Source: Naegleria gruberi (Eukaryota). From it: a stretch of 64,000 bases of DNA. The translations under genes were made by a program, and so were the position numbers. The stretch lies in assembly GCA_000004985.1 (NCBI GenBank), contig GG738923.1; one strand, written 5' to 3'. Position 1 is the stretch's first letter. The number at the start of each line of letters is the position of its first letter. The notes beneath the pieces are model-generated. The model was not told the origin of the DNA, did not search any database, and was given only the letters and a program-made list of their open reading frames with translations. This document shows, in pieces, positions 1 to 64,000 of the stretch.

Positions 1-2076
1 CGTCATACAACTTTTCATTTCTTGAATTGATCGCGTTCAGTGCAATGCTTGATTCGTACGTAATTGTTGAATTGAGAGTTGAAATGAAAGGCAGTGGTGG
101 AATAATCTCTTGTGGATCTGATTGGATTCTTATCAATTGATTGGAAGAGGGATCTTCAAAATGGAGTATTTTGAATTGTAAATCATCTCCTGGAACTAGT
201 TGTGAATCTGAAGGAAGTTGAACAACCATTTCTCCTTCTAAATATTCTAAAGATGAAATTGTAAAATTACAATAAACTGGAAGTTGACCAATTCTTGGAG
301 AGTTAAAGAAAGTGTTGCAAATTGGATTCATTGTGGTTTCAATTTTGAAAAGTGTAGCAATTGGAGCTATTATTGTAAACTTTACAAAATATCCAAATTT
401 ATCGAATGAAAATTTTGAATTCTTGACATGAGTTTTACACTCCATTCCATAATATCCATCTAGACATTCATTACAAGTACCATTCGTCCAATACCCATGA
501 TCCAAATCATGATAACAATCACATAAACCATCTCTGGAACATTCTCCATTTCCATTACAAGTACTATTCGAAACACAATTCACTTGACACGATGGACCAA
601 AGTAATTCTCTTTACATTCATCACAATAACTTCCTACATAAACATCACTGGAACATGAACAAGATGAATTATCTGGAGAGCAAATTCCCAAATTATTACA
701 TGTCATTTCATTTGAACATGATAATTGACTTTTACAATTATCTCCTGAATGGAATGGATCACAAACTGAACAGTCATCTCCAAACCAATATCCATTTTGA
801 GCAGATGAATAACATTCACACATGTCCAGATCCATACATTGTCCATGTCCAGAACAAACCAATGAATCATTTTGTTTCAATCCAAAACAAGTTGACATTT
901 CGCATGCATCTCCATAGAATCCTAATTGACATTCACATCCTGATTGAGAACAATTTCCCCTTCCTAAGCATACTCTTGAATAATCAGTTGAATTGTAAAG
1001 TGTCATGTTCTTTCCTAAACATTTGACTTGTTCACATTCCTGTCCATCGTATGGATGTGGACACAAGCATTGATTCATCGACACGCATTGTCCAACTCCT
1101 CCACATACATATTCATGATCCATTTCCAAACCATAACATGAAATCTTTTCACAATCTGATCCAGAATATCCCAATTCACATGAACATGTATTCGTTCCAA
1201 TACATTTTCCATTTCCAGAGCAAATTTGATTTGAAACGCTCTCATCAGTTGCATTCAAACCATTACAAAACAGATCAATCCTAGTATTTGTAATAATATT
1301 CGAATTGGATCCTTCCTTTTCACACTCGTCTCCATAAAAACCTAATTGACAAGTACAAATTCCATTATTGCCACACGAGCCTCTTCCTGAACAAGCTCTA
1401 GTATCTGTGGAGTTGTAACTGCCACAATATTTCTTCGAACAATCCACACTATAATATCCATCATCACAATTACACACGTCCATGTCGATGCATGCTCCGT
1501 GTCCAGAACAGGCATCACTCTTGGAAGCCTTTTTTCCATAGCAAAATAATGAACTAGTCTTGAACTGGCAACTGAATCCACCATAGCCATCTTCACACTT
1601 TACAAAATGTTAACTATTAACGAAACATTTCAAATAATTACCTTACATAAATTTGGAGAAATACATGTTCCTCTTCCAGAACAAACTGTTGCACTATTTG
1701 AAGTGATTTGGAAACATCTCGGCACTGAACAATCAATTCCCAAATATCCCTTATTACACGAGCAGAATCCTGTTGATCTACATTTGCCATGTCCACTACA
1801 AACCAATGGATCATCTGGGGAATAGCCAAAACACTTGGCAATTTCACATTGTGTTCCAGTGGCCAATTCATTACATTGACATGTATCCACTGATGTACAT
1901 GTACCATTCCCTGAGCAAACAGTGGCGGAGGAAGCTGAAACTCCAAAACATGTTATTGCACTTCCCTCCACTGCATCTCCACTCCTTAGCGTAGACAGTA
2001 TTATGGCTATCAGAACCGAAGTTAAAATTAACAAGTGTCTTCTTGTGTTGCAGATGTGAATATTTGTTCGTGTCAT
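1..2076 (-). CDS. Secreted EGF-like (tenascin-type) repeat protein, C-terminally truncated by the window edge. It has two exons (2076..1642 and 1597..1) separated by a 44-nt intron at 1598..1641.
   Basis: An N-terminal signal peptide is followed by many CxxxxC-SGHG/NGxC EGF-like repeats. I checked by hand that the minus-strand frame stays open from 1597 down to position 1. The intron has a GTAATT donor and an AAAG acceptor and restores the frame. The ORF track shows only exon 1 (1630..2076). Confidence 0.7.
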
Positions 2077-2493
2077 GGTGGCTTTAATTAAGGGAAGTTT
2101 AATTAATTTGTTTTTTTTCTTGATTTTACGTTTGGATTAAGGAAGCATTTGAACAGTCATCATATTACATGGTCTAAGTAAGGGCGGTGTTTCCAAAATT
2201 TTGGATGCAGGAATCAGGTTGTAGGGTGATTCTTAGATGCAGATTGCTTTTCTAAATTAGTTCCTCCCTAATTTGTTGTGGGTAGTGCCTATTCTGTAAT
2301 ACAGAGAGTTTTACAATTGAGATGGAATGGAAATGTCGTATAAGTTGAGAAGTGGTTCATCTATGGAATATAATCAGTCCTCCTCCTCCTTGCAGAATTT
2401 CAACAACACACAGTATCATTTGTGGGATATCTAAATCAGCAATGGTTCAATACTAGCATGTGCATACTGTCTTTGTCACATCCAACATGTTTA

Positions 2494-4043
2494 TTAAAGG
2501 TCTGAAAGTTGTTCAACAGCTTCCTTGATTGGTTTTGGGAAATACTTGAGTGTGAATGTCATTTCTGTACTTTCGGTAATGTTAATTCTGTGACATTTTC
2601 CAACGAGTTTCAAAAGACATTTGCAAAAGTTTTGAATGATTTCCATTTCATCATCAACCTTTTCCAAGTCAATTCCTAAAATATTCTCAATCAGTTGAGG
2701 AATAGTGGAATCTTCTTCTTGACCATCTATTTCAAGGGAAATGGTATCCCTTTCCTCTTCTGTAAAGGCATAAAGCATTTCATGTTTCAATGAAATTTCA
2801 GTTAATTTCCCATTTGCCAATTCAAATACAGCAGTTGCAAAAAATCTTTCCTCCTGAATGTATTCTGTAAAACCAATATAATAAGCTTCATGAATCGTGT
2901 AATACTTGAGCTTTGATTTAAGTTGTTGGAACATGGTTTCATCAATGTTGATATTGAAATCACGATTAAGCCAAGATTCCTCGAAGAGGAACAAGTTATG
3001 AGCCTTTCTTGCAGATTGTTTCAGAATTTCACTTCTGATCATGTCGAAATATTCCATTTTCTGTGAGAAACTCAAATCAGAATGGACAATCGGATTGAGA
3101 ATCATCTCTAAACATTTCAATCCTTCTTGTACTTCAATACTCTCGGCTGATTTGTTGAAAGCATCATCGTCTTTAGATTTCAATTCCTTAATCATACTCT
3201 TCATGACATTTGAATTCGTATCAACCATTGGTTCCATGCAACAATATTCTTTAGCACCAGCACATGTCATTAAAAAAGTGAGAAATGCTTTCCAATCCCA
3301 TTCACTTGGAATTTCTAATTCTTTCATAACATTGTTAATTGCTTAATGTCAATTTTACCACTGCCCATTGGTTCATCTTCCCAAGTATAGTAATAATTCA
3401 AATACCAAATAAGATTCTTCTCTTGAAAATTTGAATCTCTCACTTTCAAATCATAACTTCTCTCCAAATTATCCACTCTAGTATTTGGTCCATAAACATA
3501 ATGTTGAGTAAAGATCATAAACTCTTTTGATTTCTTTAAAATTTTCAATTCTGATCTTCCTCCCTGAGTTTGTGAAAAAACTCCACCCACATATGAATTG
3601 AACGAAACAATTCCACTCTTAAATAAATTGGAATAAGTCTTATTCATGCAGAGTACGTTAAAATTGGTATCATTTTCTAATAGATATTGAAAATAGGATA
3701 TTCTATCATCAAGGACCATGCAATTTCTAATTTCTGCATTAACTTTCAGCAGACAACCTTGCAAAAAATCACAAGATTCATCCTTTACTTTTGCATTCAT
3801 TTTGGATAATCTATTCAAAAAGAATAATTCATTATCATTGGATTCAATAGATTCGGAAGAAATTCGTAATTCCTTGTTGATTGATTGGTTGACCAATCGG
3901 AATGTTAAAACTTCTCTGAAGGTGAGAAAGGAGTAGACATTTAACAACACAGCACTATTGAACCATGAGGAGTGATCGTGTGTTGTTGATTTTGCTTTTT
4001 TAGATTCGGATTGGGAAGATTCGTCTGTTTGCTTTCGTTTCAT
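2494..4043 (-). CDS. F-box-like protein. ORFs 3324..4052 and 2494..3327 are joined by a 44-nt intron at 3315..3358.
   Basis: The N-terminus carries an F-box-like motif (SWFNSAVLLNVYSFLTFREVLTFRLVNQSINKEL). The two ORFs overlap as ATGA. An intron running GTAAAATTG to AATTAG is in frame and matches the typical length in this window. The true start is the ATG at 4043 in a 'gaaaaaaATG' context. Confidence 0.5.
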
Positions 4044-4632
4044 TTTTTTCAAGTATTTTCTGGCAGATTCAGAATCAAGTTACAACTTGTTCAAGGCTTT
4101 GATAATCTTGAAAAGTAAATCCATTGGTGATTGAATAACCCCTGCAAAAATATTCGGAAATATTAATTGTTAAATTTCCGAACCTTTAGATTAACCTCAT
4201 GTGAGCAAGCTGTGTTGGATTTGATGATTATTCAATACAGCTTGAAAAATTACAATGCATTCTTTACTTTCCACTGATTTTCTAATTGTAAAGTAAACAT
4301 GATGGAAAATAATAAGCAAAAGGTAATGAAAGTTGGAACCTTGGTGCAATACTACGTTAGTATTCGAAAATTTTCAACGATTTTCAAAAGTTGTTGGTTC
4401 CTACGATTTGTAAATGAAATACGCATTTGCCGTAATAAGTCTAATTGTGATAAGAAATAGAACTTTATCTATTTACTCAATTTCATAACTGTTCGAATGA
4501 TTCAAATATTATTTGAGTGAGTTTCAAATTACCAAATCTCACACTAATTCAATTACTAGGTAGAATCCCATGTTACAATAAATCCCTGCTAGAGAATGAA
4601 TCAATTCTAATCATTTCTTTTGAACAATTAAT

Positions 4633-5496
4633 TTAGGCAACTTTCTTTGCATCATAATCTGGAGATTTTGTACCGTTCTTGACATATAATTCCTCACGAA
4701 CAATGAATCTTTCAGGTTTGAAGAATGCAGCAATGTAAGGCAATACCAAACAAGGAACTGAAATCAAACACCAATAGGAAGGTGTTTCATGGAATTTACC
4801 AATTGTCAAGGTGACAGCCAAAGCAGCTAACCAACCACCAACTACAGCGCTTCCCATAATCCAACTCTTTCCAAAGAAATCATTATCTTTCACAGAATAT
4901 CTGAAGAAATGAGGGAATGCAGCAACCAACAACCAAGTATACCATGAAATGCCATGTCCCCACAATGGATGATAAGGAAACATCCAATACAAGTGATTAG
5001 GTCCTTGCATGGAACACAACTTGGTATTAACATTTTGGATTTCAATTCCCAAAATATTACCAGGAACACCTTCTGGTCCATCATTAGCAATTCCAGTACC
5101 AAATCCACCAACTTGGAAATAACCCATTACCAAACTGATAGTGGCAATAATCAATGTAGCAAATGAACAACCCAAGGCATATCTGAAAGTACTTCTTCCC
5201 TTGGCTGTATTTTTAAGACACCAATAATTGTGTGCAATTGGTTGAGTCCAAATTAGAAAGTGAGCAACAATCGACAACGTAAAATTCGACGTGGTGCCAC
5301 AAGTACCTTCAAGACCGTAATAATATTGCAAAAATTGTAAAAACTCCATCGATGTATATGAAAGATACATCAATACTTGGGAGATACTTCTTGCTCTCCA
5401 TTCCTTTCGAATAGCAAGTGTTCTTCTAATTTGATCCAAAGTCATCAATCCTCCAAGGAGGGAAAAGAACAATGAAGCTCTGAGTGACCAACACAT
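4633..5496 (-). CDS. Multi-pass integral membrane protein. I do not recognise the family.
   Basis: A 287-aa intact ORF with 6-7 hydrophobic segments and an HxxxW/H-rich loop. Confidence 0.55.
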   Translation of the reverse strand: MCWSLRASLFFSLLGGLMTLDQIRRTLAIRKEWRARSISQVLMYLSYTSMEFLQFLQYYYGLEGTCGTTSNFTLSIVAHFLIWTQPIAHNYWCLKNTAKGRSTFRYALGCSFATLIIATISLVMGYFQVGGFGTGIANDGPEGVPGNILGIEIQNVNTKLCSMQGPNHLYWMFPYHPLWGHGISWYTWLLVAAFPHFFRYSVKDNDFFGKSWIMGSAVVGGWLAALAVTLTIGKFHETPSYWCLISVPCLVLPYIAAFFKPERFIVREELYVKNGTKSPDYDAKKVA

Positions 5497-5735
5497 GTGT
5501 TAAGCTGTTTTGTTTTTTTAAATTGGAAAATTTGTTTTTCAGCGATTCTAGCGTGCAAATTCACGCGCAAGCTAATTGAAAGGCCCAACTTGTGTTACAC
5601 ATCAGAATATTTTTTGAATCTTTTGTTTACAATCAAGTTTTTAATGAGCGCTGTAAAAGTGATGTTAGCTAGAAATGGAAAGATAAATAATTTGGTAAGC
5701 CACAGCCATACAACAATGATTTTGGACTGACAACA

Positions 5736-6569
5736 TTAATAATTATAGGGTGAGAAAGAAAAAACGGCACCTTTGCAAAGTTTAAAGGATGGATCTTCTC
5801 TTGATATTACAAATGGATTTTGAGATGATTTTGAAATTCTTGGAATCCATGAGACATGAACACCAAATGCTCTGGAGCATCCATTGGAATATTTTGTAAT
5901 CTCTAATGCTGAGTTAAAGTTGGATTTCTTGTAATAAATCAATCCTTGGCAGTTGTTACTGGTACAATAGGAAAAGCCATCATTTGAAATTTTGATTAAT
6001 ACTTCATGAGAGGAAATGAGTGGGAGAGTAATACTTGGTGAACAAAACAGGAAATAAACAAGTGAGATTCCAATTGATTTCAATTCTGCTATGTAACTGT
6101 GAATATAATCGTCCAATTTGGCTAGTCCAATAAGTGTTAAAGAAATGAAATAGTTCACTTTCAATTGGGAACATGTCATTAATGAATCTTCTTGGTTATC
6201 GTTCTGTGTAACGACCCATTGTAAATTATCCAAATAATAAAATTGTTTTAAAAAGGAAATTGCAGATGTTGAATTTCTCAAATATAAATCCATTCGAAAC
6301 TTGTTCCAATCCTTCTTCTCCACAAGTGCAAGATCATTTAATTGTACATATCCTTTACGTAATTCATTTGATGTTATATGTTCGATCCGATCGGGTCTTG
6401 GAGCATTCCTAAACCTTTCCGATAATACACGTTTTTGTAATCTTGTAATTGTTTTTTTCCAAGTTTTGTTCACTCTCTTGAATTTCCACTGATAGAAGTA
6501 TGGAATGAATCCAAGAATGATATCTAATAAATCATCATAAATGTAAAACTCTAGTTGATCTTGTTGCAT
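5736..6569 (-). CDS. F-box domain protein
   Basis: The N-terminus carries an F-box (LLDIILGFIPYFYQWKFKRVNKTW). The start ATG sits in an 'aaaaaaaATG' context. Confidence 0.6.
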   Translation of the reverse strand: MQQDQLEFYIYDDLLDIILGFIPYFYQWKFKRVNKTWKKTITRLQKRVLSERFRNAPRPDRIEHITSNELRKGYVQLNDLALVEKKDWNKFRMDLYLRNSTSAISFLKQFYYLDNLQWVVTQNDNQEDSLMTCSQLKVNYFISLTLIGLAKLDDYIHSYIAELKSIGISLVYFLFCSPSITLPLISSHEVLIKISNDGFSYCTSNNCQGLIYYKKSNFNSALEITKYSNGCSRAFGVHVSWIPRISKSSQNPFVISREDPSFKLCKGAVFSFSPYNY

Positions 6570-6759
6570 TTTTTTTAAAATCTAAAAAGGGAATTTCAAA
6601 ATGTAAATTCTGAAATGTTTTTGAAAATCCATCATTTAAAATTCGCTCTCAAAAAGTTGTCATAAAATTACAACACTCAAGTCTTGTCTTCTTGGTTGGG
6701 CCACAATTTCACATAATATATTATATATTTCACATAAACAATTTTCAGTGCTGTAAAGA

Positions 6760-7986
6760 CTACTGAACAGTACATTTCTTCTCCTTGTGGTTCTTGTTTG
6801 TTTCAATTTTTTGTGGGTTTTCCAAAATGTGCAAATGAGTATGTGTCAATAATCCAAGTCTCTTATCGAAATCAATTGTTCCTTCGCCTGTTTTTGCACT
6901 TGTTTCAATAAACGAGACAGCTCCTATTGCTTTTGTAAATTCAATTCCTTCCTCTTTTGAAATTGGTTCATCAACAGTAGTAGAATAAAACAAACTATTC
7001 CAGTAGAGTGAATCTTTGAGATCGTTCTTTGTGGAAACAACAACAAATGTAGCGGTAGGAGCACCAAGAGTGCATTCCCACATCAAATGCTCAACTAAAT
7101 ATTTCAAACTTGAAAAATCATTGATGGCATAGTTCATTGTAAAAAGATTTGTCTGAGGATAAGAAAGTGGTCGCAATCTATCATAATCTTCTCCACCTGC
7201 TGTGTCCCAATATGCAACAGAAAAATCTGCTTGAGTTTCAATACCATCTACTATGCACTGTACATGCTCCGTTTTTACAAAACTGTCAAATACAGTTGGT
7301 GTGTAATCTTGAGGAAAGGAATGATACCCAACCCTATTCAAGAGACAAGTTTTTCCAACAAATGTAGCACCCATAGAAACCCATTTGAGATAATGATAAC
7401 CGGTTATTGGTTGACTTTTTGGTTCTAATCTCAGTGGTTCTTGGAGAGGTGTTTGAATGGATGACTCTTCAATAAATATTTGTTGAGCAATTCTCTTTCT
7501 TATAATACTTTCACATTTAGTATTTTTAAAAGTACCATTCTCTAGGGCTATTTTTGAAATATTATCACTAATTGATCTAATATATGATATTCTCTTTTGT
7601 CTCTTTTCTTGGAAAACTTTCCAATTATTTTCATCAATTCTCTTCCAAATTTCCTTGATGAATCGAAATCGGTAATTTCCTTCTGTTTCTTTCCATCCAA
7701 TTTTCGTACACAAAACATTGTTAATTAATTCCATCTTGTTATTGATTAAATCTTTCCAAAACCAATCACTCCACGAATAAATCATCAAACATTTTCCGAA
7801 ATTAATTGTATTGATCAAAGTTTGATTATAAAATTCGTTTTGAATTTCCTCAGATTGTGGACGATAGAATAAACTGGCCAAACCATTTAATTCTACCCGA
7901 GAGAGAAACTCCAAAATATAGAGCATTACATTTTGATCGAGTTTGTTAATAGATGAAAAGAGTTCCTTCTCTGTTGATCGTTTCAT
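6760..7986 (-). CDS. F-box plus Rho-family small GTPase fusion protein
   Basis: N-terminal F-box (VMLYILEFLSRVELNGLASLFYR). The C-terminal GTPase domain has G1 (GATFVGKTC), a Rho-like switch I (YTPTVFDSF), G3 (WDTAGGEDYDRLRPLSY), G4 (TKND) and G5 (SAK). Confidence 0.7.
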   Translation of the reverse strand: MKRSTEKELFSSINKLDQNVMLYILEFLSRVELNGLASLFYRPQSEEIQNEFYNQTLINTINFGKCLMIYSWSDWFWKDLINNKMELINNVLCTKIGWKETEGNYRFRFIKEIWKRIDENNWKVFQEKRQKRISYIRSISDNISKIALENGTFKNTKCESIIRKRIAQQIFIEESSIQTPLQEPLRLEPKSQPITGYHYLKWVSMGATFVGKTCLLNRVGYHSFPQDYTPTVFDSFVKTEHVQCIVDGIETQADFSVAYWDTAGGEDYDRLRPLSYPQTNLFTMNYAINDFSSLKYLVEHLMWECTLGAPTATFVVVSTKNDLKDSLYWNSLFYSTTVDEPISKEEGIEFTKAIGAVSFIETSAKTGEGTIDFDKRLGLLTHTHLHILENPQKIETNKNHKEKKCTVQ

Positions 7987-8003
7987 TTTTTTGATGAGTT
8001 TAT

Positions 8004-9254
8004 TTAGTAAACAGGGCCACCAAAGCTATTAGAAATGATGGAAAGGCACTTTCGAAGACCAGGTGGAATAGTTGCAGATCCCTTTCTACAACTTTCCACC
8101 TTGATATGCATCTTGTCTACTTTGAATAATAGTGGTACCTCGACTCCATTTTTCATTCCTATTGTTGTAATGCACTGAGAGAGGAAGTTGTGTTCGTCAT
8201 TTGAAACAATTTTCATAGCATCAATAATCTCAGCATAAGAGTCAGACTTCCATTTTAGATTGGTGATTTCATCCATTTTGTAAACAGTTCCGAATGAGAC
8301 ACCTTCCTCACTTGATTTCTTTCTCCACATACTATGAGGGGATGGCCTGAAATGAGATTTGAGAAGTTCCATAACCTTAGAAGGATTGCTTAATTTGATG
8401 AGTGCTCCATTCTGTTGCTCAGGAATCAAGTCTCTAATTGTTATTTCATCAGGAATATTTGAATCAATATCTCTAACATCTAGAAATGAACCATGATCCA
8501 ACAAAGGAACCTCTCTTTTTGTGACAGGAATGGTGTAATTTTCGTACTTGTTTGATAATTGCTTAGAGCAGAATGGCCAAGTTATAAAAGCCTTCTTCAA
8601 TTCTTCATGATGTATGCAATGAGATCTTCTGTGTTTACAAGTATAGCCTACATCTCCCTTGACTTGATTTTCAGGAGTGAATTCTACAATCTTTAAATCA
8701 AACTTGATATCTCCATTGACATTCTTTAGTATTCTCGCAAATTTCTGCCATTCAAGACCTTCTAGCCTTTTCTTCTCATAATCTCCAAAGTTTTTAGCCA
8801 ATTTTACACTATTCTTGCAATTTATCTTGACTTTGATTCCATTAATCAATGTAACTTCAGGGGTTATCATTGTCTTGTTGATGTTTGGCTTTGTTGATTT
8901 GGCTACCTTCTCCTTTAAGGTTTCAGCCATAGATAGAACAGGCTTGATTCGATGATGATATTGATCAGTAGCCTCCCTTTGACTTGAATGATCCTTAGCC
9001 TTTAAAGTAGTCTTACTATTCTCAATGTTTGATTTTGTTATGGTGGTTCTTTGAGCCATTTTTTTTAGGTTGTTTTTTGAATTGTGACTTCCATCAGAAA
9101 TTTCAAAACTTTGATCGACAAAATGTTTTGCTTTTAGGACGGTTGAGAGTGATATTGAAGAAACGTGATTGGATGCCCTGAATAGCAGAGACATGTTCAA
9201 AACGTATCGGAGACCAAGATGAAGGTTAACCTTGTGAATTCCCAACCCTTGCAT
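8004..9254 (-). CDS. Hypothetical basic protein. It may be an upstream exon of the F-box-Rho gene (see finding 3).
   Basis: A 416-aa ORF whose stop lies only 17 nt upstream of the next ATG. An alternative 47-nt intron (GTTTAC...AGAAG) would fuse it in frame. Confidence 0.45.
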   Translation of the reverse strand: MQGLGIHKVNLHLGLRYVLNMSLLFRASNHVSSISLSTVLKAKHFVDQSFEISDGSHNSKNNLKKMAQRTTITKSNIENSKTTLKAKDHSSQREATDQYHHRIKPVLSMAETLKEKVAKSTKPNINKTMITPEVTLINGIKVKINCKNSVKLAKNFGDYEKKRLEGLEWQKFARILKNVNGDIKFDLKIVEFTPENQVKGDVGYTCKHRRSHCIHHEELKKAFITWPFCSKQLSNKYENYTIPVTKREVPLLDHGSFLDVRDIDSNIPDEITIRDLIPEQQNGALIKLSNPSKVMELLKSHFRPSPHSMWRKKSSEEGVSFGTVYKMDEITNLKWKSDSYAEIIDAMKIVSNDEHNFLSQCITTIGMKNGVEVPLLFKVDKMHIKVESCRKGSATIPPGLRKCLSIISNSFGGPVY

Positions 9255-9575
9255 GGGTTGTTGAATACAATATGTTATCCTGAGTTCTCAACCTCTAAAA
9301 ACCTCTCTGATTGTGAGACTATACAAGCTATTATTCTATACAACAATCACTGGTGATGTTGATATTAAATATTTTGATGATGGTGAAAACAACTATTTCA
9401 ATGATGAAGGCAAGCCTTTGGATTTTCGCGCCATTTTTTAAATTTGTTAATTTTAAAAAAGTCTTAAAAACAAGAAACAACACTCATTTTCATATCATCA
9501 TGAAATATTAATAATTTAATGATCGGATTATTGTTGGTATTATTTGTATGTACAAGAGGAGGATTAATGGATAGA

Positions 9576-9893
9576 TTACATGGATTTAAAAATTTGCAAA
9601 ATATAATACATTGCAAAGGCAACTCGAACATAATTTGGTGATTGGAGCATGGCTTTGGCCAATGGAAGATTATACTTGTTACAACTCTTAGGGTCTAATT
9701 GCCCCAGCTGATAGCAGTAATCACTCAGGAACTGTATTGTATCTGCACGGTATTTGTGAAAGTCATTCACATTGGTCCAGTTGCTCTGAACTGTTTCTTT
9801 CCATTCCTTGTAGGAGATCGAATCAATAGTATAGAACAATTGGCCAAACTTGCATGGCTCATCGAAGAAGGAAGCATCAAAGAATAGACTCAT
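9576..9893 (-). CDS. Small hypothetical protein of 105 aa
   Basis: ORF only. No recognisable motif. Confidence 0.25.
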   Translation of the reverse strand: MSLFFDASFFDEPCKFGQLFYTIDSISYKEWKETVQSNWTNVNDFHKYRADTIQFLSDYCYQLGQLDPKSCNKYNLPLAKAMLQSPNYVRVAFAMYYILQIFKSM

Positions 9894-10295
9894 GTTAGCT
9901 TTTAAGTAGGAGGTGTTGTGCTGTTTTTTTGTATCGCCTTTCTAGCAGAGGAGCAAATATTTTTGAATTATTTTTGCACGTTTGGAACGCACAAACAAAA
10001 TTGTTTTGGAGATTTTTGAGTTTGTGTAATTATTGTTGCTTGTAATGTATTGGATTCCAAACTCTAACAATCTATCTGCAAGTTACAATGGAAACTTGTT
10101 TGATTTGCTTCAAAACAATTGTGAATTAATTTTGTGAACTTGTGCCATTTCCATATATTTTAGAATCTAAACTTTGGGAAGATGAGATAAATGTTATCCA
10201 TGATTGATTAAAAATTTTATGAGCAAATCCAATATTTAGAATAATATACAATTTATAGTTTTCACACAGTTAGAAAAATTTTGAGATTTGTAAAA

Positions 10296-11372
10296 TTACA
10301 ATCCTAAAAGTTGTTTCTTCTTGAGTTGGAATTCTCTTTCAGTGATAATTCCCTTGTCTCTTAAATTACCAAGCTTTTCCAATTCATCCAAATTTGATCC
10401 AGAACTTGATTTGCTTGATGTTGAAGTTGATGGTTTGATTTTAACAACTTCATTCGAGATGGAACGACCAGTGTCGTGCTTGATTGAACCACCAGTTTGT
10501 TGAGAGAAGACTCTTGAATCTCCAGTATTATTGACCTTAACAACTTCATGTGAAATGGAACGACCAGTGTCGTGTTTGACAGATCCTCCTGTTTGTTGTG
10601 AGAAAACTCTTGAATCACCAGTGTTATTCACTTTAACAACCTCCTTTGAGATTGATCTTCCAGTATCATGCTTAACAGATCCACCAGTTTGTTGTGAGAC
10701 AGCTCTAGAATCTCCAGTACTCTTGACCTTAACAACTTCATTAGAAATTGATCTTCCAGTATCATGTTTAACTGAAGCAGCTCCAAATTGTTGACCAACT
10801 TCAGCATTTGCTTGTCTCAATTGTCTTTCAGTAAATTCAATTTCCTTCTTATCAGAAATCTTCAATCCCAAAGTAGGTAAATTATATCCAACTCTCTTCT
10901 GAACAACTGATCCAAAACTATATAAGGCCATAATTACGAGTGGAATGTTTTTTCCCTCATATAAATCAACACTCATAAATGTGTTATGAGTATCTAAACC
11001 TAATTCTGCAGCTGCCTTCAAGAAATAACCAATATTCTCCATACACATGAATGGCATCTTACCAGAGTTGATGGTTTTCACAATTCCTGGTTTAATCTTG
11101 TTGGCAAGTTTACATAATAAAACGCCATCTTTGAGTGATTCTTGAAAGTCGTTGGAGGAGAATTTGGTGCCAGTGACTGCTTCGATCCATTGTCTGACTT
11201 CTTTTTCTTTCTGTGGATCGTGTTTTCCTGCTTGTTTTTTGGCCTTTCGTATAGTTTTAGTTTTTTAGGTTGGAAAGAGAAAGAAACTTACTAATTCCTT
11301 GTCTAAACCGTAGACTGGTAAACCATTCTTATCATGAACGGTTGCTTGGCTTTTGTTGGTGTAGTGAGACAT
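10296..11372 (-). CDS. Calponin/transgelin-like protein. It has a CH domain, four calponin-like repeats and a SHOCT-like C-terminal motif. One 48-nt intron lies at 11244..11291.
   Basis: Exon 1 (MSHYTNKSQATVHDKNGLPVYGLDKEL) joins to exon 2 (AKKQAGKHDPQKEKEVRQWIE...), reproducing the calponin N-terminus and the CH domain (GKNIPLVIMALYSFG). The repeat VKHDTGRSISxEVVKVxxTGDSR occurs four times. Confidence 0.7.
10440..10800. repeat. Tandem coding repeat, about 96-nt period, four copies (the calponin-like repeats)
   Basis: Near-identical 96-nt units are visible within the CDS. Confidence 0.7.
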
Positions 11373-11634
11373 TTGGTGTATTTTTTTTGTTGATTTTTGA
11401 CGTTGAAGTATGACAGGACTTTTACTTGATGACAAGTTAATCGGATTTTTCACACTACGGTTTTTGATTTGAGCAAAATCTTCACCCATCTTTATCAAAA
11501 AACTGTTCACAAGATCTGTAAGTGAAAAAATTATCAATTTACTTTTTAGTAAATTGATAAAAATTGATAATTGAACATATTCATCATCTGAAAACTTAAT
11601 TCTATGAGAAGATGAATTTCTATTTTACAAGAAA

Positions 11635-12297
11635 ATGCAACGAGTATTCATTCCCTTCATTGTTGGTTTGTTCTGTTTATTTGTAACTATTCGAAAGGTT
11701 TCTGGAAACAATTCAAACTTTGAGAATTATTCGAAAGTTGAAGATGTAAAACTTCCATTGAATTGTAGTACTAGCATGTCAGTTGTGTTTCCAACTGAAT
11801 TGTTATTGCAATCTTTCTTACATGAAAAACATTCGAATAGCAACTTTACTTCTCTTTGGATAAATTTCATGATCGCCTCGAAAAGGGAAGGAATCGAATT
11901 GGCAGAATTTGGATTAAACTCTCAAAATTCGAATCAAGAATTTCTCTCCTTAATGCAAGAAATGAAAAATAACGCAACCGAAACCAAAACTAAACTAGAA
12001 GAATTACTTTTCACTCTAAATTTACCTACAATGAATGAAATGCAAGCACTAGTCTATGGAAACGATTGTTCTCTAAGGGCAGTTCCATTAGATTCCATTC
12101 GAGGTCCATGCGATTTACTCTTCATTTCAATTCATCGTATGTCCATGACCAAAACCATGAATCTTATGGTTATGGCATTGAACGGAGTTGACCAAAGAGT
12201 TGTTTCGATTGCTTACAATGAATTGATTACTTCTTCAAAAACAATTGGTAAACTTTTGCAGTTATCCAAAAGTTTACAATGTTATCAAACTTTGTAA
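11635..12297 (+). CDS. Secreted protein of a novel family, paralog A
   Basis: A signal peptide, and blocks shared with the next gene (KLPLNCSTSMSVVFP, YGNDCSLRA, RGPCD). Confidence 0.6.
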   Translation: MQRVFIPFIVGLFCLFVTIRKVSGNNSNFENYSKVEDVKLPLNCSTSMSVVFPTELLLQSFLHEKHSNSNFTSLWINFMIASKREGIELAEFGLNSQNSNQEFLSLMQEMKNNATETKTKLEELLFTLNLPTMNEMQALVYGNDCSLRAVPLDSIRGPCDLLFISIHRMSMTKTMNLMVMALNGVDQRVVSIAYNELITSSKTIGKLLQLSKSLQCYQTL

Positions 12298-12457
12298 GAA
12301 GTATTGTAAGGAGAAACAAGGAGTTTCGAATATAAAGTTCCAATTGTAACTCTTTTTTAACATTATTTATGGTATTTTCTATTTTGAAACTTGGTGTTTT
12401 TGCACATTGTTCATTTTGAGTATGTTTTGAAATCCAAATAAATTCTCAAACTTTGAC

Positions 12458-13147
12458 TTGCTATTCGAAACACACAAGAAAATGAAAATAATTCTCATTG
12501 CAACCTGTCTCCTTCTTGGAGCCATCCTTGTTTCCTGCCAGCAACAACAACAACAAGGTACTGATCAAACAAGCTCAACCTCTTCCAATCAATCCAACGA
12601 TATCAAACTTCCATTGAATTGCAGCACCAGCATGTCAGTAGTCTTTCCAGCAGAAATAATTCTACAAGCCTATCTTGAAAGTGACACTGCCAATGTTACA
12701 GCTCTTTGGCTCAATATCATGCTAGCTTCCCAAAAACAAGGTGCCTCACTCACTCAATCAGCCATTTCCAAATATTCCTCCAATTCTCAATTAGTTTCAC
12801 TTTTACAAGAATTGAATGCAAACATGACTCAAATGGAACAACAACTTTCTGGATTATTCTCATCTTTGCAATTGCAACAATTACCTGACATTCAAAATCT
12901 TACCTATGGTGATGATTGTTCATTGAGAGCTGCTACAGTTGATAATTTGAGAGGTCCATGTGATTTTATATTTGTCTTGATTCATAGAATGGCAATGGCA
13001 AAGGTTGTTAACTTGTTGGCCATTTCTGAAGGTGATATTAATCAACAAGTTGGTGATATTGCTTACAATGAATTGGTCAATTCATCCAATACTATTGAAA
13101 AATTATTGCAAATTGCAAAGGCATCCAATTGCTATGCCCAACAATAA
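12458..13147 (+). CDS. Secreted protein of a novel family, paralog B (tandem duplicate)
   Basis: Same architecture and conserved blocks as 11635..12297, with an N-terminal poly-Q tract. Confidence 0.6.
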   Translation: MLFETHKKMKIILIATCLLLGAILVSCQQQQQQGTDQTSSTSSNQSNDIKLPLNCSTSMSVVFPAEIILQAYLESDTANVTALWLNIMLASQKQGASLTQSAISKYSSNSQLVSLLQELNANMTQMEQQLSGLFSSLQLQQLPDIQNLTYGDDCSLRAATVDNLRGPCDFIFVLIHRMAMAKVVNLLAISEGDINQQVGDIAYNELVNSSNTIEKLLQIAKASNCYAQQ

Positions 13148-13254
13148 ACAGCATCTGATTGTTCAATTCACCATTTTTCATACCTGCCCAATATCTCATT
13201 TTACAGTAATGATCCTGCGCTTGTTCCAAATAAAATACTCCAACCCTTTTATAT

Positions 13255-14928
13255 TTGTTCACACTACGGATTCCTTGGTCCGCATTTGCATTCTTTCCGT
13301 ACTTTATTTTTTTTCCAAGTGAATCTTCACTTCAATTGCAGCATGTCCATACCTTACGCATTACCTTACGCCATTTATTAGAATGTCAATTTAATCTTCT
13401 TAAATACCAACACAACATTCTCACTCCTTATTCCTCTAATTTCGAAATTCAAGTCAAAAAAATCCAATCAACTGCAGACGACCTCAAGTTTACAAGCAAT
13501 AACAACAACTTTCAATTTATTCGCACAATATTACATAGCATGAAAAATTTCAAACAATCCCGCGCTTCTTTTTCTTCCTTGATTGCTTCAACAACATCAA
13601 ACACAACACGCACCAATGTTGTTAGTTCTGCTGCTGCTGTTGGTAGCAAGAGAAATATCTTGACTATTCAAAATAGGCTTCCGATTCTTTTAAACAATAA
13701 GAAAAATCAAACATCCACAACATTATCATCAGTATTGATAAACAATATTATCAATAACAGCAATAACAAGTATTACTACAACTACTCGACAACAACACAC
13801 TTTCCAAGAGGAGCTTCCACTCGTTTGCAAACAACATCTTCCGAAGATTCTTGCCATCATACAATTATAACTACAATCATGTCTTCTTCTGCAGATCAAC
13901 AACATCATCACGAACATAATGGCCAATGCTGTGGTGGAAATCATCAACAAGCACAACACTTGACTGTTAACGATGTATCACCTAACACTCTTTCTGGTGA
14001 TGAATCAGAATTCAATTCGGGATCCTCTCATAACACAAAGAAGAAAGTCTCTGGTATTAGTATTAAGAAGAAATCATCTACTTCATCATTGGGTGAAGCA
14101 GGTTGTTCCCATCAAATTGATTATAGTCAACTTAGTGCTGCTAATAATCAAAATCCAAATCTTTCTCGTCCAGAACCATCTGATCCTAATGTTTCTTACA
14201 CCATTGAAGGTTTATTACAAAAGAAACCAGCTGGTATTAATGTACCTATTCAATTCGAAGAAGAATTCACTGAAGAAGAACTTGTTGCTCAACAAAGTTA
14301 TGAAAAGTTGTTGAATAACAATAAGGAATTTGTTTCAGACAAGTTGGGTTCTGATCCTGACTTTTTCAATAGAATCAAGGATGTTCAAAAACCAGATTAC
14401 ATGTTAATTGGTTGCAGTGACAGTCGTGTACCTCCTGATCAATTGACCAAGACCCAACCAGGTCAAATTTTCATTCACAGAAATGTTGCCAACTTGGTTG
14501 TCAATACTGATGTTAATGCCATGTCAGTTTTACAATATGCTGTTGAAGTTTTGCAAGTTAAACACGTCATTGTTATGGGTCACACTCGTTGTGGTGGTGT
14601 TATGGCTGCTTTGACAAACAAGCATTTGGGTTTAATTGACCACTGGTTGAGAAATATTAAGGATGTTTATCGTCTCCACAAGGCAGAAGTTGATGCCATT
14701 GAGGATAAGGATAAAAAGATCCACCGTATGATTGAACTCAATATTATTGAACAAACTCTCAATCTCTGTAAGACTAGTGTTGTACAAAATGCTTGGGCCA
14801 AGGGAAGAACATTACACGTCCATGGTTGGTTGTGTGATATTGAAACTGGTCTCATTAAGGACTTGGAAATTGAAGAAAAGCGTTGGAAGGAAATTGAAAG
14901 CATTTACAAATACGATTTTGAACTCTAA
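13255..14928 (+). CDS. Beta-class carbonic anhydrase with a long N/S/T-rich N-terminal extension. The start codon is uncertain (possibly at 13540 or 13879).
   Basis: The C-terminal 200 aa have the beta-carbonic-anhydrase zinc ligands in context (CSDSRV...HTRCGG). Confidence 0.75.
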   Translation: MFTLRIPWSAFAFFPYFIFFPSESSLQLQHVHTLRITLRHLLECQFNLLKYQHNILTPYSSNFEIQVKKIQSTADDLKFTSNNNNFQFIRTILHSMKNFKQSRASFSSLIASTTSNTTRTNVVSSAAAVGSKRNILTIQNRLPILLNNKKNQTSTTLSSVLINNIINNSNNKYYYNYSTTTHFPRGASTRLQTTSSEDSCHHTIITTIMSSSADQQHHHEHNGQCCGGNHQQAQHLTVNDVSPNTLSGDESEFNSGSSHNTKKKVSGISIKKKSSTSSLGEAGCSHQIDYSQLSAANNQNPNLSRPEPSDPNVSYTIEGLLQKKPAGINVPIQFEEEFTEEELVAQQSYEKLLNNNKEFVSDKLGSDPDFFNRIKDVQKPDYMLIGCSDSRVPPDQLTKTQPGQIFIHRNVANLVVNTDVNAMSVLQYAVEVLQVKHVIVMGHTRCGGVMAALTNKHLGLIDHWLRNIKDVYRLHKAEVDAIEDKDKKIHRMIELNIIEQTLNLCKTSVVQNAWAKGRTLHVHGWLCDIETGLIKDLEIEEKRWKEIESIYKYDFEL

Positions 14929-15119
14929 GTTATTAAAACCCTGTACATATACCACCACCATTATATAAATTATTAAATTTTGCTATTAATTGTATTGTGA
15001 AATGTTTTTTATTGACATTATTATTGACATTTCTATGAAAATTAAAGAATTGAGGAGAAGATAATGACAATTCCTAAACAAGATTTTATTGGAATATTTA
15101 AAGTTCAATGACAGTTGTC

Positions 15120-16028
15120 TTACTTCAAAAAGAGTTGACTATTCTTTTCAACATATTGTTCAAAGGTCAATAAACCAGGGAATAATTCTCTTGCTTCTTT
15201 AACAGCTTGTTGCTCATTATCTTGATAATAGCCACATTCATTAAAGTACATGAACATATTCTTTGCTTCAGAACCCATTCTTTGACCAACAGTTTCGGCA
15301 TCCATTGCAACGTATTGAGTTGGGACATTTAATACTGTAGTGCAAATATCAGCCATTTCCTTAAGGGATACATAATCACCAGCAGTAAGGAGCTTTCTTC
15401 CATTGTAATTTTCTGGATGCTTGAATACTTCAGAAACAACAATTCCCAAATCATCAACTCCAAATACTGGAAGTTTTCTGTCAGTATTCACACCAGCAAA
15501 GATCATGGCACTAGCTCTGTCTTCATTCAATCTGAACATCATTCCAGGAAGATTGTCAGCGAAAAATGGTGGGTAAACAAAAGTCTTGAATGGAATGTTG
15601 GTCTTTCTTGCTTCTTGCTCAACCTTATTCTTGTTAGTGAAATGAGGAACTGAAATTTTACCACCAGATGCCTTAGTGACATCATCCAATGAACTGAAAA
15701 CAAAATGTTGAACATTATTCTTAACAGCTGCTTCAACCAAATTCAATCCTTCGGTCAATTCCTTTTCATGATCAACTGAACCAAATCTTCCTGGAGTTGT
15801 TACACCAAAAACACCATAAGCACCTTTGAATGCCTCTGCAAGAGCTTCCTTATTACTCATATTGCATGAAACAATTTCAACACCTTGTTCGGCAAGTTCT
15901 TTGGCTCTGGCTGAGTTGGAATCTCTGGTAATTCCTCTCAATTTCCAATTGCCTTGCTTTTGAAGATGCTTAATGACACTTCCTCCTTGTTTTCCAGTAG
16001 CTCCAATGACAACAATTAATTTACTCAT
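15120..16028 (-). CDS. NmrA-like NAD(P)-binding protein
   Basis: A GATGKQG Rossmann motif and NmrA-like length (302 aa). Confidence 0.8.
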   Translation of the reverse strand: MSKLIVVIGATGKQGGSVIKHLQKQGNWKLRGITRDSNSARAKELAEQGVEIVSCNMSNKEALAEAFKGAYGVFGVTTPGRFGSVDHEKELTEGLNLVEAAVKNNVQHFVFSSLDDVTKASGGKISVPHFTNKNKVEQEARKTNIPFKTFVYPPFFADNLPGMMFRLNEDRASAMIFAGVNTDRKLPVFGVDDLGIVVSEVFKHPENYNGRKLLTAGDYVSLKEMADICTTVLNVPTQYVAMDAETVGQRMGSEAKNMFMYFNECGYYQDNEQQAVKEARELFPGLLTFEQYVEKNSQLFLK

Positions 16029-16394
16029 ATTGTATACAAATATTTGATTTGTTTTTTTTGTTTTTGTTAATGTTGTTCAATAAGGTGATTGGCTTTTGAA
16101 AGAATTCATTTCTCCCGCTTGTTTTTCTTTCCGTATTTCTTCCACCTTGAGGTTTATTTCTTCCGCTGATACAAATCTTGTCGGAGGAAATGCATAGTGA
16201 AGTAAATGGAGTAACAACAAGTCCATTGGGAAGAACCCCTTCTATATCCTTCCCAAAATGAAATCATTTTTATGGATAGGTCAACTGTGCATATCTTTCA
16301 ATGGTATTGAAATGCAATATCCAACAAATGAAATTTGAAAATCAAAAATATTGAAAGTTGAATTGATAAGGGTAAGAAAAGTTAGTGAAACAGT

Positions 16395-16877
16395 TTATTT
16401 CTTAACTGACTTTTTGGTGTAAACTGGCTTTCTAACCTTATTTTGTGTCTTGTTTTGTTTTCTCTTCAAAGACAAGTCTTTTAACTTTCTTCTGAGATCA
16501 CTGTGCTCTCTATCAGGTGCACAAGCAGCACTCTTGTCTCTGTTATAACATTTACACTTGTTATTACCAACACATCTTCCTCTTCCATAACAGACATTCT
16601 TATCGGTGGATTTCTTTCCGTAACAAGTGAAAACTTCTTCCTTCTTTGGCTTCTTTAAACCAGTAGCTCTACATCTTTTTGGTTCGCTCAATTCTGGGGC
16701 AAAACATTCACACTTGTTATTGCCAACACATTTTCCTCTACGAGAACAGACACCCTTATCAGTGGATTTCAAACCGAAACATGTGAAAACTGGTTCCTCA
16801 GCACTAACAACATTGCAAGCAATGACACCGAGAATGGCTACAAGAACGACAATAAGCAAGCTCTTTCCAAAGAACAT
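16395..16877 (-). CDS. Small secreted Cys-rich protein with two EGF-like modules and a basic tail
   Basis: A signal peptide, then two copies of FTC(F/Y)GxKSTDKxVC...GxCVGNNKCxC. Confidence 0.5.
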   Translation of the reverse strand: MFFGKSLLIVVLVAILGVIACNVVSAEEPVFTCFGLKSTDKGVCSRRGKCVGNNKCECFAPELSEPKRCRATGLKKPKKEEVFTCYGKKSTDKNVCYGRGRCVGNNKCKCYNRDKSAACAPDREHSDLRRKLKDLSLKRKQNKTQNKVRKPVYTKKSVKK

Positions 16878-17807
16878 TTTGAAGAAGTTGTTTTGTTTTT
16901 TTAAAATGATGATGAGAGATGCAACTCTGTCTCCCTCATGAATTTAAAGCTTTTTCAATGTGAGTCATTCACATGACCATTTAAGAGCTTACTGTTTTCA
17001 CATCCATAGAGATATTGAAGGTGGTAAAGAGTAATGAGGGCGACCAGCTGATTTGCATATGAACTGTTGGGTCTACTGGAAGGGTAGAAACAATTTTTAA
17101 CAGAAGCTGTAATATGTTCATGGACAAAAATGATTTTCAGTACGGGGTCGTATCAATACAGAACATAATACTGCTAAATGGTTTACAGTTTTCCCATTTT
17201 GGGGATTCCCGCCCTCTATCTCTGTTAGAAACTTTCACAATCAGTGACCTTATCATTGATTTGGAATGTGTTAGGATGGCAAACATTAAGCAAAATCTCT
17301 TTTCAACACACATGTAACGCCATGATGAAGCTGCATTACATGATGATTCAGAAATTACGCAATTTAAGAAAAAAATCTAATGATGAGGAAGAAGACATAT
17401 AATGTTGGATGTGCATATGATGTTGGTGAGGATACATATGGAAATGAATATTGAAAGTGATAGAACTATCAAGATATTTGAATGATGATTCATGTATTTT
17501 CGAATCGTGAAATATTCCAGTACTTTGATGAGATGTTGCACTAACGAACCAAAGGTAATCAAGTTTAGTAATCAAAATTTTCAATTTGGAAAATTGCATC
17601 TGATGAATTCCTAAAAATAACTTGTTTAAAAAACTTGGAGTATTCAGGAAATAGAATAATTTTCAAAATCTTTTGGAATTTGGTTGGAAGATTTTCTTAG
17701 ATTGCCTTTTTGGTGTTAAAGATTGGAAACAAAGATATCAAACCCATTCAAATTGAGTAGAAAATTGTTTGATCACGAATGGAATTGGAAATTGAAAGGT
17801 ATTTCAC

Positions 17808-17873
17808 AGATGGGGTGGCCTTACCACGATGAATACACCTCAACCAGTCCAACTTAAAATCAACAACGAAGGA
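17808..17873 (+). pseudogene. Degenerate 5S rRNA fragment (5' portion)
   Basis: About 75% identity to positions 1-65 of the intact 5S gene at 18275 (ggccttaccacgatgaatacacctcaaccagtcc). Confidence 0.45.
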
Positions 17874-18138
17874 TATTGTACATAATACTGAAGCACCACA
17901 AATTAGGTTACCAAGTTGAAAAAGATGTAAATTAACTTCAATTCAGTAAATAATTCAAAGATGAAGTTTCAATTTCGAATTGATAAGAAAATGAGAAACC
18001 AAAATTTGCACCAAGCTATTGAACATGTCTAATGTTCAATAAATATGAGGTTGATCAACCTTATCAATTTCTTCAACAAAACCTTACTGAACCAACAAGA
18101 TTCTGTCTTCGTTGCCTTCACTGTTCATACAGTCAAAG

Positions 18139-18186
18139 ACTGTAGCGGGATTGTCGCCATATTCCTGGCAGGCTTCCCGTCCAAAA
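18139..18186 (+). pseudogene. Second degenerate 5S-like fragment
   Basis: tagcggg...gccatat...cttcccgtcc matches the 5S blocks TACGGCCATAT and CATCCCGTCC. Confidence 0.3.
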
Positions 18187-18274
18187 TACTAATTGAAATC
18201 AGTGTCATTAATATTTAACAACAAATTACAACCTGTAACTTTTAAGTTATTATACTAAGAATTTAGATTACAGA

Positions 18275-18394
18275 TGGCTACGGCCATATCACGATGAATG
18301 CACCTCATCCCGTCCGATTTGAGAAGTTAAGCATCGTCGAGCCACATCAGTACTGAGGTTGGAGACAACTTGGGAACCTGTGGTGCTGTAGTCT
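18275..18394 (+). rRNA. 5S ribosomal RNA
   Basis: GGCTACGGCCATATCACGATGAAT...CCCGTCCGAT...AAGTTAAGC...GGGAACC...GTGCTGTAGTC, followed by TTTTT. Helix I pairs correctly. Confidence 0.8.
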
Positions 18395-18447
18395 TTTTGT
18401 CTTAAATACTCTCTGGTTTATGTATTGAACAACTGGCAAAAGGAACT

Positions 18448-18520
18448 CTCCCCCTGGTGGGCTCGAACCACCGACCTGCAGATTAACAGTCTGACGCTCT
18501 ACCGACTGAGCTAAGGGGGA
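18448..18520 (-). tRNA. tRNA-Asn (anticodon GUU)
   Basis: Cloverleaf with a 7-bp acceptor stem (TCCCCCT/AGGGGGA), anticodon loop CTGTTAA and T-loop GGTTCGAGCC. Confidence 0.85.
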
Positions 18521-18607
18521 TCACATCAATTAATTGCACAAATTTTCTATTAAAATCGGTTGCAACCTGCATTGCCACAAATGGTTTTATTCTTTGGTGA
18601 AAAATTC

Positions 18608-19541
18608 AATCAAAAAAATGACTGCTCTCAGAAAATTCATTCGCTCCTATCCCTACACTCAAGAACAAAAAGCTTCACTCATCAATTACTTTTCCAATTT
18701 TCTAAAGGAAGGAAGAGTCTCCATGATGAAGGATGTTCTTGATAAGAGAACAAGATTTATCATTCCGGTTCTTGAAGATGTTCAATCATCACAAAATGTT
18801 TCTGCCATCATTAGAACTGTTGAATGTTTCGGAATGAATGATTTACATATTATTTCAAATCCAGACTCGATGAGTGATAAAAAAGGAATTTCTAAAGGAG
18901 TTGCAAAAGGAGCAACAGATTGGATCAATATTAAGCAATATCAAAATTCGGATGAATGTTTTAAAGAATTAAAAGAAAAGCATAATTGTAGAATTATTGT
19001 TACTTCACCATATTCGATACCACAATTAGTTCTTGGACAGAAGAGAAATTCATGGAGAGAGGATCAACATCCATCTGTTTATAATAATTTGAGAGATGAA
19101 ATTACGGAAAGACATGTTAGAGTTCCTCACTATATTGGAATTGAAAATGTTCCTATTGATTTATTGAATTCAGACAATGATTATGATAAGCCAATTGCTG
19201 TTGTTTTTGGAAATGAATCACATGGAATTTCCAATTCAGCAATTGACCATGCAGATGCTTCTCTTACCATTCCTCTGTATGGTTTTACTGAAAGTTTCAA
19301 TGTTCATGTGAGCACAGCCCTCACCACCTATTATCTCAATGAAAAGTTTAGAAATTATCTCAAGAATAGTGAAACTAAATCATTAGCTGAAAAGTACATG
19401 CTCTCTCCAGAGGAAAAGAATAATACACTTGTTGAATGGATGAGAGAGTGTGTTTCACTGGGTGATGAAGTTGAATTGTCGTTTATGAGAAATAATGGAA
19501 TTTCAATTCCAACTCATTTCTCTTCGGCTCATCAATCCTAA
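18608..19541 (+). CDS. SpoU/TrmH-family RNA 2'-O-methyltransferase
   Basis: SpoU motifs are present (NVSAIIRTVECFG; FGNESHGIS). The start ATG is in an 'aaaaaaaATG' context. The upstream part of the track ORF overlaps the tRNA. Confidence 0.7.
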
Positions 19542-19969
19542 GTTTTAATATTCATTTAAAATATTAAATACATTCCATTGTTTGAATATTCCTTTCGTCT
19601 TAATATGAAGCCATGACAACAATTTAAGTAGTGGCTGTTTCCTATTGAATGCAATCACTTGGACTTTCCAATAACGTCATATTGAAAAAAGAGATCAATT
19701 CATCTCTTAAAAACCATCTACAGTTCATTGAGGTGGTTGTTAATTGACGGTTGGACAATAATAAACCTCAATAACAGTCGATTAAAATCAATATCATCAA
19801 ATTTTTGAAAGGTAATGACAAAACCTCCTTAATCATGAGTCCTTCAATACCAAAGTACTTATTACTGTAATTTCTATCATCAATTTCAAAAAAAAGCAAC
19901 AACTTCGTAAACGTTCTTGTTTGTCCTTGCATTTCTAAATAAAATCTTTGTAATAGTAAAATTTGCGGA

Positions 19970-22152
19970 ATGAGAAGGGAAGAATACAAACTTCATTCAA
20001 ATAACTTTACAAATACTTTATTGGATACTTTGAAAGATGTTATTCCATCATCCTCATCGACCAATAAGAGTTCGGATTTGAGAAGACTCAACGATGTATG
20101 GGCATCCAAATTGAGGTCAACAAGAATTGTAGAAGCAAGTATTTTCAAACAGTAAGTTGAATTTCAAATTGAAAATACAATAATCTCTATTTTAGCTTGC
20201 ATTCTGAATTGGCCAGTCTACCATTTGTGAGTCCTCTCACTCAGCAACATACCAACAAATGTAAAAGTTTCCTCTCTGAAACTCAAACCTCATTCACTAA
20301 TGAAACTTTTTACTTGGGCAGATTATTAGAATTTAGAAAATTGCCACATTTGAAAGATCTTAGAGAAGCAAGTGGTAGAAAGCTATCAACTCCAACAAAA
20401 CCAAGCTCTGACGATTCAGGTCAAGATATGTTCGAAACATTGATTCAATCCTTTGAGGCAGCCGAGCTCTATTCAAAACAAGCAAAAGTAATGACCAATG
20501 ATCAATTGGAAAAGCAAATCAGATATTTCACCTCTCTCATTTCAAAATATGTCAAGACACCAGAAGAGAAGGACAAGCTCAATAATTTAATTCATTCACC
20601 TTCAACAAATGACGTTCAATCTCCAAAAGATACCAGAAATGTGTTCAATGATGTAAATAGAGTACCAGTGTCGAGTAGTTGCCCTTCTCTTGGACCTAAT
20701 AATCGAGTTCACCTAAGTTTAATTCCCCAACTGTCCGAATTATCAATCAATACAATGAGTCCAACAAAATCCAAACAAGTATTTGAGCCTTACTTCCACT
20801 CTAAAGAATTGAAATTATCAGTTGCTGGTGAAAATAGTAAGAATGTATTGGAATTCAAGACTCATTTGAGGAGAGTTATATACCAGTGCTTTAGTGATTT
20901 GGCCTCATCCTATGGAAAGGAGAAGGAAAATGTTGATGATGTGAGATCTTTGGGAGTTCTCTTTGATAGAAATAGAGTCTATCTATTTGAATTCATTCTC
21001 ACAAGAAAATTCATCTCCAACACTAATTCCAACTCTAATAACTCTCAATCGTTACCAACCATTCTAATTGATGCTGTTGGAGTGAATTATACCAATGGTG
21101 GACAAGGAATGGCCCTCATCTTTACCACTCTCTTGCAATATCTTCGTGAGGGATGGAAAATGTTTAAGGAAACATCAGATCCTCTCCATCTGCTTCATCT
21201 CTCCCTCCTAAAGTTTGTCTATCAACAAGCAAAGAGGGAAATTACAACATCAAGCAGTAGCAATTTGAGTAATAATAGTATGATTGCCACTTCCTTACAC
21301 TCTAAATCCACTTCAGATTTGAGTAGTGTGATTGTCAGTTCGGAACCACAGGTTTTGTCTCCATCCTACTCTCCAACAACATTGAATACATCTATAGGAA
21401 GTTTGTTATTCTCTGCTATCAATACAAGTAGTAGTAGCAGCAACAATAGCACCATCAGTCCAGTGAGAAGTAATGCCTTTACATCTGATACTGACATTTC
21501 CTCACCACCTTCACCATTAATGACTGGCCGAATCAATCAAACCACACTCAGTGATAATGCCTTCCTCACTTGTTCTCATGTAAATTCCAATTCTCTCGAT
21601 TTGAGTAATATTTCCTCTCCTCCACCATCCGTTCCACAACATTATGATTTGGGAGTGGCACAAAACTTTGGCTCTCCAACCAATTGTAAATCATCAGCAC
21701 TCTCTGCCGAGCAACAAAGAGCCATCAATTCTATTGCCATTGTTTCGAGAACAGCCTCTACCAAGACTAGTATGCTCCAAGGTCAGAGCAATAGTACTGG
21801 TAATTTGTTCTCCTCACCACCAAATCATCATGTAAATAATAATAATGGTAATTTACCATCACCAAAGAGAATGTTATTTTCAGTTGGTGGTAATCTCTCC
21901 TCTGGCTCTGCATCAACTTCCAGTCTTCCAATTCATTCTAGTGGTGGTGGTAATGCTTCAACAAAGGGAATGAGGCTTCTCCAACGTTCAAAGGCCATTC
22001 TCTCCGATGCTACCAATTTTAATTATTTTGATAAGTTCAAGAATGTTGTATCTCCAGGAGGAACGAATAAGGAGCAAACATCCAGTGGTAGTAACAATGT
22101 GGGAGGTGGTATTAGAGGATTGATGAAGGGAAGAAAACCTCTCATTGAATAA
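19970..22152 (+). CDS. Ser/Asn-rich hypothetical protein of about 715 aa. Two exons, with a 44-nt intron at 20152..20195.
   Basis: A GTAAGT...TTTTAG intron joins ORF 19970..20155 in frame to ORF 20197..22152. Confidence 0.5.
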
Positions 22153-22498
22153 ATTCTCTTTCAATAGAAAATAAATTCCAACAATTTACTATCTAGATGT
22201 ACTTTGAAGATGATCGTGTATATTATCATGATGTTGTTGAATATAACTTGTTGGTGTCTTTGAATATTGTTTTTATTGTACATCTCTAGAAGAATTCTTT
22301 CATCAGCTGGTTTGTTGCTCAAAAATATTCCATTGTAATGTGTACCAGCTACCCACTCAACCCAAATTAATATTGTTTTTCGAAAAAAAAAGTCATAACA
22401 ATCAATATGGTATGTCATCTCATTTTTTACTAGCAGCCTTTTAACCTGTAACCTTCTATTATCAACAACTCTCACCAACAATTTTCAACACTTGACTA

Positions 22499-22739
22499 AT
22501 GATTGTGATAACACTACTTTTGCTAACTACAATAGGACGGTGAAAATCAACCAACCTTGGTCAAGGTCGTTAAATGCCTCGGTAGAACTGGTTCTCGTGG
22601 TGGTATTACCCAAGTCAGAGTCGACTTCATCAACACTGACAAGCCAAGATCCATTATCAGAAACGTTAAGGGTCCAGTCAAAGAAGGTGACATCCTCGCT
22701 TTGCTCGAAACTGAAAGAGAAGCCAGAAGATTGAGATAA
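22499..22739 (+). CDS. RPS28: 40S ribosomal protein S28e. It has a mini-exon (ATGATT), an intron of about 31 nt at 22505..22535, and a main exon at 22536..22739.
   Basis: The main exon encodes [31 protein letters not shown]...[10 protein letters not shown], which is S28e. An in-frame TAG lies immediately upstream, so a 5' intron is required. The intron contains CTAAC. Confidence 0.6.
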
Positions 22740-22874
22740 ATCTTTTCCCTAAATAAAATCTTTAAATTTCATAAAACATTTTTCCTATTGTCTATGTAAT
22801 ATTACGTGAGTAAAATTAGTGATAATTGATTAAACTTTTATTAATAGGCAACAAATACATTCGATAAAAGATAG

Positions 22875-23933
22875 GTGGTTTCGCTCCTCCAAATTTGTTC
22901 CCGAAAAATGTCCCAACTATTAATTAGCAAAGCTACATACGTTTGTAGAGCCAAACTAAACCAGCCTCAAGAACGTTCTGTTATTGAGCTGCAAACCTTT
23001 CCACATTTTCTCTTTAGCTTTGAAAACAATTTTTCTTCTCTAAAAACCATTAGGGTGAAACATTCCTTCACTATGAATAGAAGAGAGTTTGCTGAAAAAT
23101 TACGACCCTTACTGGTGTTCTGTGAGTTTTCTGAATTTGAAGAGACATACTATGATGAGGCTTTCAATAATTTAATGAGAAACAACTGTTGGATAAAGAA
23201 GGTAAAGAGAGAAAATGAGAGTTTTTACTCCATCAAATGCACTGAGGTAAATCCTCCACCATCTGACAATTCGAATGAGCCACATACAATAATTTATCCA
23301 GAGGTAATACTTTCCAGTAATCAAGAGGGAGGCGATAATTGGTCAAATGATGAACTAGTGCTTTATGGCATGTTGCAAATTTATTGTAACTTACCAGAGC
23401 AAGAAAGATATGAGCTAAAAATCCATCGAACAAAATTCAAATTCAAAAACAACCCCAATATTATGCTCAACTTGGATAGAGTAACATTCAAAGATGGAAA
23501 TGGGTGTGTTATTTATTCCATATATGGTGATACACCTTGTAGATTTTTCGAAAAAGGTATCTCAAGTGCAATTATTAGCCAAAAGAAACAATTCTCTTTT
23601 GGGGATGATATGAAACCTTGTCGAAGCAAAATCATCCAATACCTCTATGGAACTGAAAGTTTAAGGCCAGTTTATTCTCATTTACAAGAAAAAGGATATG
23701 TACTATCTTTGGACTATGTAACAATTTCATTATTCGAATACGAGGCACAAAGAATAAGACACAAGTGGGAAGAGTTCAATAAGAAATTCCCAAACGAAAA
23801 AAAGTCAGAGGAATTTATTAAATTTATGGAAGCAGCAGCTTTGGTTGGAAGAGCATCCATCACATATGAAGATGACGATGGAAATGAGAATCCTTACTAT
23901 TCAGATGATGAAGAGGAAGAAGAAAATTGTTGA
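22875..23933 (+). CDS. Hypothetical protein with an acidic C-terminus. The start is probably the ATG at 23074.
   Basis: ORF only. Confidence 0.4.
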   Translation: MVSLLQICSRKMSQLLISKATYVCRAKLNQPQERSVIELQTFPHFLFSFENNFSSLKTIRVKHSFTMNRREFAEKLRPLLVFCEFSEFEETYYDEAFNNLMRNNCWIKKVKRENESFYSIKCTEVNPPPSDNSNEPHTIIYPEVILSSNQEGGDNWSNDELVLYGMLQIYCNLPEQERYELKIHRTKFKFKNNPNIMLNLDRVTFKDGNGCVIYSIYGDTPCRFFEKGISSAIISQKKQFSFGDDMKPCRSKIIQYLYGTESLRPVYSHLQEKGYVLSLDYVTISLFEYEAQRIRHKWEEFNKKFPNEKKSEEFIKFMEAAALVGRASITYEDDDGNENPYYSDDEEEEENC

Positions 23934-24184
23934 GAAAAAACTCTGTAAATTTTGCACATTTAATCATCAACATGTACATACACATGCAAATTAGATATAA
24001 CCTTTAACATCAATTTAAACAAATTACTTGAGACTGGCTCTTTAACGATTGAAGATGATCACTCTGAGAGCTATGTTTTTCATCAAATATTACTAATAAA
24101 TTGACTCATTTGGATCTGATCTGTCCTTATTAACCCTCCGTTAGATTTATATACGTGAAATATTTATTTTCAAAATGAGTGTAA

Positions 24185-24258
24185 GCCGTCATAGCTCAGT
24201 TGGATAGAGCACAGGACTTCTAATCCTGGGGTCGTGGGTTCGAGCCCCATTGTCGGTA
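24185..24258 (+). tRNA. tRNA-Arg (anticodon UCU), copy 1
   Basis: D-arm GCTCAGTTGGATAGAGC, anticodon loop CTTCTAA and T-arm GTGGGTTCGAGCCCCAT. The acceptor stem has one U-U mismatch. Confidence 0.8.
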
Positions 24259-24346
24259 AATCTGTTTATTTTGTTTCACATTTGAAATTAATACTGGTGC
24301 GCTTGTTGCATTTAATAAATTTTATTAATTTTTCAATCATTTAACG

Positions 24347-25660
24347 TCAGTCAGGTCTGATAAATCCTAAAGCGAACTCTGATCTATTAGATATTGGATA
24401 AGCGACACAATGCCCTTCCTGAATAATTTGTTTAAAATTTTGCATTGTTTCTGCCCTAAAGACATGCTTTTTACATTTTGTACAAAATCTCTTTTCATCA
24501 GCATAGTCAATTCGTTCCAATTCAGAATATTTCATAGGGCACTCGAAAATCCATTCACAATTTTCTATAAATGATTCTTGTTTTTTTACAGAAAAGGATG
24601 GTTTAGGAATTTTAAATTTTTCATCTGTTTTTGGATCTATTGTTCTCAAAATTTCTCTCACAAGTGGTAAACTTGTTGGTGAATGAATTTGTAAATGTTG
24701 AATTCTTCGTTTCATAACAATCATCCAATTTTTCACATTCAAACTCTGTTGAAATCGTGGGAAATAGAACAACACCATTGGTTTCCAAATTGTATTTTGA
24801 ATCAAATCAACATGATACTCGTCTGGATTCTTTTTGAAATGTTCCTCATCGAGAAATGATCGATACATGCCTTTGAAGGTCATTGACAAGTAGAACAACT
24901 CCTTGAGTGTTAGATAGGAAGCAACTATGGCAGTAACTTCAATTATTGTCTCTCCATTTCTAAATAAAATTCCAATATCTTTGTAAACATTTGGCGTATT
25001 TTCAATAATTGATATTACAATATTATTATCTTCAGTCAATTCAGCTGAATCTGCAAATCCACATTTAAAACTTCTCAAATGTTGGTAATCTGAAATAATT
25101 TCTCCATTTAATACATTTGCCAATTTCTCCAAATCTTGTCTGCTAATTCCTTCTTGGTAAATTATCCCAAATTTATCAAATAATTTTGAAACTAGTTGTT
25201 CATTTTCAAATAGAGAAATAACCATCTTACATCCCATCTCATTAATGATTTTTCCTATTGTAATATTATTTCTTCTTTGTTCTCTAATAGCAGCATCTAT
25301 TGCTGTATAATCCGATCCATAAATCTCCAATGAGGTTAAGGTTGGGAATTTAAAGTCAATTAATGCAACTGACACTTTTTCAATTCGTTTTCGTTTCGTA
25401 TTTGAAGACTTGTTTCTATTAACAATTTCAATTTGATTACAAAAAGTTGTTTTGAAAGAACTGGTTGCATAGAAAAACTTCAATTCATAACTTGGAACAC
25501 TAGTTTCTAATAGATGAATATTGACATTCCCATTTGATGATGTTATTTCAATGGATTGAATTTCTTCTTTAAAGTTGAACAACTCAATCAATTTTCTCTT
25601 CAATTCTTGAAACTTGTCAGGATCTACGCTGATAACACCTGGTGGTTGATCTTTTTCCAT
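24347..25660 (-). CDS. Hypothetical protein with a C-terminal Cys/His cluster. It may be the 3' exon of the upstream F-box/LRR gene.
   Basis: The ATG at 25660 is in an 'aaaaaaaaATG' context. A 61-nt intron (GTAATT...TATCAG) would alternatively fuse it in frame to 25686..27155. Confidence 0.45.
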   Translation of the reverse strand: MEKDQPPGVISVDPDKFQELKRKLIELFNFKEEIQSIEITSSNGNVNIHLLETSVPSYELKFFYATSSFKTTFCNQIEIVNRNKSSNTKRKRIEKVSVALIDFKFPTLTSLEIYGSDYTAIDAAIREQRRNNITIGKIINEMGCKMVISLFENEQLVSKLFDKFGIIYQEGISRQDLEKLANVLNGEIISDYQHLRSFKCGFADSAELTEDNNIVISIIENTPNVYKDIGILFRNGETIIEVTAIVASYLTLKELFYLSMTFKGMYRSFLDEEHFKKNPDEYHVDLIQNTIWKPMVLFYFPRFQQSLNVKNWMIVMKRRIQHLQIHSPTSLPLVREILRTIDPKTDEKFKIPKPSFSVKKQESFIENCEWIFECPMKYSELERIDYADEKRFCTKCKKHVFRAETMQNFKQIIQEGHCVAYPISNRSEFALGFIRPD

Positions 25661-25685
25661 TTTTTTTAAATCTATTTCGGAAGAA

Positions 25686-27155
25686 TTACCGATCAAATAC
25701 TTGTTTTTTCTTTTTTGAAAATGAGAGAGTTTGTTGGCCTCTATCTAATCTTTTTAAATTGGAGTTGTTTTCTTTCCTTTTGTGCACCATTTTTGGAAAA
25801 TCAACCAAGTTTACCAATTGGTCATTCATTTTCCACTTATTAATATATTTCTCAATCTTTTCATTCTCATAGTCAAGTTTAAAAACTAAGGATCTAATGG
25901 TGTTTGATAATTGTGAAGACGCAATGTGGTCTATTGCACGGAGTGAGAACATTTCACTTTTAAAAGAAAGCTGTTCAAGTTTTTTCAAATAAGTGCAATT
26001 ACTAAGATATTCAATAGATAGATCAGTTACACTAGTTGACGATATATTTAAATAAGTGAGAGGGGATTCTCTTTCCAAATTTTCAACAAATCCTTTTGTA
26101 CTCTGGTCATCCAACATTGTTTCACTTACTTCTATTGATAAATATGTTAAATTTTTCAAATATTTTGCAATGGATTGAAGAGCATTCTTTGGAGAGTTAA
26201 TAAACAACTGAAGATGTGTCAAATTTGTTGAGAGACGACCTGAAAACATTTCATTCAAATCATCGAGAGTAAAATTAATCCCATGTAAACCTTTTTGTAT
26301 AGATATACTGGTCAAGCTTGTCAAATGTATACTTGTTCCTAACAATTTCATAGAATTCAAATCACTTGATGAAATATGATTCAATTTGATTTTTTCCACG
26401 TTTGACATATTCTCTGTATCAATATCTTTCAAATTTACCTTTCCATATCTTATTGATATTTCCTTCAGTTCTTTCATTTGCGTTATCAGCTTGAAACATT
26501 CTGGTGTGGTGTTTGCTACAGACATTTGTTGTAAATGTTTCATATTTTCATAAATTATTTGCATTTGTTCATAGTCTATTGTATTGAATACAGAAAACAC
26601 CTTCAATTTCCCCAATAATGGATTGCTAGCTACCTTTCCAATTCCACTCTTTGTAATATCAGACCAAATTGTCAATTTCTCCAGATTTCCAATATAAGGA
26701 CAAGCACTAATTGCCAAAGCAACATTATAATCGCACCCAACAACTTGATATCCTAAAAGAAACAAACTCAATTCGGTCAATTGCTCCAACTCTTTACATT
26801 TGAATAATTGACACAATTCATTAGAATAGTTCATTTGTGATTTTCTAGATTCAATTTTTAAAACTTTCAAGCTTTTCATCTCTGATAAATTCTCACAAAA
26901 TTCCACCACACATGATTCATCTTCAACGAGAAAAGAAAGTGATTGAATATTTTTCAATATGAATGATGATGATCGGAATAAAGAAACAAGAATTGAATCT
27001 CTGATTTGGATCATGTCATACAATTTACATTTAATCACCTCGGATCGCCATAGCTTGGACACCATTGAACAATTGATAATTATTTGTTTCCATGGGAGAA
27101 ATTGCATTATTTGAAAGCAAACATCTGCTGGAATGAACACCTCTTGTTGTGTCAT
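25686..27155 (-). CDS. F-box/LRR-repeat protein
   Basis: N-terminal F-box (CFQIMQFLPWKQIIINCSMVSKLWRSEV) followed by Leu-rich repeats. Confidence 0.65.
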   Translation of the reverse strand: MTQQEVFIPADVCFQIMQFLPWKQIIINCSMVSKLWRSEVIKCKLYDMIQIRDSILVSLFRSSSFILKNIQSLSFLVEDESCVVEFCENLSEMKSLKVLKIESRKSQMNYSNELCQLFKCKELEQLTELSLFLLGYQVVGCDYNVALAISACPYIGNLEKLTIWSDITKSGIGKVASNPLLGKLKVFSVFNTIDYEQMQIIYENMKHLQQMSVANTTPECFKLITQMKELKEISIRYGKVNLKDIDTENMSNVEKIKLNHISSSDLNSMKLLGTSIHLTSLTSISIQKGLHGINFTLDDLNEMFSGRLSTNLTHLQLFINSPKNALQSIAKYLKNLTYLSIEVSETMLDDQSTKGFVENLERESPLTYLNISSTSVTDLSIEYLSNCTYLKKLEQLSFKSEMFSLRAIDHIASSQLSNTIRSLVFKLDYENEKIEKYINKWKMNDQLVNLVDFPKMVHKRKENNSNLKRLDRGQQTLSFSKKKKQVFDR

Positions 27156-27253
27156 TTTTTAAAGATAATTTTCTCAGTTTACAAAGGAATGATCTGATAT
27201 TTCAGACTTTAAAGAAAATTAAAAAGAGAACATCAGTACTTGTAAGCTAAAAT

Positions 27254-27344
27254 TGATGAGTGTGGGATTTGAACCCACGCCCTTGCGGAACACGGTATTA
27301 ATCATACCTTAACGTGTCGTCTTAGACCACTCGACCAACTCACC
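27254..27344 (-). tRNA. tRNA-Leu (anticodon AAG), type II, with an 11-nt intron after position 37
   Basis: Acceptor stem GGTGAGT/ACTCATC, D-arm GGTCGAGTGGTCTAAGAC, anticodon stem ACACG/CGTGT flanking TTAAGG[TATGATTAATA]C, a long variable arm and T-arm GTGGGTTCAAATCCCAC. Confidence 0.7.
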
Positions 27345-27427
27345 ATCTGAAAATTAATACACTGTTCTGATTTTAGGAAACATCTGAGTTATTGGCGATA
27401 AATACAAATTCGAACAATAAAAAGATT

Positions 27428-27501
27428 TACCGACAATGGGGCTCGAACCCACGACCCCAGGATTAGAAGTCCTGTGCTCTATCCAACTGAGCTATGACGG
27501 C
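27428..27501 (-). tRNA. tRNA-Arg (anticodon UCU), copy 2, inverted relative to copy 1
   Basis: Exact reverse complement of the 24185 copy, including its flanks. Confidence 0.8.
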
Positions 27502-27874
27502 TTACGTTCGTGGTGAAAAATAAATGTTTCTTTTTGATATTGTACATAGGAAGTTTCTAAGAATTCCTTAATATTATGAACTCTCAATGACCATCTCTCA
27601 GGAAAGATGAGTACGTGAATTTTCAACAGCAGTAACATGAAGCATCATATGAGTAGCTTCAAATTACGACAAAGCAATTATTATCCCGGAGTATCTTGTC
27701 TCCGTAACAATCATCATTAACATTGTGGACCATTGGTTCTGGATGATATTTGAAATAACCATCTTGTGGAGAAAAGATAATGAAAGGTACAAAAAAGGAA
27801 TGAATTCGGAAGGATAGCTACAATTCATTCTCTCCAACAATTTTGTGAATCATTGTTTTGAACTTTAATAAAAA

Positions 27875-28453
27875 ATGGCGCAAGATCAACAACCAACACT
27901 TCAAAATCAAAAAACTCCAACAGCACAGCAACACAAGCAATACATTATTACCAAAATATTAGTAGCATTTGTGGCCTTGCTTCATGTTTTCTTTCTAATT
28001 TTGGAAATGTTTTTATGGACTACACCTTTTGGACGTCAAATATCTGGTTTTCCAGAGGCATTTGCACAAATGACACAGGTATTAGCTGCCAATCAAGGTC
28101 TATATAATGGATTTTTGGCCATGGGATTGATTTGGTCAATTTTTTCAAAACAGTTTTACTTTGAATTGCAATTGTTTTTCCTCGGATGTATTGTGATTGC
28201 TGGAATATTTGGAGCTGCAACTGGAAGTATTGCAATTTTAGGAATTCAAGCTGCACCTGCACTTGTTGTGTTGCATGTGGTGTTATTGGAGAGATTTCTG
28301 TTGCCTTTCCTTAAGAAAAGATGGGCATTGAGAAGGGAACAAAGAATGGCTAAGATTGGAGATGAGAATTCAAATATGAGTCTTTTAAGTTCAACAGATA
28401 CACAAGGAGTTGAATATCAGCAATATAATGTTCAACAGGAAGCCATTATTTAA
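27875..28453 (+). CDS. Small four-TM membrane protein
   Basis: ORF with four hydrophobic helices. Confidence 0.5.
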   Translation: MAQDQQPTLQNQKTPTAQQHKQYIITKILVAFVALLHVFFLILEMFLWTTPFGRQISGFPEAFAQMTQVLAANQGLYNGFLAMGLIWSIFSKQFYFELQLFFLGCIVIAGIFGAATGSIAILGIQAAPALVVLHVVLLERFLLPFLKKRWALRREQRMAKIGDENSNMSLLSSTDTQGVEYQQYNVQQEAII

Positions 28454-28668
28454 TAAAAATTGTAATGTAAATCAATATTGAATATTCAAAATTAGAAACA
28501 AGGATACCAAACTCTGTAATTGCCCAAACTGGAAATTGAAAGAAATTTCACATTGGCACTTGGGTTATTAATTTTTTAAGATCTGCCATTTGATATCAGG
28601 GATTGAACTTGTAAATACCCTCCTAGTAGGAATTACAATAGGAAACTATTCCATGCTTTTACAAAAAA

Positions 28669-29703
28669 ATGAAACAACTTAATGAGGACGAATTATTGTT
28701 AATTTTTTCATATTTAAATTTTTCAGAGGTTTTAAATGTTTCGTTAATGAAAAATCGGAAAGTGTACAATTTGATTGGATCTTGTCGCGCGTGGAGGGAA
28801 ATGTATTTAGATTGTATATCTATTATTCAGGAATTTAAAAAGTTTGATGAAAGATGTTGTTGTTCCGAGGAGGCTGGAAAACTTGCTCTTTCCTCTGATT
28901 TTAGAAAATTATATTTTGAACAGATGAGAGAATATTATTTACGTTCGGATATGAATGAACAAGCACTTGTGGAGAGAATTGAAGAATTGGAATCGAACAG
29001 GAAATCTTCATCAACAACTGTTTTTAGAGAATATCATGAATTATTGAAAGATTATCCAAATATCAAAAGTAATGACTTGTATGTTAAATTTATGGTGGTT
29101 GGAAGTAGTTGTGGAAAGACTTCTTTTTTGTATCATTTGAGTTTGGGACTGCATCCTCCTTATTCGAATGTTGCTTCTAATTTGCAATACTTACCAAGTA
29201 TTCATGATGGATATTCCACAAATTTGATATTTGGATCTTCTTTTTGTAATATTGGATTTTGGGATACATCGGGAAAATCAGAATATAAAACACTTAGACC
29301 ATTGAGCTATCCAGGGACAGATGTGTGTTTTCTTTGCTTTGACTGCATGAGCTATGATTCATTGGATTTAGCGATTAATACATTTTTGGAGGAATTAACA
29401 AGTCATATGAAACAAGAAGGGAAAACTTTTCCTATTGCTTTGCTTTCAACAAAGCATGATTTGCAGCAAGATAGAAAGGAAGTATTGAAATTACTAATTT
29501 CAAAACAACAAAAACCAATTAATAGTCAACTTGGAGAAAGAATAGCAAAAGCAATCGGATGTGTAACCTATTTGGAATCCATTCTTCTTCCATCTAAAGA
29601 TTACTTTAAGATAATTTTCAATATTTCAAGAATTGAGAAACTTCCAGTAACAACAGAAAAGCAATCCTTGCTACAGAAACTAGGTAGATTTTTCAAAAAG
29701 TAA
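28669..29703 (+). CDS. F-box plus Rho/Ras-like GTPase fusion protein, paralog of 6760..7986
   Basis: F-box (LLLIFSYLNFSEVLNVSLMKNRKVYNL). GTPase motifs G1 (GSSCGKTS), G3 (WDTSGKSEYKTLRPLSYPG) and G4 (TKHD). Confidence 0.7.
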   Translation: MKQLNEDELLLIFSYLNFSEVLNVSLMKNRKVYNLIGSCRAWREMYLDCISIIQEFKKFDERCCCSEEAGKLALSSDFRKLYFEQMREYYLRSDMNEQALVERIEELESNRKSSSTTVFREYHELLKDYPNIKSNDLYVKFMVVGSSCGKTSFLYHLSLGLHPPYSNVASNLQYLPSIHDGYSTNLIFGSSFCNIGFWDTSGKSEYKTLRPLSYPGTDVCFLCFDCMSYDSLDLAINTFLEELTSHMKQEGKTFPIALLSTKHDLQQDRKEVLKLLISKQQKPINSQLGERIAKAIGCVTYLESILLPSKDYFKIIFNISRIEKLPVTTEKQSLLQKLGRFFKK

Positions 29704-29723
29704 CATTATTAATTATTATTGGT

Positions 29724-32700
29724 TTACAATTCAATAGTTGAAAGAACAGTTCCTGGAGAAATCAACTCTTTACAATCCTCTTCTCTATCTTCAAAAAGTA
29801 AATCGGTTGGAGAGTTGACCATAGGGGAGTCCATATTTGGAGATCCAATGCTCTCTGTTTTGAAAATAGTAGCAACATTAGAAATTGGTTTCTCTCCCAA
29901 GGCAGTAATAGTCCATTCATGATTATAGATTGGATCATTGCATTTGTGTTTTTGGAGAAGCTTTTTGAAATTCTTACGTTTTCCACACAAGAATAAAATA
30001 TCACTCGCTTCAACTTTTCCAGTTCCGACAGGATTAGTGTAGACATATCTGTATAGTTTGTCATATCTGTATCTACTGACACCCAATAGAATGAGATCTT
30101 TTTCAAAGCAAGCATCAACAAGCTCTGAAACTGGTAAATTAACAAAAACTGTTGGAACGGGAACTTCAAAGATTATAGATTGAGATTCTGTAGCTGAAAA
30201 CTCATCAGCAAGCATTTGGTCCACCAAATCAACAACTCTTCTATTATGGAAGGATTGTGCCAACAGCTTACTAAGGAAGGAAGAACTTGGGAAAATCTTT
30301 CCAGAAATATAAAAATCAGAAAACAAACAGAATTGATCAAAATCATCGATATCATAATCTAATACTTGCTTTTCTCTTAACAATCTCACCTTTTGATAAG
30401 TTGGAATACCTTCGTGTTGGAAAAACTTCAAATTGGATCTGTTTACCAATTCGAGAAGGTACTTCTTTCGAGGATCAATTACAGCCATACCCAAAGCCAA
30501 TTTGATTGCTTCAGAATCGATTGTGTACTCATTTTCGAAAGAACCAACTTCATCCTCATCACCATCATTTCCTGTATTCATCAACGAGGCATCTTGGGTA
30601 AAGTACATGACAGTTTGGGCAGATGAGAAACCAGCTCTTCTCAAATCATGAGATTTGATTGGATTACCAGAAATAAAATAGACATCTTTGAAATATTTCA
30701 ATCTTTCGTAGAGAGAGTTGAAATACTTGTCAACAAGGTGGGTCATGAATACTATTGGAGTGTTTCTATTTCTTCTCTGAATTGATCTAACCAATGAACA
30801 AATAATTAATGGTTGTTGGAATTCTCCTAGAACAAGGATATGATCTTTCAATTCAAATGGAACTTTGAAACTTGAAATGAGGAATTGTTGTTTAGTTCTT
30901 GGAGTTCTTGTCATGCTATAGCTAGCAATAATGGAATTGTAGAATTCATCTTCCTTTTCTTTCCTTTCTTGCTCTGATTGTATTTCTCTTATTTGTCTCA
31001 GCTGACTTCTCATTTCTGCAAAGCAAGGTTCAGTAGCGATGAGTTTGAGTAAAATTTCCAAGTGAAGATTATTCATTTCTTCCTGTTGTTCAGTTTCAAT
31101 TTCATCACTCAACAGATAGATGTCAGCATTATGACCTCCAACAGAGTATGTCAATCCATATCTGTTTGATTTTCTATTATCTTTCTTTTTCTTATTGTCC
31201 ACTTCATTTTCTTGTTTTTCTGTAATCTTTAATATTTCGATTTGACCTTTGGTGAGCTCTTCGTGTGACTGTTCTCCAGCATTCTTCAAGTATTCTTCGA
31301 ATCTAGATTCAAAGTACTCGATTTCAATAGCATCTTCCTTTGTTTTTTCTACACCATAGTCCATTCTTGAACTTTTCCTGGAAATGTATTGATCCTTGTC
31401 TCCTGTTTGAGTGAATGTTTGAACCTGTTCAGCATGCTCAATGCTCTTAGCAATACAGAAGCATTTATCACCATCCTTGATGAGGTATCGAGATGGATTG
31501 AGGAATATTCTTCCCTGCTTATCTTCTAAAGCATAGGCAGCAATTTCGCATTTCTTGAGCAAGGTTCTAGCAGCATCAACGAATAAACTTCCAACAAATG
31601 CCTTACTGAACTTTACACGATAAATTTCACAATTCAAACCCTCTGAATATTCCACAATCCACTTGATATCATTTTCAATTGATGTAGTATTCTTTCCGGA
31701 TTGCATGTCAAACTTGTGGTGGTCTCCTGTGAGTAATCCCTTAGGAATCTTGTCCATTTCAATATCAACATCAGCACCACTCAACAAGTTGAACAAAAAA
31801 GAACACAAGCCACCAGAGCTTGAAGAGCCTGAAAGAAGCTTTGTACAGAAAGACTCATTACAAATCACAACCTTGGCACCTGCCTTAATGGCGTAATGTT
31901 TGGATTCAATCAAGTTGATTTGGGCATAGACCTTCAAATTTTGATTAAAGTTTTTAAGAGCAATAGTGGTCATAATTACAGAAGTGTCTTCCTTTCTTGC
32001 ATTTCCCATTTTTGGACTGTTAAGTAAGAATACTGAATGGGCATCAGATATTTTGAGTAGTTTCATCATTTCATAGTCCATGATTTCTCCACACAAAACA
32101 TTAATATTATTTTTAAAGCTGGATTTTCTCAAACTCTCTTTTAGCAAGTCACAGAATTCTCTCTTCTTGAAGACCACTTGTTTTTTTGTAAATTCCACCA
32201 ATTGAAATAGAATAATACTTACATATAATCTTGGTTACACTCTTATTCTTGTATTGGAAACATTCCTTAATGAAATCGACAACTTCATCCACTCTACAAA
32301 CTCCCGTGACAATAGCATGATTTCTAAGCTTTGGATTTTTAGCTTGAAATATACTTCTTTCACTTGTCAAAATATCATAAATTCCAGAAATTTGAATTGG
32401 AATGGTAGTGATACCAATCAAGAAGAAAATTACGACGGCAAATCTTGCTGGAACAGTTGTTGGTGACTGCACAAAATAAACAAATCAATACAATGTTCAA
32501 ATACTTACAATATCACCATAACCAATTGTAGTCAAGGTGATGGCAATAAAATATAATGCATCATGGAAGTAAATCTTTCTGTTTCCGACTGTATTCTCCA
32601 ACCACTGAAATATTCCTGAAAAGAGAATCAACAAACAAGCAATCAATAATCCTAATTCCAAAACTTTTCCCACAACTGTATCTCCTCTATTACCAATTTT

Positions 32701-33534
32701 ACGAATGAGAGGAATCAATCTCAATAAACGAAGAACTCTAAATAATCCAATAATTGAGAACAATTTACCTTCATCGACATCGAGAGGTGAAAAAACAATA
32801 ATCACAATAATAAAAGTCGGCAACACTGTAATGTAATCTAATAAGGATAATGGTTGGATAAAGTATTTGAATCTGATATTTCATTTTCCATCAATCAGAC
32901 AACTCAAAGTGAATCTACTTACTTGTTCTTTGCAAAGAATAGTCCCACAAAGAATAAACCAATAAACAAGGCAGATAAAACTAAATCCAAAATCATTAAT
33001 GGTTGAAACACTTGATCAACATCTAATTGAATATAACTTGCAACGATATAATATACAACAGTCAATAAACAGAATACTGTCTGCATGCCTTCAGAGTTGA
33101 ACCTTGCTTCTTCATTGAATTCTTCCCATGACATATCGAATACATCTAGAAAATCCACTTTCTGAGAAATATTAGAAATCAACTATTCTAATATTACTTA
33201 CATCTTCCAATAATCTCTCTTTCAATGCGTCATCCATATTCTTCAAGAAACCAGCATTAGACTGATGATGATCCACATTAATAGTGTCACTTCTCTCCCT
33301 CGTTTTCTCAGCAAAAGTGACACCTTTGGAATGTTTATGAACATCATCCAATTCTACTTCAACTGCATCCACAGCCACCTCCATTTCATTATCATTCCTT
33401 ATTGTCATCTTGTTGGGTGAACTAGAATCATGTTGTTGTTGTATATGATGATTATTCATAGCACTCGACATTGTCTCCTCATCCAGCGACGAATTACTTG
33501 TAGTACTTCCATTATTTGGCTCCATTGGCAGCAA
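29724..33534 (-). CDS. Voltage-gated, RCK-domain (Slo/BK-like) potassium channel. Five exons: 33534..33202, 33161..32923, 32865..32509, 32466..32223 and 32176..29724.
   Basis: S4 helix (RVLRLLRLIPLIRK). The pore motif TIGYGDI is completed across intron 3 to give GYGDISPTT. A large C-terminal RCK-like domain follows. The introns are 40, 57, 42 and 46 nt (GTAAGT...CAG/AAG) and all preserve the frame. Confidence 0.75.
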
Positions 33535-34175
33535 CAGTGTTGTTGTTTGTTTTTTTCTTCTTGGTTTTCATGATCGCTCAATGATGATGATTGATAACAA
33601 ATTGGCACAAAATAGTTGTTCGTCCTTCCTAGTTGAGTTTTTTGAGGTTTTATCAGTGGGTTTCATTTTTTTATGAGGATGTAGAAAGAGCGGGAAAATT
33701 TGTTTGTTGCTTATTGGGGAGGATTAGTTGACCTATTAGAAGAATGTTCTGAAATGATGGTAATGGGATTGAGTTTTTTCATTGCACAACAAATTAATAG
33801 TATGAAGTTCACCCGTTTTGTGCTGCACAGCTTATCATTGGCTTTCTGAAAAATGTCAAATGATGTTAAGTCCACACCAGTATGCGATACTGGGGTCCGA
33901 GCCATACCAAATCATACCACTAGCTTGCTGTGCGTGGAATTACAATGCATCTATTGTAGTGGAATATTGTCGAAAAGTTGAAAATTTGTTTGAAAATGAA
34001 AAATGATTGAACAATTTTTTGTAAACCACTACAGAAATACCCAATTAATAGGCATTCGTAATAAAAATCTAGTATTTGTCATTGATTTTTACATGACACA
34101 ATAGTGTCAACGGAAGGGAATTATTAACTCCGAATTTTAAACATCCCTCCGATAAAGAAAAAAACTGTAAAAAAA

Positions 34176-35030
34176 ATGCATCAACACGGAAAGCTCAGAC
34201 GGGTGGTTATTTTGTTCACCTTCACTCTCATCATGATGTTGGTCATGGGACAAGAAACAGCCAAGACCAAACTCTTCAAGAATATGATTTCCCGAACTCA
34301 AAATAATCAAAATTATAAAGGAAGTACTAAAATCGGAAGTGTTCAAGATGGAGTTTGGACCAATGTTTTCCAATTATTTGGATTCCGTTCAGCAAATAAT
34401 CAAACAGATACTGATAATAATCCAAAATTTATTTCATTATTCTATGATGGAATTCATCAGAGAATGAGAATGGATGGAGCTGGTTTGGGAGGCCCTGCAG
34501 CTCAACTCTCTTCCACATCAGTTTTGTTTGAAATTTTGAGATATTATATGAATGTTGTGAGTGTTGATTTTTGTATCTTTGAACATTTGCATCCTAATTC
34601 TACTGCTTATGGAGCTAGAGTTTTCCCATTCAGTGGAAAGGGTACTGTGGCTGAAGGAGGATTCACTGTTGCCAAATATTCTGGAGCTAAATTGATTCAA
34701 AGTAATGCTATTCTTGAACCATCCAATTTGATTAATGGAATGCAAAAGAGAGTTTGTAATGTCTATAATTTGGATGGAAAGTCTGATCTTGCTATTGGTC
34801 TTGGATTTTACTTGTTCAATTATCAAGGACCTAGCTATGTTGACATGACTTATTATGAAGATGCCAAGACAGGACAACCAGTAAGATTTGAAATGAAAGA
34901 TTTGGGAGGTTTTAAGGGAATTACCTCTTGGGATGTATTGAATTTCCAATTCTTTAGTGATAAGGATGATTCTGCTAATGTATTTTCCAAAGATTTATTC
35001 TACTGGAATGCCAAACCAACTTGTCATTAA
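34176..35030 (+). CDS. Secreted hypothetical protein
   Basis: A signal peptide plus ORF. Start context 'aaaaaaaATG'. Confidence 0.5.
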   Translation: MHQHGKLRRVVILFTFTLIMMLVMGQETAKTKLFKNMISRTQNNQNYKGSTKIGSVQDGVWTNVFQLFGFRSANNQTDTDNNPKFISLFYDGIHQRMRMDGAGLGGPAAQLSSTSVLFEILRYYMNVVSVDFCIFEHLHPNSTAYGARVFPFSGKGTVAEGGFTVAKYSGAKLIQSNAILEPSNLINGMQKRVCNVYNLDGKSDLAIGLGFYLFNYQGPSYVDMTYYEDAKTGQPVRFEMKDLGGFKGITSWDVLNFQFFSDKDDSANVFSKDLFYWNAKPTCH

Positions 35031-35267
35031 TAAAATATAACCTGAATTATTTCAGATATCTTACTCTTTTATTTAAGGACTACTTTCTGCTATTACACAT
35101 AATTGAAATGTTGCTCTACTAGAAGAGCTTTAGGATATTCAAGTGTAAAATTTTACTTGTATGGGGGTTTGTTTTTCATCAATTATCCAACTTGATTATC
35201 CGAAAGTTTGAATTTTCTTTAAATAGCTGAAGAATAGTAGAGATCCTCAACAATAACAACAAAAAGA

Positions 35268-36214
35268 ATGCAAGCCTTGGTTATTGAAGATTACTGTATC
35301 CAACCAAATTTTAAACTAGTTTCGGATTTTGAAAAACCATCCAAGTTGAAAGAAAATCAAGTTTTGGTCAAGTTGAAAGCAGCTTCGGTCAACCCAGTCG
35401 ATTACAAAATGAGAAACGGAGCCACAAGGAAAGCAACTCCAGTCAAATTTCCAACGACGCTATTGGTAAAATATTAGATCAAGAGGGTGAACATTCGTTT
35501 AACAATCAACCTTTGACTCCTCCATTCGAAACTTCCAAAAAGAAAGAGTTGAAAATTCTCATATTAGGTGCTTCTGGAGGAACTGGTTTGAGTGCTTGTT
35601 TGATAGCTAAACAATTCCTTTCCCTATATTTCCAAACAAAGGTTTATGCTGTTTGTTCTGAGAGAAATATTGACATTGTTACAAAAATGGGAGCAGATGT
35701 TGTCATTGACTATACAAAAACATCATCCAAACCTAGAATAGATGGTGAATCTGAAAATCTGAAGAGTATTTGTCAAACCATTAAGGAAGACCATGGAGAT
35801 TCTTATGTGGATATTGTATTGGATTGTGTTGGTGGAACTGAAATGTATTATCGTGATGTTTGCAATAATTTTGAGTGTAAGAAAGCAAGAGATGGTGTTG
35901 CATTCACAACCATTTCACCAAATGTTCCATTCGAACCAAATATGGGACTTTCTTCTTTGATGAAAATTGGATATTTTGTAGTTTCTAATAAGATTAGGTC
36001 ATTATCGAGTGCTTATCCATCCTTCCACTTTGTTTTCATGGATAAGAACGTAAAAGATATGAATTTACTGATGAATCATATTGTAATTTCGAATCAAGTT
36101 TACAATCAACTTCCACTGATGGAATTTGAATTTTCTGCTCAAGGATTAAACGATGCACATAAACAAATGGAATCTCAAAGAACAGTTGGTAAAATCGTTA
36201 TCAAAATTCAATAA
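35268..36214 (+). CDS. MDR-superfamily (quinone oxidoreductase / RTN4IP1-like) protein. ORFs 35268..35477 and 35513..36214 are joined by an intron or a frameshift near 35468-35545.
   Basis: N-terminus VKLKAASVNPVDYKMR...KFPTTL (GroES-like). C-terminus ILILGASGGTGLSACLIAKQF (Rossmann) ending ...GKIVIKIQ. The middle catalytic segment appears to be absent. Confidence 0.5.
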
Positions 36215-36481
36215 ATAACATCTTTGTTCAAGTTGACTTTGTGTGTAATCTTCACAGTAACGGAATTGGATTATATTCCAAACAACTATTTCCAAATCAA
36301 GAAGGAATTGTTAAATTCGAATAATTTCATTGGCTTGAAAGTTAAAAATTGGTAATTCCAATCATTCGTTTGTAAGTAAGCGAAGGCAAGTTAATCTTTC
36401 AGTAGTTTCCCATTATTGTGAACACCAATGAACAAATTCACCTTTAATTTTAATGATGCTGAATAATTCTTACAAAAAAAA

Positions 36482-38649
36482 ATGGAAGCAACAAGTGCAC
36501 AATTAAATAATCCTTTTAGTGTTTTTGTTTCATCAAATAATGAAGTTTTTATTGCTGACTATAGCAATCAAAGCATTAGAAAAGTATTACAAAATGGAAA
36601 TATTGTAACAATAGCTGGAAATGGAGATAAAGGATTTAGTGGTGATAATTGTCTAGCAACAAGTGCACAATTAAATAATCCTATTGGTGTTTTTGTTTCA
36701 TCAATAATGAAGTTTATATTTCTGACTATTGTAATCATGTAATTAGAAAGATTTTACAAAATGGAACTATTGTAACAATTGCTGGAAATGGAAAACCTGG
36801 ATTCGGTGGTGATAATGGCCTAGCAACAAATGCACAGTTGAATTACCCTAGAAATGTATATGTTTCATCAAATAATGAAGTTTATATTGCTGACTTTTGT
36901 AATCAAAGAATTAGAAAAGTATTACAAAATGGAAATATTATAACAATAGCTGGAAATGGAACTAAAGGATTTAGTGGTGATAATGGTCCTGCAACAAATG
37001 CACAATTAAATGGTCCTGCAGGCGTTTTTGTTTCAAATAATGAAGTCTATATTGCTGACTATAGTAATCATGTAATTAGAAAGATTTCACAAAATGGAAC
37101 TATTGTAACTATAGCTGGAAATGGAAAACCTGGATTCAGTGGTGATAATGGACTTGCAACAAATGCACAATTATATAATCCTTCAGGCACTTTTGTTTCA
37201 TCGAACAATGAAGTTTATATTTCTGATTGTTTTAATCATGTAATTAGAAAGATTTTACAAAATGGAACTATTGTAACAATTGCTGGAAATGGGAAAGGAG
37301 GATTCAGTGGTGATAATGGCCTTGCAACAAATGCACAATTATATAGTCCTTTAGGTGTTTTTGTTTCATCAAATAATGAAGTTTATATATCTGACTGTTT
37401 TAATCATAGAATTAGAAAGGTATTACATAATGGAAATATTGTAACAATAGCTGGAAATGGAACACCTGGATTCAGTGGAGATTCTCCATTTGATATTTCA
37501 CTCTATCCTCATTTCGGAAATAGTAGCTCTTTAACTAGAAGAATAGAATTTCATAGTTTGAAAAAATATTCAAGAGATCAATTATTTGGATTGGAAATTT
37601 ATGGATTCATGCCACTAATTGAAAGAATATCAATTCAATTCAGTCAAATTCTGAAAAATGAAAAGATAATTTGGTCAATGAATGCTTCACAACGTGCAAT
37701 TATTCAAAAACTAATTAATTCTCTCATATATGATAATAATCAATTGAATTTTACAAAGAATGAACTATTAGATGTATTATTTATTTTAGGATTATTTAAA
37801 AATGGCGAATTTATTGAGCTTAAAAGATCATTGACAAGTGATTTTATTAATTCCATTACCTTGAAAGAATTTCCTGCTGAATGGGAAAAAATTGAATCGC
37901 TGATCATGACATGCAAAGATTTTGGAAATGAAAATTACATTCTTGAATGCTTGAACAATTTCTGTATTGAATTTGTTGCTGTCAAAATGAAGACCACAGA
38001 GGGAAGTGCTGTTTTGTCTTCCCTTCCAATAGTTTTGCGAAATGCTACTGCTTTTTTCCCAAAATTGGTACTTGGTCAACCAACCCCAATCAACATTGAA
38101 GAAAAAATTGAAGTTAATCCACAAACATTAGAATCATTATTTAACGATAAGAAAACAAGTGATATTCAAATCAAAATGGGAGAAGACAAGTATTTATATT
38201 GTCACAAAACTGTTTTGAGCACCACTAGTACCTTCTTTGCTGCCCTATTTGAAAGTGGATCATCCTTTAGTGATTTTAATAATGGAATTTTCACACCAGA
38301 TGAATCAGAAGATTTGGAATTATTGGAAATTATCATCAAATATTGTTATGGAATTTCATTCGACAATGAAAAAATTTCTGGATTGTTAGACATGGCAATG
38401 AAACATGAAATTAAATATTTAGTCGATTATTATTGTATTAATTTCACGCTCTCCATTCAAAATTACTTTTCCATTGTATCAACATGTGAACAGTATTTGG
38501 ATTTACCTGTATTTGAAGGATTTTTCAAAGAAATTATTAGATTTGGAGTTACCAACAAGAAGCAACTCTTTACTGATTTGAGTGTTCTTTCTAAATTACC
38601 TGAAAAAGTTTGGCAGGTGATGTTCTTGAATTGGGCTCAGGATAATTGA
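36482..38649 (+). CDS. NHL-repeat protein with a C-terminal BTB/POZ domain. It carries a 1-nt deletion frameshift at about 36703.
   Basis: About 8 NHL repeats (NNEVYIADxxNHxIRKILQNGTIVTIAGNG) and a BTB domain (DIQIKMGEDKYLYCHKTVLSTTSTFFAALF). At 36700-36705 'tcaataatg' replaces the 'tcaaataatg' found in the other repeats. Confidence 0.6.
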
Positions 38650-38799
38650 GCTAATAACTTTAATGTTTATTTTTGTTCCTCTTTTTATAAATTGTGAACT
38701 ATGAGAATTTCAAATTGTAAACACTGGACGATTCGAATCCTGAATATTATTGTTTACAACACTTGCTGAATTGAGCAAAAAGTTATTTGATTTTTCAAG

Positions 38800-39009
38800 T
38801 TGAAGATTATGAAGTTTTCAATGAATGATGAATTTATTAGAAAGGAATTTATTTGTCATAAAGATAAACGACCTATCCTTTCCAGCTCACAAAAATCGTC
38901 AAAAGTCAACCCAATTTTCAACTCAAAAAAAAACCAGCACAACCAAACTGCAGCAAAATCTGTTGGACATATTTCTAATTACCCAAAAGCTGTAATTGAT
39001 AAAAGATGA
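38800..39009 (+). CDS. Small upstream ORF (uORF) or first exon, 69 aa
   Basis: It overlaps the next ATG as ATGA. Confidence 0.25.
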   Translation: MKIMKFSMNDEFIRKEFICHKDKRPILSSSQKSSKVNPIFNSKKNQHNQTAAKSVGHISNYPKAVIDKR

Positions 39010-39587
39010 ATCCACATCAACAAACACAAAATACTGAACAAAGTGAATCAGTAAATTACTATTACAATTCGAACAGTGATGCAAATACCACAAGTAATTC
39101 CATTGCTAGTAAGACAAATCTCTTTATGTATGGTGGAGGTACATTGCTATTACTCCTTTCATTGGCATTGTTTGGAATTGGTGCAGTTCTGTATGGAGTT
39201 GTAAATTCAATTTCTGTTTCGTATGTCCATCAAGGATGTTGTAATGTTACTGTTTCTAGTGGTTGCTCTAGTTATGATGATTGTAGCTATGGTGTTTCTT
39301 TTCCAATACTGGGAAGTGCAAAACTTCAACAAGATCCTAAAAAAGGATTTGGATTAACTTGTTCTGCTGCAGAAAACCAAATTATGACAACCACCTTAGT
39401 CAAGAAATACTCTAGCTCCAACACCTTGCCAACAACAACCACAAATATTGATTGTTACACTGATAAGAATGAAAAATTTGTATCCCTTGAACCGTACAGT
39501 GAATTGTATACATTGTACATAAGTGGTGGAATTATTTGTTTAGCCGCACCAATTCTATTTTTTGTAATTAAGGTTGGCTTTATGTAA
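39006..39587 (+). CDS. Membrane protein with one internal and one C-terminal TM segment and a Cys-rich ectodomain
   Basis: ORF with a hydrophobic segment (LLLLLSLALFGIGAVLYGVV). Confidence 0.5.
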   Translation: MNPHQQTQNTEQSESVNYYYNSNSDANTTSNSIASKTNLFMYGGGTLLLLLSLALFGIGAVLYGVVNSISVSYVHQGCCNVTVSSGCSSYDDCSYGVSFPILGSAKLQQDPKKGFGLTCSAAENQIMTTTLVKKYSSSNTLPTTTTNIDCYTDKNEKFVSLEPYSELYTLYISGGIICLAAPILFFVIKVGFM

Positions 39588-40145
39588 AGTGGTAAATGAA
39601 TTTTTCACTTCAACACTTTTCAATCATCCACAATTTTCTGATTTTCAAATTGTTTGTTGTGTGTCATAATTATCGCACGATGAGCTGTTCCAATTTTATT
39701 CCTTTCCATAAAAGAAAACCATAAAACAGTAAAGACGGAAAAATCAAAATCTTCAGGGTTTCAACGAAATAATTGGCATGGTACTTCTACAATAATACTA
39801 ATAAAAGTTTATTAATGTTTCAAGATGATTGACGATACTTGATGATTTATTTGAAGAAACTGCAGTTTACAAAATTGTAAAAAGCTTTTATACTGGTAGT
39901 TTGGAATATTCTCTAGACGATGAAGCCCTCTCACTCTTGATTTTCTTCACAATAATACATGATTCAAGTCTCTATCTTCACATTTAAAACCTGAAATTCA
40001 AATATTTCATCTGATAATTGTTTTAAACTTTTTGGACAATGATATCCTGGAACACCTGTTCAAGTTGAGTTTGTGTGTAATCTTCACAGTAACGGAACGG
40101 TAGCTTTCAATATTACTATTAGAATTAAGGTAAACAGGCCTTACC

Positions 40146-41540
40146 TTAAAGTTTAGAAATTCTATCAGCATAAACCCCTAAATAATTCATTCTTATCAGG
40201 AAGAAATCATCTGAATAGACTTCTGAATATCCAACTTCCCGTACCAATTCCATCTTGAATTCAAAGTCATTCTTCAGCAAGTCTTGAATATTTGCAAATT
40301 CTAGTGCCTTGTCAGTTTGTTTCAGAGCTTCCAATACTATTTTCTTATCAACTTTCAACCTATCTGATGCATACTTGAGAGAAGAGCCATTCTGTTTTAC
40401 AGCCACCATTACCAATTCCTTATCATTCCTCACTTTAAAGGAACAGAATTTTACCATACTGCCATTCTTTTTGAGAGCTTCCAAAATAATTTCATTGTCT
40501 TGCTGAAGGGCTACAGATGCATATTTAAATGCCCATGGATTTTGTTTAACTGCCTCTAGTACAATCTCTTTGTCATTCTTCAATCTGTCAGAAGCAAACA
40601 TTAAGTAATGTCCTTCCTTTTTGACAGCTTGTAGAATTGTGAATCGATCATCCTTTTGTTCATCAGTGACTGAAGATAGAGAGATATCCATCATTAGTTC
40701 CATAAGTTCAATATCATTCTCGTTCATCTCGTCAAAAAATGATACTCTGAATTGATTGTCACTTGCCAAAGTATTGAAATTATTGAAGGTGATGAATATT
40801 TGGGAATGAAGAATTGTCGTTTTTGGTTGATCCCATATAACTATTGGTTGTATTGCTAAAGCTAAATCAATCAATTCACGATCGTGTCTTAGATCAAATG
40901 ATGCATATTCAAGAGATGAGGGTTTTTGTTTCACAGCCTCAGAAACAACCTCCTTGTCATTTCTCAATTTGAATGATGCAAATTGGAGTGCTATTCCATT
41001 TTGTTTGACAGATTCCAAAACTACCTCCCTGTCATTTTGCATTAAATTTGATAAATATCTGAGAACATAACCATCTTGCCGAACTGCATCCAACACGATT
41101 GACTTGTCATTTCTCAGCTCTTCATTTGTAAATGTAACAGCTCTTCCATAATATTTGACAGCTCTCTTAATGAAATCTCTATTGTTTTTCAATTCTTGTG
41201 AAACATGCGTCAGAATCCAACCATTTTCTTTAACACAATCCAATACAAATGCTTCATTTCTTTTAAGTTCTTCATCAATGTGATGAAAAACTTCGCCATT
41301 TCTCTTCACTGCTCGTAAAATAAACTCCGTATCCTTCTTAAACTCTGGGTTAGCCCATTCGAAAGCAGTTTCGTTTTGTGCCAATGCCTCCAAAACTACG
41401 TGAGGATCAGATTTTAGATTATCAGATGCAAACCTGAGGAAATTTCCTTTTCTAGAAACACATTCCAAAACCACTTGTTTATTGTTTGCAAATTCTATGG
41501 GAATGAATTGGGTGAAGTTTCGTGTAGGAGCTACCTGCAT
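40146..41540 (-). CDS. DUF4116-like tandem-repeat protein, about 12 repeats
   Basis: Repeats of the form LRNDKEVVLEAVKQNGxALxFAS. Confidence 0.6.
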   Translation of the reverse strand: MQVAPTRNFTQFIPIEFANNKQVVLECVSRKGNFLRFASDNLKSDPHVVLEALAQNETAFEWANPEFKKDTEFILRAVKRNGEVFHHIDEELKRNEAFVLDCVKENGWILTHVSQELKNNRDFIKRAVKYYGRAVTFTNEELRNDKSIVLDAVRQDGYVLRYLSNLMQNDREVVLESVKQNGIALQFASFKLRNDKEVVSEAVKQKPSSLEYASFDLRHDRELIDLALAIQPIVIWDQPKTTILHSQIFITFNNFNTLASDNQFRVSFFDEMNENDIELMELMMDISLSSVTDEQKDDRFTILQAVKKEGHYLMFASDRLKNDKEIVLEAVKQNPWAFKYASVALQQDNEIILEALKKNGSMVKFCSFKVRNDKELVMVAVKQNGSSLKYASDRLKVDKKIVLEALKQTDKALEFANIQDLLKNDFEFKMELVREVGYSEVYSDDFFLIRMNYLGVYADRISKL

Positions 41541-41757
41541 TTTTTTTGATTGAATCTCAACAAAGACAGAACTGTTGAGAACTCAGTTTGATTGGTTACA
41601 TAGATGTTACACAATGTTGCAATAATTACTTTATTTGACTGGTTTTCAATGTTAGAAAGTTTAGTTTGCTTTATTCTCGAATTTTGTCAGAGAGAGAAAG
41701 GATTCGATTTTTGACATTCTTGAGAAAGTTTCAGCATTTATTCATGTTTCATTTCAA

Positions 41758-44252
41758 TCAACAATTATTAGGAGTGTTTGTTGCAGCAGTACCACTCTTT
41801 CTAATGGAAAGTAGTGCTCTCACAACCAACCATACAGGTGGAATTGACACAACTACAGCGACTGGAATTGCCATAAACGCAAAGAAGGCATAATAATTAT
41901 TGTTACAATTATCACATATTAAGGCAGTTTTGCAATCATTACCAGTGTAAGAAGATGAACATGATGTACAATTAGCTCCTGTCCAATATCCATCGTTGGC
42001 ATTTGACTTGCATTCACATTTATCAAGTGAAACACATGTACCATGTCCTCCACAAACAGTTGTGCCATCTGGAGTACCAAAACATTTCAATTGATCCATT
42101 GTAATTGTACCATTATTGTTTGTATTTGTCAAATTCGTATTGGTTGTATTATTTTGAGAAATAGTGGAATTTAAAGTTGTTCCATTATTAACTAGAGTAG
42201 TATTATCAATTATGGTAGTGTTGTTTGAAACAACTATTGTAGTATTATTATTAACAGTAGTATTATTTGTAGCAGTACTATTATTTACAATAGTAGTATT
42301 ATCAGTAGTAGTGTTTGAAACAATTGTTGTAGTATTATTGTTGTCAATAATGGTAGAATTGTTAGTAGTAGTGGTATTGGAATAGATTGAACTATTAACA
42401 GTTGAAGAATTTGTTACTGAAATAATGATTTCAGAATTGTTGTAAAATAGGGAACAATTCAAACCACTCCAATTATTCTCACAAGTGCAATTATTGAAAG
42501 TAGAGCAAACTCCGTGGCCATTACAAACCATTGGATCGGTACTATTTGAAAGTACATCAAAACACATTGTGGTGGAACAATTTGAACCGAACCATCCACT
42601 GCTACATGAACAATTGTTCATTGATGAACATTGGCCATTACCAGAACACACCAAAGTCTCATTAAATGTAATACCATAACAGGTAATGACTGGTTCAGGT
42701 GCTGAATTTAAGGCTGTCTCACAAAATGTTCCATTATAATCAGAGGTACAATTACAAATGTTTGGTGCTTGACATACACCATGACCATTACAAGCTCTTG
42801 GATCACTTGCATTGACACCATTACATGCAACAGTCTCACATACTGAGCCAATATAACCTGATTCACAGGAGCAAACATCTGTAGAATTACATATTCCATG
42901 TCCACTGCAAACTAATGGATCACTAGCTAATATTCCATTGCATAGACGAGTTGTGGAAATTAGTCGTAAGTAATTATTTCCAGTATCTGAAATGAGCACC
43001 TCTCCAGTGGCAGAACGAACCGAAACAAAATAAGGACCATTAAGCTTGGCACTCGTTGCTTCCATGTTATCACCTCTATCACTTGTACCACCTGCAATCG
43101 TTATAATTGTGCCATTTGACAATATTTTACGAATTCGATGATTATTGGTATCAGCAAGATAAACTTCACCATTCGAATCAATTGCCATTCCATAAACAAC
43201 TGAAAATTTGGCATTCAAAGCATCACCATTATCCCCGCTATATCCACTCACTCCATTTCCAGCAATGCTTACAATAGTTCCATTTGATAACACCTTTCTA
43301 ATCCTATAATTAAGAGTATCACCAAAATACAGTTCAGATTCAGAACTCATAGCCATACTGTAAACGTTCCTTATTTTGGCATTTGTAGCATCAATTCCAT
43401 CTCCATTATAACCTGAAGAACCAGTTCCTACAGCTGTAACAATCGTTCCATTTGTTAAAATCTTTCTAATCCTATAATTATTACTATCAGCAATATAGAG
43501 CTCACCACTTTTAGAATCAACAACAATGGATTGTTTAATTTTGCACTTCTTGCATCGATACCATCTCCATTATAACCTGAGACACCAGTTCCTGCAATGA
43601 TAACCATGGTTCCATTATTAAGAATTTTACGAATGACATGGTTATACGAATCTGCCACAAGTAATTGACCATCGAGATCAGTTGCAATCGAATTAGGTAA
43701 TGCTAATTGAGTATCTGTTGCCAGCCGACCACCTCCATTATTACCATAATTTCCTGTACCTGCAATAGAGTCAATCATTCCATTCTTTGAAATTCTACTA
43801 ATTCTATTACCTTGTGTTTCGGCAACATAAATATCTCCATTCGAATTAAAAAGAGTTCCTCTAGGATTTGTCAATGGAGTGTTAGTTGCCGTAATACCTG
43901 CACAATAAGATGCACTTCCATCACCAGCTAGTGGTGTGATAGTTCCATTGGTTAATACTCTACGAATACTGTGTCTTCCTGAATCTGAAATAATCATTTC
44001 TCCATTAGGGGCAATCAAAATACCTGATGGAATATTCAAGTTGGCACTTGTTGCATCTTGATAATCACCATTGTAACCACTTATGCCAGTTCCAGCAATT
44101 GTAATAATTGTACCATTATTGAAAACGTTACGAATCTATCAGCAATATAAATTTCACCCAATGAATTAATGGCAGTGAATATTGGACCAAACAATGCAGC
44201 TGCTCGACCATCATGTTTGGAAGAATTAAAATTGACTGTGAAATCAAAAGTT
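41758..44252 (-). pseudogene. NHL-repeat / EGF-like / N,T-rich surface protein with a C-terminal TM. At least three frame disruptions.
   Basis: One reading frame fragmented into ORFs 41758..43356 and 43455..44039 plus an untracked upstream part. A 13-nt deletion at about 44130 removes the SYNHV segment of one NHL repeat, and there are small indels at about 43555 and 43360-43450. Confidence 0.55.
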
Positions 44253-44264
44253 AACTGTTTTTAT

Positions 44265-45236
<972 letters not shown>

Positions 45237-45544
45237 TCAATGATGGGTACTTGTATTAATAGGTTATTGGACGTTAAAAATAGAATTAATGGCGGTTTGC
45301 TGTTACAACGTGAGTTCATCCTCGCTTCAGCACGTTTAGATTGAAGAGATTCAACTCCACATCCATATTCGCTTTCAATCCATTAATACACTATTGCCAT
45401 TTTACACAACCAATCAACTTTTAACATCATCAACCTCATTACTTCAATCGATTGGATGAGAGAGATATGGTAAGGTAATAATCCATTTTCCTTCCAATGC
45501 TGTTGTATTAGATATGATACCAATTAGTTACTAACTGAACAAGT

Positions 45545-47026
45545 TTAATCGCCACTCAAATTTAAAATCTTATTCTTGATGGCAGTATCGATAGCATTCA
45601 AATATTGAGACAAATCTACAGAGCCATTAATGTGATTAAGATAGAAAGCATGAGAAAGGAATGGAAGTTTTCTCAGAGATCTTCCACTCAAACCCTCACA
45701 ACTCTCTGCAATTTCTTTCAGCTTTAATGCATAGGAATTTTCTGGTGCCTCCTTATCTGTCCATTTTGGTATTATTACATTTGGTTTGATAACTGAAACT
45801 CTCATCAACTCTACAAGGCATGATCTCAAAATTGAATATCTTCCCTTAGCGGAAGGTGGTCCAATATATTGCTTAATATCTGCTCGATCAACAAATGCCA
45901 AATCAATTGCCTCTGTAATGTTTGATGTTGTTAAAATGAGGACATTCTTATACCTCTTCAATTGATCCAATTGTGTTAATAGAGCATTTACAACTCTGAT
46001 ACTATCTGAAGGCTCACTTCCTGAAAGAGCACTCTTTCTGGCAGCCGTCAGTGATTCAACTTCGTCCATCAAAACACATACAAATGATTCCTCATCTTCT
46101 ACAATTTCGAATATTTTCTTGAATAATTTCATTACTAGTTTTCCACTTTCACTAAACCATTTTGAGAATAAACTGTGTGAATTAATTTCTATTAATGTAC
46201 CTCCTGATGGATATCTGTGTGACATTCTAATTGCCAGTTTCTGGGCCAATCCTTTACATAAAGATGTCTTTTATACACGAGTTAATTTATCAATAAATCA
46301 TAAAACTAACCTTTCCTAATAATAATTGTCAAAACACATTTGAAAAATAATGTAAAACAAACCTGTTCCTAATTAATGTGTTAAAAATTCAATTAAATTC
46401 AAAATACAAACCTGGAGGTCCATAGAGTAACACAACTCTATTCCAACTAATTAAATTTTGGTCAACACCCAAATCAGAAAAACGCATTGTTGTTGCAGCA
46501 TATTCCAATAAATTATATTTTACATTTTCATCAAAAATCAAACTTTCCCACAATCCATCAAATGAATCATTAGGAAGTGTCGATTGTTTACAAGCAGTAA
46601 CCTCTTCAACATCACCTCCCTCATCTGTTGTTTCCTCTATTGGTTCTTCATCAGTAGATTTAAAAACATGAATTATAAAAGTTACGTCTTGGTTAAATAG
46701 AATTGGTCCATTGTAGGCTGGATGTTGTTCCAAATCCACAATTTTAATTTGTTTAACATGTTTTACAATTAATTCTTCCCTTTCCGAAAGTTGGTGTTGT
46801 TGATTATTCTCGGAAGATAATGAAGATAATTGTATTGGAATGATTCCGTCCTGTATAATTGGCCTCCTATTGATAATCATCTCATGTACAGCATCTTGAA
46901 TAAGTTTAGGTTTGACAGTACTTTGTTGTTTTAGACAAACTATATAATTGTTAGCCAGCCTTTAAAATGATGACAATTTTCACTTTACTCACCTTCAATA
47001 TGAACTGGTGGAAGACTTGCTTGCAT
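45545..47026 (-). CDS. TRIP13: TRIP13/PCH2 AAA+ ATPase. Five exons: 47026..46993, 46939..46412, 46368..46363, 46315..46311 and 46267..45545.
   Basis: Exons 1 and 2 give [23 protein letters not shown], matching the TRIP13 N-terminus. The Walker A motif GPPG|TG|K|TSLCK is assembled from two micro-exons (GAACAG and GAAAG) flanked by introns of 43, 47 and 43 nt. The C-terminal AAA domain matches TRIP13. Confidence 0.75.
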
Positions 47027-47110
47027 TTTATTTAATTTTACAAAACAAGTTCAGCCTGGATTGAAATTTGAGGAAGACAGATATTGTGTGTGAATTGTAT
47101 AGAGACTGAT

Positions 47111-49645
47111 TTATTGACTTGTTTCTCCTTCATTCAGTATATCAAATAAATTAAAGTTGACCTTGTATCTTGAAGTGGGATTGGGTGTTTCTATTGATTT
47201 TTGATTCATCATTTCGCTCATTGTTATAGTAGATGGCAATGAAAGAGTATTCATGTCTAGTATTGAGTGGCTCAGACTCAATTTGGATTGATTGGTTTTC
47301 TTTTGTTGCTTTACGACTGGCTCTGGTTCCTTTCTAAAATTTTGTTCAATATACTGTTCTGCCTCTGAATTCAACTCATTGTAATTGGTTTTGACTCTCA
47401 GTATTTTACCGTCAATATCACCAGCAAATATTTCATCTTTTTCTTCATCAAACGAAACTGTAGAGAATTCTGCCTTCTTATCTTCAAATCTGAATAATAT
47501 ATCCTGAGAACCCTTTTCTGCATTAAATCTCCAAACTTCAACTCTTCCCTCTTTAAACCAACTCATAAGTCTTCCATTTCCAGCATAACACATTCCTAGA
47601 ACTGCACCTGTGTCACTCTCCAAAGAAGCTAATTTCTCCCTAGTATTTACATTCCACAAACCAATTGTCTGGTCTTCACTTGCAGTGAAGAGAAAGTTAC
47701 CATCAAGAACCATTGACACAACAGCACTCTTGTGACCACTTTCCTCATTGTTTTTCCTTTTAGCTTTGATTTCACCAACCAGAGGAATGTCGTCTTCAAT
47801 TGCCCAAAATCGAATCATACCATCATTTCCTCCCGTGATGACAGTCTTATCCATAGGATTGAAAACTAGGCATAGAATTTCTCTATTGTGAGCATTTTGT
47901 TTCACTTTGAAAACAGGATTCTGCTTTTCAAATAAAAACCTAGATAAATCGCAGACAGCAAATGACCCATCAAAACTTGCCGTCACTAATACTAGACATT
48001 CTTTCTTCTCACCTCCAAAGAACTTATTGTTTGTTAATCTTCTTGGAGAAAAAATTGTGGGTTTAGATCGGTCCAAAGAAACATTGGCCTTAATGATATT
48101 ATACACGGAGTTTTGATGTAGTTTAATATCTACGTACTCCCTTCCTCTTTCCAAATTCCATAGTGTGATGTGACCACTATCATGTCCAGTACATCCAATG
48201 CCATCATCCACATAAATGAAAGATGTAATTTCTGTTTTGTCACCTTTTGGAGTGTATTTGATATTATCGAGAGGTTTCATGTCAAACTTTGAAACTTCCC
48301 ATATAACAATTTTGTTATCAGAACCTGCAGTGATGAGACGAGCAGTTGCTGTCCTTTTAGTATTCAGCCCAATCCCAACAATTGCATCAGTGTGATATTT
48401 GTGTTCCTTATGAGGAATATTTCTTTCTATCGAAAATGTTTGAACTCCATTCCTTCCTGAAACAATTATCTTTTTAGTAAAGAAAGATAAACATGTTGGT
48501 TCCTTTCCAAAATAAAATGATAACGATGTTTCACCAGTTCTATACTGGTAAATATCTACCTTTCCAGATTCTGTAACTGTTATCAACTCCTCATGTTCGT
48601 CATCCCAATCCATTCCACAAATTCTTTCATCTCTCGTAAATTTGCTGAATACTGTTTTTCCACTGTAATCTGTAAATTTAACTACATTGTCAAAACCAGT
48701 TGACACCATCATATTGCTTCCTTGCAACATTAAGATGTTGGTTATACCCTTATCTCTCATTTTTAATTTGTACATTAACTTGACATCCACTATTGATTTT
48801 CTATCTCTTAATTCTCCAATTGTTTTATATACATAACAAGTTCCCTTCATCGTTCCTACTACTATTTCTCCTTGTTCTCCTGATAAGTCCTCGGGAGAAG
48901 CCCACAATGCACTAATCCATGCATCGCAATCTGTCAATGTTTTAAAACATGAAAACCAAGGTATTAAATTGAGTTTCTTCCTCTCTCTATCTGGTTTCCA
49001 AATTTTTACTAACATATCCGAACTTCCAGATATTATCAAATCGAAATGAAATGCCAGACTTGTTACAGGTTTTACATGAGAAAACATTGCTGTTAAGATT
49101 TCATACCGTTATTCAAATATTCAAGTTACTACCTACTCTGAAGGCATGAATTCTCTGCAAGATATTTTCCAAAAGGATCAAATACTAAGCAAGTTTTTTA
49201 ATTTAATTTGGTACAAAATCCTTACCTTTCATTGAATGGTCAACACAACCAGTTACTATTAACTCGAGAAATGGATGATACATTATACAAAGAACAGCTG
49301 CTGAGTGGGTTCCGAGCTTGACATGTTTTCCTACTACTTTTTCATCCCCCACTGGATTACTGTCATAGTTCCAATATACAACCTCTCCTCTTGCTGATGT
49401 TGTGAGAGTAATCATTAAATCATGCTATTCAACATATCTACATACCATTTCCTGCAAATATTATTAGTTTGCCATCCCTCTCAACACACGTATGACAAAG
49501 AAACCTAGGGAATTGTTGATTTGCTCTCTTTCCGAAATGTTGTGGTTGAGAATTGGGAAGAGTAAACTGTATTAATCCATAAAAACAATATAATAATCGT
49601 TAAATTTGTGATGATGCTTACATTCTTCCCCTGAGCAATATTCAT
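47111..49645 (-). CDS. WD40-repeat protein (tandem beta-propellers, EML-like), at least 5 exons: 49645..49622, 49566..49446, 49393..49226, a possible small internal exon, and 49089..47111.
   Basis: Many WD repeats. Exon 1 (MNIAQGKN) has an 'aaaaaaaATG' context. Introns of 55 nt (49567..49621) and 52 nt (49394..49445) are in frame. The gap 49090..49225 (136 nt) may contain a micro-exon. Confidence 0.6.
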
Positions 49646-49913
49646 TTTTTTCAAGTTGGAAAATCTTTTTTTAATCAGTAGTTGGAATTGGCGGCAAGAA
49701 TCTAGCAGCAATTTAATAAGGCAAAAATACCGCCAAGATCCAATCACCAAAAAAATCAAATCTTTATTCATAAAGGAAGTTCTCTATCGATACATGCTTG
49801 AATGGATTGCATGGCCAAAAGGGTTTAAAGAAATGTATTAGTGGTCCAAAAATTTTAAATCCCATGGCCATGCAAGCATGTACCTGCAAAATTACGACCA
49901 TGAGATGTTTTGT

Positions 49914-51510
49914 TAATTCTTTTTAGAATAGTCGTAGTATGACCAAACTAAACTTGGATTTAGAGCTTCTTTAGCTTTGAGGAGGTTCATCTTTTTCTGT
50001 TTTTCAATCTTTTTGAAATATTTCTGAGCTAGAAATATTGAATGTAAGTAAGCATGCATGCATGGAGTAGAATATATTGGGATGGTTTGGAAAGATGTAT
50101 TAAGTGGTCAGCATGAGTAAATGTTGAAATAAAATACTTACCATGAGAAGCTACTTGTGATCTCACTCTGCTTTTAATATACTTATTGGCAATGAGTTCC
50201 CAATTTCTTCCAGCCTCTTTCAAACCAAGTAAAAACATCTCATGTTCTTCCTTACTCCAAGTTCCGTGATTAATTTGCACATCTCCAGTTTCTGAGGTTG
50301 TAATTTTCTTATAGGGAGAGCATCTCATCATGGTTTCTTCTAATGTTACATCCTCAATTGATTCATCAGAATCCTCCTCATTGTGTAAAGGGCTAGATGA
50401 ATCCTCTTCATACAAATTTCCCTGTTGAGTTGGAGATGATTTCTTACCAGTTTCAGTATCCAATTTTTTCAATTGTTTTGTTGGCAGATGAAAATCTTGA
50501 GTAGTAGAATTTAAAGAATTACTAGATGCATGACCAACTCGTGAAGATGTAATGAATGTATCATTAATCTTTGGTTTTGCTATTCTACTACTAGTAGTAT
50601 TAACATTGGAGATTGGAAATTGAACCATTGAAGGTGATGGAACTACATGCAAAATTGGAGAATGCAATAATGGAGAGGTAGGGAGTACAGAAGCATGCAT
50701 TCTCGTATTTGCTCCATTTTGAAGATGACTGGCAATAGATGCATTCGGTGGATGATGAATGTGTGTAGATGATGAGGAAGAAGCCAAAGATGATGAGGAT
50801 GGAATTGAAGGAAATACAGTTGTGGGTTGGTGTACTCCAGAATCCACAACATTAATGGCTTCGTAATTGGTGGAAAGTGGATAGGATGGCTCAAAGATTT
50901 TCTTTGACTGGACAAAAGTGGACGTTCTTGGTTCGATGGCATCGTTCATAGGATGCTTGTGTGACAACATTTGGGAGGTCTTGTTATGATCAATGACAGC
51001 TAGCTTGCTGTTGGGTTTGAAAATTGTTGACATGCATACTAATGGATCTAGGGATGGTTCGTATAAAGTAAATTGTGGCTCAATACATGACAAGTATGCA
51101 TGTATTGGTGGTTTTTGTGATGGATACTCTGGTGCCATGTGAATGATGTCTTGATTATTGAAAGAGAATGGTGGTAGTGTTTGATGTTCTTCATGTACAT
51201 TGGATGAAAATTGTTTCTCACCATTTGAAGGTTCTTGTTCTTCTTGTTGTTGGGGAGGATAATCTTCAAGCTTAGGATTAATGGGATTATTATTATGCTG
51301 CAGTGGATAATTGGCACATGTGACGGCAGTTGTGCAACTATTACTTGATGTGTTGTTGGAGGTGATGATGGGTGTTTGAGCAATATCTTGTATCACAGAA
51401 CACTTCATGTTGTTGTTGTTCTTGTAATTGTTTAAAGTAGTTGGATGATGAGAAGTGGTTTGCTGCTCAGGTTTGTTATAGGATGGTGGTGATGCATTCA
51501 ACATGGTCAA
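49914..51510 (-). CDS. Myb-like (SHAQKYF-class) DNA-binding protein. Two exons, with a 113-nt intron at 50029..50141.
   Basis: The sequence WSKEEHEMFLLGLKEAGRNWELIANKYIKSRVRSQVASH|AQKYFKK spans the intron. The SHAQKYF motif is restored only after splicing (GTAAGT...TTTCTAG). Confidence 0.7.
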
Positions 51511-52621
51511 TGATTCTATGGCTAGCTGCTATTGTTGTTGAGTATAATTATTGGTGGATATATAAAGAGATGATGAAGGCTTTCAGATTAAATCTTGGAC
51601 TAAATACTTGATGATGGTAGTATCTTAGCACACAAGTATTTGTAGTAAAATTTGATAAATAGTAAAATTTGTTGATGGATGGCAGAGAAGCTTTGTCTAT
51701 TTTGAAAATATTGGAGGGCGATATCACAAATGAAAAGAAATTATGCAAATACCAATACCAGAATCAGATGGTTGGAAGATTTGCTGGTAATATTAATGTA
51801 GTAGTGCCAAAGATTTCTTCCTTCTCTTCAAAGAAGAGGAGCATCAATAAAGCTAGAAGGTCCACTGTTGTTGATTTTTAATGATGAAAGACAAAAAGAA
51901 TCGGCACGAACATCCAACAATGCAGCCAACCAAAAAACAACAATGGCGACTCCTTAGAGAATGTGATTTTTTGCAATCATGAAACTGTTTCGCATCAATT
52001 TCGCACCACACGCCCAATAAGTATTCATGATCTTATTAATGTTATGAGAGAATCCACGATTTTTGTACCAAAAACAATTAATGGCTGAGGAAAGTTCAAT
52101 GAATGTGCCTTTTTCTTAGTGCCATTAGTTAGTGAAATGACGTACTGCATTTGTGTTGTTGGCCAATAATTACGCTGAAACCTCCGCTCTCTAATCACCA
52201 TAAAGGTAAGAGCTAGCATTGTTTCAAGGGGCACCCTTGTTGTTTGTATCCCAAATCTCAATATATAACTTATGGCGTTATCTGTGGATTGCTCCCAAAA
52301 CTCACATACAATGGATTATTGTTGCAAACAACGAACCAAACAACATCTATGAAAATAATGAGGATGTGCTTTTGTTGTGTCACCGGGCCATTCTCAAACA
52401 AGCTAATTTCTCGCATGCTCAAATATGTCAATCATGCAACAATTTCGTAATTGTGCAACTGTAAATGCTGATCAGCACAAACTTTTGCTAAGTACTTTGA
52501 ATGCCAAATAAAGACATGGTCTCCTTATGTCCTCAATAATTTCAATTTCCCTTACCGTTTTGCATATATAATCGAGTTCAAATTTATCAACATCAGGTAT
52601 TTATTTTCATTATGAATGTAA

Positions 52622-52695
52622 GCCGTCATAGCTCAGTTGGATAGAGCACAGGACTTCTAATCCTGGGGTCGTGGGTTCGAGCCCCATTGTCGGTA
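52622..52695 (+). tRNA. tRNA-Arg (anticodon UCU), copy 3
   Basis: Identical to copies 1 and 2. Confidence 0.8.
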
Positions 52696-52775
52696 AATCT
52701 TTTTGTTTTTTTCACAATTTTAATAATTATTATTTTAGTTTTTGTTTAAATAGTATTAGTCAAAATTAAATGTTA

Positions 52776-54353
52776 TTAAATGTGATTATTAATGTCTATT
52801 GAAAACAGATCAATCATTGCATTAAACAGTTGACCATCCTTCAAATTCTTCATTGTAAAATATCCTTTCATAAAGCCAATCTCCTCCTCAGTTTCTGTAC
52901 ATGAATTGTAAGTAAACACTGATCCTGGTGTAACTGTTGGATACAATCCAACAACACCTGGTCCATCCACAACTTCAGGAGTCTCATTTTGCACATCAGA
53001 AGTTAAATAAATCTCCCAATGTCTACTCACTAATTTACACGAATTCTGAGTGCTTTCATTCTTGTCCATTGTAATCTTAATTCTATAGGAAAAGTAATAG
53101 TGTACTTCTTCAGGTGAGTATCGAGAAAGTTCTGGAACGAGTAGAGACTGACAGTAAATCTTAACTCCATTCGTTGTAGTTTCTGAACCAAAATTCTTGG
53201 TTGGGAATCTATTAATGCTTCCATCAGGCTCAAAATCAAACAAATTGAGTATTGTCAAATTATTGACATAGGTTTCGAACCAATTGGAGAATGAATCTGA
53301 GAAAATCATTGGGTAATTGTTACCACTCATTTGATAGATAGTACCCTTCTTAATTGAAACTTCCAAAACATCATCTGTAATATCTTGAGAGGCACACAAC
53401 ACTGCACAGTAAGAGTTCAATATGATTGGATATGAACTTGCAAGGCAAATATTGTTTGATTTTTTCAACATTTCTGAATAGTGCATCAAATTGTCAAATC
53501 CCAATAATGGTAAACGAGCTTGATAATCATAAAATCCATATCCTCCAAAGAAGGCATAATTCTTATTTTTCAAATCTAATTGACCATCTGTTAACAAGTA
53601 AAGTTGAGTGTATTCGAAACATGTTCCAATTTCACAAAGCTTAATCTTCTTTGCCTCGATAGAATCCAATAAATTATGACCCTCCGAGAATGAAATACTA
53701 TTAGCAATGAGTGGAGAATGAACAGAAAGATAAACCTCCATTTGATTCAACAATTTTCTCATTTTACAATGCTTCTTGCATCCATCCTCAATATCAATAT
53801 TCAATTCGCCAATATACATTTCATAATAATATCTGAATAACAATTTAAATACATCTTCTTGTTCCAATCCTCCTCCAATTTTAGTAAATAATAATTCAAT
53901 TGTTTCCGACCATCTTTTCAAAATATTATTAATTCCATAATGTTTGTATTTGGACACAACAATGCACCGATCATTTTGTCTAATAATTTTCTCTTCATCT
54001 TCTTGTTCAAAGGCTTTGAAACAATCATTCGGAATGTTTTCAAATAATTGTTCAAGTTTCAAGCCAGATCCGATTACAATCTTATTTGCATCTTGAATCA
54101 CAATATTAGGAAGTGAAAAGTAGGATTGGCACTTGCTCTTCCAAACTATTTGGCTCCTCTCAATTTGATGCAATACGGAATGAACAGAGGAAATTTGTGT
54201 CAAATCCCTCACGTTCATATATTCGAAACAGTGAGTTAGAATTTCCGATGGTAATTGTAGCAGTGGAGCAAGATTAGTACTTGTTAAGTCATCACTCATT
54301 TCAACTTTTTGTTTTTTAGCAGAGGGAAGTAAATCAATCTTATCTGGCACCAT
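52776..54353 (-). CDS. F-box domain protein, 525 aa
   Basis: F-box (LLQLPSEILTHCFEYMNVRDLTQISSVHSVLHQ). Confidence 0.6.
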   Translation of the reverse strand: MVPDKIDLLPSAKKQKVEMSDDLTSTNLAPLLQLPSEILTHCFEYMNVRDLTQISSVHSVLHQIERSQIVWKSKCQSYFSLPNIVIQDANKIVIGSGLKLEQLFENIPNDCFKAFEQEDEEKIIRQNDRCIVVSKYKHYGINNILKRWSETIELLFTKIGGGLEQEDVFKLLFRYYYEMYIGELNIDIEDGCKKHCKMRKLLNQMEVYLSVHSPLIANSISFSEGHNLLDSIEAKKIKLCEIGTCFEYTQLYLLTDGQLDLKNKNYAFFGGYGFYDYQARLPLLGFDNLMHYSEMLKKSNNICLASSYPIILNSYCAVLCASQDITDDVLEVSIKKGTIYQMSGNNYPMIFSDSFSNWFETYVNNLTILNLFDFEPDGSINRFPTKNFGSETTTNGVKIYCQSLLVPELSRYSPEEVHYYFSYRIKITMDKNESTQNSCKLVSRHWEIYLTSDVQNETPEVVDGPGVVGLYPTVTPGSVFTYNSCTETEEEIGFMKGYFTMKNLKDGQLFNAMIDLFSIDINNHI

Positions 54354-54781
54354 TTTTTTCTGTTTGAGAATCTTGAGGATTCTTTTGTTCTTTTTAAATA
54401 AATTGAATGCGTTATAAATATCAATAATAATAATTGAAAATTAGAAAGGAAAATGGCTTTATTTTATCAATTAAAAGATTTTTTTTATTGAGGGTTTGAT
54501 TTTGTAAAGAATTTTGTAAAGTAGGTTTTTGTTCCCTTTTACTATCAATCCCAATATGCCAAGTTGCATCTACGTGAACATTAAGCATGAATTTCAAATT
54601 GATAACTACGAACGTGCATGAAATACTAAGGAGATAATACTAATTGGTAAGTACGAAGATTTTTCCAATATTGGATTATTGGACAGTTCATGACAGTTTT
54701 CAAAAAAGTGGCGTATTACAAGTATGTCAACTAAATAGACAAAATAGTGCAACTATAGCTCTCCTCCTTATATATTTTCTC

Positions 54782-55966
54782 TTACTCTATTTCTTCTTTA
54801 GAGCTCTTTGATTCGGATATTTCCAACTCTTGTTCACTTGCTGTTTGTGGAGGTGATTGTGATATTTGCTGTTCATTAATGACAATGTTATCAGATATTT
54901 GAGATTGTTGTACTGATGGCTGATTTTCCATCTTGTTGTTGTTGTTAAATTGTTCAAAGAATGGAGAACATAATTTCATGCTCAATTCCCATAATTTTTC
55001 TCGTTCTTCCTTAATATATGCTATTGGATGATCCATATCTTCCTTATCTTCTGAAAAATAGACACCAGAGCAGGTAATGGCTGGATCAACTGCCAATCTC
55101 AGTTCATTAAAGGCTCCTTTAGCAATTGGAATCCCTTGGAATGCATGAACCATTTTATAAGCACCGTATTTAAGCCATCCAAGTAGTGAATCTCTTTCAT
55201 TATCGAGTGCCTTCTCTGGAAGATTGGTCATCATCGTGCCAGGATGAAGCATATTCACTGCCAATTTCTTATTTTCCTCAATGACCCATTTCTGATGCAA
55301 ATTCAATCCATGCATGGTGCAGAATAGTTTGTTGTAGGCATAGGTAGGTGTTGTGGTCTTATAGGATTGTTCCTTTTGAATCATGTCCATCCACTTGATA
55401 TCTTCCAAGTGTTTCAACGATTTTGGAAACATCATCTTGGCCACATTTGATGAAACAATAATAATTCTGGCGTTTTCATTCAAATAATCTTTCAGCAAGT
55501 GATTCATGAGAAAGTGTCCCAAGTGACACACTGAAAATGTTGTTGAAACTTGTTGTGCTTGAGTTTTTTCCTTTGAAACTACCAATCCAGCATTATTAAT
55601 AATCACATCAATCTTTTCCGAATTAAATTCATTCGGAAGAATTTCCCTAACCAATTTCACACAACCCTCAACAACCAATTCCAAATTTGATAAATCCATT
55701 CCCAATCCAACAATTTTTCCAATCTTGCTTTCATTCACTTGTTTGTATTGTTCCAAAGTTTTACTAATAATTGTCTTGATGGCACTGTCGGCTCTTTCCT
55801 GTGTCGAACTGGTAATTATCACATTAAATCCCAAAGATAACAATTGCTTGGAGAGGTCGTATCCGATACCTGTTGTACCTCCCGTCAAGAGAATAGTTTT
55901 TTGAGAGGAAAAATCCTGATGATTTCTTAATTGGATGAGAAGGGTTGCTGCATCGAATGCTTTCAT
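54782..55966 (-). CDS. Short-chain dehydrogenase/reductase (SDR) family protein
   Basis: TGGTTGIGYD cofactor motif, NAG, and a catalytic Y(60)xxxK(64). Confidence 0.8.
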   Translation of the reverse strand: MKAFDAATLLIQLRNHQDFSSQKTILLTGGTTGIGYDLSKQLLSLGFNVIITSSTQERADSAIKTIISKTLEQYKQVNESKIGKIVGLGMDLSNLELVVEGCVKLVREILPNEFNSEKIDVIINNAGLVVSKEKTQAQQVSTTFSVCHLGHFLMNHLLKDYLNENARIIIVSSNVAKMMFPKSLKHLEDIKWMDMIQKEQSYKTTTPTYAYNKLFCTMHGLNLHQKWVIEENKKLAVNMLHPGTMMTNLPEKALDNERDSLLGWLKYGAYKMVHAFQGIPIAKGAFNELRLAVDPAITCSGVYFSEDKEDMDHPIAYIKEEREKLWELSMKLCSPFFEQFNNNNKMENQPSVQQSQISDNIVINEQQISQSPPQTASEQELEISESKSSKEEIE

Positions 55967-56040
55967 TTTTTTGTGTTTGGATTTTACAATAAAGATTTTA
56001 AGAGTTTTGGATTTGAAAGGAAATGGTTGACAAGAGATGT

Positions 56041-58602
56041 TTATTCATCCTTTTGGGATTGGTAATCATCGTCCTCAATTGATTTCCTCTCAACGACTTC
56101 ATTCGAGTCGATATTAAGAGAGGTTTTTGTTGTGGTTGCAAGATCGTGTATATCAACAATTGCGATACCATCTGATGAAGGAGTAGATGGCTTGGAGTCG
56201 TGACTATGTCCATGATGAAGCCATTTGACCAAGTCCTTCTTTGTAATGATACCGACAAGCTTACTATTGTGCAAAACAAGGCAATATCTAACTCCCATAG
56301 CTCTAAACATATTGTAAAGTCTATCACCTGGCATTTGTGTTGGGACTTGGATTGGAATTTCATCTAAAAAGCTTGAAAGGTCAATCTTGTTAATAAGTGA
56401 AATTTGTCTTTCTGATTTGTGAAGATCTGAAAAGACAATTTCAGTCTGGTCATTGATTCTTCTATCATTTGTTAAAAGGGCGTCTTGAAGAGCTGCTTGG
56501 GTAATAAATCCAAGAACACGTCTATCATCAGAATTATCCACAATTGGGAATCCATATAACTTAAGTCCTTCTCTCAAAAGAGATTGTCTCACCTCACCAA
56601 CTGTTGCTCCCTCAACAAAAATAACTTTAAGCTTGTGAGTTGTCATGATATGTTTTGCTGTATCATCTGTATCCACTTCATCATTGTGTAAGAATGGATA
56701 TTGATTCATTTCAATATTTAGTTCATAAATGGATTCCCTATTGAAAGCATCACCAACCCATTTGGCGAACATTACAGAAAGCATAATAGGAACAAGGTAT
56801 TCCAAACCACCAGTCAATTCAAACATAATAACTGCAAGGGATACCGTAATTCTACAAACACCTCCCAACATGGTTGCAGCTCCAATAACAGCATACATAC
56901 CAGGCACAACACAACTACCTTCACCACCAGCATAACATTCTTGGAAGAATGGAGAATCAGGGAAAGTCAATTGCACATATTTCATAATACTACCAACTAG
57001 TGTACCATAACAAGCACCTATAGCCAATGAAGGGACAAGAACACCTGATGGAATCTTGATACCAACAGTCAAGGATAAAAGAATAAATCTCAATACAAAT
57101 GAAATCATCAATTTGCCCATAGCCCAGAAATTTGTTGGATCACACAACTCGACAAAGATGGAATCGGCTGAAGAATTTTCAGTACAAGTATTTTCAAATA
57201 ATCTGGCAATAAGATCAGACATTGGCATTCTTGAGTATTCGTTCCAATAGCAAAGCACTGAGGTGAGGATTGTCAATCCAATTGTTTCCAGGATTGGCCA
57301 TTTTCCAAAATACTTTTTACGAACATTCTTAATAAATGAAATATTGAGCTTGGTAAAGAGAGCTCCAAGCAATCCACCAACAATACCCAAGAAAATGAAG
57401 GCAACTGAACTATCATTAGAATGAAATTGATTCAAGAAACTTACTCAATTCGAACCATTTCCAATTTACGTGGTATGAAATGCTGTACAAGACAATTTTA
57501 CCAGATGGTCTTGGATTAATAATTTGCAAGGTCAAAGCTCCAATAACACAGGCAAAGAAAGTTCTAAAGAGCGTCTTTGGAGGGAAATAGGATGACAATT
57601 CCTCAAGTGAAAACAAAGTACCACCAGCTGGAGTACCGAAAGCACACGCCACGCCTGCAGCACAACTTGCACTAATCATTTCTCTCTTTTTGGCTTCATT
57701 ATTTCTGTATTTTGAGAAAATTCTTGAAAAGACGTTACCAACACATCCACCAACCTAAACAAAAAATCAATTCGAAAGTTCAACAAATATATACTTACAT
57801 GAACCATTGGACCTTCTTTACCCAAAGTTAATCCAGAACCAACAGCAAGGACCAACCCAATAATTTTAACAATTAAAGTCATAATACCTAAACAACCCTT
57901 GATGACAAATCCACCCAAAATTGTTTTCACTTCTGGAATTCCCGAACCTGCAGCCCAAGGAGCCAGACTCTTCACAAACCATGCACTCAAAGTGGCCATG
58001 CACACTGCAATGAATATATAGGCAAAATAGTCAAAAGCATAGGCGCCATTAGTTTCATAAATACCAAATATTTCACTCCAAGTTTTCCAGTCTTCACACT
58101 TGATACCAACTTGTTGATGTGAGATAATCGCATGTCATCTGTGTACTTACCTGGCACTTCCACGCAACATCTTGTCTGTGTGGCCAAGAAATAATTCACA
58201 CAAACTCCTTCTTTAAATCCGGCCAACCATTCCATACCCTTATCCACAATACTAGCAAATATACCAATCCAAGCACCTATCAGGAATGTCATAATCCACC
58301 CCTGTGATGCATAGTATCCTTTATGAAGAGTTGCCCAAATTCCTGTCTAAATAAATAAATAATAATAATATTTGAATTTAAATTTTCAGCAAATATATTT
58401 TCAAGTGAATATCACATACTTTTGAATAGAGTTTTGCTCTGTTTTTTCGTTCCTTTTTAATATCGGCTCTCCAATCTATAGTACTGATATTTTCATTATC
58501 GTGATAGGGATTTTTAGGAGGTTCTGGATTTGTGGTGGTTAACAATGACATCCGAATTTGATCCTTCTCCTCATCAGTGGAGAATGATCCAATAAATGAC
58601 AT
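56041..58602 (-). CDS. CLC-family chloride channel with C-terminal CBS domains. Five exons: 58602..58420, 58346..58151, 58109..57799, 57754..57445 and 57404..56041.
   Basis: Motifs GSGIPE, GKEGPMVH and GTPAGG are present. The motif WFELIAFIFLGIVGGLLGALF is restored by intron 4 (57405..57444). The introns are 73, 41, 44 and 40 nt. The track ORFs at 57416..58292 are read-through fragments. Confidence 0.85.
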
Positions 58603-58938
58603 ATTTAATTATATTGATGATAATAAATTATCTTCCTAAATGATGATATTCAATGTTGCTTCCTATGATTTTTATAATCAAAATTTCTTTAAATCAACAA
58701 CAATCCAAAGCGCGGGAACCTGAGAGAAAGATTTATTGTGATTTTTTTTGCTGATGGAACGAATTGGAAAATTAGCGAGCAAATCAGAGAATCTTTCAGA
58801 GGCAACTTCTTGGTTTTTCACTGTAGTGAGGAAGCTGGGAGTCAATTCAAAGGAGTTGCCCTCAGGAGTTGAACGATTTGGTCGTGTGGACAAATTGGAG
58901 AGGATGCACTTTTATGGAGTTTATTAAGACTGAAATTG

Positions 58939-59793
58939 TTAGTAGAAATCTTCATTTTCCAATTGTTTAAGCTTTTTACAGAAGGCATCTCGTTTTTGAA
59001 TTTGAGTATTGGTCTCTGAGGTGAGTGTTTGTAATTCATCTTGCATTTGTGAGATGGCTAATTCGAGTTCTTCTCTTTCTTGCAACTTCTCTGCCATTGA
59101 GGTTTGGTGGTAATCGATTTGAGAACGAATTTGCTTCTCCTTTTGTTCCTTTTGTTGCTGTTGTTTGAAATGATCTTGCTTCTTCTTTTCCTCTTTCTTA
59201 ATGTTATTGGAAACTGTCTGAATCTCTGAATGGATCAATTGGTGTTTCTTTGCTTCTTTTTGAATGTGGGAATCTTGTTCTTGAATTTTAGCCCTTAGAT
59301 CATTGATTTGTTTCTCAATTGTTTTGATTTGTTTTCCTTCCGAAGTTTCACTTGTAAAGAAATCATTTACCTCTTGAATATGTTTCTGATATTGCTTGAT
59401 TTCCTCCTCCTTTAAAGATTCAAATAATTTACATTGATCATGAAGGAAATCAGCCCTCTTTTGAACTGAGAGTGCAACACTTGTTTCGGCATTAATTTGT
59501 TGATTTAGATTGGAGATTTCATCCTCCAATTTATCGATCATATTTTGGAGAGTTAGATTATCGAAAGATAACATTCGTTTCTTTCTTGTTAATTCATCCA
59601 AATCTTCCTCATCTTGAAAATTTAATTAATTATCCAAATAATGCGATTTAAATGTTGTTAAAAAGAAAAACCTACATTCCTTTACAAGTGATAATAAATC
59701 ATCATTTTCTCGTACCAAGCCTAATAATTGTTGATGTTCTTCCTCTTGAAGCCTTGTCAATTCTTCAATTTGTATGGTGAGAACAGTTTCCAT
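58939..59793 (-). CDS. Coiled-coil protein. Two exons with one intron of 63-78 nt.
   Basis: Exon 1 (METVLTIQIEELTRLQEEEHQQLLGLVREND...) can be joined in frame to ORF 58939..59601 by either of two donor options. Confidence 0.4.
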
Positions 59794-59965
59794 GATTTGA
59801 ATTGAGTTGTTTTTTTTATTAAATAAAATAAAGCCTTAATTGACTTCACGCATGCCTGCCATTGACTACTATAATGAAAGCGAGAATCCTTACATGAGAA
59901 AATTAGGCTAATGATAAATCAATTTAATTTTTTTAAAATTTTATTACTTAATAATTTAGTGATGA

Positions 59966-61971
59966 TTATTGATCCAAATCTTCATATTGAGCCTTTTGCT
60001 TATCCTTCAATTGAACAATGTAATAGACAAGACAACAGATTAAAATGATGGAAACGACAACAGTGGCAGCTTCAACACCAATGAACAAGTACAAACTGAC
60101 AACCTTTTCAACTTCTGGAGCTTCATAAGCATCTTCATAGATATCAGAAACACCCATGACAAGTTCATTGACAACACCGTTACCAGAAAAGTTAACTTGC
60201 AATTTTTCAGTACAAGTAGCATCAACAGTAGCAACATCTGGATTGGCCATCTTTAAAAAGTTGATCAAAATTTGCATACCACATGGAATGGTTTGATTGG
60301 AAGCTGAACCATCAAAGAAAGTCATGTGACCAGTCTTTGGAACAGTAATCAAAGCACGTGGACCTTGAATAGCCTTGAGTTGGTTTTGGGCTGACCACAA
60401 TGGTGTTTCAGCATCGAATTCACCATTAATCAAGAGAGTTGGAACAGTGGTAGTAATGGTCTTATTGTAAAAGTTAGCATTAACAGTGTATGGGGTCCAT
60501 GAGGTAATTTCCTTGAGATTAGCCCAATAAACAGAATCTCCCAAACCAATGCTAGTGAAATTATTGTATTGAACCTTCAATTCTTCAAGAGAAATTTCGG
60601 AATTGTACAATTCGCCGAAAATAAGATTGGCAGTAGCAAGAGGGGAGGCCAATGGAATGGAGGTCAAATTGGAGAAGGCAGCCTTTTGAGCAACATAATA
60701 ATCTCTAATGTGGAGAATGGTTGCAACATCCAAATCTTCATCACATCTATTCATACGATAGAGGAGAGCTGGAATGAAAACTTTGGTATCTGAGCCGAGC
60801 AACAAGAAGGCCAAAATTGCCTTGAATTGATCAGCTGGAATACCTTCCTTAATAGCCTTACAGGTATTATTGTGATAAACCTTTTCAATGGTATCATGGA
60901 AGTATTTGATTGGATCAACGTTACCAATCTTTTGAGCACAGAGATTATCAGTACCATTACAGAGCTTTAAGAATTCAATACCAACTTGATTGGTAATTTC
61001 ATCAGCATAAGACAAGGCCAACAATCCACCATAGCTATTTTGACCAGTTGTGTCAATAATACTATCCAAAATTGATCCCTTAAGAATGTTCAATCCATTT
61101 TGTTCAACAAGCTTCAACAAACGAGAAACGACAAGACTTCCGTAACCAAGACCATAAACATAGGTTTCTTGTTGAGTATTCATCTTTTGAATCAAAGCAG
61201 CAATATCGTAGGCAACATTGACTGATGAATAGAATTGCTTTTGAGCACCATATTCAGCATCGAAGGCACTGTAACAATTCTTCCATTCACTTGATGAAAT
61301 TGAAATACCACCAGAACTTCCTGGAGTTTCAGCTTGAGAAGCATCACATCCGAGTCTAGAACTTCTTCCATTACCTCTAGTATCGAGAGTATAAATATCA
61401 AAATCAGAACCCAACAATTTAGAAACGAGTTCAATAGAGACTTCAACATTTGATGCATCGGATTCAATTGGACCGACCATCCATAGAGCTCTCTTGGCAT
61501 CCTTGTTTTCAGTGGATCTCACTCGTTTAACAAAAACGTCAATGGCACTTCCTTGTGGTTGATCTGGATTCAATGGGAGACTAACAACTGAACATTCAGC
61601 AGTAGTTCTAACAAGGAGATTGTTTTTAGTATCTAAATTATTATTAGTGATGATGAATTATTGATTATTATTATTGATTTTGTTATTGTTGTCGTTGTTA
61701 AAAAAAGATTTTTTGTGAATTTTAACACTCATCACACACTTGAGAGAAACTTACTGTATTGATTGATAGCATTAATGACGTCTCTAGCACGTGGTGAAAA
61801 GGTAGAAGCTTTCAAAGTTGTTGTATTTGAAGAAACTTGAATATTAGTAAAAAGTGGGCAAGGATAAAATTGTTGAGCATTGATAAAATTTAAGAGGGTA
61901 GCAACAATAACCATCATCAACACGACCGACACACGGATCGATGATGAAGATCTATTCAATAACAAAGACAT
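59966..61971 (-). CDS. Secreted alpha/beta-hydrolase (S33 'TAP'-like peptidase or lipase) with a C-terminal TM. Two exons, with a 122-nt intron at 61633..61754.
   Basis: Exon 1 (MSLLLNRSSSSIRVSVVLMMVIVATLL) carries a signal peptide. Exon 2 contains the nucleophile elbow GLGYGS. Confidence 0.6.
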
Positions 61972-62410
61972 CCCAATGTTGTTGTTTTTTGTTATGTTGA
62001 AAAGAAGTTTGATATTTTGATATTTTTTCTCTTTCGTTCCTCGCTTTTTAAAAATCAAACAGAAGAACCTTCGGCCGAGGTGGATGAGCATCTTGAACAA
62101 ATGCGTCCAACTCCGGTTTCAATAATTACGCATTATTAAAATTTCAAAATGATGGAGTAACAGCAAGAACATTCATTGCTTTATGACTAACTGTTCTTGT
62201 AGAATGTTGAGAAAGCGAAAGGGTTTCAGAATAATTTGATTGGGCAATTAATTGGATCATTTTTACAATATGTTGAAAGAAACCCAAAGGCTTATCTTGT
62301 CGAAATTGTCTTATTTGTAAGTGAGGATGGAATCATTAAAAATCAATAAATATTTAAAGACATAAATTGATTTTATTTTAAAATCTATTGTCAATCCAAA
62401 CTAACTGCTA

Positions 62411-63795
62411 TTATTCACCAATAAGAATATATTTAAATTCAGGTGCAATTACCTTGTCCAAATGTTTCTCCAAATAATTTTCCTTAAATTCCCTTGTAAT
62501 AAATCTGAAGTTTACCCCTGTCGTTGAATCCGAGGTGCTTTTATCGGAATTCAAATTGACTGATTCTTCTTCAATTTGTTGTGGTGGAGGCATTGGAATG
62601 ATTTGTTGATCTGTCTTCCAGGAAAATAGACAAGCTCCTGTTGACTCTTCGTAGGGATTTAATTCAATGAGTTTGATATAATCACCAGTTGGAATCAAAT
62701 CTTCATTCCATTGATTGGTTTTCTCAATATCTGAGAAGAATCTTGGATAAATTACAAAATCTGCAACCATATGTTTAAAAATCATGTGCTTGTCTAGATT
62801 TTCCTTCAGATATTTTACACTCTTTTCAATCAATTGTTGAATCTGGTTATGGTATTGTTCAATTTCTTCCACGTGGACGAAATGATTGTACTGACTAATT
62901 GCAGCCAATTTTCCATTTACAATAAATGTTCTAAATTCCAATCTAATATCAATGGTTGTATCCCACCTTCTCAATGCAATCTTATTGAGTGGACTCTTCT
63001 CATTCCAAAATTCAACATATGTTTCAATTAGGTCCATATTCACTCTTGAGGATCTTAATAATAATTCTAAAACTTCATCTGATGATGAAATTTTCAAGAA
63101 TTCAGTTGCAGCCCTTGTAAAAGAAACAACTCTATTGGAATTATCGAGTTGAGCTTCCTCAGATGGATAGTGTTCCTTCAAATCTTTATGGAATAATTCC
63201 ATTACATATTTTCCATTCAATTTTGTAACATCTGCACGAACCAGTTAATTATATTTTCCCCAATTGTTTAATTTGTTGACTTACCCTTTGGAGATCTTGA
63301 TGATAGCTTGAAAAAGAGAGGTTCTCTTCTCTCCTCATCCTTCCACAAAGAACACTCATCAATTTCATGCATCAATTTTTGAATGTTTTCATCCAATTTC
63401 AATTCAATTTTCAAAGATTCAACAATTTCTCTTTCCTTTTTCTCAATTTCATCATTTGACATTTTCATCAATTGTAATTGCTTAGTTTTTGCAGAGAATT
63501 CCTCATGAATTTTAATCAATTTTAAAGCACACTCCCTCTGAATATCAATAAACACAGTGTCATAGGTAATTTCTCTCGGAATGAAAGGAACCCACTGATC
63601 CAATTGTGCCAAGATTTGATTTTCACGATAATTGTCGAGAATTGCTTTTTGTTCAGAGAACCAACTTGAAGAAAGGGATTGTTTGAAGGAGAGTGAACTT
63701 TTCTCGATAGGTTTTTGAACTCGGTTCAGTTTGAAGTTTTGGAGGTCTTGTGGGTTGATCATTTTTTTGTTTGTTTTGGATGAACATAATTTCAA
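62411..63795 (-). CDS. CDC123: Cdc123 / D123-family protein. Two exons, with a 53-nt intron at 63232..63284. The start is probably the ATG at 63762.
   Basis: N-terminal block SWFSEQKAILDNYRENQILAQLDQWVPFI. C-terminal ATP-grasp-like block EFRTFIVNGKLAAISQYNHF...GDYIKLIELNPYEESTGACLFSWKTD. The intron (GTAAGT...GTGCAG) joins ORFs 63268..63795 and 62411..63220 in frame. Confidence 0.75.
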
Positions 63796-64000
63796 TTTGA
63801 CATAAATTTAAGTGTTGCTTGTTTCAATGAACAGAGAACTTGCATAATGTTTGAATTTCAGTTTGACCAGTTCATATCAAAGTATGTTAAATAAAACTTG
63901 TAAAAAGTTAATAAGTGAGTATTAACACAATTTAACTTGTTCATTTACAGTTCTATTAGACATTTAAAAATCACACCGTTACATCTGACATTTGTCACTT

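Follow-up and report, generated by a model that had tools for sequence, protein, structure and literature searches.

Two atypical Rho-type GTPase genes of Naegleria gruberi with F-box-like N-terminal extensions

Two genes in a 64,000-nucleotide stretch of Naegleria gruberi NEG-M DNA (contig GG738923.1, hereafter the window) encode proteins in which an N-terminal extension resembling an F-box precedes a Rho-type GTPase domain. We consider it moderately likely that both are divergent, unflagged members of a Naegleria-specific Rho/Rac expansion with an F-box-derived N-terminal extension, the putative SCF mechanism outlined below included. Since this type of fusion has already been published for Naegleria, the finding, though real, is for the most part ordinary; it adds a little to a known, uncharacterised class and brings no new kind of system to light.

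Two Rho-type GTPase genes in one window

Gene 1 (6760..7986, minus strand) is an open reading frame (ORF) for a single-exon Rho/Rac-like protein of 408 aa, and gene 2 (28669..29703, plus strand) is an ORF of 344 aa. Both are present as the initial annotation had placed them, and all motifs quoted there were recovered (WDTAGGEDYDRLRPLSY, YTPTVFDSF, GSSCGKTS, DTSGKSEY and TKHD). They are the sole GTPase ORFs among the 209 ORFs of the window. The window as a whole is poor in GC, and its ORFs are long and free of introns. A giant-virus or bacterial source was considered on these grounds and then dropped, as a 100% match to N. gruberi emerged. The gene 1 ORF is the same as N. gruberi XP_002669751.1 in its corrected form, and an identical sequence is found in Table S8 of Herman et al. 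2021, where it is entered as 'Rac' with no extra domain.

The GTPase domain of gene 1 occupies aa 199-386 (6829..7392, minus strand). It matches Pfam Ras with 87.4 bits (1e-24; cut-off 21.6), and its best solved relatives are RhoA/Rac1 (1.2e-26). That of gene 2, at aa 138-318 (29080..29622, plus strand), is a divergent Rac-like domain according to Pfam Ras (2.9e-17, 63.2 bits, same cut-off), its best solved relative Rac1 (2.6e-24) and motif alignment. In both proteins the alignment continues across the Rac1/RhoA insert region that follows G4, where gaps do not exceed one residue. The assignment of C-terminal Rho-type GTPases is upheld, but their description as complete domains was too generous. 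Gene 1 has the P-loop GATFVGKT, G3 DTAGGE, G4 TKND and G5 SAK; motif alignment places T208 at the Gly12 position and G265 at the Gln61 position, with the other motifs intact. In gene 2 the P-loop GSSCGKT has seven residues, one short, switch I carries an 8-aa insertion, G3 reads DTSGKS (K203 at the Gln61 position), G4 is TKHD and G5 is lost (SIL). Judged by these motifs, both proteins are atypical Rho family members and are predicted to be non-cycling GTPases; the gene 2 domain may be a pseudo-GTPase.

At its C-terminus, gene 1 carries the CaaX box CTVQ (aa 405-408; 6763..6774, minus strand), a predicted prenylation site read from the sequence at which the protein is presumably modified. Counterparts in other family members are CSVQ, CSKQ and CDVQ. 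Gene 2 is devoid of a CaaX box and its C-terminal end reads ...GRFFKK.

The term paralogs, used for the two genes in the initial annotation, holds only loosely: their GTPase domains are 28% identical and BLASTP found no similarity between their N-terminal parts. A recent tandem duplication was rejected on account of this identity. When an HMM of the gene 1 N-terminus was run against the window, the next best match was the N-terminus of gene 2 (E 0.0012), and an N(F/Y)R helix downstream of the N-terminal segment is common to both families. The 21-kb spacing of the genes had been taken as a sign of a real family. The genome of N. gruberi comprises about 41 Mb. Its Rho genes number more than 80 (Herman et al. 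2021, PMC8296547). About 0.1 further Rho genes are thus expected per 64 kb; given this figure and the distant kinship of the two genes, their closeness proves little. The family itself is real, as relatives in Naegleria testify, and the proposed check for further paralogs retrieved N. gruberi relatives of both genes.

The gene 1 subfamily, known only from Naegleria, numbers no fewer than three proteins in N. gruberi (XP_002669751.1, XP_002676342.1 and ACER01000104.1) and two in N. lovaniensis. Gene 1 shares 49% identity with its paralog XP_002676342.1 over 97% of the length, and the extension is conserved as well as the GTPase domain (46% versus 49% overall). Conservation of the extension extends over N. 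gruberi paralogs and N. lovaniensis; it is retained even in an N. lovaniensis protein whose GTPase motifs have decayed. Exhaustive profile search with the gene 1 extension yielded only 4 relatives.

This distribution bears on the possibility that the F-box-like and GTPase parts belong to different genes or exons and only seem to share an ORF. The gene 1 ATG lies 17 bp from the stop of the upstream ORF (8004..9254), so gene boundaries are tight here, which would suit such an artefact. On the other hand, both ORFs are uninterrupted, the same layout and N-terminal start position recur in N. gruberi paralogs and N. lovaniensis proteins, and the curated gene 1 model is the same ORF. An error in the gene models is accordingly highly improbable; paralogs and N. 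lovaniensis proteins preserve the two-part layout, and for this reason a mis-join or an artefact of two genes was dismissed; the initial annotation had likewise held against a mis-join.

F-box resemblance of the N-terminal extensions

In gene 1, F-box-like helices 1 and 2 were located at aa 13-39 (INKLDQNVMLYILEFLSRVELNGLASL; 7870..7950, minus strand) by hhalign and AF2, with no Pfam match. They are followed by a 24-residue insertion kept across the family (aa 40-63; 7798..7869, minus strand), which separates helix 2 from a helix 3-like segment; the insertion segment is conserved in 6 family members. A candidate helix 3 with terminal Trp was assigned to aa 64-79 (GKCLMIYSWSDWFWKD; 7750..7797, minus strand). 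This segment matches the ...D..LW end of F-boxes once the insertion is taken out, and its W72, D74 and W77 are invariant among family members. The remainder up to the GTPase domain is a helical linker (aa 80-197; 7396..7749, minus strand), predicted by AF2 and conserved with the paralog, in which the N-Y/F-R helix occupies aa 104-117 (7636..7677, minus strand). The corresponding segment of gene 2 is a putative divergent F-box at aa 2-47 (KQLNEDELLLIFSYLNFSEVLNVSLMKNRKVYNLIGSCRAWREMYL; 28672..28809, plus strand), proposed from a sub-threshold match to Pfam F-box-like and from hhalign with paralogs.

The initial annotation had assigned an F-box to both proteins and named failure at F-box HMM thresholds as grounds for withdrawing it. 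Both N-termini do fall short of the Pfam cut-offs, which are 24.3 bits for F-box-like (PF12937) and 20.5 bits for F-box (PF00646). Protein 1 has no Pfam F-box match at E<=10, whether tested at full length, in a fragment of 100 aa or after excision of the insertion. When the insertion was removed from five gene 1 family members, four gave no F-box match and the fifth matched only in the helix 1-2 stretch (13.4 bits). Protein 2 reaches 14.7-19.0 bits with F-box-like (best E 0.0012) and 11.3-13 bits with F-box. PF00646 matches at E<=10 were obtained for 6 of the 9 aligned gene 2 family members, protein 2 among them (best 3.6e-6; protein 2 E 0.1).

What stands of the F-box assignment is a likeness detected by profile-profile comparison. 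Aligned with canonical F-boxes by hhalign, the gene 1 family gives 79% probability (E 1.6e-5) over 27 columns covering helices 1-2. Values for this helix pair range over 74-79%; only after the 24 residues are deleted do they rise to 90-93%, with an alignment of 44 columns and a score of 32-35, against a maximum of 22.6 in the scan-matched null. For gene 2 combined with its paralogs from N. gruberi, the value is 97.1% (E 5.8e-11, 45 columns). In comparison with 14 canonical F-boxes, the gene 1 family scores 28.7, whereas column-shuffled nulls have a mean of ~10 and a maximum of 17; since shuffled columns lose their helix periodicity as well, this null is lenient. Protein 2 by itself reaches 26.5 over only 24 columns (null maximum 15.9). 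The gene 1 score comes mostly from one amphipathic Leu-rich helix pair. The two families align with each other at 86%, with a 24-residue gap at the insertion, and protein 2 alone aligns at 85% with its paralogs when it is left out of their profile. Moreover, a small HMM of canonical F-boxes ranks the two GTPase ORFs third and fourth of 209, after two Pfam-positive F-box proteins.

The gene 2 extension further aligns with F-box-bearing Rac paralogs of N. gruberi, and three gene 2 paralogs are flagged F-box in Table S8. Its first helix opens with L-N, not Leu-Pro, a variant also seen in Naegleria paralogs flagged F-box; gene 1 has L-D where the F-box has Leu-Pro. Taken together, these profile comparisons indicate that the F-box resemblance of both N-termini is more than chance. 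The alignment to canonical F-boxes of gene 2 and its N. gruberi paralogs (97%) supports a divergent F-box; that of the gene 1 family (74-93%) speaks for a pair of F-box-like helices and a conserved insertion of 24 residues.

Modelling of gene 1 adds a structural aspect. AF2 predicts helices at residues 18-26 and 30-39. The full-length model has a pTM of 0.79, with pLDDT 70-95 in the N-terminal and linker helices, while the N-terminal domain modelled alone has a pLDDT of 50.5. Foldseek search of PDB with the isolated model retrieved no structural match to F-box proteins, only meaningless hits (E>=2). The difference between the confident full-length model and the isolated domain suggests intramolecular packing.

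These data have to be weighed against a different reading, according to which the extensions are helical domains specific to the lineage and without affinity for Skp1, were never F-boxes (gene 1) or have decayed, and have no link with ubiquitin ligases. They would instead be intramolecular regulators, or dimerisation or targeting modules, of atypical Rho proteins. Such a role agrees with the Pfam thresholds missed by both proteins (with gene 1 lacking a match even without its insertion), the missing L-P pair in both, the position of the 24-residue insertion where contacts of the helix 2-helix 3 loop would be, and the confident placement of the N-terminal helices relative to the GTPase only in the full-length AF2 model. 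Neither gene, in addition, has an F-box entered in Table S8. Several observations argue to the contrary: in profile-profile comparison both genes resemble F-boxes to a degree well beyond shuffled nulls, family similarity in the case of gene 2 spans the whole F-box, and paralogs that pass F-box models also have the L-N-D/E-D variant in their first helix. Besides, the standard design of F-box proteins puts the F-box at the extreme N-terminus and a linker and interaction domain after it. Helical domains that do not engage Skp1 are a possible but somewhat doubtful explanation, and an F-box origin of both extensions is preferred here.

For gene 2, the F-box reading also depends on the start codon. 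The annotated model (XP_002669712.1, 'small GTPase') has 300 aa and covers only aa 45-344, with 100% identity to gene 2. It begins MYLDCISII at Met45 (28801..28803, plus strand), a codon inside the F-box-like segment, most of which lies upstream. If Met45 (28801) were correct, the upstream 44 codons would be 5' UTR, the motif would be a relic and the protein would have no F-box. This applies to gene 2 only; it is in keeping with the GenBank/RefSeq model, left uncorrected by Herman et al., and yet we regard it as unlikely on four grounds. The ORF is open up to an ATG (28669) in the context AAAAAAATGAAAC, the same as at the gene 1 start. The 44 upstream residues align with the N-terminal F-box of the paralogs, at equal distance to the N(F/Y)R helix. 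Met45 itself sits within the motif (SCRAWREMY). Finally, the 344-aa version with an identical N-terminus was called in an independent ENA assembly. The true start of gene 2 is probably the upstream ATG at 28669, the annotation being placed 44 codons too far downstream.

Related fusions and a proposed mechanism

The initial annotation called the F-box-GTPase architecture non-standard; it is already catalogued for N. gruberi and N. fowleri (PMC8296547), and TbFRP of Euglenozoa has been described as well (PMC3593210). Herman et al. (2021, BMC Biol, PMC8296547, Supplementary Material 4, Table S8) reported fusions of F-box with Rab, Rho and Ran as well as with G-alpha in Naegleria and already suggested GTPase-dependent ubiquitination. 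Fourteen N. gruberi 'Rac' entries of that table are flagged F-box, some of them also Kelch or BTB (PMC8296547). The present genes agree with these fusions in organism and layout, which consists of N-terminal F-box, linker and Rho/Rac-type GTPase, often with CaaX, and gene 2 aligns with several flagged entries. They differ in that gene 1, gene 2, XP_002676342.1 and ACER01000104.1 are entered as plain 'Rac', that their F-box-like segments are sub-threshold in Pfam and in gene 1 harbour the 24-residue insertion, and that the published gene 2 model is devoid of the F-box-like segment. Both genes were looked at by the curators of Table S8, who entered no extra domain for either. On the profile evidence, the F-box-Rho class probably includes two catalogued 'Rac' genes as well as the gene 1 subfamily, all of them missed by domain databases.

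A functional parallel, at most, is RhoBTB, in which an atypical Rho domain is likewise fused to an adaptor module of a cullin-RING ligase, the Gly12 equivalent is substituted and GEF/GAP logic is not expected. For RhoBTB, a model of intramolecular autoinhibition and auto-ubiquitination has been put forward (PMC4931677). Its adaptor consists of tandem BTB domains at the C-terminus (Cul3), whereas that considered here is N-terminal and F-box-like (Skp1-Cul1); neither protein has a Pfam match to BTB. Separate genuine RhoBTB genes exist in Naegleria. The likeness is one of analogy, not of membership. In general, where a cullin-ligase adaptor module is fused to a small GTPase, a direct coupling of ubiquitination to the state of the GTPase is suggested.

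By analogy with RhoBTB-Cul3, the following mechanism can be envisaged. Gene 1 would comprise an N-terminal domain of ~190 aa, opening with an F-box-like helix pair split by the 24-residue insertion, and a Rho domain with nucleotide-binding motifs kept, the catalytic Gly12/Gln61 equivalents gone and a CaaX end. Gene 2, read from ATG 28669, would consist of a divergent F-box, then a linker of helices and, last, a degenerate Rac-like domain in which nucleotide cycling may have ceased. The F-box-like head might dock Skp1-Cul1, and the GTPase-deficient, probably permanently GTP-bound Rho domain could act as a target-binding or gating module, in gene 1 possibly anchored to the membrane. Turnover would then proceed by auto-ubiquitination and not by GAPs. 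What the analysis shows are the identities of the domains, the membership of the families, the state of the motifs and their conservation; Skp1 binding, nucleotide state and a role in ubiquitination are what we infer for both proteins from such parallels. A more specific version, in which the gene 1 subfamily represents membrane-anchored, GTPase-dead Rho proteins whose insertion-split F-box core recruits Skp1-Cul1 under control of Rho conformation, is a tentative proposal and rather improbable in its entirety. Were it true, this subfamily would be a convergent SCF counterpart of RhoBTB-Cul3 and, to our knowledge, the first tested GTPase-gated F-box receptor.

Substituted Gly12/Gln61 equivalents combined with intact nucleotide-binding motifs and a farnesyl-type CaaX define Rnd and RhoH. 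Both substitutions and the intact motifs recur here, and gene 1 also shares this type of CaaX. Rnd and RhoH, however, have no N-terminal F-box-like domain and belong to an unrelated lineage, and the Naegleria likeness to them is one of sequence motifs.

TbFRP is a FYVE-F-box-Ras-like GTPase of Euglenozoa for which its authors found no N. gruberi ortholog (PMC3593210). As in the present proteins, a single polypeptide carries an F-box ahead of its small-GTPase domain, and its host is likewise a member of Discoba. It differs by its N-terminal FYVE domain, to which neither protein has a Pfam match, and by a Rab18-like GTPase in place of the Rho-type found here. The TbFRP fusion and the Naegleria fusions are independent.

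Two ORFs with Rho-type GTPase domains

The window has about 34% GC and its ORFs are long, mostly without introns and code for eukaryotic proteins. Both ORFs described in the initial annotation as fusions of an F-box with a Rho-family GTPase exist, 6760..7986 on the minus strand (protein 1, 408 aa) and 28669..29703 on the plus strand (protein 2, 344 aa), and all motifs quoted there were found in them. Protein 1 is identical at every residue to XP_002669751.1 in the "corrected" version given in Table S8 of the Naegleria GTPase catalogue (Herman et al. 2021, PMC8296547). Among database entries, the N. gruberi paralog XP_002676342.1 ("rho family small GTPase") comes nearest to it, sharing 49% identity across 97% of length. 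XP_002669712.1, "small GTPase" from a 326.8-kb N. gruberi scaffold, is 100% identical to protein 2, which identifies the window as N. gruberi NEG-M.

The C-terminal small-GTPase domain is evident in both proteins. Pfam Ras scores 87.4 bits in protein 1 and 63.2 bits in protein 2, far above the cut-off of 21.6 bits; best solved relatives are RhoA/Rac1 (1.2e-26) and Rac1 (2.6e-24), respectively, and the Rho insert can be aligned in both. No further GTPase was found by HMM/phmmer scan among the 209 stop-to-stop ORFs of the window.

Protein 1 contains the motifs GATFVGKT (P-loop, G1; T208 occupies the position of Ras Gly12 and RhoA Gly14), YTPTVFD (switch I, G2), DTAGGE (G3; G265 at the Gln61/63 position), TKND (G4) and SAK (G5), and ends with the CaaX box CTVQ. 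Within the Ras superfamily, such a pattern is typical of proteins that bind nucleotide but hydrolyse it inefficiently, among them Rnd, RhoH and RhoBTB. Judged from these residues, protein 1 is predicted to behave in this way, and to attach to membrane via a prenyl group. The P-loop of protein 2, GSSCGKT, has 7 residues versus 8, switch I carries an 8-residue insertion and Ser in place of Thr, G3 is DTSGKS with Lys at the Gln61 position, G4 is TKHD, and both G5 and a CaaX box are absent; its affinity for nucleotide may be low or lost altogether.

Related proteins were found by homology search. In P0128 (Naegleria lovaniensis XP_044543528.1), which is related to gene 1, both the N-terminal domain and the CaaX box are preserved, but the switch I Thr is lost and G3 and G4 are decayed to DISSKE and LKKE. 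This protein is apparently a pseudo-GTPase whose N-terminal extension outlived the catalytic site. P0066, a metagenomic Rho-BTB-Kelch protein of 452 aa, has DTAGPE instead of DTAGQE, and the Kelch-F-box-Rho proteins P0058, P0060 and P0089 likewise lack the catalytic Gln. Within this small sample, Gln61 is lost from Rho domains fused to ligase-adaptor modules.

Resemblance of the N-terminal heads to F-boxes

The N-terminal F-box was originally proposed subject to HMM thresholds, and both proteins fail these: protein 1 has no Pfam F-box match at all, and protein 2 reaches at most 19.0 bits with F-box-like (cut-off 24.3 bits) and 13 bits with F-box (cut-off 20.5 bits). Alignments were therefore compared as profiles by hhalign. 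The reference alignment A5 comprised 14 canonical F-boxes: those of Skp2, Fbxw7 and Cdc4, flagged Naegleria Rab/Rac segments and those of two Kelch-F-box-Rho proteins. F-box status of the latter segments is given by the Table S8 flag or, in the two Kelch-F-box-Rho proteins, by precomputed Pfam domains. In A4, the N-terminus of protein 2 was aligned with eight Rac paralogs of N. gruberi from Table S8, three of which are flagged there as F-box. For the protein 1 family, A3 comprised the first 100 residues of protein 1 itself, XP_002676342.1, one protein of N. lovaniensis and two fragments from metagenomes.

A4 aligns with A5 over 45 columns, which is the entire F-box, at 97.1% probability (E 5.8e-11), and removal of protein 2 from A4 leaves this unchanged (97.0%). 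Protein 2 by itself scores 26.5 against A5, over only 24 columns, compared with a mean of 9.6 and a maximum of 15.9 for a column-shuffled null, such nulls being lenient because shuffling removes helix periodicity. Its N-terminus matches paralog N-termini at 85%. Individually, PF00646 is matched at E<=10 by six of the nine A4 members, protein 2 counted; the best reaches 3.6e-6, protein 2 only 0.1. We read this N-terminus as a divergent but genuine F-box homolog.

The annotated model of protein 2 begins at Met45 (28801), within the motif (...SCRAWRE-M-YLD). The ORF is open to an upstream ATG at 28669, whose A-rich context AAAAAAATGAAAC is identical to the one in which protein 1 begins. The 44 residues gained in this way can be aligned with N-terminal F-boxes of paralogs. 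This 344-aa ORF is also present in an independent ENA assembly, where a single residue is substituted in another part of the protein. The upstream start is quite probably correct, the start of XP_002669712.1 being annotated too far downstream.

Relationship of the protein 1 head to F-boxes is less certain. A3 matches A5 at 79% over just 27 columns, corresponding to helices 1-2 (LDQNVMLYILEFLSRVELNGLASL), with a score of 28.7 against a shuffled-null maximum of 17. A3 and A4 match at 86%, and a 24-residue gap sets the family-invariant W..D..FW onto the D..LW end of the F-box. A deletion scan was performed on the protein 1 family together with a third N. gruberi paralog, ACER01000104.1 (Table S8). 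Whichever 24-residue stretch between residues 34 and 69 is deleted, the alignment extends to 44 F-box columns, the probability being 90-93% and the score 32-35, versus a maximum of 22.6 in the same scan on shuffled F-box profiles. Four of the five deleted sequences have no match to Pfam F-box; the fifth scores 13.4 bits, over the helix pair only. With the protein 1-family HMM, the protein 2 N-terminus is the next best match in the window (E 0.0012), and when the 209 ORFs are ranked by the canonical F-box HMM, the two with a GTPase come third and fourth, after two Pfam-positive F-box proteins. Farther downstream, both families have a conserved N-(F/Y)-R helix in common. The head of protein 1 may be F-box-derived or F-box-like, in either case with a conserved insertion.

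A mis-join of this head and the GTPase was also considered. Every member of the protein 1 family has its start 13-18 residues upstream of the motif, and the curated model is the ORF itself. The extension is conserved like the G domain (46% versus 49% overall) and kept in P0128 despite the decayed G3 and G4. We therefore regard it as belonging functionally to the protein, and not as the product of a mis-join.

Published fusions and possible function

The architecture, thought at first to be non-standard, has already been described for Naegleria (Herman et al. 2021, Supplementary Material 4, PMC8296547), where fusions of an F-box with Rab, Rho, Ran or G-alpha are reported and ubiquitination dependent on the GTPase is suggested. 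In Table S8, an F-box flag is carried by 14 "Rac" entries of N. gruberi, some of which are also flagged Kelch or BTB; XP_002669751.1, XP_002669712.1, XP_002676342.1 and ACER01000104.1 are entered as plain "Rac" there, without a further domain (PMC8296547). Kelch-F-box-Rho relatives also occur in Willaertia and metagenomes. Our two genes are probably sub-threshold additional members of an already published kind of protein; that the four entries are F-box-type as well, as seems probable, would be the sole addition to the catalogue.

Spacing of 21 kb between the two genes had been taken as an argument for a real family. The N. gruberi genome has about 41 Mb. More than 80 Rho genes have been counted in it (Herman et al. 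2021, PMC8296547). At such a density, two of them within 64 kb are no surprise. The G domains of the two proteins share 28% identity, and no similarity between their N-termini was found by BLASTP. A real fusion family is better argued from conservation of the extension across paralogs and species than from proximity.

TbFRP of Euglenozoa is an independent FYVE-F-box-GTPase, in which the F-box role is putative (PMC3593210). RhoBTB combines an atypical Rho domain, in which Gly12 is substituted, with a BTB that binds Cul3; the adaptor is autoinhibited by the Rho domain and the protein itself is ubiquitinated (PMC4931677). Since proteins 1 and 2, unlike RhoBTB, have no BTB, RhoBTB may be their best functional analogue by analogy only.

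We propose that the F-box-like head would recruit Skp1-Cul1 and that the Rho domain, predicted not to hydrolyse GTP and, in protein 1, to be anchored to the membrane, would bind targets or gate access to the head. Abundance would be set by auto-ubiquitination, not by GAPs. The AF2 model of full-length protein 1 (mean pLDDT 79.5, pTM 0.79) has N-terminal helices at residues 18-26, 30-39, 63-70 and 74-92, which together with later helices reach pLDDT 70-95. On the contrary, the N-terminal domain in isolation is modelled poorly (pLDDT 50.5), and Foldseek search with this isolated model gave no meaningful match. The difference is a hint that helical extension and G domain are packed together in the full-length protein. 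In the main rival reading, which we consider less likely, the heads would serve as regulatory helices within the molecule and would have lost Skp1 binding, if that of protein 1 ever had it.

Other genes in the window

Gene 1 is separated by 17 bp (7987..8006, minus strand) from the TAA stop of an upstream ORF on the same strand (8004..9254; 416 aa, no Pfam match), a distance in which an intergenic promoter or 5' UTR could hardly be accommodated. The gene directly downstream (5736..6569, minus strand) opens with an F-box-like motif (PF00646 18.3 bits, cut-off 20.5), so that two F-box-like genes adjoin here.

A genuine F-box protein is encoded at 52776..54353 on the minus strand (PF00646 29.9 bits); with its C-terminal ApaG/DUF525 domain it has an FBXO3-like layout. 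Another F-box ORF with weak LRR (25686..27155, minus strand, within 24347..27155; PF00646 21.4 bits) overlaps by 11 bp with a TTG-initiated ORF downstream (24347..25696, minus strand) that has a partial TCP-1/cpn60 match. Both may be parts of a single gene, interrupted by a frameshift or a short intron.

Gene 2 lies tail to tail, with stop codons 20 bp apart, with an 825-aa ORF containing BK/Slo-type RCK domains (29724..32201, minus strand). Since this ORF has no transmembrane part and a TTG "start", 5' exons of the channel are probably located elsewhere upstream. ORF 36838..38649 (plus strand), TTG-initiated and therefore probably just part of a gene, codes for an NHL-repeat and BTB protein, another cullin-adaptor-type architecture in the window.

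Follow-up and report, generated by a model that had tools for sequence, protein, structure and literature searches.

The Walker A loop of TRIP13 in Naegleria gruberi is predicted to be encoded across two micro-exons of 6 and 5 nucleotides

In the amoeba Naegleria gruberi, the P-loop of TRIP13 appears to be assembled from two micro-exons of 6 and 5 nt, lengths that arise because three introns fall within 11 coding bases. The gene occupies the minus strand from 47026 to 45545 of a 64-kb stretch of genomic DNA, hereafter the window, and we are highly confident that this region constitutes the single TRIP13/PCH2 gene of N. gruberi, with the splicing and the history described below. One open reading frame of the window is identical to N. 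gruberi XP_002669764.1, which identifies the source of the DNA. TRIP13/PCH2 is an AAA+ ATPase by which HORMA-domain proteins are remodelled. An earlier note on the same DNA had pointed out that the Walker A motif is missing from the open reading frames at 46389..46880(-) and 45545..46249(-) and that it is recovered when three introns of 43, 47 and 43 nt are removed. Both reading frames are indeed present, the coordinates and GT-AG ends of the three introns proved exact to the base, and the exons GAACAG and GAAAG left between them give GPPG|TG|K|TSLCK when spliced. The GxxxxGK[ST] motif expected of TRIP13/PCH2 takes the form GPPGTGKT, which appears only once all three introns have been removed. 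As the splice model across the micro-exons is already contained in GenBank, the case is a neat curiosity in the evolution of introns rather than a discovery.

All parts of the gene lie on the minus strand. Exon 1 (46993..47026) starts with the ATG at 47026 and contributes 11 residues and the first base of a Val codon. It is followed by intron 0 (46940..46992, 53 nt, GTGAGT...CTAAC...ATATAG, phase 1), and the predicted junction joins CATATTGAAG to TTTGTCTAAAAC. In favor of this 5' end, the Pfam TRIP13_N match reaches residue 5 when exon 1 is included, the resulting N-terminus aligns with Willaertia MNTIPVHVEV..., the site of intron 0 also bears an intron in Willaertia (L001) and in the Naegleria-like sequence L005, and the A of the branch-like CTAAC lies 11 nt from the 3' splice site. 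In the metagenomic sequence L006, intron 0 carries two substitutions that give TTAAC, and the branch motif is kept. Exon 2 (46412..46939, 528 nt) encodes the rest of the N-domain and the start of the AAA+ domain and ends with LLYGPP and the first G of a Gly codon. Then come intron 1 (46369..46411, 43 nt, GTTTGT...TTAAC...AATTAG, phase 1, GC 0.16), micro-exon 1 (46363..46368, 6 nt, GAACAG), which finishes the Gly codon, supplies Thr and opens the next Gly codon, intron 2 (46316..46362, 47 nt, GTTTGT...TTGAC...TATTAG, phase 1, GC 0.19), micro-exon 2 (46311..46315, 5 nt, GAAAG), which finishes this Gly codon and adds the Walker A Lys, and intron 3 (46268..46310, 43 nt, GTTAGT...TTAAC...ATAAAAG, phase 0). 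Exon 5 (45545..46267, 723 nt including the TAA stop codon) begins with TSLCK and contains Walker B (DEVE), the pore loop, the Arg-rich GLSGRSLRK stretch and the TRIP13 C-terminal lid. The junction string predicted for the mRNA of the full model is GGACCTCCAGGAACAGGAAAGACATCTTTATG.

Several lines of evidence point to three-intron splicing of the pre-mRNA. When all GT-AG routes across the gap with at most three introns of at least 20 nt each were enumerated, GxxxxGK[ST] was encoded by just one of 70 stop-free in-frame paths, namely the one with three introns and two micro-exons, and its product matches the deposited protein XP_002669761.1. Shuffling the 144 nt concerned 3000 times with dinucleotide composition preserved never restored the string GPPGxGK[ST]SLCK, and of the 16,140 GT..AG intervals of 120-169 nt that occur naturally in the window, only those overlapping the locus did so. 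In L005, the stretch corresponding to the 11 exonic bases and the preceding G is the uninterrupted GGAACTGGAAAG, which agrees with G|GAACAG|GAAAG at 11 of 12 positions, the single difference being synonymous; both micro-exons thus correspond to conserved coding sequence of orthologues, and including them restores the frame as well as the motif. All three introns and both micro-exons are also present in L006 and L007, metagenome assemblies from run ERR1078381 (~99% identical), and the recurrence of the structure in two independent assemblies rules out an assembly artefact. The boundaries of the micro-exons are formed by GTTTGT or GTTAGT donors and TAG or AAG acceptors with a YTRAC motif 12-14 nt upstream of the acceptor. 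Taken together, the four introns of the gene range in GC content from 0.16 to 0.30 and carry YTRAC 11-14 nt before the AG, and in length, base composition and YTRAC motif they resemble the confident short introns found elsewhere in the window by an ORF-joining screen, which measure 40-53 nt. Introns 1 and 2 start with GTTTGT, whereas GTAAGT is the donor of most confident short introns of the window. In the neighboring polyubiquitin gene, the breaks in the reading frame are single-base frameshifts and not introns.

The spliced gene has a stop-free open reading frame of 1296 nt (431 codons) that encodes a TRIP13/PCH2 AAA+ ATPase. The 431-residue model matches Pfam families PF23563 (TRIP13_N, residues 5-108, E = 2.3e-12), PF00004 (AAA, E = 8.7e-25) and PF23242 (AAA_lid_TRIP13_C, residues 330-424, E = 2.2e-24), and the structure of human TRIP13 (PDB 6lk0) is retrieved with an E value of 2.5e-111. 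In the alignment with 6lk0, all ATPase motifs are in place, i.e., Walker A, the pore loop KWFSESGK, Walker B (DEVE) within VLMDEVESL, and the Arg-rich GLSGRxLRKLP in the stretch EGLSGRVLRKLPFL. The closest named homologues are those of Willaertia magna (65% identity) and Acrasis kona (56%). Compared with relatives, dN is 0.1-0.2 at saturated synonymous sites; dN and dS amount to 0.15 and ~1.5 for exon 2 versus L003, dN is 0.11-0.12 with synonymous sites saturated for exon 5 versus L003 and L005, and dN/dS is 0.05, based on a few changes only, for the C-terminal part versus L006. Because 431 codons are free of stops and dN is as low as 0.1-0.2 at saturated synonymous sites, we regard the gene as functional. 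As to potential clients, orthologues of HORMAD and Mad2 have been listed for N. gruberi (PMC5579357) and a p31comet homologue has been reported (bioRxiv 10.64898/2026.08.18.745565), a context into which remodelling of Mad2/p31comet and HORMAD by the N. gruberi enzyme would fit.

The protein is deposited as XP_002669761.1 (EFC37017.1, NAEGRDRAFT_82071, UniProt D2W1S8) under the name 'predicted protein', and the same sequence appears as NGRU015420_TRIP13 in Dataset EV1 of a kinetochore survey (van Hooff et al. 2017; PMC5579357). Over all of its 400 residues, the deposited sequence agrees perfectly with residues 32-431 of the present model, including LLYGPPGTGKTSLCK. The deposited model must therefore use the micro-exons, since the genome yields the LLYGPPGTGKTSLCK stretch only via the 6-nt and 5-nt exons. 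It starts at an internal Met (46880) and omits exon 1 and the 53-nt first intron, and with them the conserved PVHIEV segment near the N-terminus. Since its prediction may have been guided by homology, the GenBank model does not count as independent experimental proof; a transcript-derived full-length N. gruberi TRIP13 was not present in the protein collection searched. The authors of a recent preprint compared kinetochore gene models with RNA-seq data and corrected eight of them (bioRxiv 10.64898/2026.08.18.745565); the N. gruberi reads used there include 829 M read pairs (Kennard et al. 2025). No text commenting on the micro-exons of TRIP13 was found in the literature searched, and of two papers that mention both Naegleria and micro-exons, neither concerns N. 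gruberi gene structure to judge by title or abstract. That gene models cannot be built from open reading frames alone here, as the earlier note had held, is well illustrated by the public collections: raw reading frames represent the gene as pieces of 163 and 234 residues, exactly these two pieces without the catalytic loop are reported by prokaryote-style gene callers, and XP_002669761.1 itself sits in a 90% cluster represented by the 234-residue fragment. Exons of this size also escape standard read aligners when the junctions are not provided.

We linked the splice model with the distribution of introns in the P-loop codons of other TRIP13 genes, including 80 loci from a scan of JGI metagenomes, in which no relatives of Naegleria above 66% identity were found. 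At position 3 (after Lys), an intron is present at exactly the same site in the Naegleria-like L003/L004 (164 nt) and L005 (37 nt), which have neither of the other two; Willaertia, Acrasis and L009 lack all of them. Within the Naegleria clade, introns 1 and 2 occur in N. gruberi-type sequences only. Position 1 also bears an intron in L012, L015 and L084, and position 2 does so in L008, L050 and L056. The sites read CCA G|GN at position 1, ACN G|GN at position 2 and AAR|ACN at position 3, with a CAG|G context in every carrier of the position 1 intron. Marchantia and Patiria, taken as a representative plant and animal, have no introns at positions 1-3. A neighbor-joining tree, calculated from this single gene with environmental contigs included, gave (Willaertia,(L005,(N. 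gruberi,L003))) with bootstrap values of 100/96/89% and placed L008 and L012 with the heteroloboseans (77%).

The picture that emerges, in part directly from shared sites and in part from parsimony, is that intron 3 would be older than the split of the sampled Naegleria-like lineages. Introns 1 and 2, which in this clade are restricted to N. gruberi-type sequences and are therefore most parsimoniously explained as recent gains, most probably entered the gene at a later time, on the branch leading to N. gruberi and at CAG|G proto-splice sites, and these insertions would have cut the ancestral contiguous GGAACNGGAAAG into micro-exons. The fact that the same two positions are filled in unrelated environmental eukaryotes indicates recurrent insertion at CAG|G. 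Whether the 12 bases for Gly-Thr-Gly-Lys constitute a eukaryote-wide hotspot of intron insertion, with N. gruberi displaying a young and datable birth of micro-exons, is a matter on which we find the balance even. In such a scheme, each of three exact positions has received introns in lineages scattered across the phylogeny, and N. gruberi would combine two gains 6 nt apart beside an older intron. An origin of introns 1 and 2 from introners or transposons was also considered and rejected, as the many near-identical copies that define such elements were not found: there were no extra copies of intron 1 or 2 with up to three mismatches in the 64-kb window, in itself a weak negative, and introns 0-3 are no more similar to each other than composition-matched shuffles.

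A different history, in which introns 1 and 2 date back to the heterolobosean ancestor or earlier, were kept in N. gruberi and were lost in other Naegleria-like lineages, Willaertia and Acrasis, so that the micro-exons are relics, is possible but appears rather unlikely to us. It would account for the introns at position 1 in L012, L015 and L084 and at position 2 in L008, L050 and L056, two of which (L008 and L012) cluster with the heteroloboseans, and would agree with the finding that 30-50% of N. gruberi intron positions are common to other supergroups (PMC3174169). However, with N. gruberi being sister to L003 (89%) inside L005 and Willaertia, it demands at least three independent precise losses, two of which must have spared intron 3, located just 5 nt from intron 2. 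In addition, Marchantia and Patiria are free of introns at all three positions, and carriers of the position 1 intron without exception exhibit CAG|G, the context of proto-splice insertion.

Two further readings dispute the micro-exons themselves. A single intron of 160 nt (46411..46252, GTTTGT...AAAG) would use the strong donor of intron 1 and join CCTCCAG to GATTGGCCCAG (junction string CCTCCAGGATTGGCCCAG), leading from GPPG directly and in-frame to LAQKL with loss of TGKTSLCKG, and the resulting TRIP13 without P-loop might be a regulatory or inactive isoform. Although this is the only stop-free in-frame path with a single intron and also passed the ORF-joining screen, we consider it very improbable as the structure of the gene: it drops the TSLCKG codons, which L003, L005 and all other TRIP13 genes conserve as coding sequence immediately behind the intron, leaves GAACAG and GAAAG between perfect splice signals unexplained, and deletes a motif essential for ATP binding from a gene under purifying selection. 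The product could occur as a minor isoform. Hardly credible at all is the view that the locus is a pseudogene or encodes a split or inactive protein, the P-loop having been broken by two insertions of ~45 nt and the fit of the micro-exon model being coincidental. The pieces of 163 and 234 residues obtained from raw reading frames and by prokaryote-style callers would be expected in this case, but both insertions have the form GTTTGT...TAG with a branch motif and a typical intron length, no further stop or frameshift interrupts 431 codons in a genome of 34% GC, and divergence from relatives is strongly biased to synonymous change. Stops, frameshifts and relaxed selection, by which processed or decayed pseudogenes are recognized, are thus not found. 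Moreover, TRIP13 is reported to be expressed in N. gruberi RNA-seq data (bioRxiv 10.64898/2026.08.18.745565), and the orthologue set of 2017 lists a single N. gruberi TRIP13 (PMC5579357), so that no intact backup copy is known.

With the three-intron model as the preferred reading, expression would require that a pre-mRNA running from 47026 to 45545 loses four short introns (53, 43, 47 and 43 nt), each equipped with its own GT, branch motif and AG. Splice sites would be paired across the intron, i.e., by intron definition, as suggested by the 40-55 nt that appear typical of N. gruberi introns, and exon length would not be limiting because splice sites pair across introns. By analogy with other systems, the introns are probably removed sequentially, since 5-6 nt leave no room for two spliceosomes to assemble next to each other. 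Intron definition and sequential splicing of tiny exons both have precedents (PMC4674806; PMC8378409). Correct removal of all three P-loop introns would produce GPPGTGKTSLCK and a full-length, probably active ATPase. Reading of the sequence also reveals the outcome of splicing errors: skipping of the 6-nt exon (junction CCTCCAGGAAAGACATC) keeps the frame and gives GPPGKTSLCK with a Walker A motif that is two residues short, skipping of the 5-nt exon (junction CCTCCAGGAACAGACATC) causes a frameshift with a stop after four codons, retention of intron 1 leads to an early stop, and retention of intron 2 or intron 3, neither of which has a length divisible by three, would break the frame. More speculatively, the triple-intron cluster may act as a splicing gate, an active ATPase depending on three precise splicing events, and regulated skipping of the 6-nt exon may supply a subunit defective in ATP binding that could poison the hexamer.

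The micro-exons of TRIP13 do not overturn current understanding. They matter in practical terms, as ORF-based or prokaryote-style calling splits TRIP13 into two 'proteins' without the catalytic loop, and such fragments populate public collections; the deposited eukaryotic model is correct over the micro-exons and truncated at its 5' end. A N. gruberi TRIP13 with every ATPase motif intact is of importance for the spindle checkpoint and the still unobserved meiosis of this amoeba. For intron evolution, the gene offers a compact natural case of three introns in 11 coding bases, two of them apparently recent and both of these at positions used independently by other eukaryotes, and it may serve for studying insertion at proto-splice sites and the order of intron removal around exons of 5-6 nt.

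Exons this small are rare, as had been claimed at the outset, but they are well documented. Ultra-short exons of plants include 1-nt exons in APC11 and VPS55, 9-nt exons in AP2 and invertase and, in rice, an adjacent pair of 5 and 12 nt validated by RT-PCR (PMC8831610; PMC4674806). In plants as in N. gruberi, internal coding exons of up to 15 nt are flanked by canonical introns and form parts of core protein motifs; those of plants frequently escape annotation, be it ORF-based or standard, and intron definition with sequential removal is thought to apply to them just as it is proposed here. Unlike the plant exons, for which there is direct RNA evidence and conservation over hundreds of millions of years, the N. 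gruberi pair (6 and 5 nt, flanking introns of 43-47 nt) is known from sequence, resides in a heterolobosean protist and appears to be young and limited to one species-level lineage. The neuronal micro-exons of animals (3-27 nt), which depend on SRRM4 and PRP-40, are too small for exon definition to be plausible on steric grounds, as are those described here, and their recognition has likewise been suggested to take place across the flanking intron. However, these exons are alternative, lie between long introns, are regulated by tissue and usually are multiples of three, whereas in N. gruberi inclusion would have to be constitutive for function, the introns are very short, and the reading frame depends on the 5-nt exon. 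The splitting of the P-loop, which had been singled out as striking, is real, yet introns within the P-loop codons of TRIP13 also occur in other species, at identical codon positions and phases in L008, L012, L015, L050, L056, L084, L003 and L005, and, in Patiria miniata, 9 nt further upstream in the first Gly codon. Each of the former genes bears only one of the three introns and therefore has no micro-exon.

The TRIP13 gene was modelled on the minus strand of nucleotides 45400-47200, which was read and whose pieces were joined by script. The upstream ORF (46389..46880) ends with ...VVLLYGPPG and then runs into LYFEFN and a stop codon, and the downstream ORF (45545..46249) encodes the remaining part of the AAA+ ATPase. 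Our reassembly reproduced exactly the coordinates and sequences of the three introns and two micro-exons that an earlier note had placed between them on the same strand, namely intron 1 (46411..46369, 43 nt, GTTTGT...AATTAG), the 6-nt micro-exon GAACAG (46368..46363), intron 2 (46362..46316, 47 nt, GTTTGT...TATTAG), the 5-nt micro-exon GAAAG (46315..46311) and intron 3 (46310..46268, 43 nt, GTTAGT...ATAAAAG). Removal of these introns recovers the Walker A codons, in line with the reading GPPG^TG^K^TSLCK proposed there; the joined codons CCA G^GA ACA G^GA AAG^ ACA TCT TTA TGT AAA (^, intron site) yield GPPGTGKTSLCK. Further upstream, a short exon 1 of 34 nt (46993-47026, minus strand, ATG at 47026) is followed by intron 0 (46992..46940, 53 nt, GTGAGT...ATATAG), and the full spliced sequence including exon 1 comprises 1296 nt and encodes 431 amino acids without a stop. 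When splicing was simulated in silico, skipping of the 6-nt exon left the frame intact and gave GPPGKTSLCK, skipping of the 5-nt exon or of both micro-exons caused a frameshift, and leaving the whole gap region unspliced led to an early stop.

Replacing all three introns by one of 160 nt (46411..46252) is the simplest competing model; it would delete TGKTSLCKG from the protein. Path enumeration, allowing up to three GT-AG introns of at least 20 nt each that link the ORFs in frame and stop-free, returned 70 paths, only one of which encodes GxxxxGK[ST], and this is the three-intron model. In 3000 dinucleotide-preserving shuffles of the 144 nt, GPPGxGK[ST]SLCK was never restored, and among the window's 16,140 natural GT...AG intervals 120-169 nt long, those restoring the motif all overlap the TRIP13 locus. 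The three-intron model is thereby confirmed against chance. All four TRIP13 introns have a GC content of 0.16-0.30 and contain a YTRAC motif with its A 11-14 nt from the 3' splice site. In an ORF-joining screen, confident short introns of the window measured 40-53 nt, so introns of 43, 47 and 43 nt are typical in size; the donors found in the screen are mostly GTAAGT, compared with which GTTTGT is a less common variant. Taken together, each of the four introns has a complete set of splicing signals and a typical length, and the only productive path leads to a conserved product.

The spliced protein matches the Pfam families TRIP13_N, AAA and AAA_lid_TRIP13_C. The alignment to TRIP13 proteins proposed in the earlier note matched human TRIP13 structures (E about 1e-111), with Walker A, pore loop, Walker B and the Arg-rich segment all aligned, and the closest named homologues are from the heteroloboseans Willaertia magna (65% identity) and Acrasis kona (56%). 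The spliced ORF is free of stops and frameshifts throughout, and both large exons diverge from their relatives mostly synonymously (dN 0.11-0.20; dS 1.5 or saturated beyond estimate). A single N. gruberi TRIP13 is listed in a 2017 orthologue set (PMC5579357), and the gene is expressed and down-regulated in mitosis according to a 2026 preprint (bioRxiv 10.64898/2026.08.18.745565), in which kinetochore-related gene models of N. gruberi were re-examined with 829 M RNA-seq read pairs and the micro-exons are not mentioned.

The orthologue in that set (Naegleria_gruberi_NGRU015420_TRIP13 in TRIP13.fa, Dataset EV1; van Hooff et al. 2017) has 400 amino acids and starts with MIINRRP. Exact look-up identified it as EFC37017.1/XP_002669761.1/NAEGRDRAFT_82071/UniProt D2W1S8, a 'predicted protein'. 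The genome encodes its P-loop stretch via the two micro-exons only; the deposited model therefore already contains both. The gene model with micro-exons has thus been public since deposition of the N. gruberi genome. XP_002669761.1 begins with the internal Met at 46880 and is complete except for exon 1 and intron 0, whose inclusion and removal, respectively, add 31 residues with the conserved PVHIEV. The 431-aa version has no entry in the protein collection by exact look-up. We regard its 5' end as the corrected one because the Pfam N-domain match begins at residue 5, the ...PVH[IV]EV... N-terminus is conserved, and the position of intron 0 is common to Willaertia magna and the Naegleria-like contig L005. 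Protein searches also retrieved TRIP13 ORF fragments from metagenome assemblies: prokaryote-style gene calls split the gene into 'proteins' of 163 and 234 amino acids (P0122, P0225; contig L006), of which the latter represents the 90% cluster containing the real N. gruberi TRIP13. Another such call (P0004, contig L008, 482-1756) reads through an in-frame 57-nt intron and yields GPPGTGKNHTNVINTIVTNSSYSIGKTSLCK. Such split or distorted products bear out the warning that gene models here cannot be built from ORFs alone.

A neighbouring ORF in the window is N. gruberi XP_002669764.1 (NAEGRDRAFT_82074, on a 326,815-bp scaffold) by exact look-up, which identifies the window as Naegleria gruberi. A large WD40-repeat gene (47111-49087, minus strand) directly precedes TRIP13 in the same orientation, ending only 84 nt short of the TRIP13 start codon. 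The Naegleria-like contigs L003/L004 (L003 1-2008) have this upstream neighbour too, whereas in Willaertia a WD40 gene sits on the other side of TRIP13, on the opposite strand. In a polyubiquitin gene (44265-45182, minus strand), repeat 2 differs from the other repeats by a 1-nt deletion (ATGCAAATTTT-GTCAAG, near 44951) and a 1-nt insertion (GATCTTTCGCTGG, near 44822), which puts about 43 middle codons into a different frame; a stop ends the first frame after ...GGMQILSRL. The two indels either arose through sequencing errors in T-runs or are real frameshifts that compensate each other.

The same three introns and two micro-exons occur in L006 and L007, two assemblies of one environmental run that are about 99% identical to the window, and the structure is therefore no assembly error. 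The gene differs there by 10-11 substitutions, one in intron 2 and two in the branch region of intron 0 (CTAAC to TTAAC). In the more distant L003/L004 and L005, whose C-terminal parts share 85-88% protein identity with the window, a contiguous GG(A/T)CCTCCTGGAACTGG(A/T)AA(G/A) is followed by a single intron exactly at the intron 3 site (164 nt in L003/L004, 37 nt in L005), and in Willaertia, Acrasis and the comparison contig L009 the P-loop is uninterrupted. A neighbour-joining tree (231 columns of the C-terminal part, 200 bootstraps) gave the topology (Willaertia,(L005,(N. gruberi,L003))) with 100/96/89% support, on which intron 3 is common to the Naegleria-like clade. For introns 1 and 2, gain on the N. 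gruberi branch is the most parsimonious history, and they would thus be young. If they were instead older and lost in the other lineages of the clade, at least three precise losses would be required, two of which would have to spare intron 3, only 5 nt from intron 2. Between G^GAACAG^GAAAG in N. gruberi and GGAACTGGAAAG in L005 there is one synonymous T-to-A difference; this change, together with CCT-to-CCA in the preceding Pro codon, creates CAG^G at the donor sites of introns 1 and 2.

GPPGTGKT is encoded contiguously in 77 of the 91 TRIP13 loci compared. Single introns at exactly position 1 or 2 also occur in unrelated environmental eukaryotes. Those at the site of intron 1 (position 1, CCA G^GN) were found in L012 (535-600, 31 nt), L015 (996-1080, 49 nt, donor also GTTTGT) and L084 (1094-1210, 86 nt), and all carriers have the CCA Pro codon, giving CAG^G. 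Position 2 (ACN G^GN) is occupied in L008 (962-1060, 57 nt, TACTAAC branch) and L050/L056 (about 1104-1210), and probably in the very AT-rich eukaryote L018. In L018 (1-90, 18% GC), an (AAAAATT)n-like tandem run of low complexity leads straight into an AG acceptor and then GAAAAACTTCTGTTGCAAAAGG, the contig lacking the upstream exon; in L008, AGGTAA stands at both intron boundaries, as would follow from an origin of the intron by short duplication. An intron at position 3 occurred in the Naegleria-like set only. Marchantia and Patiria have no intron at any of the three positions; in Patiria, the first Gly codon is interrupted instead, by an intron 9 nt further upstream. Other lineages carry one of the three introns each, N. 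gruberi alone carries all three, and hence it has micro-exons. We favour the P-loop codons as a proto-splice-site hotspot for parallel insertion over the less favoured possibility that some of these introns are old and were repeatedly lost across eukaryotes. Introns 1-3 share no similarity beyond composition and have no further copy within the window, so an introner-type origin is unsupported.

Very short introns are by default recognised through intron definition. The TRIP13 introns would be recognised in this way, and they are probably taken out one after another because spliceosomes are unable to assemble 5-6 nt apart. Intron definition has been proposed for micro-exons in general (PMC8378409), and sequential removal has likewise been argued for a 1-nt Arabidopsis exon (PMC4674806). 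The overall interpretation in the earlier note is supported by the unique Walker A path and by agreement with XP_002669761.1; added here are the chance test, the corrected 5' end, and evidence for the youth of two of the three introns and for the use of the same codon positions by other eukaryotes. Ultra-short constitutive micro-exons are documented, including 1-nt exons and a validated adjacent pair of 5 nt and 12 nt, and many of them sit within core protein motifs and are prone to mis-annotation (PMC8831610). The 6-nt and 5-nt pair of N. gruberi TRIP13, whose splicing we infer, falls among them.
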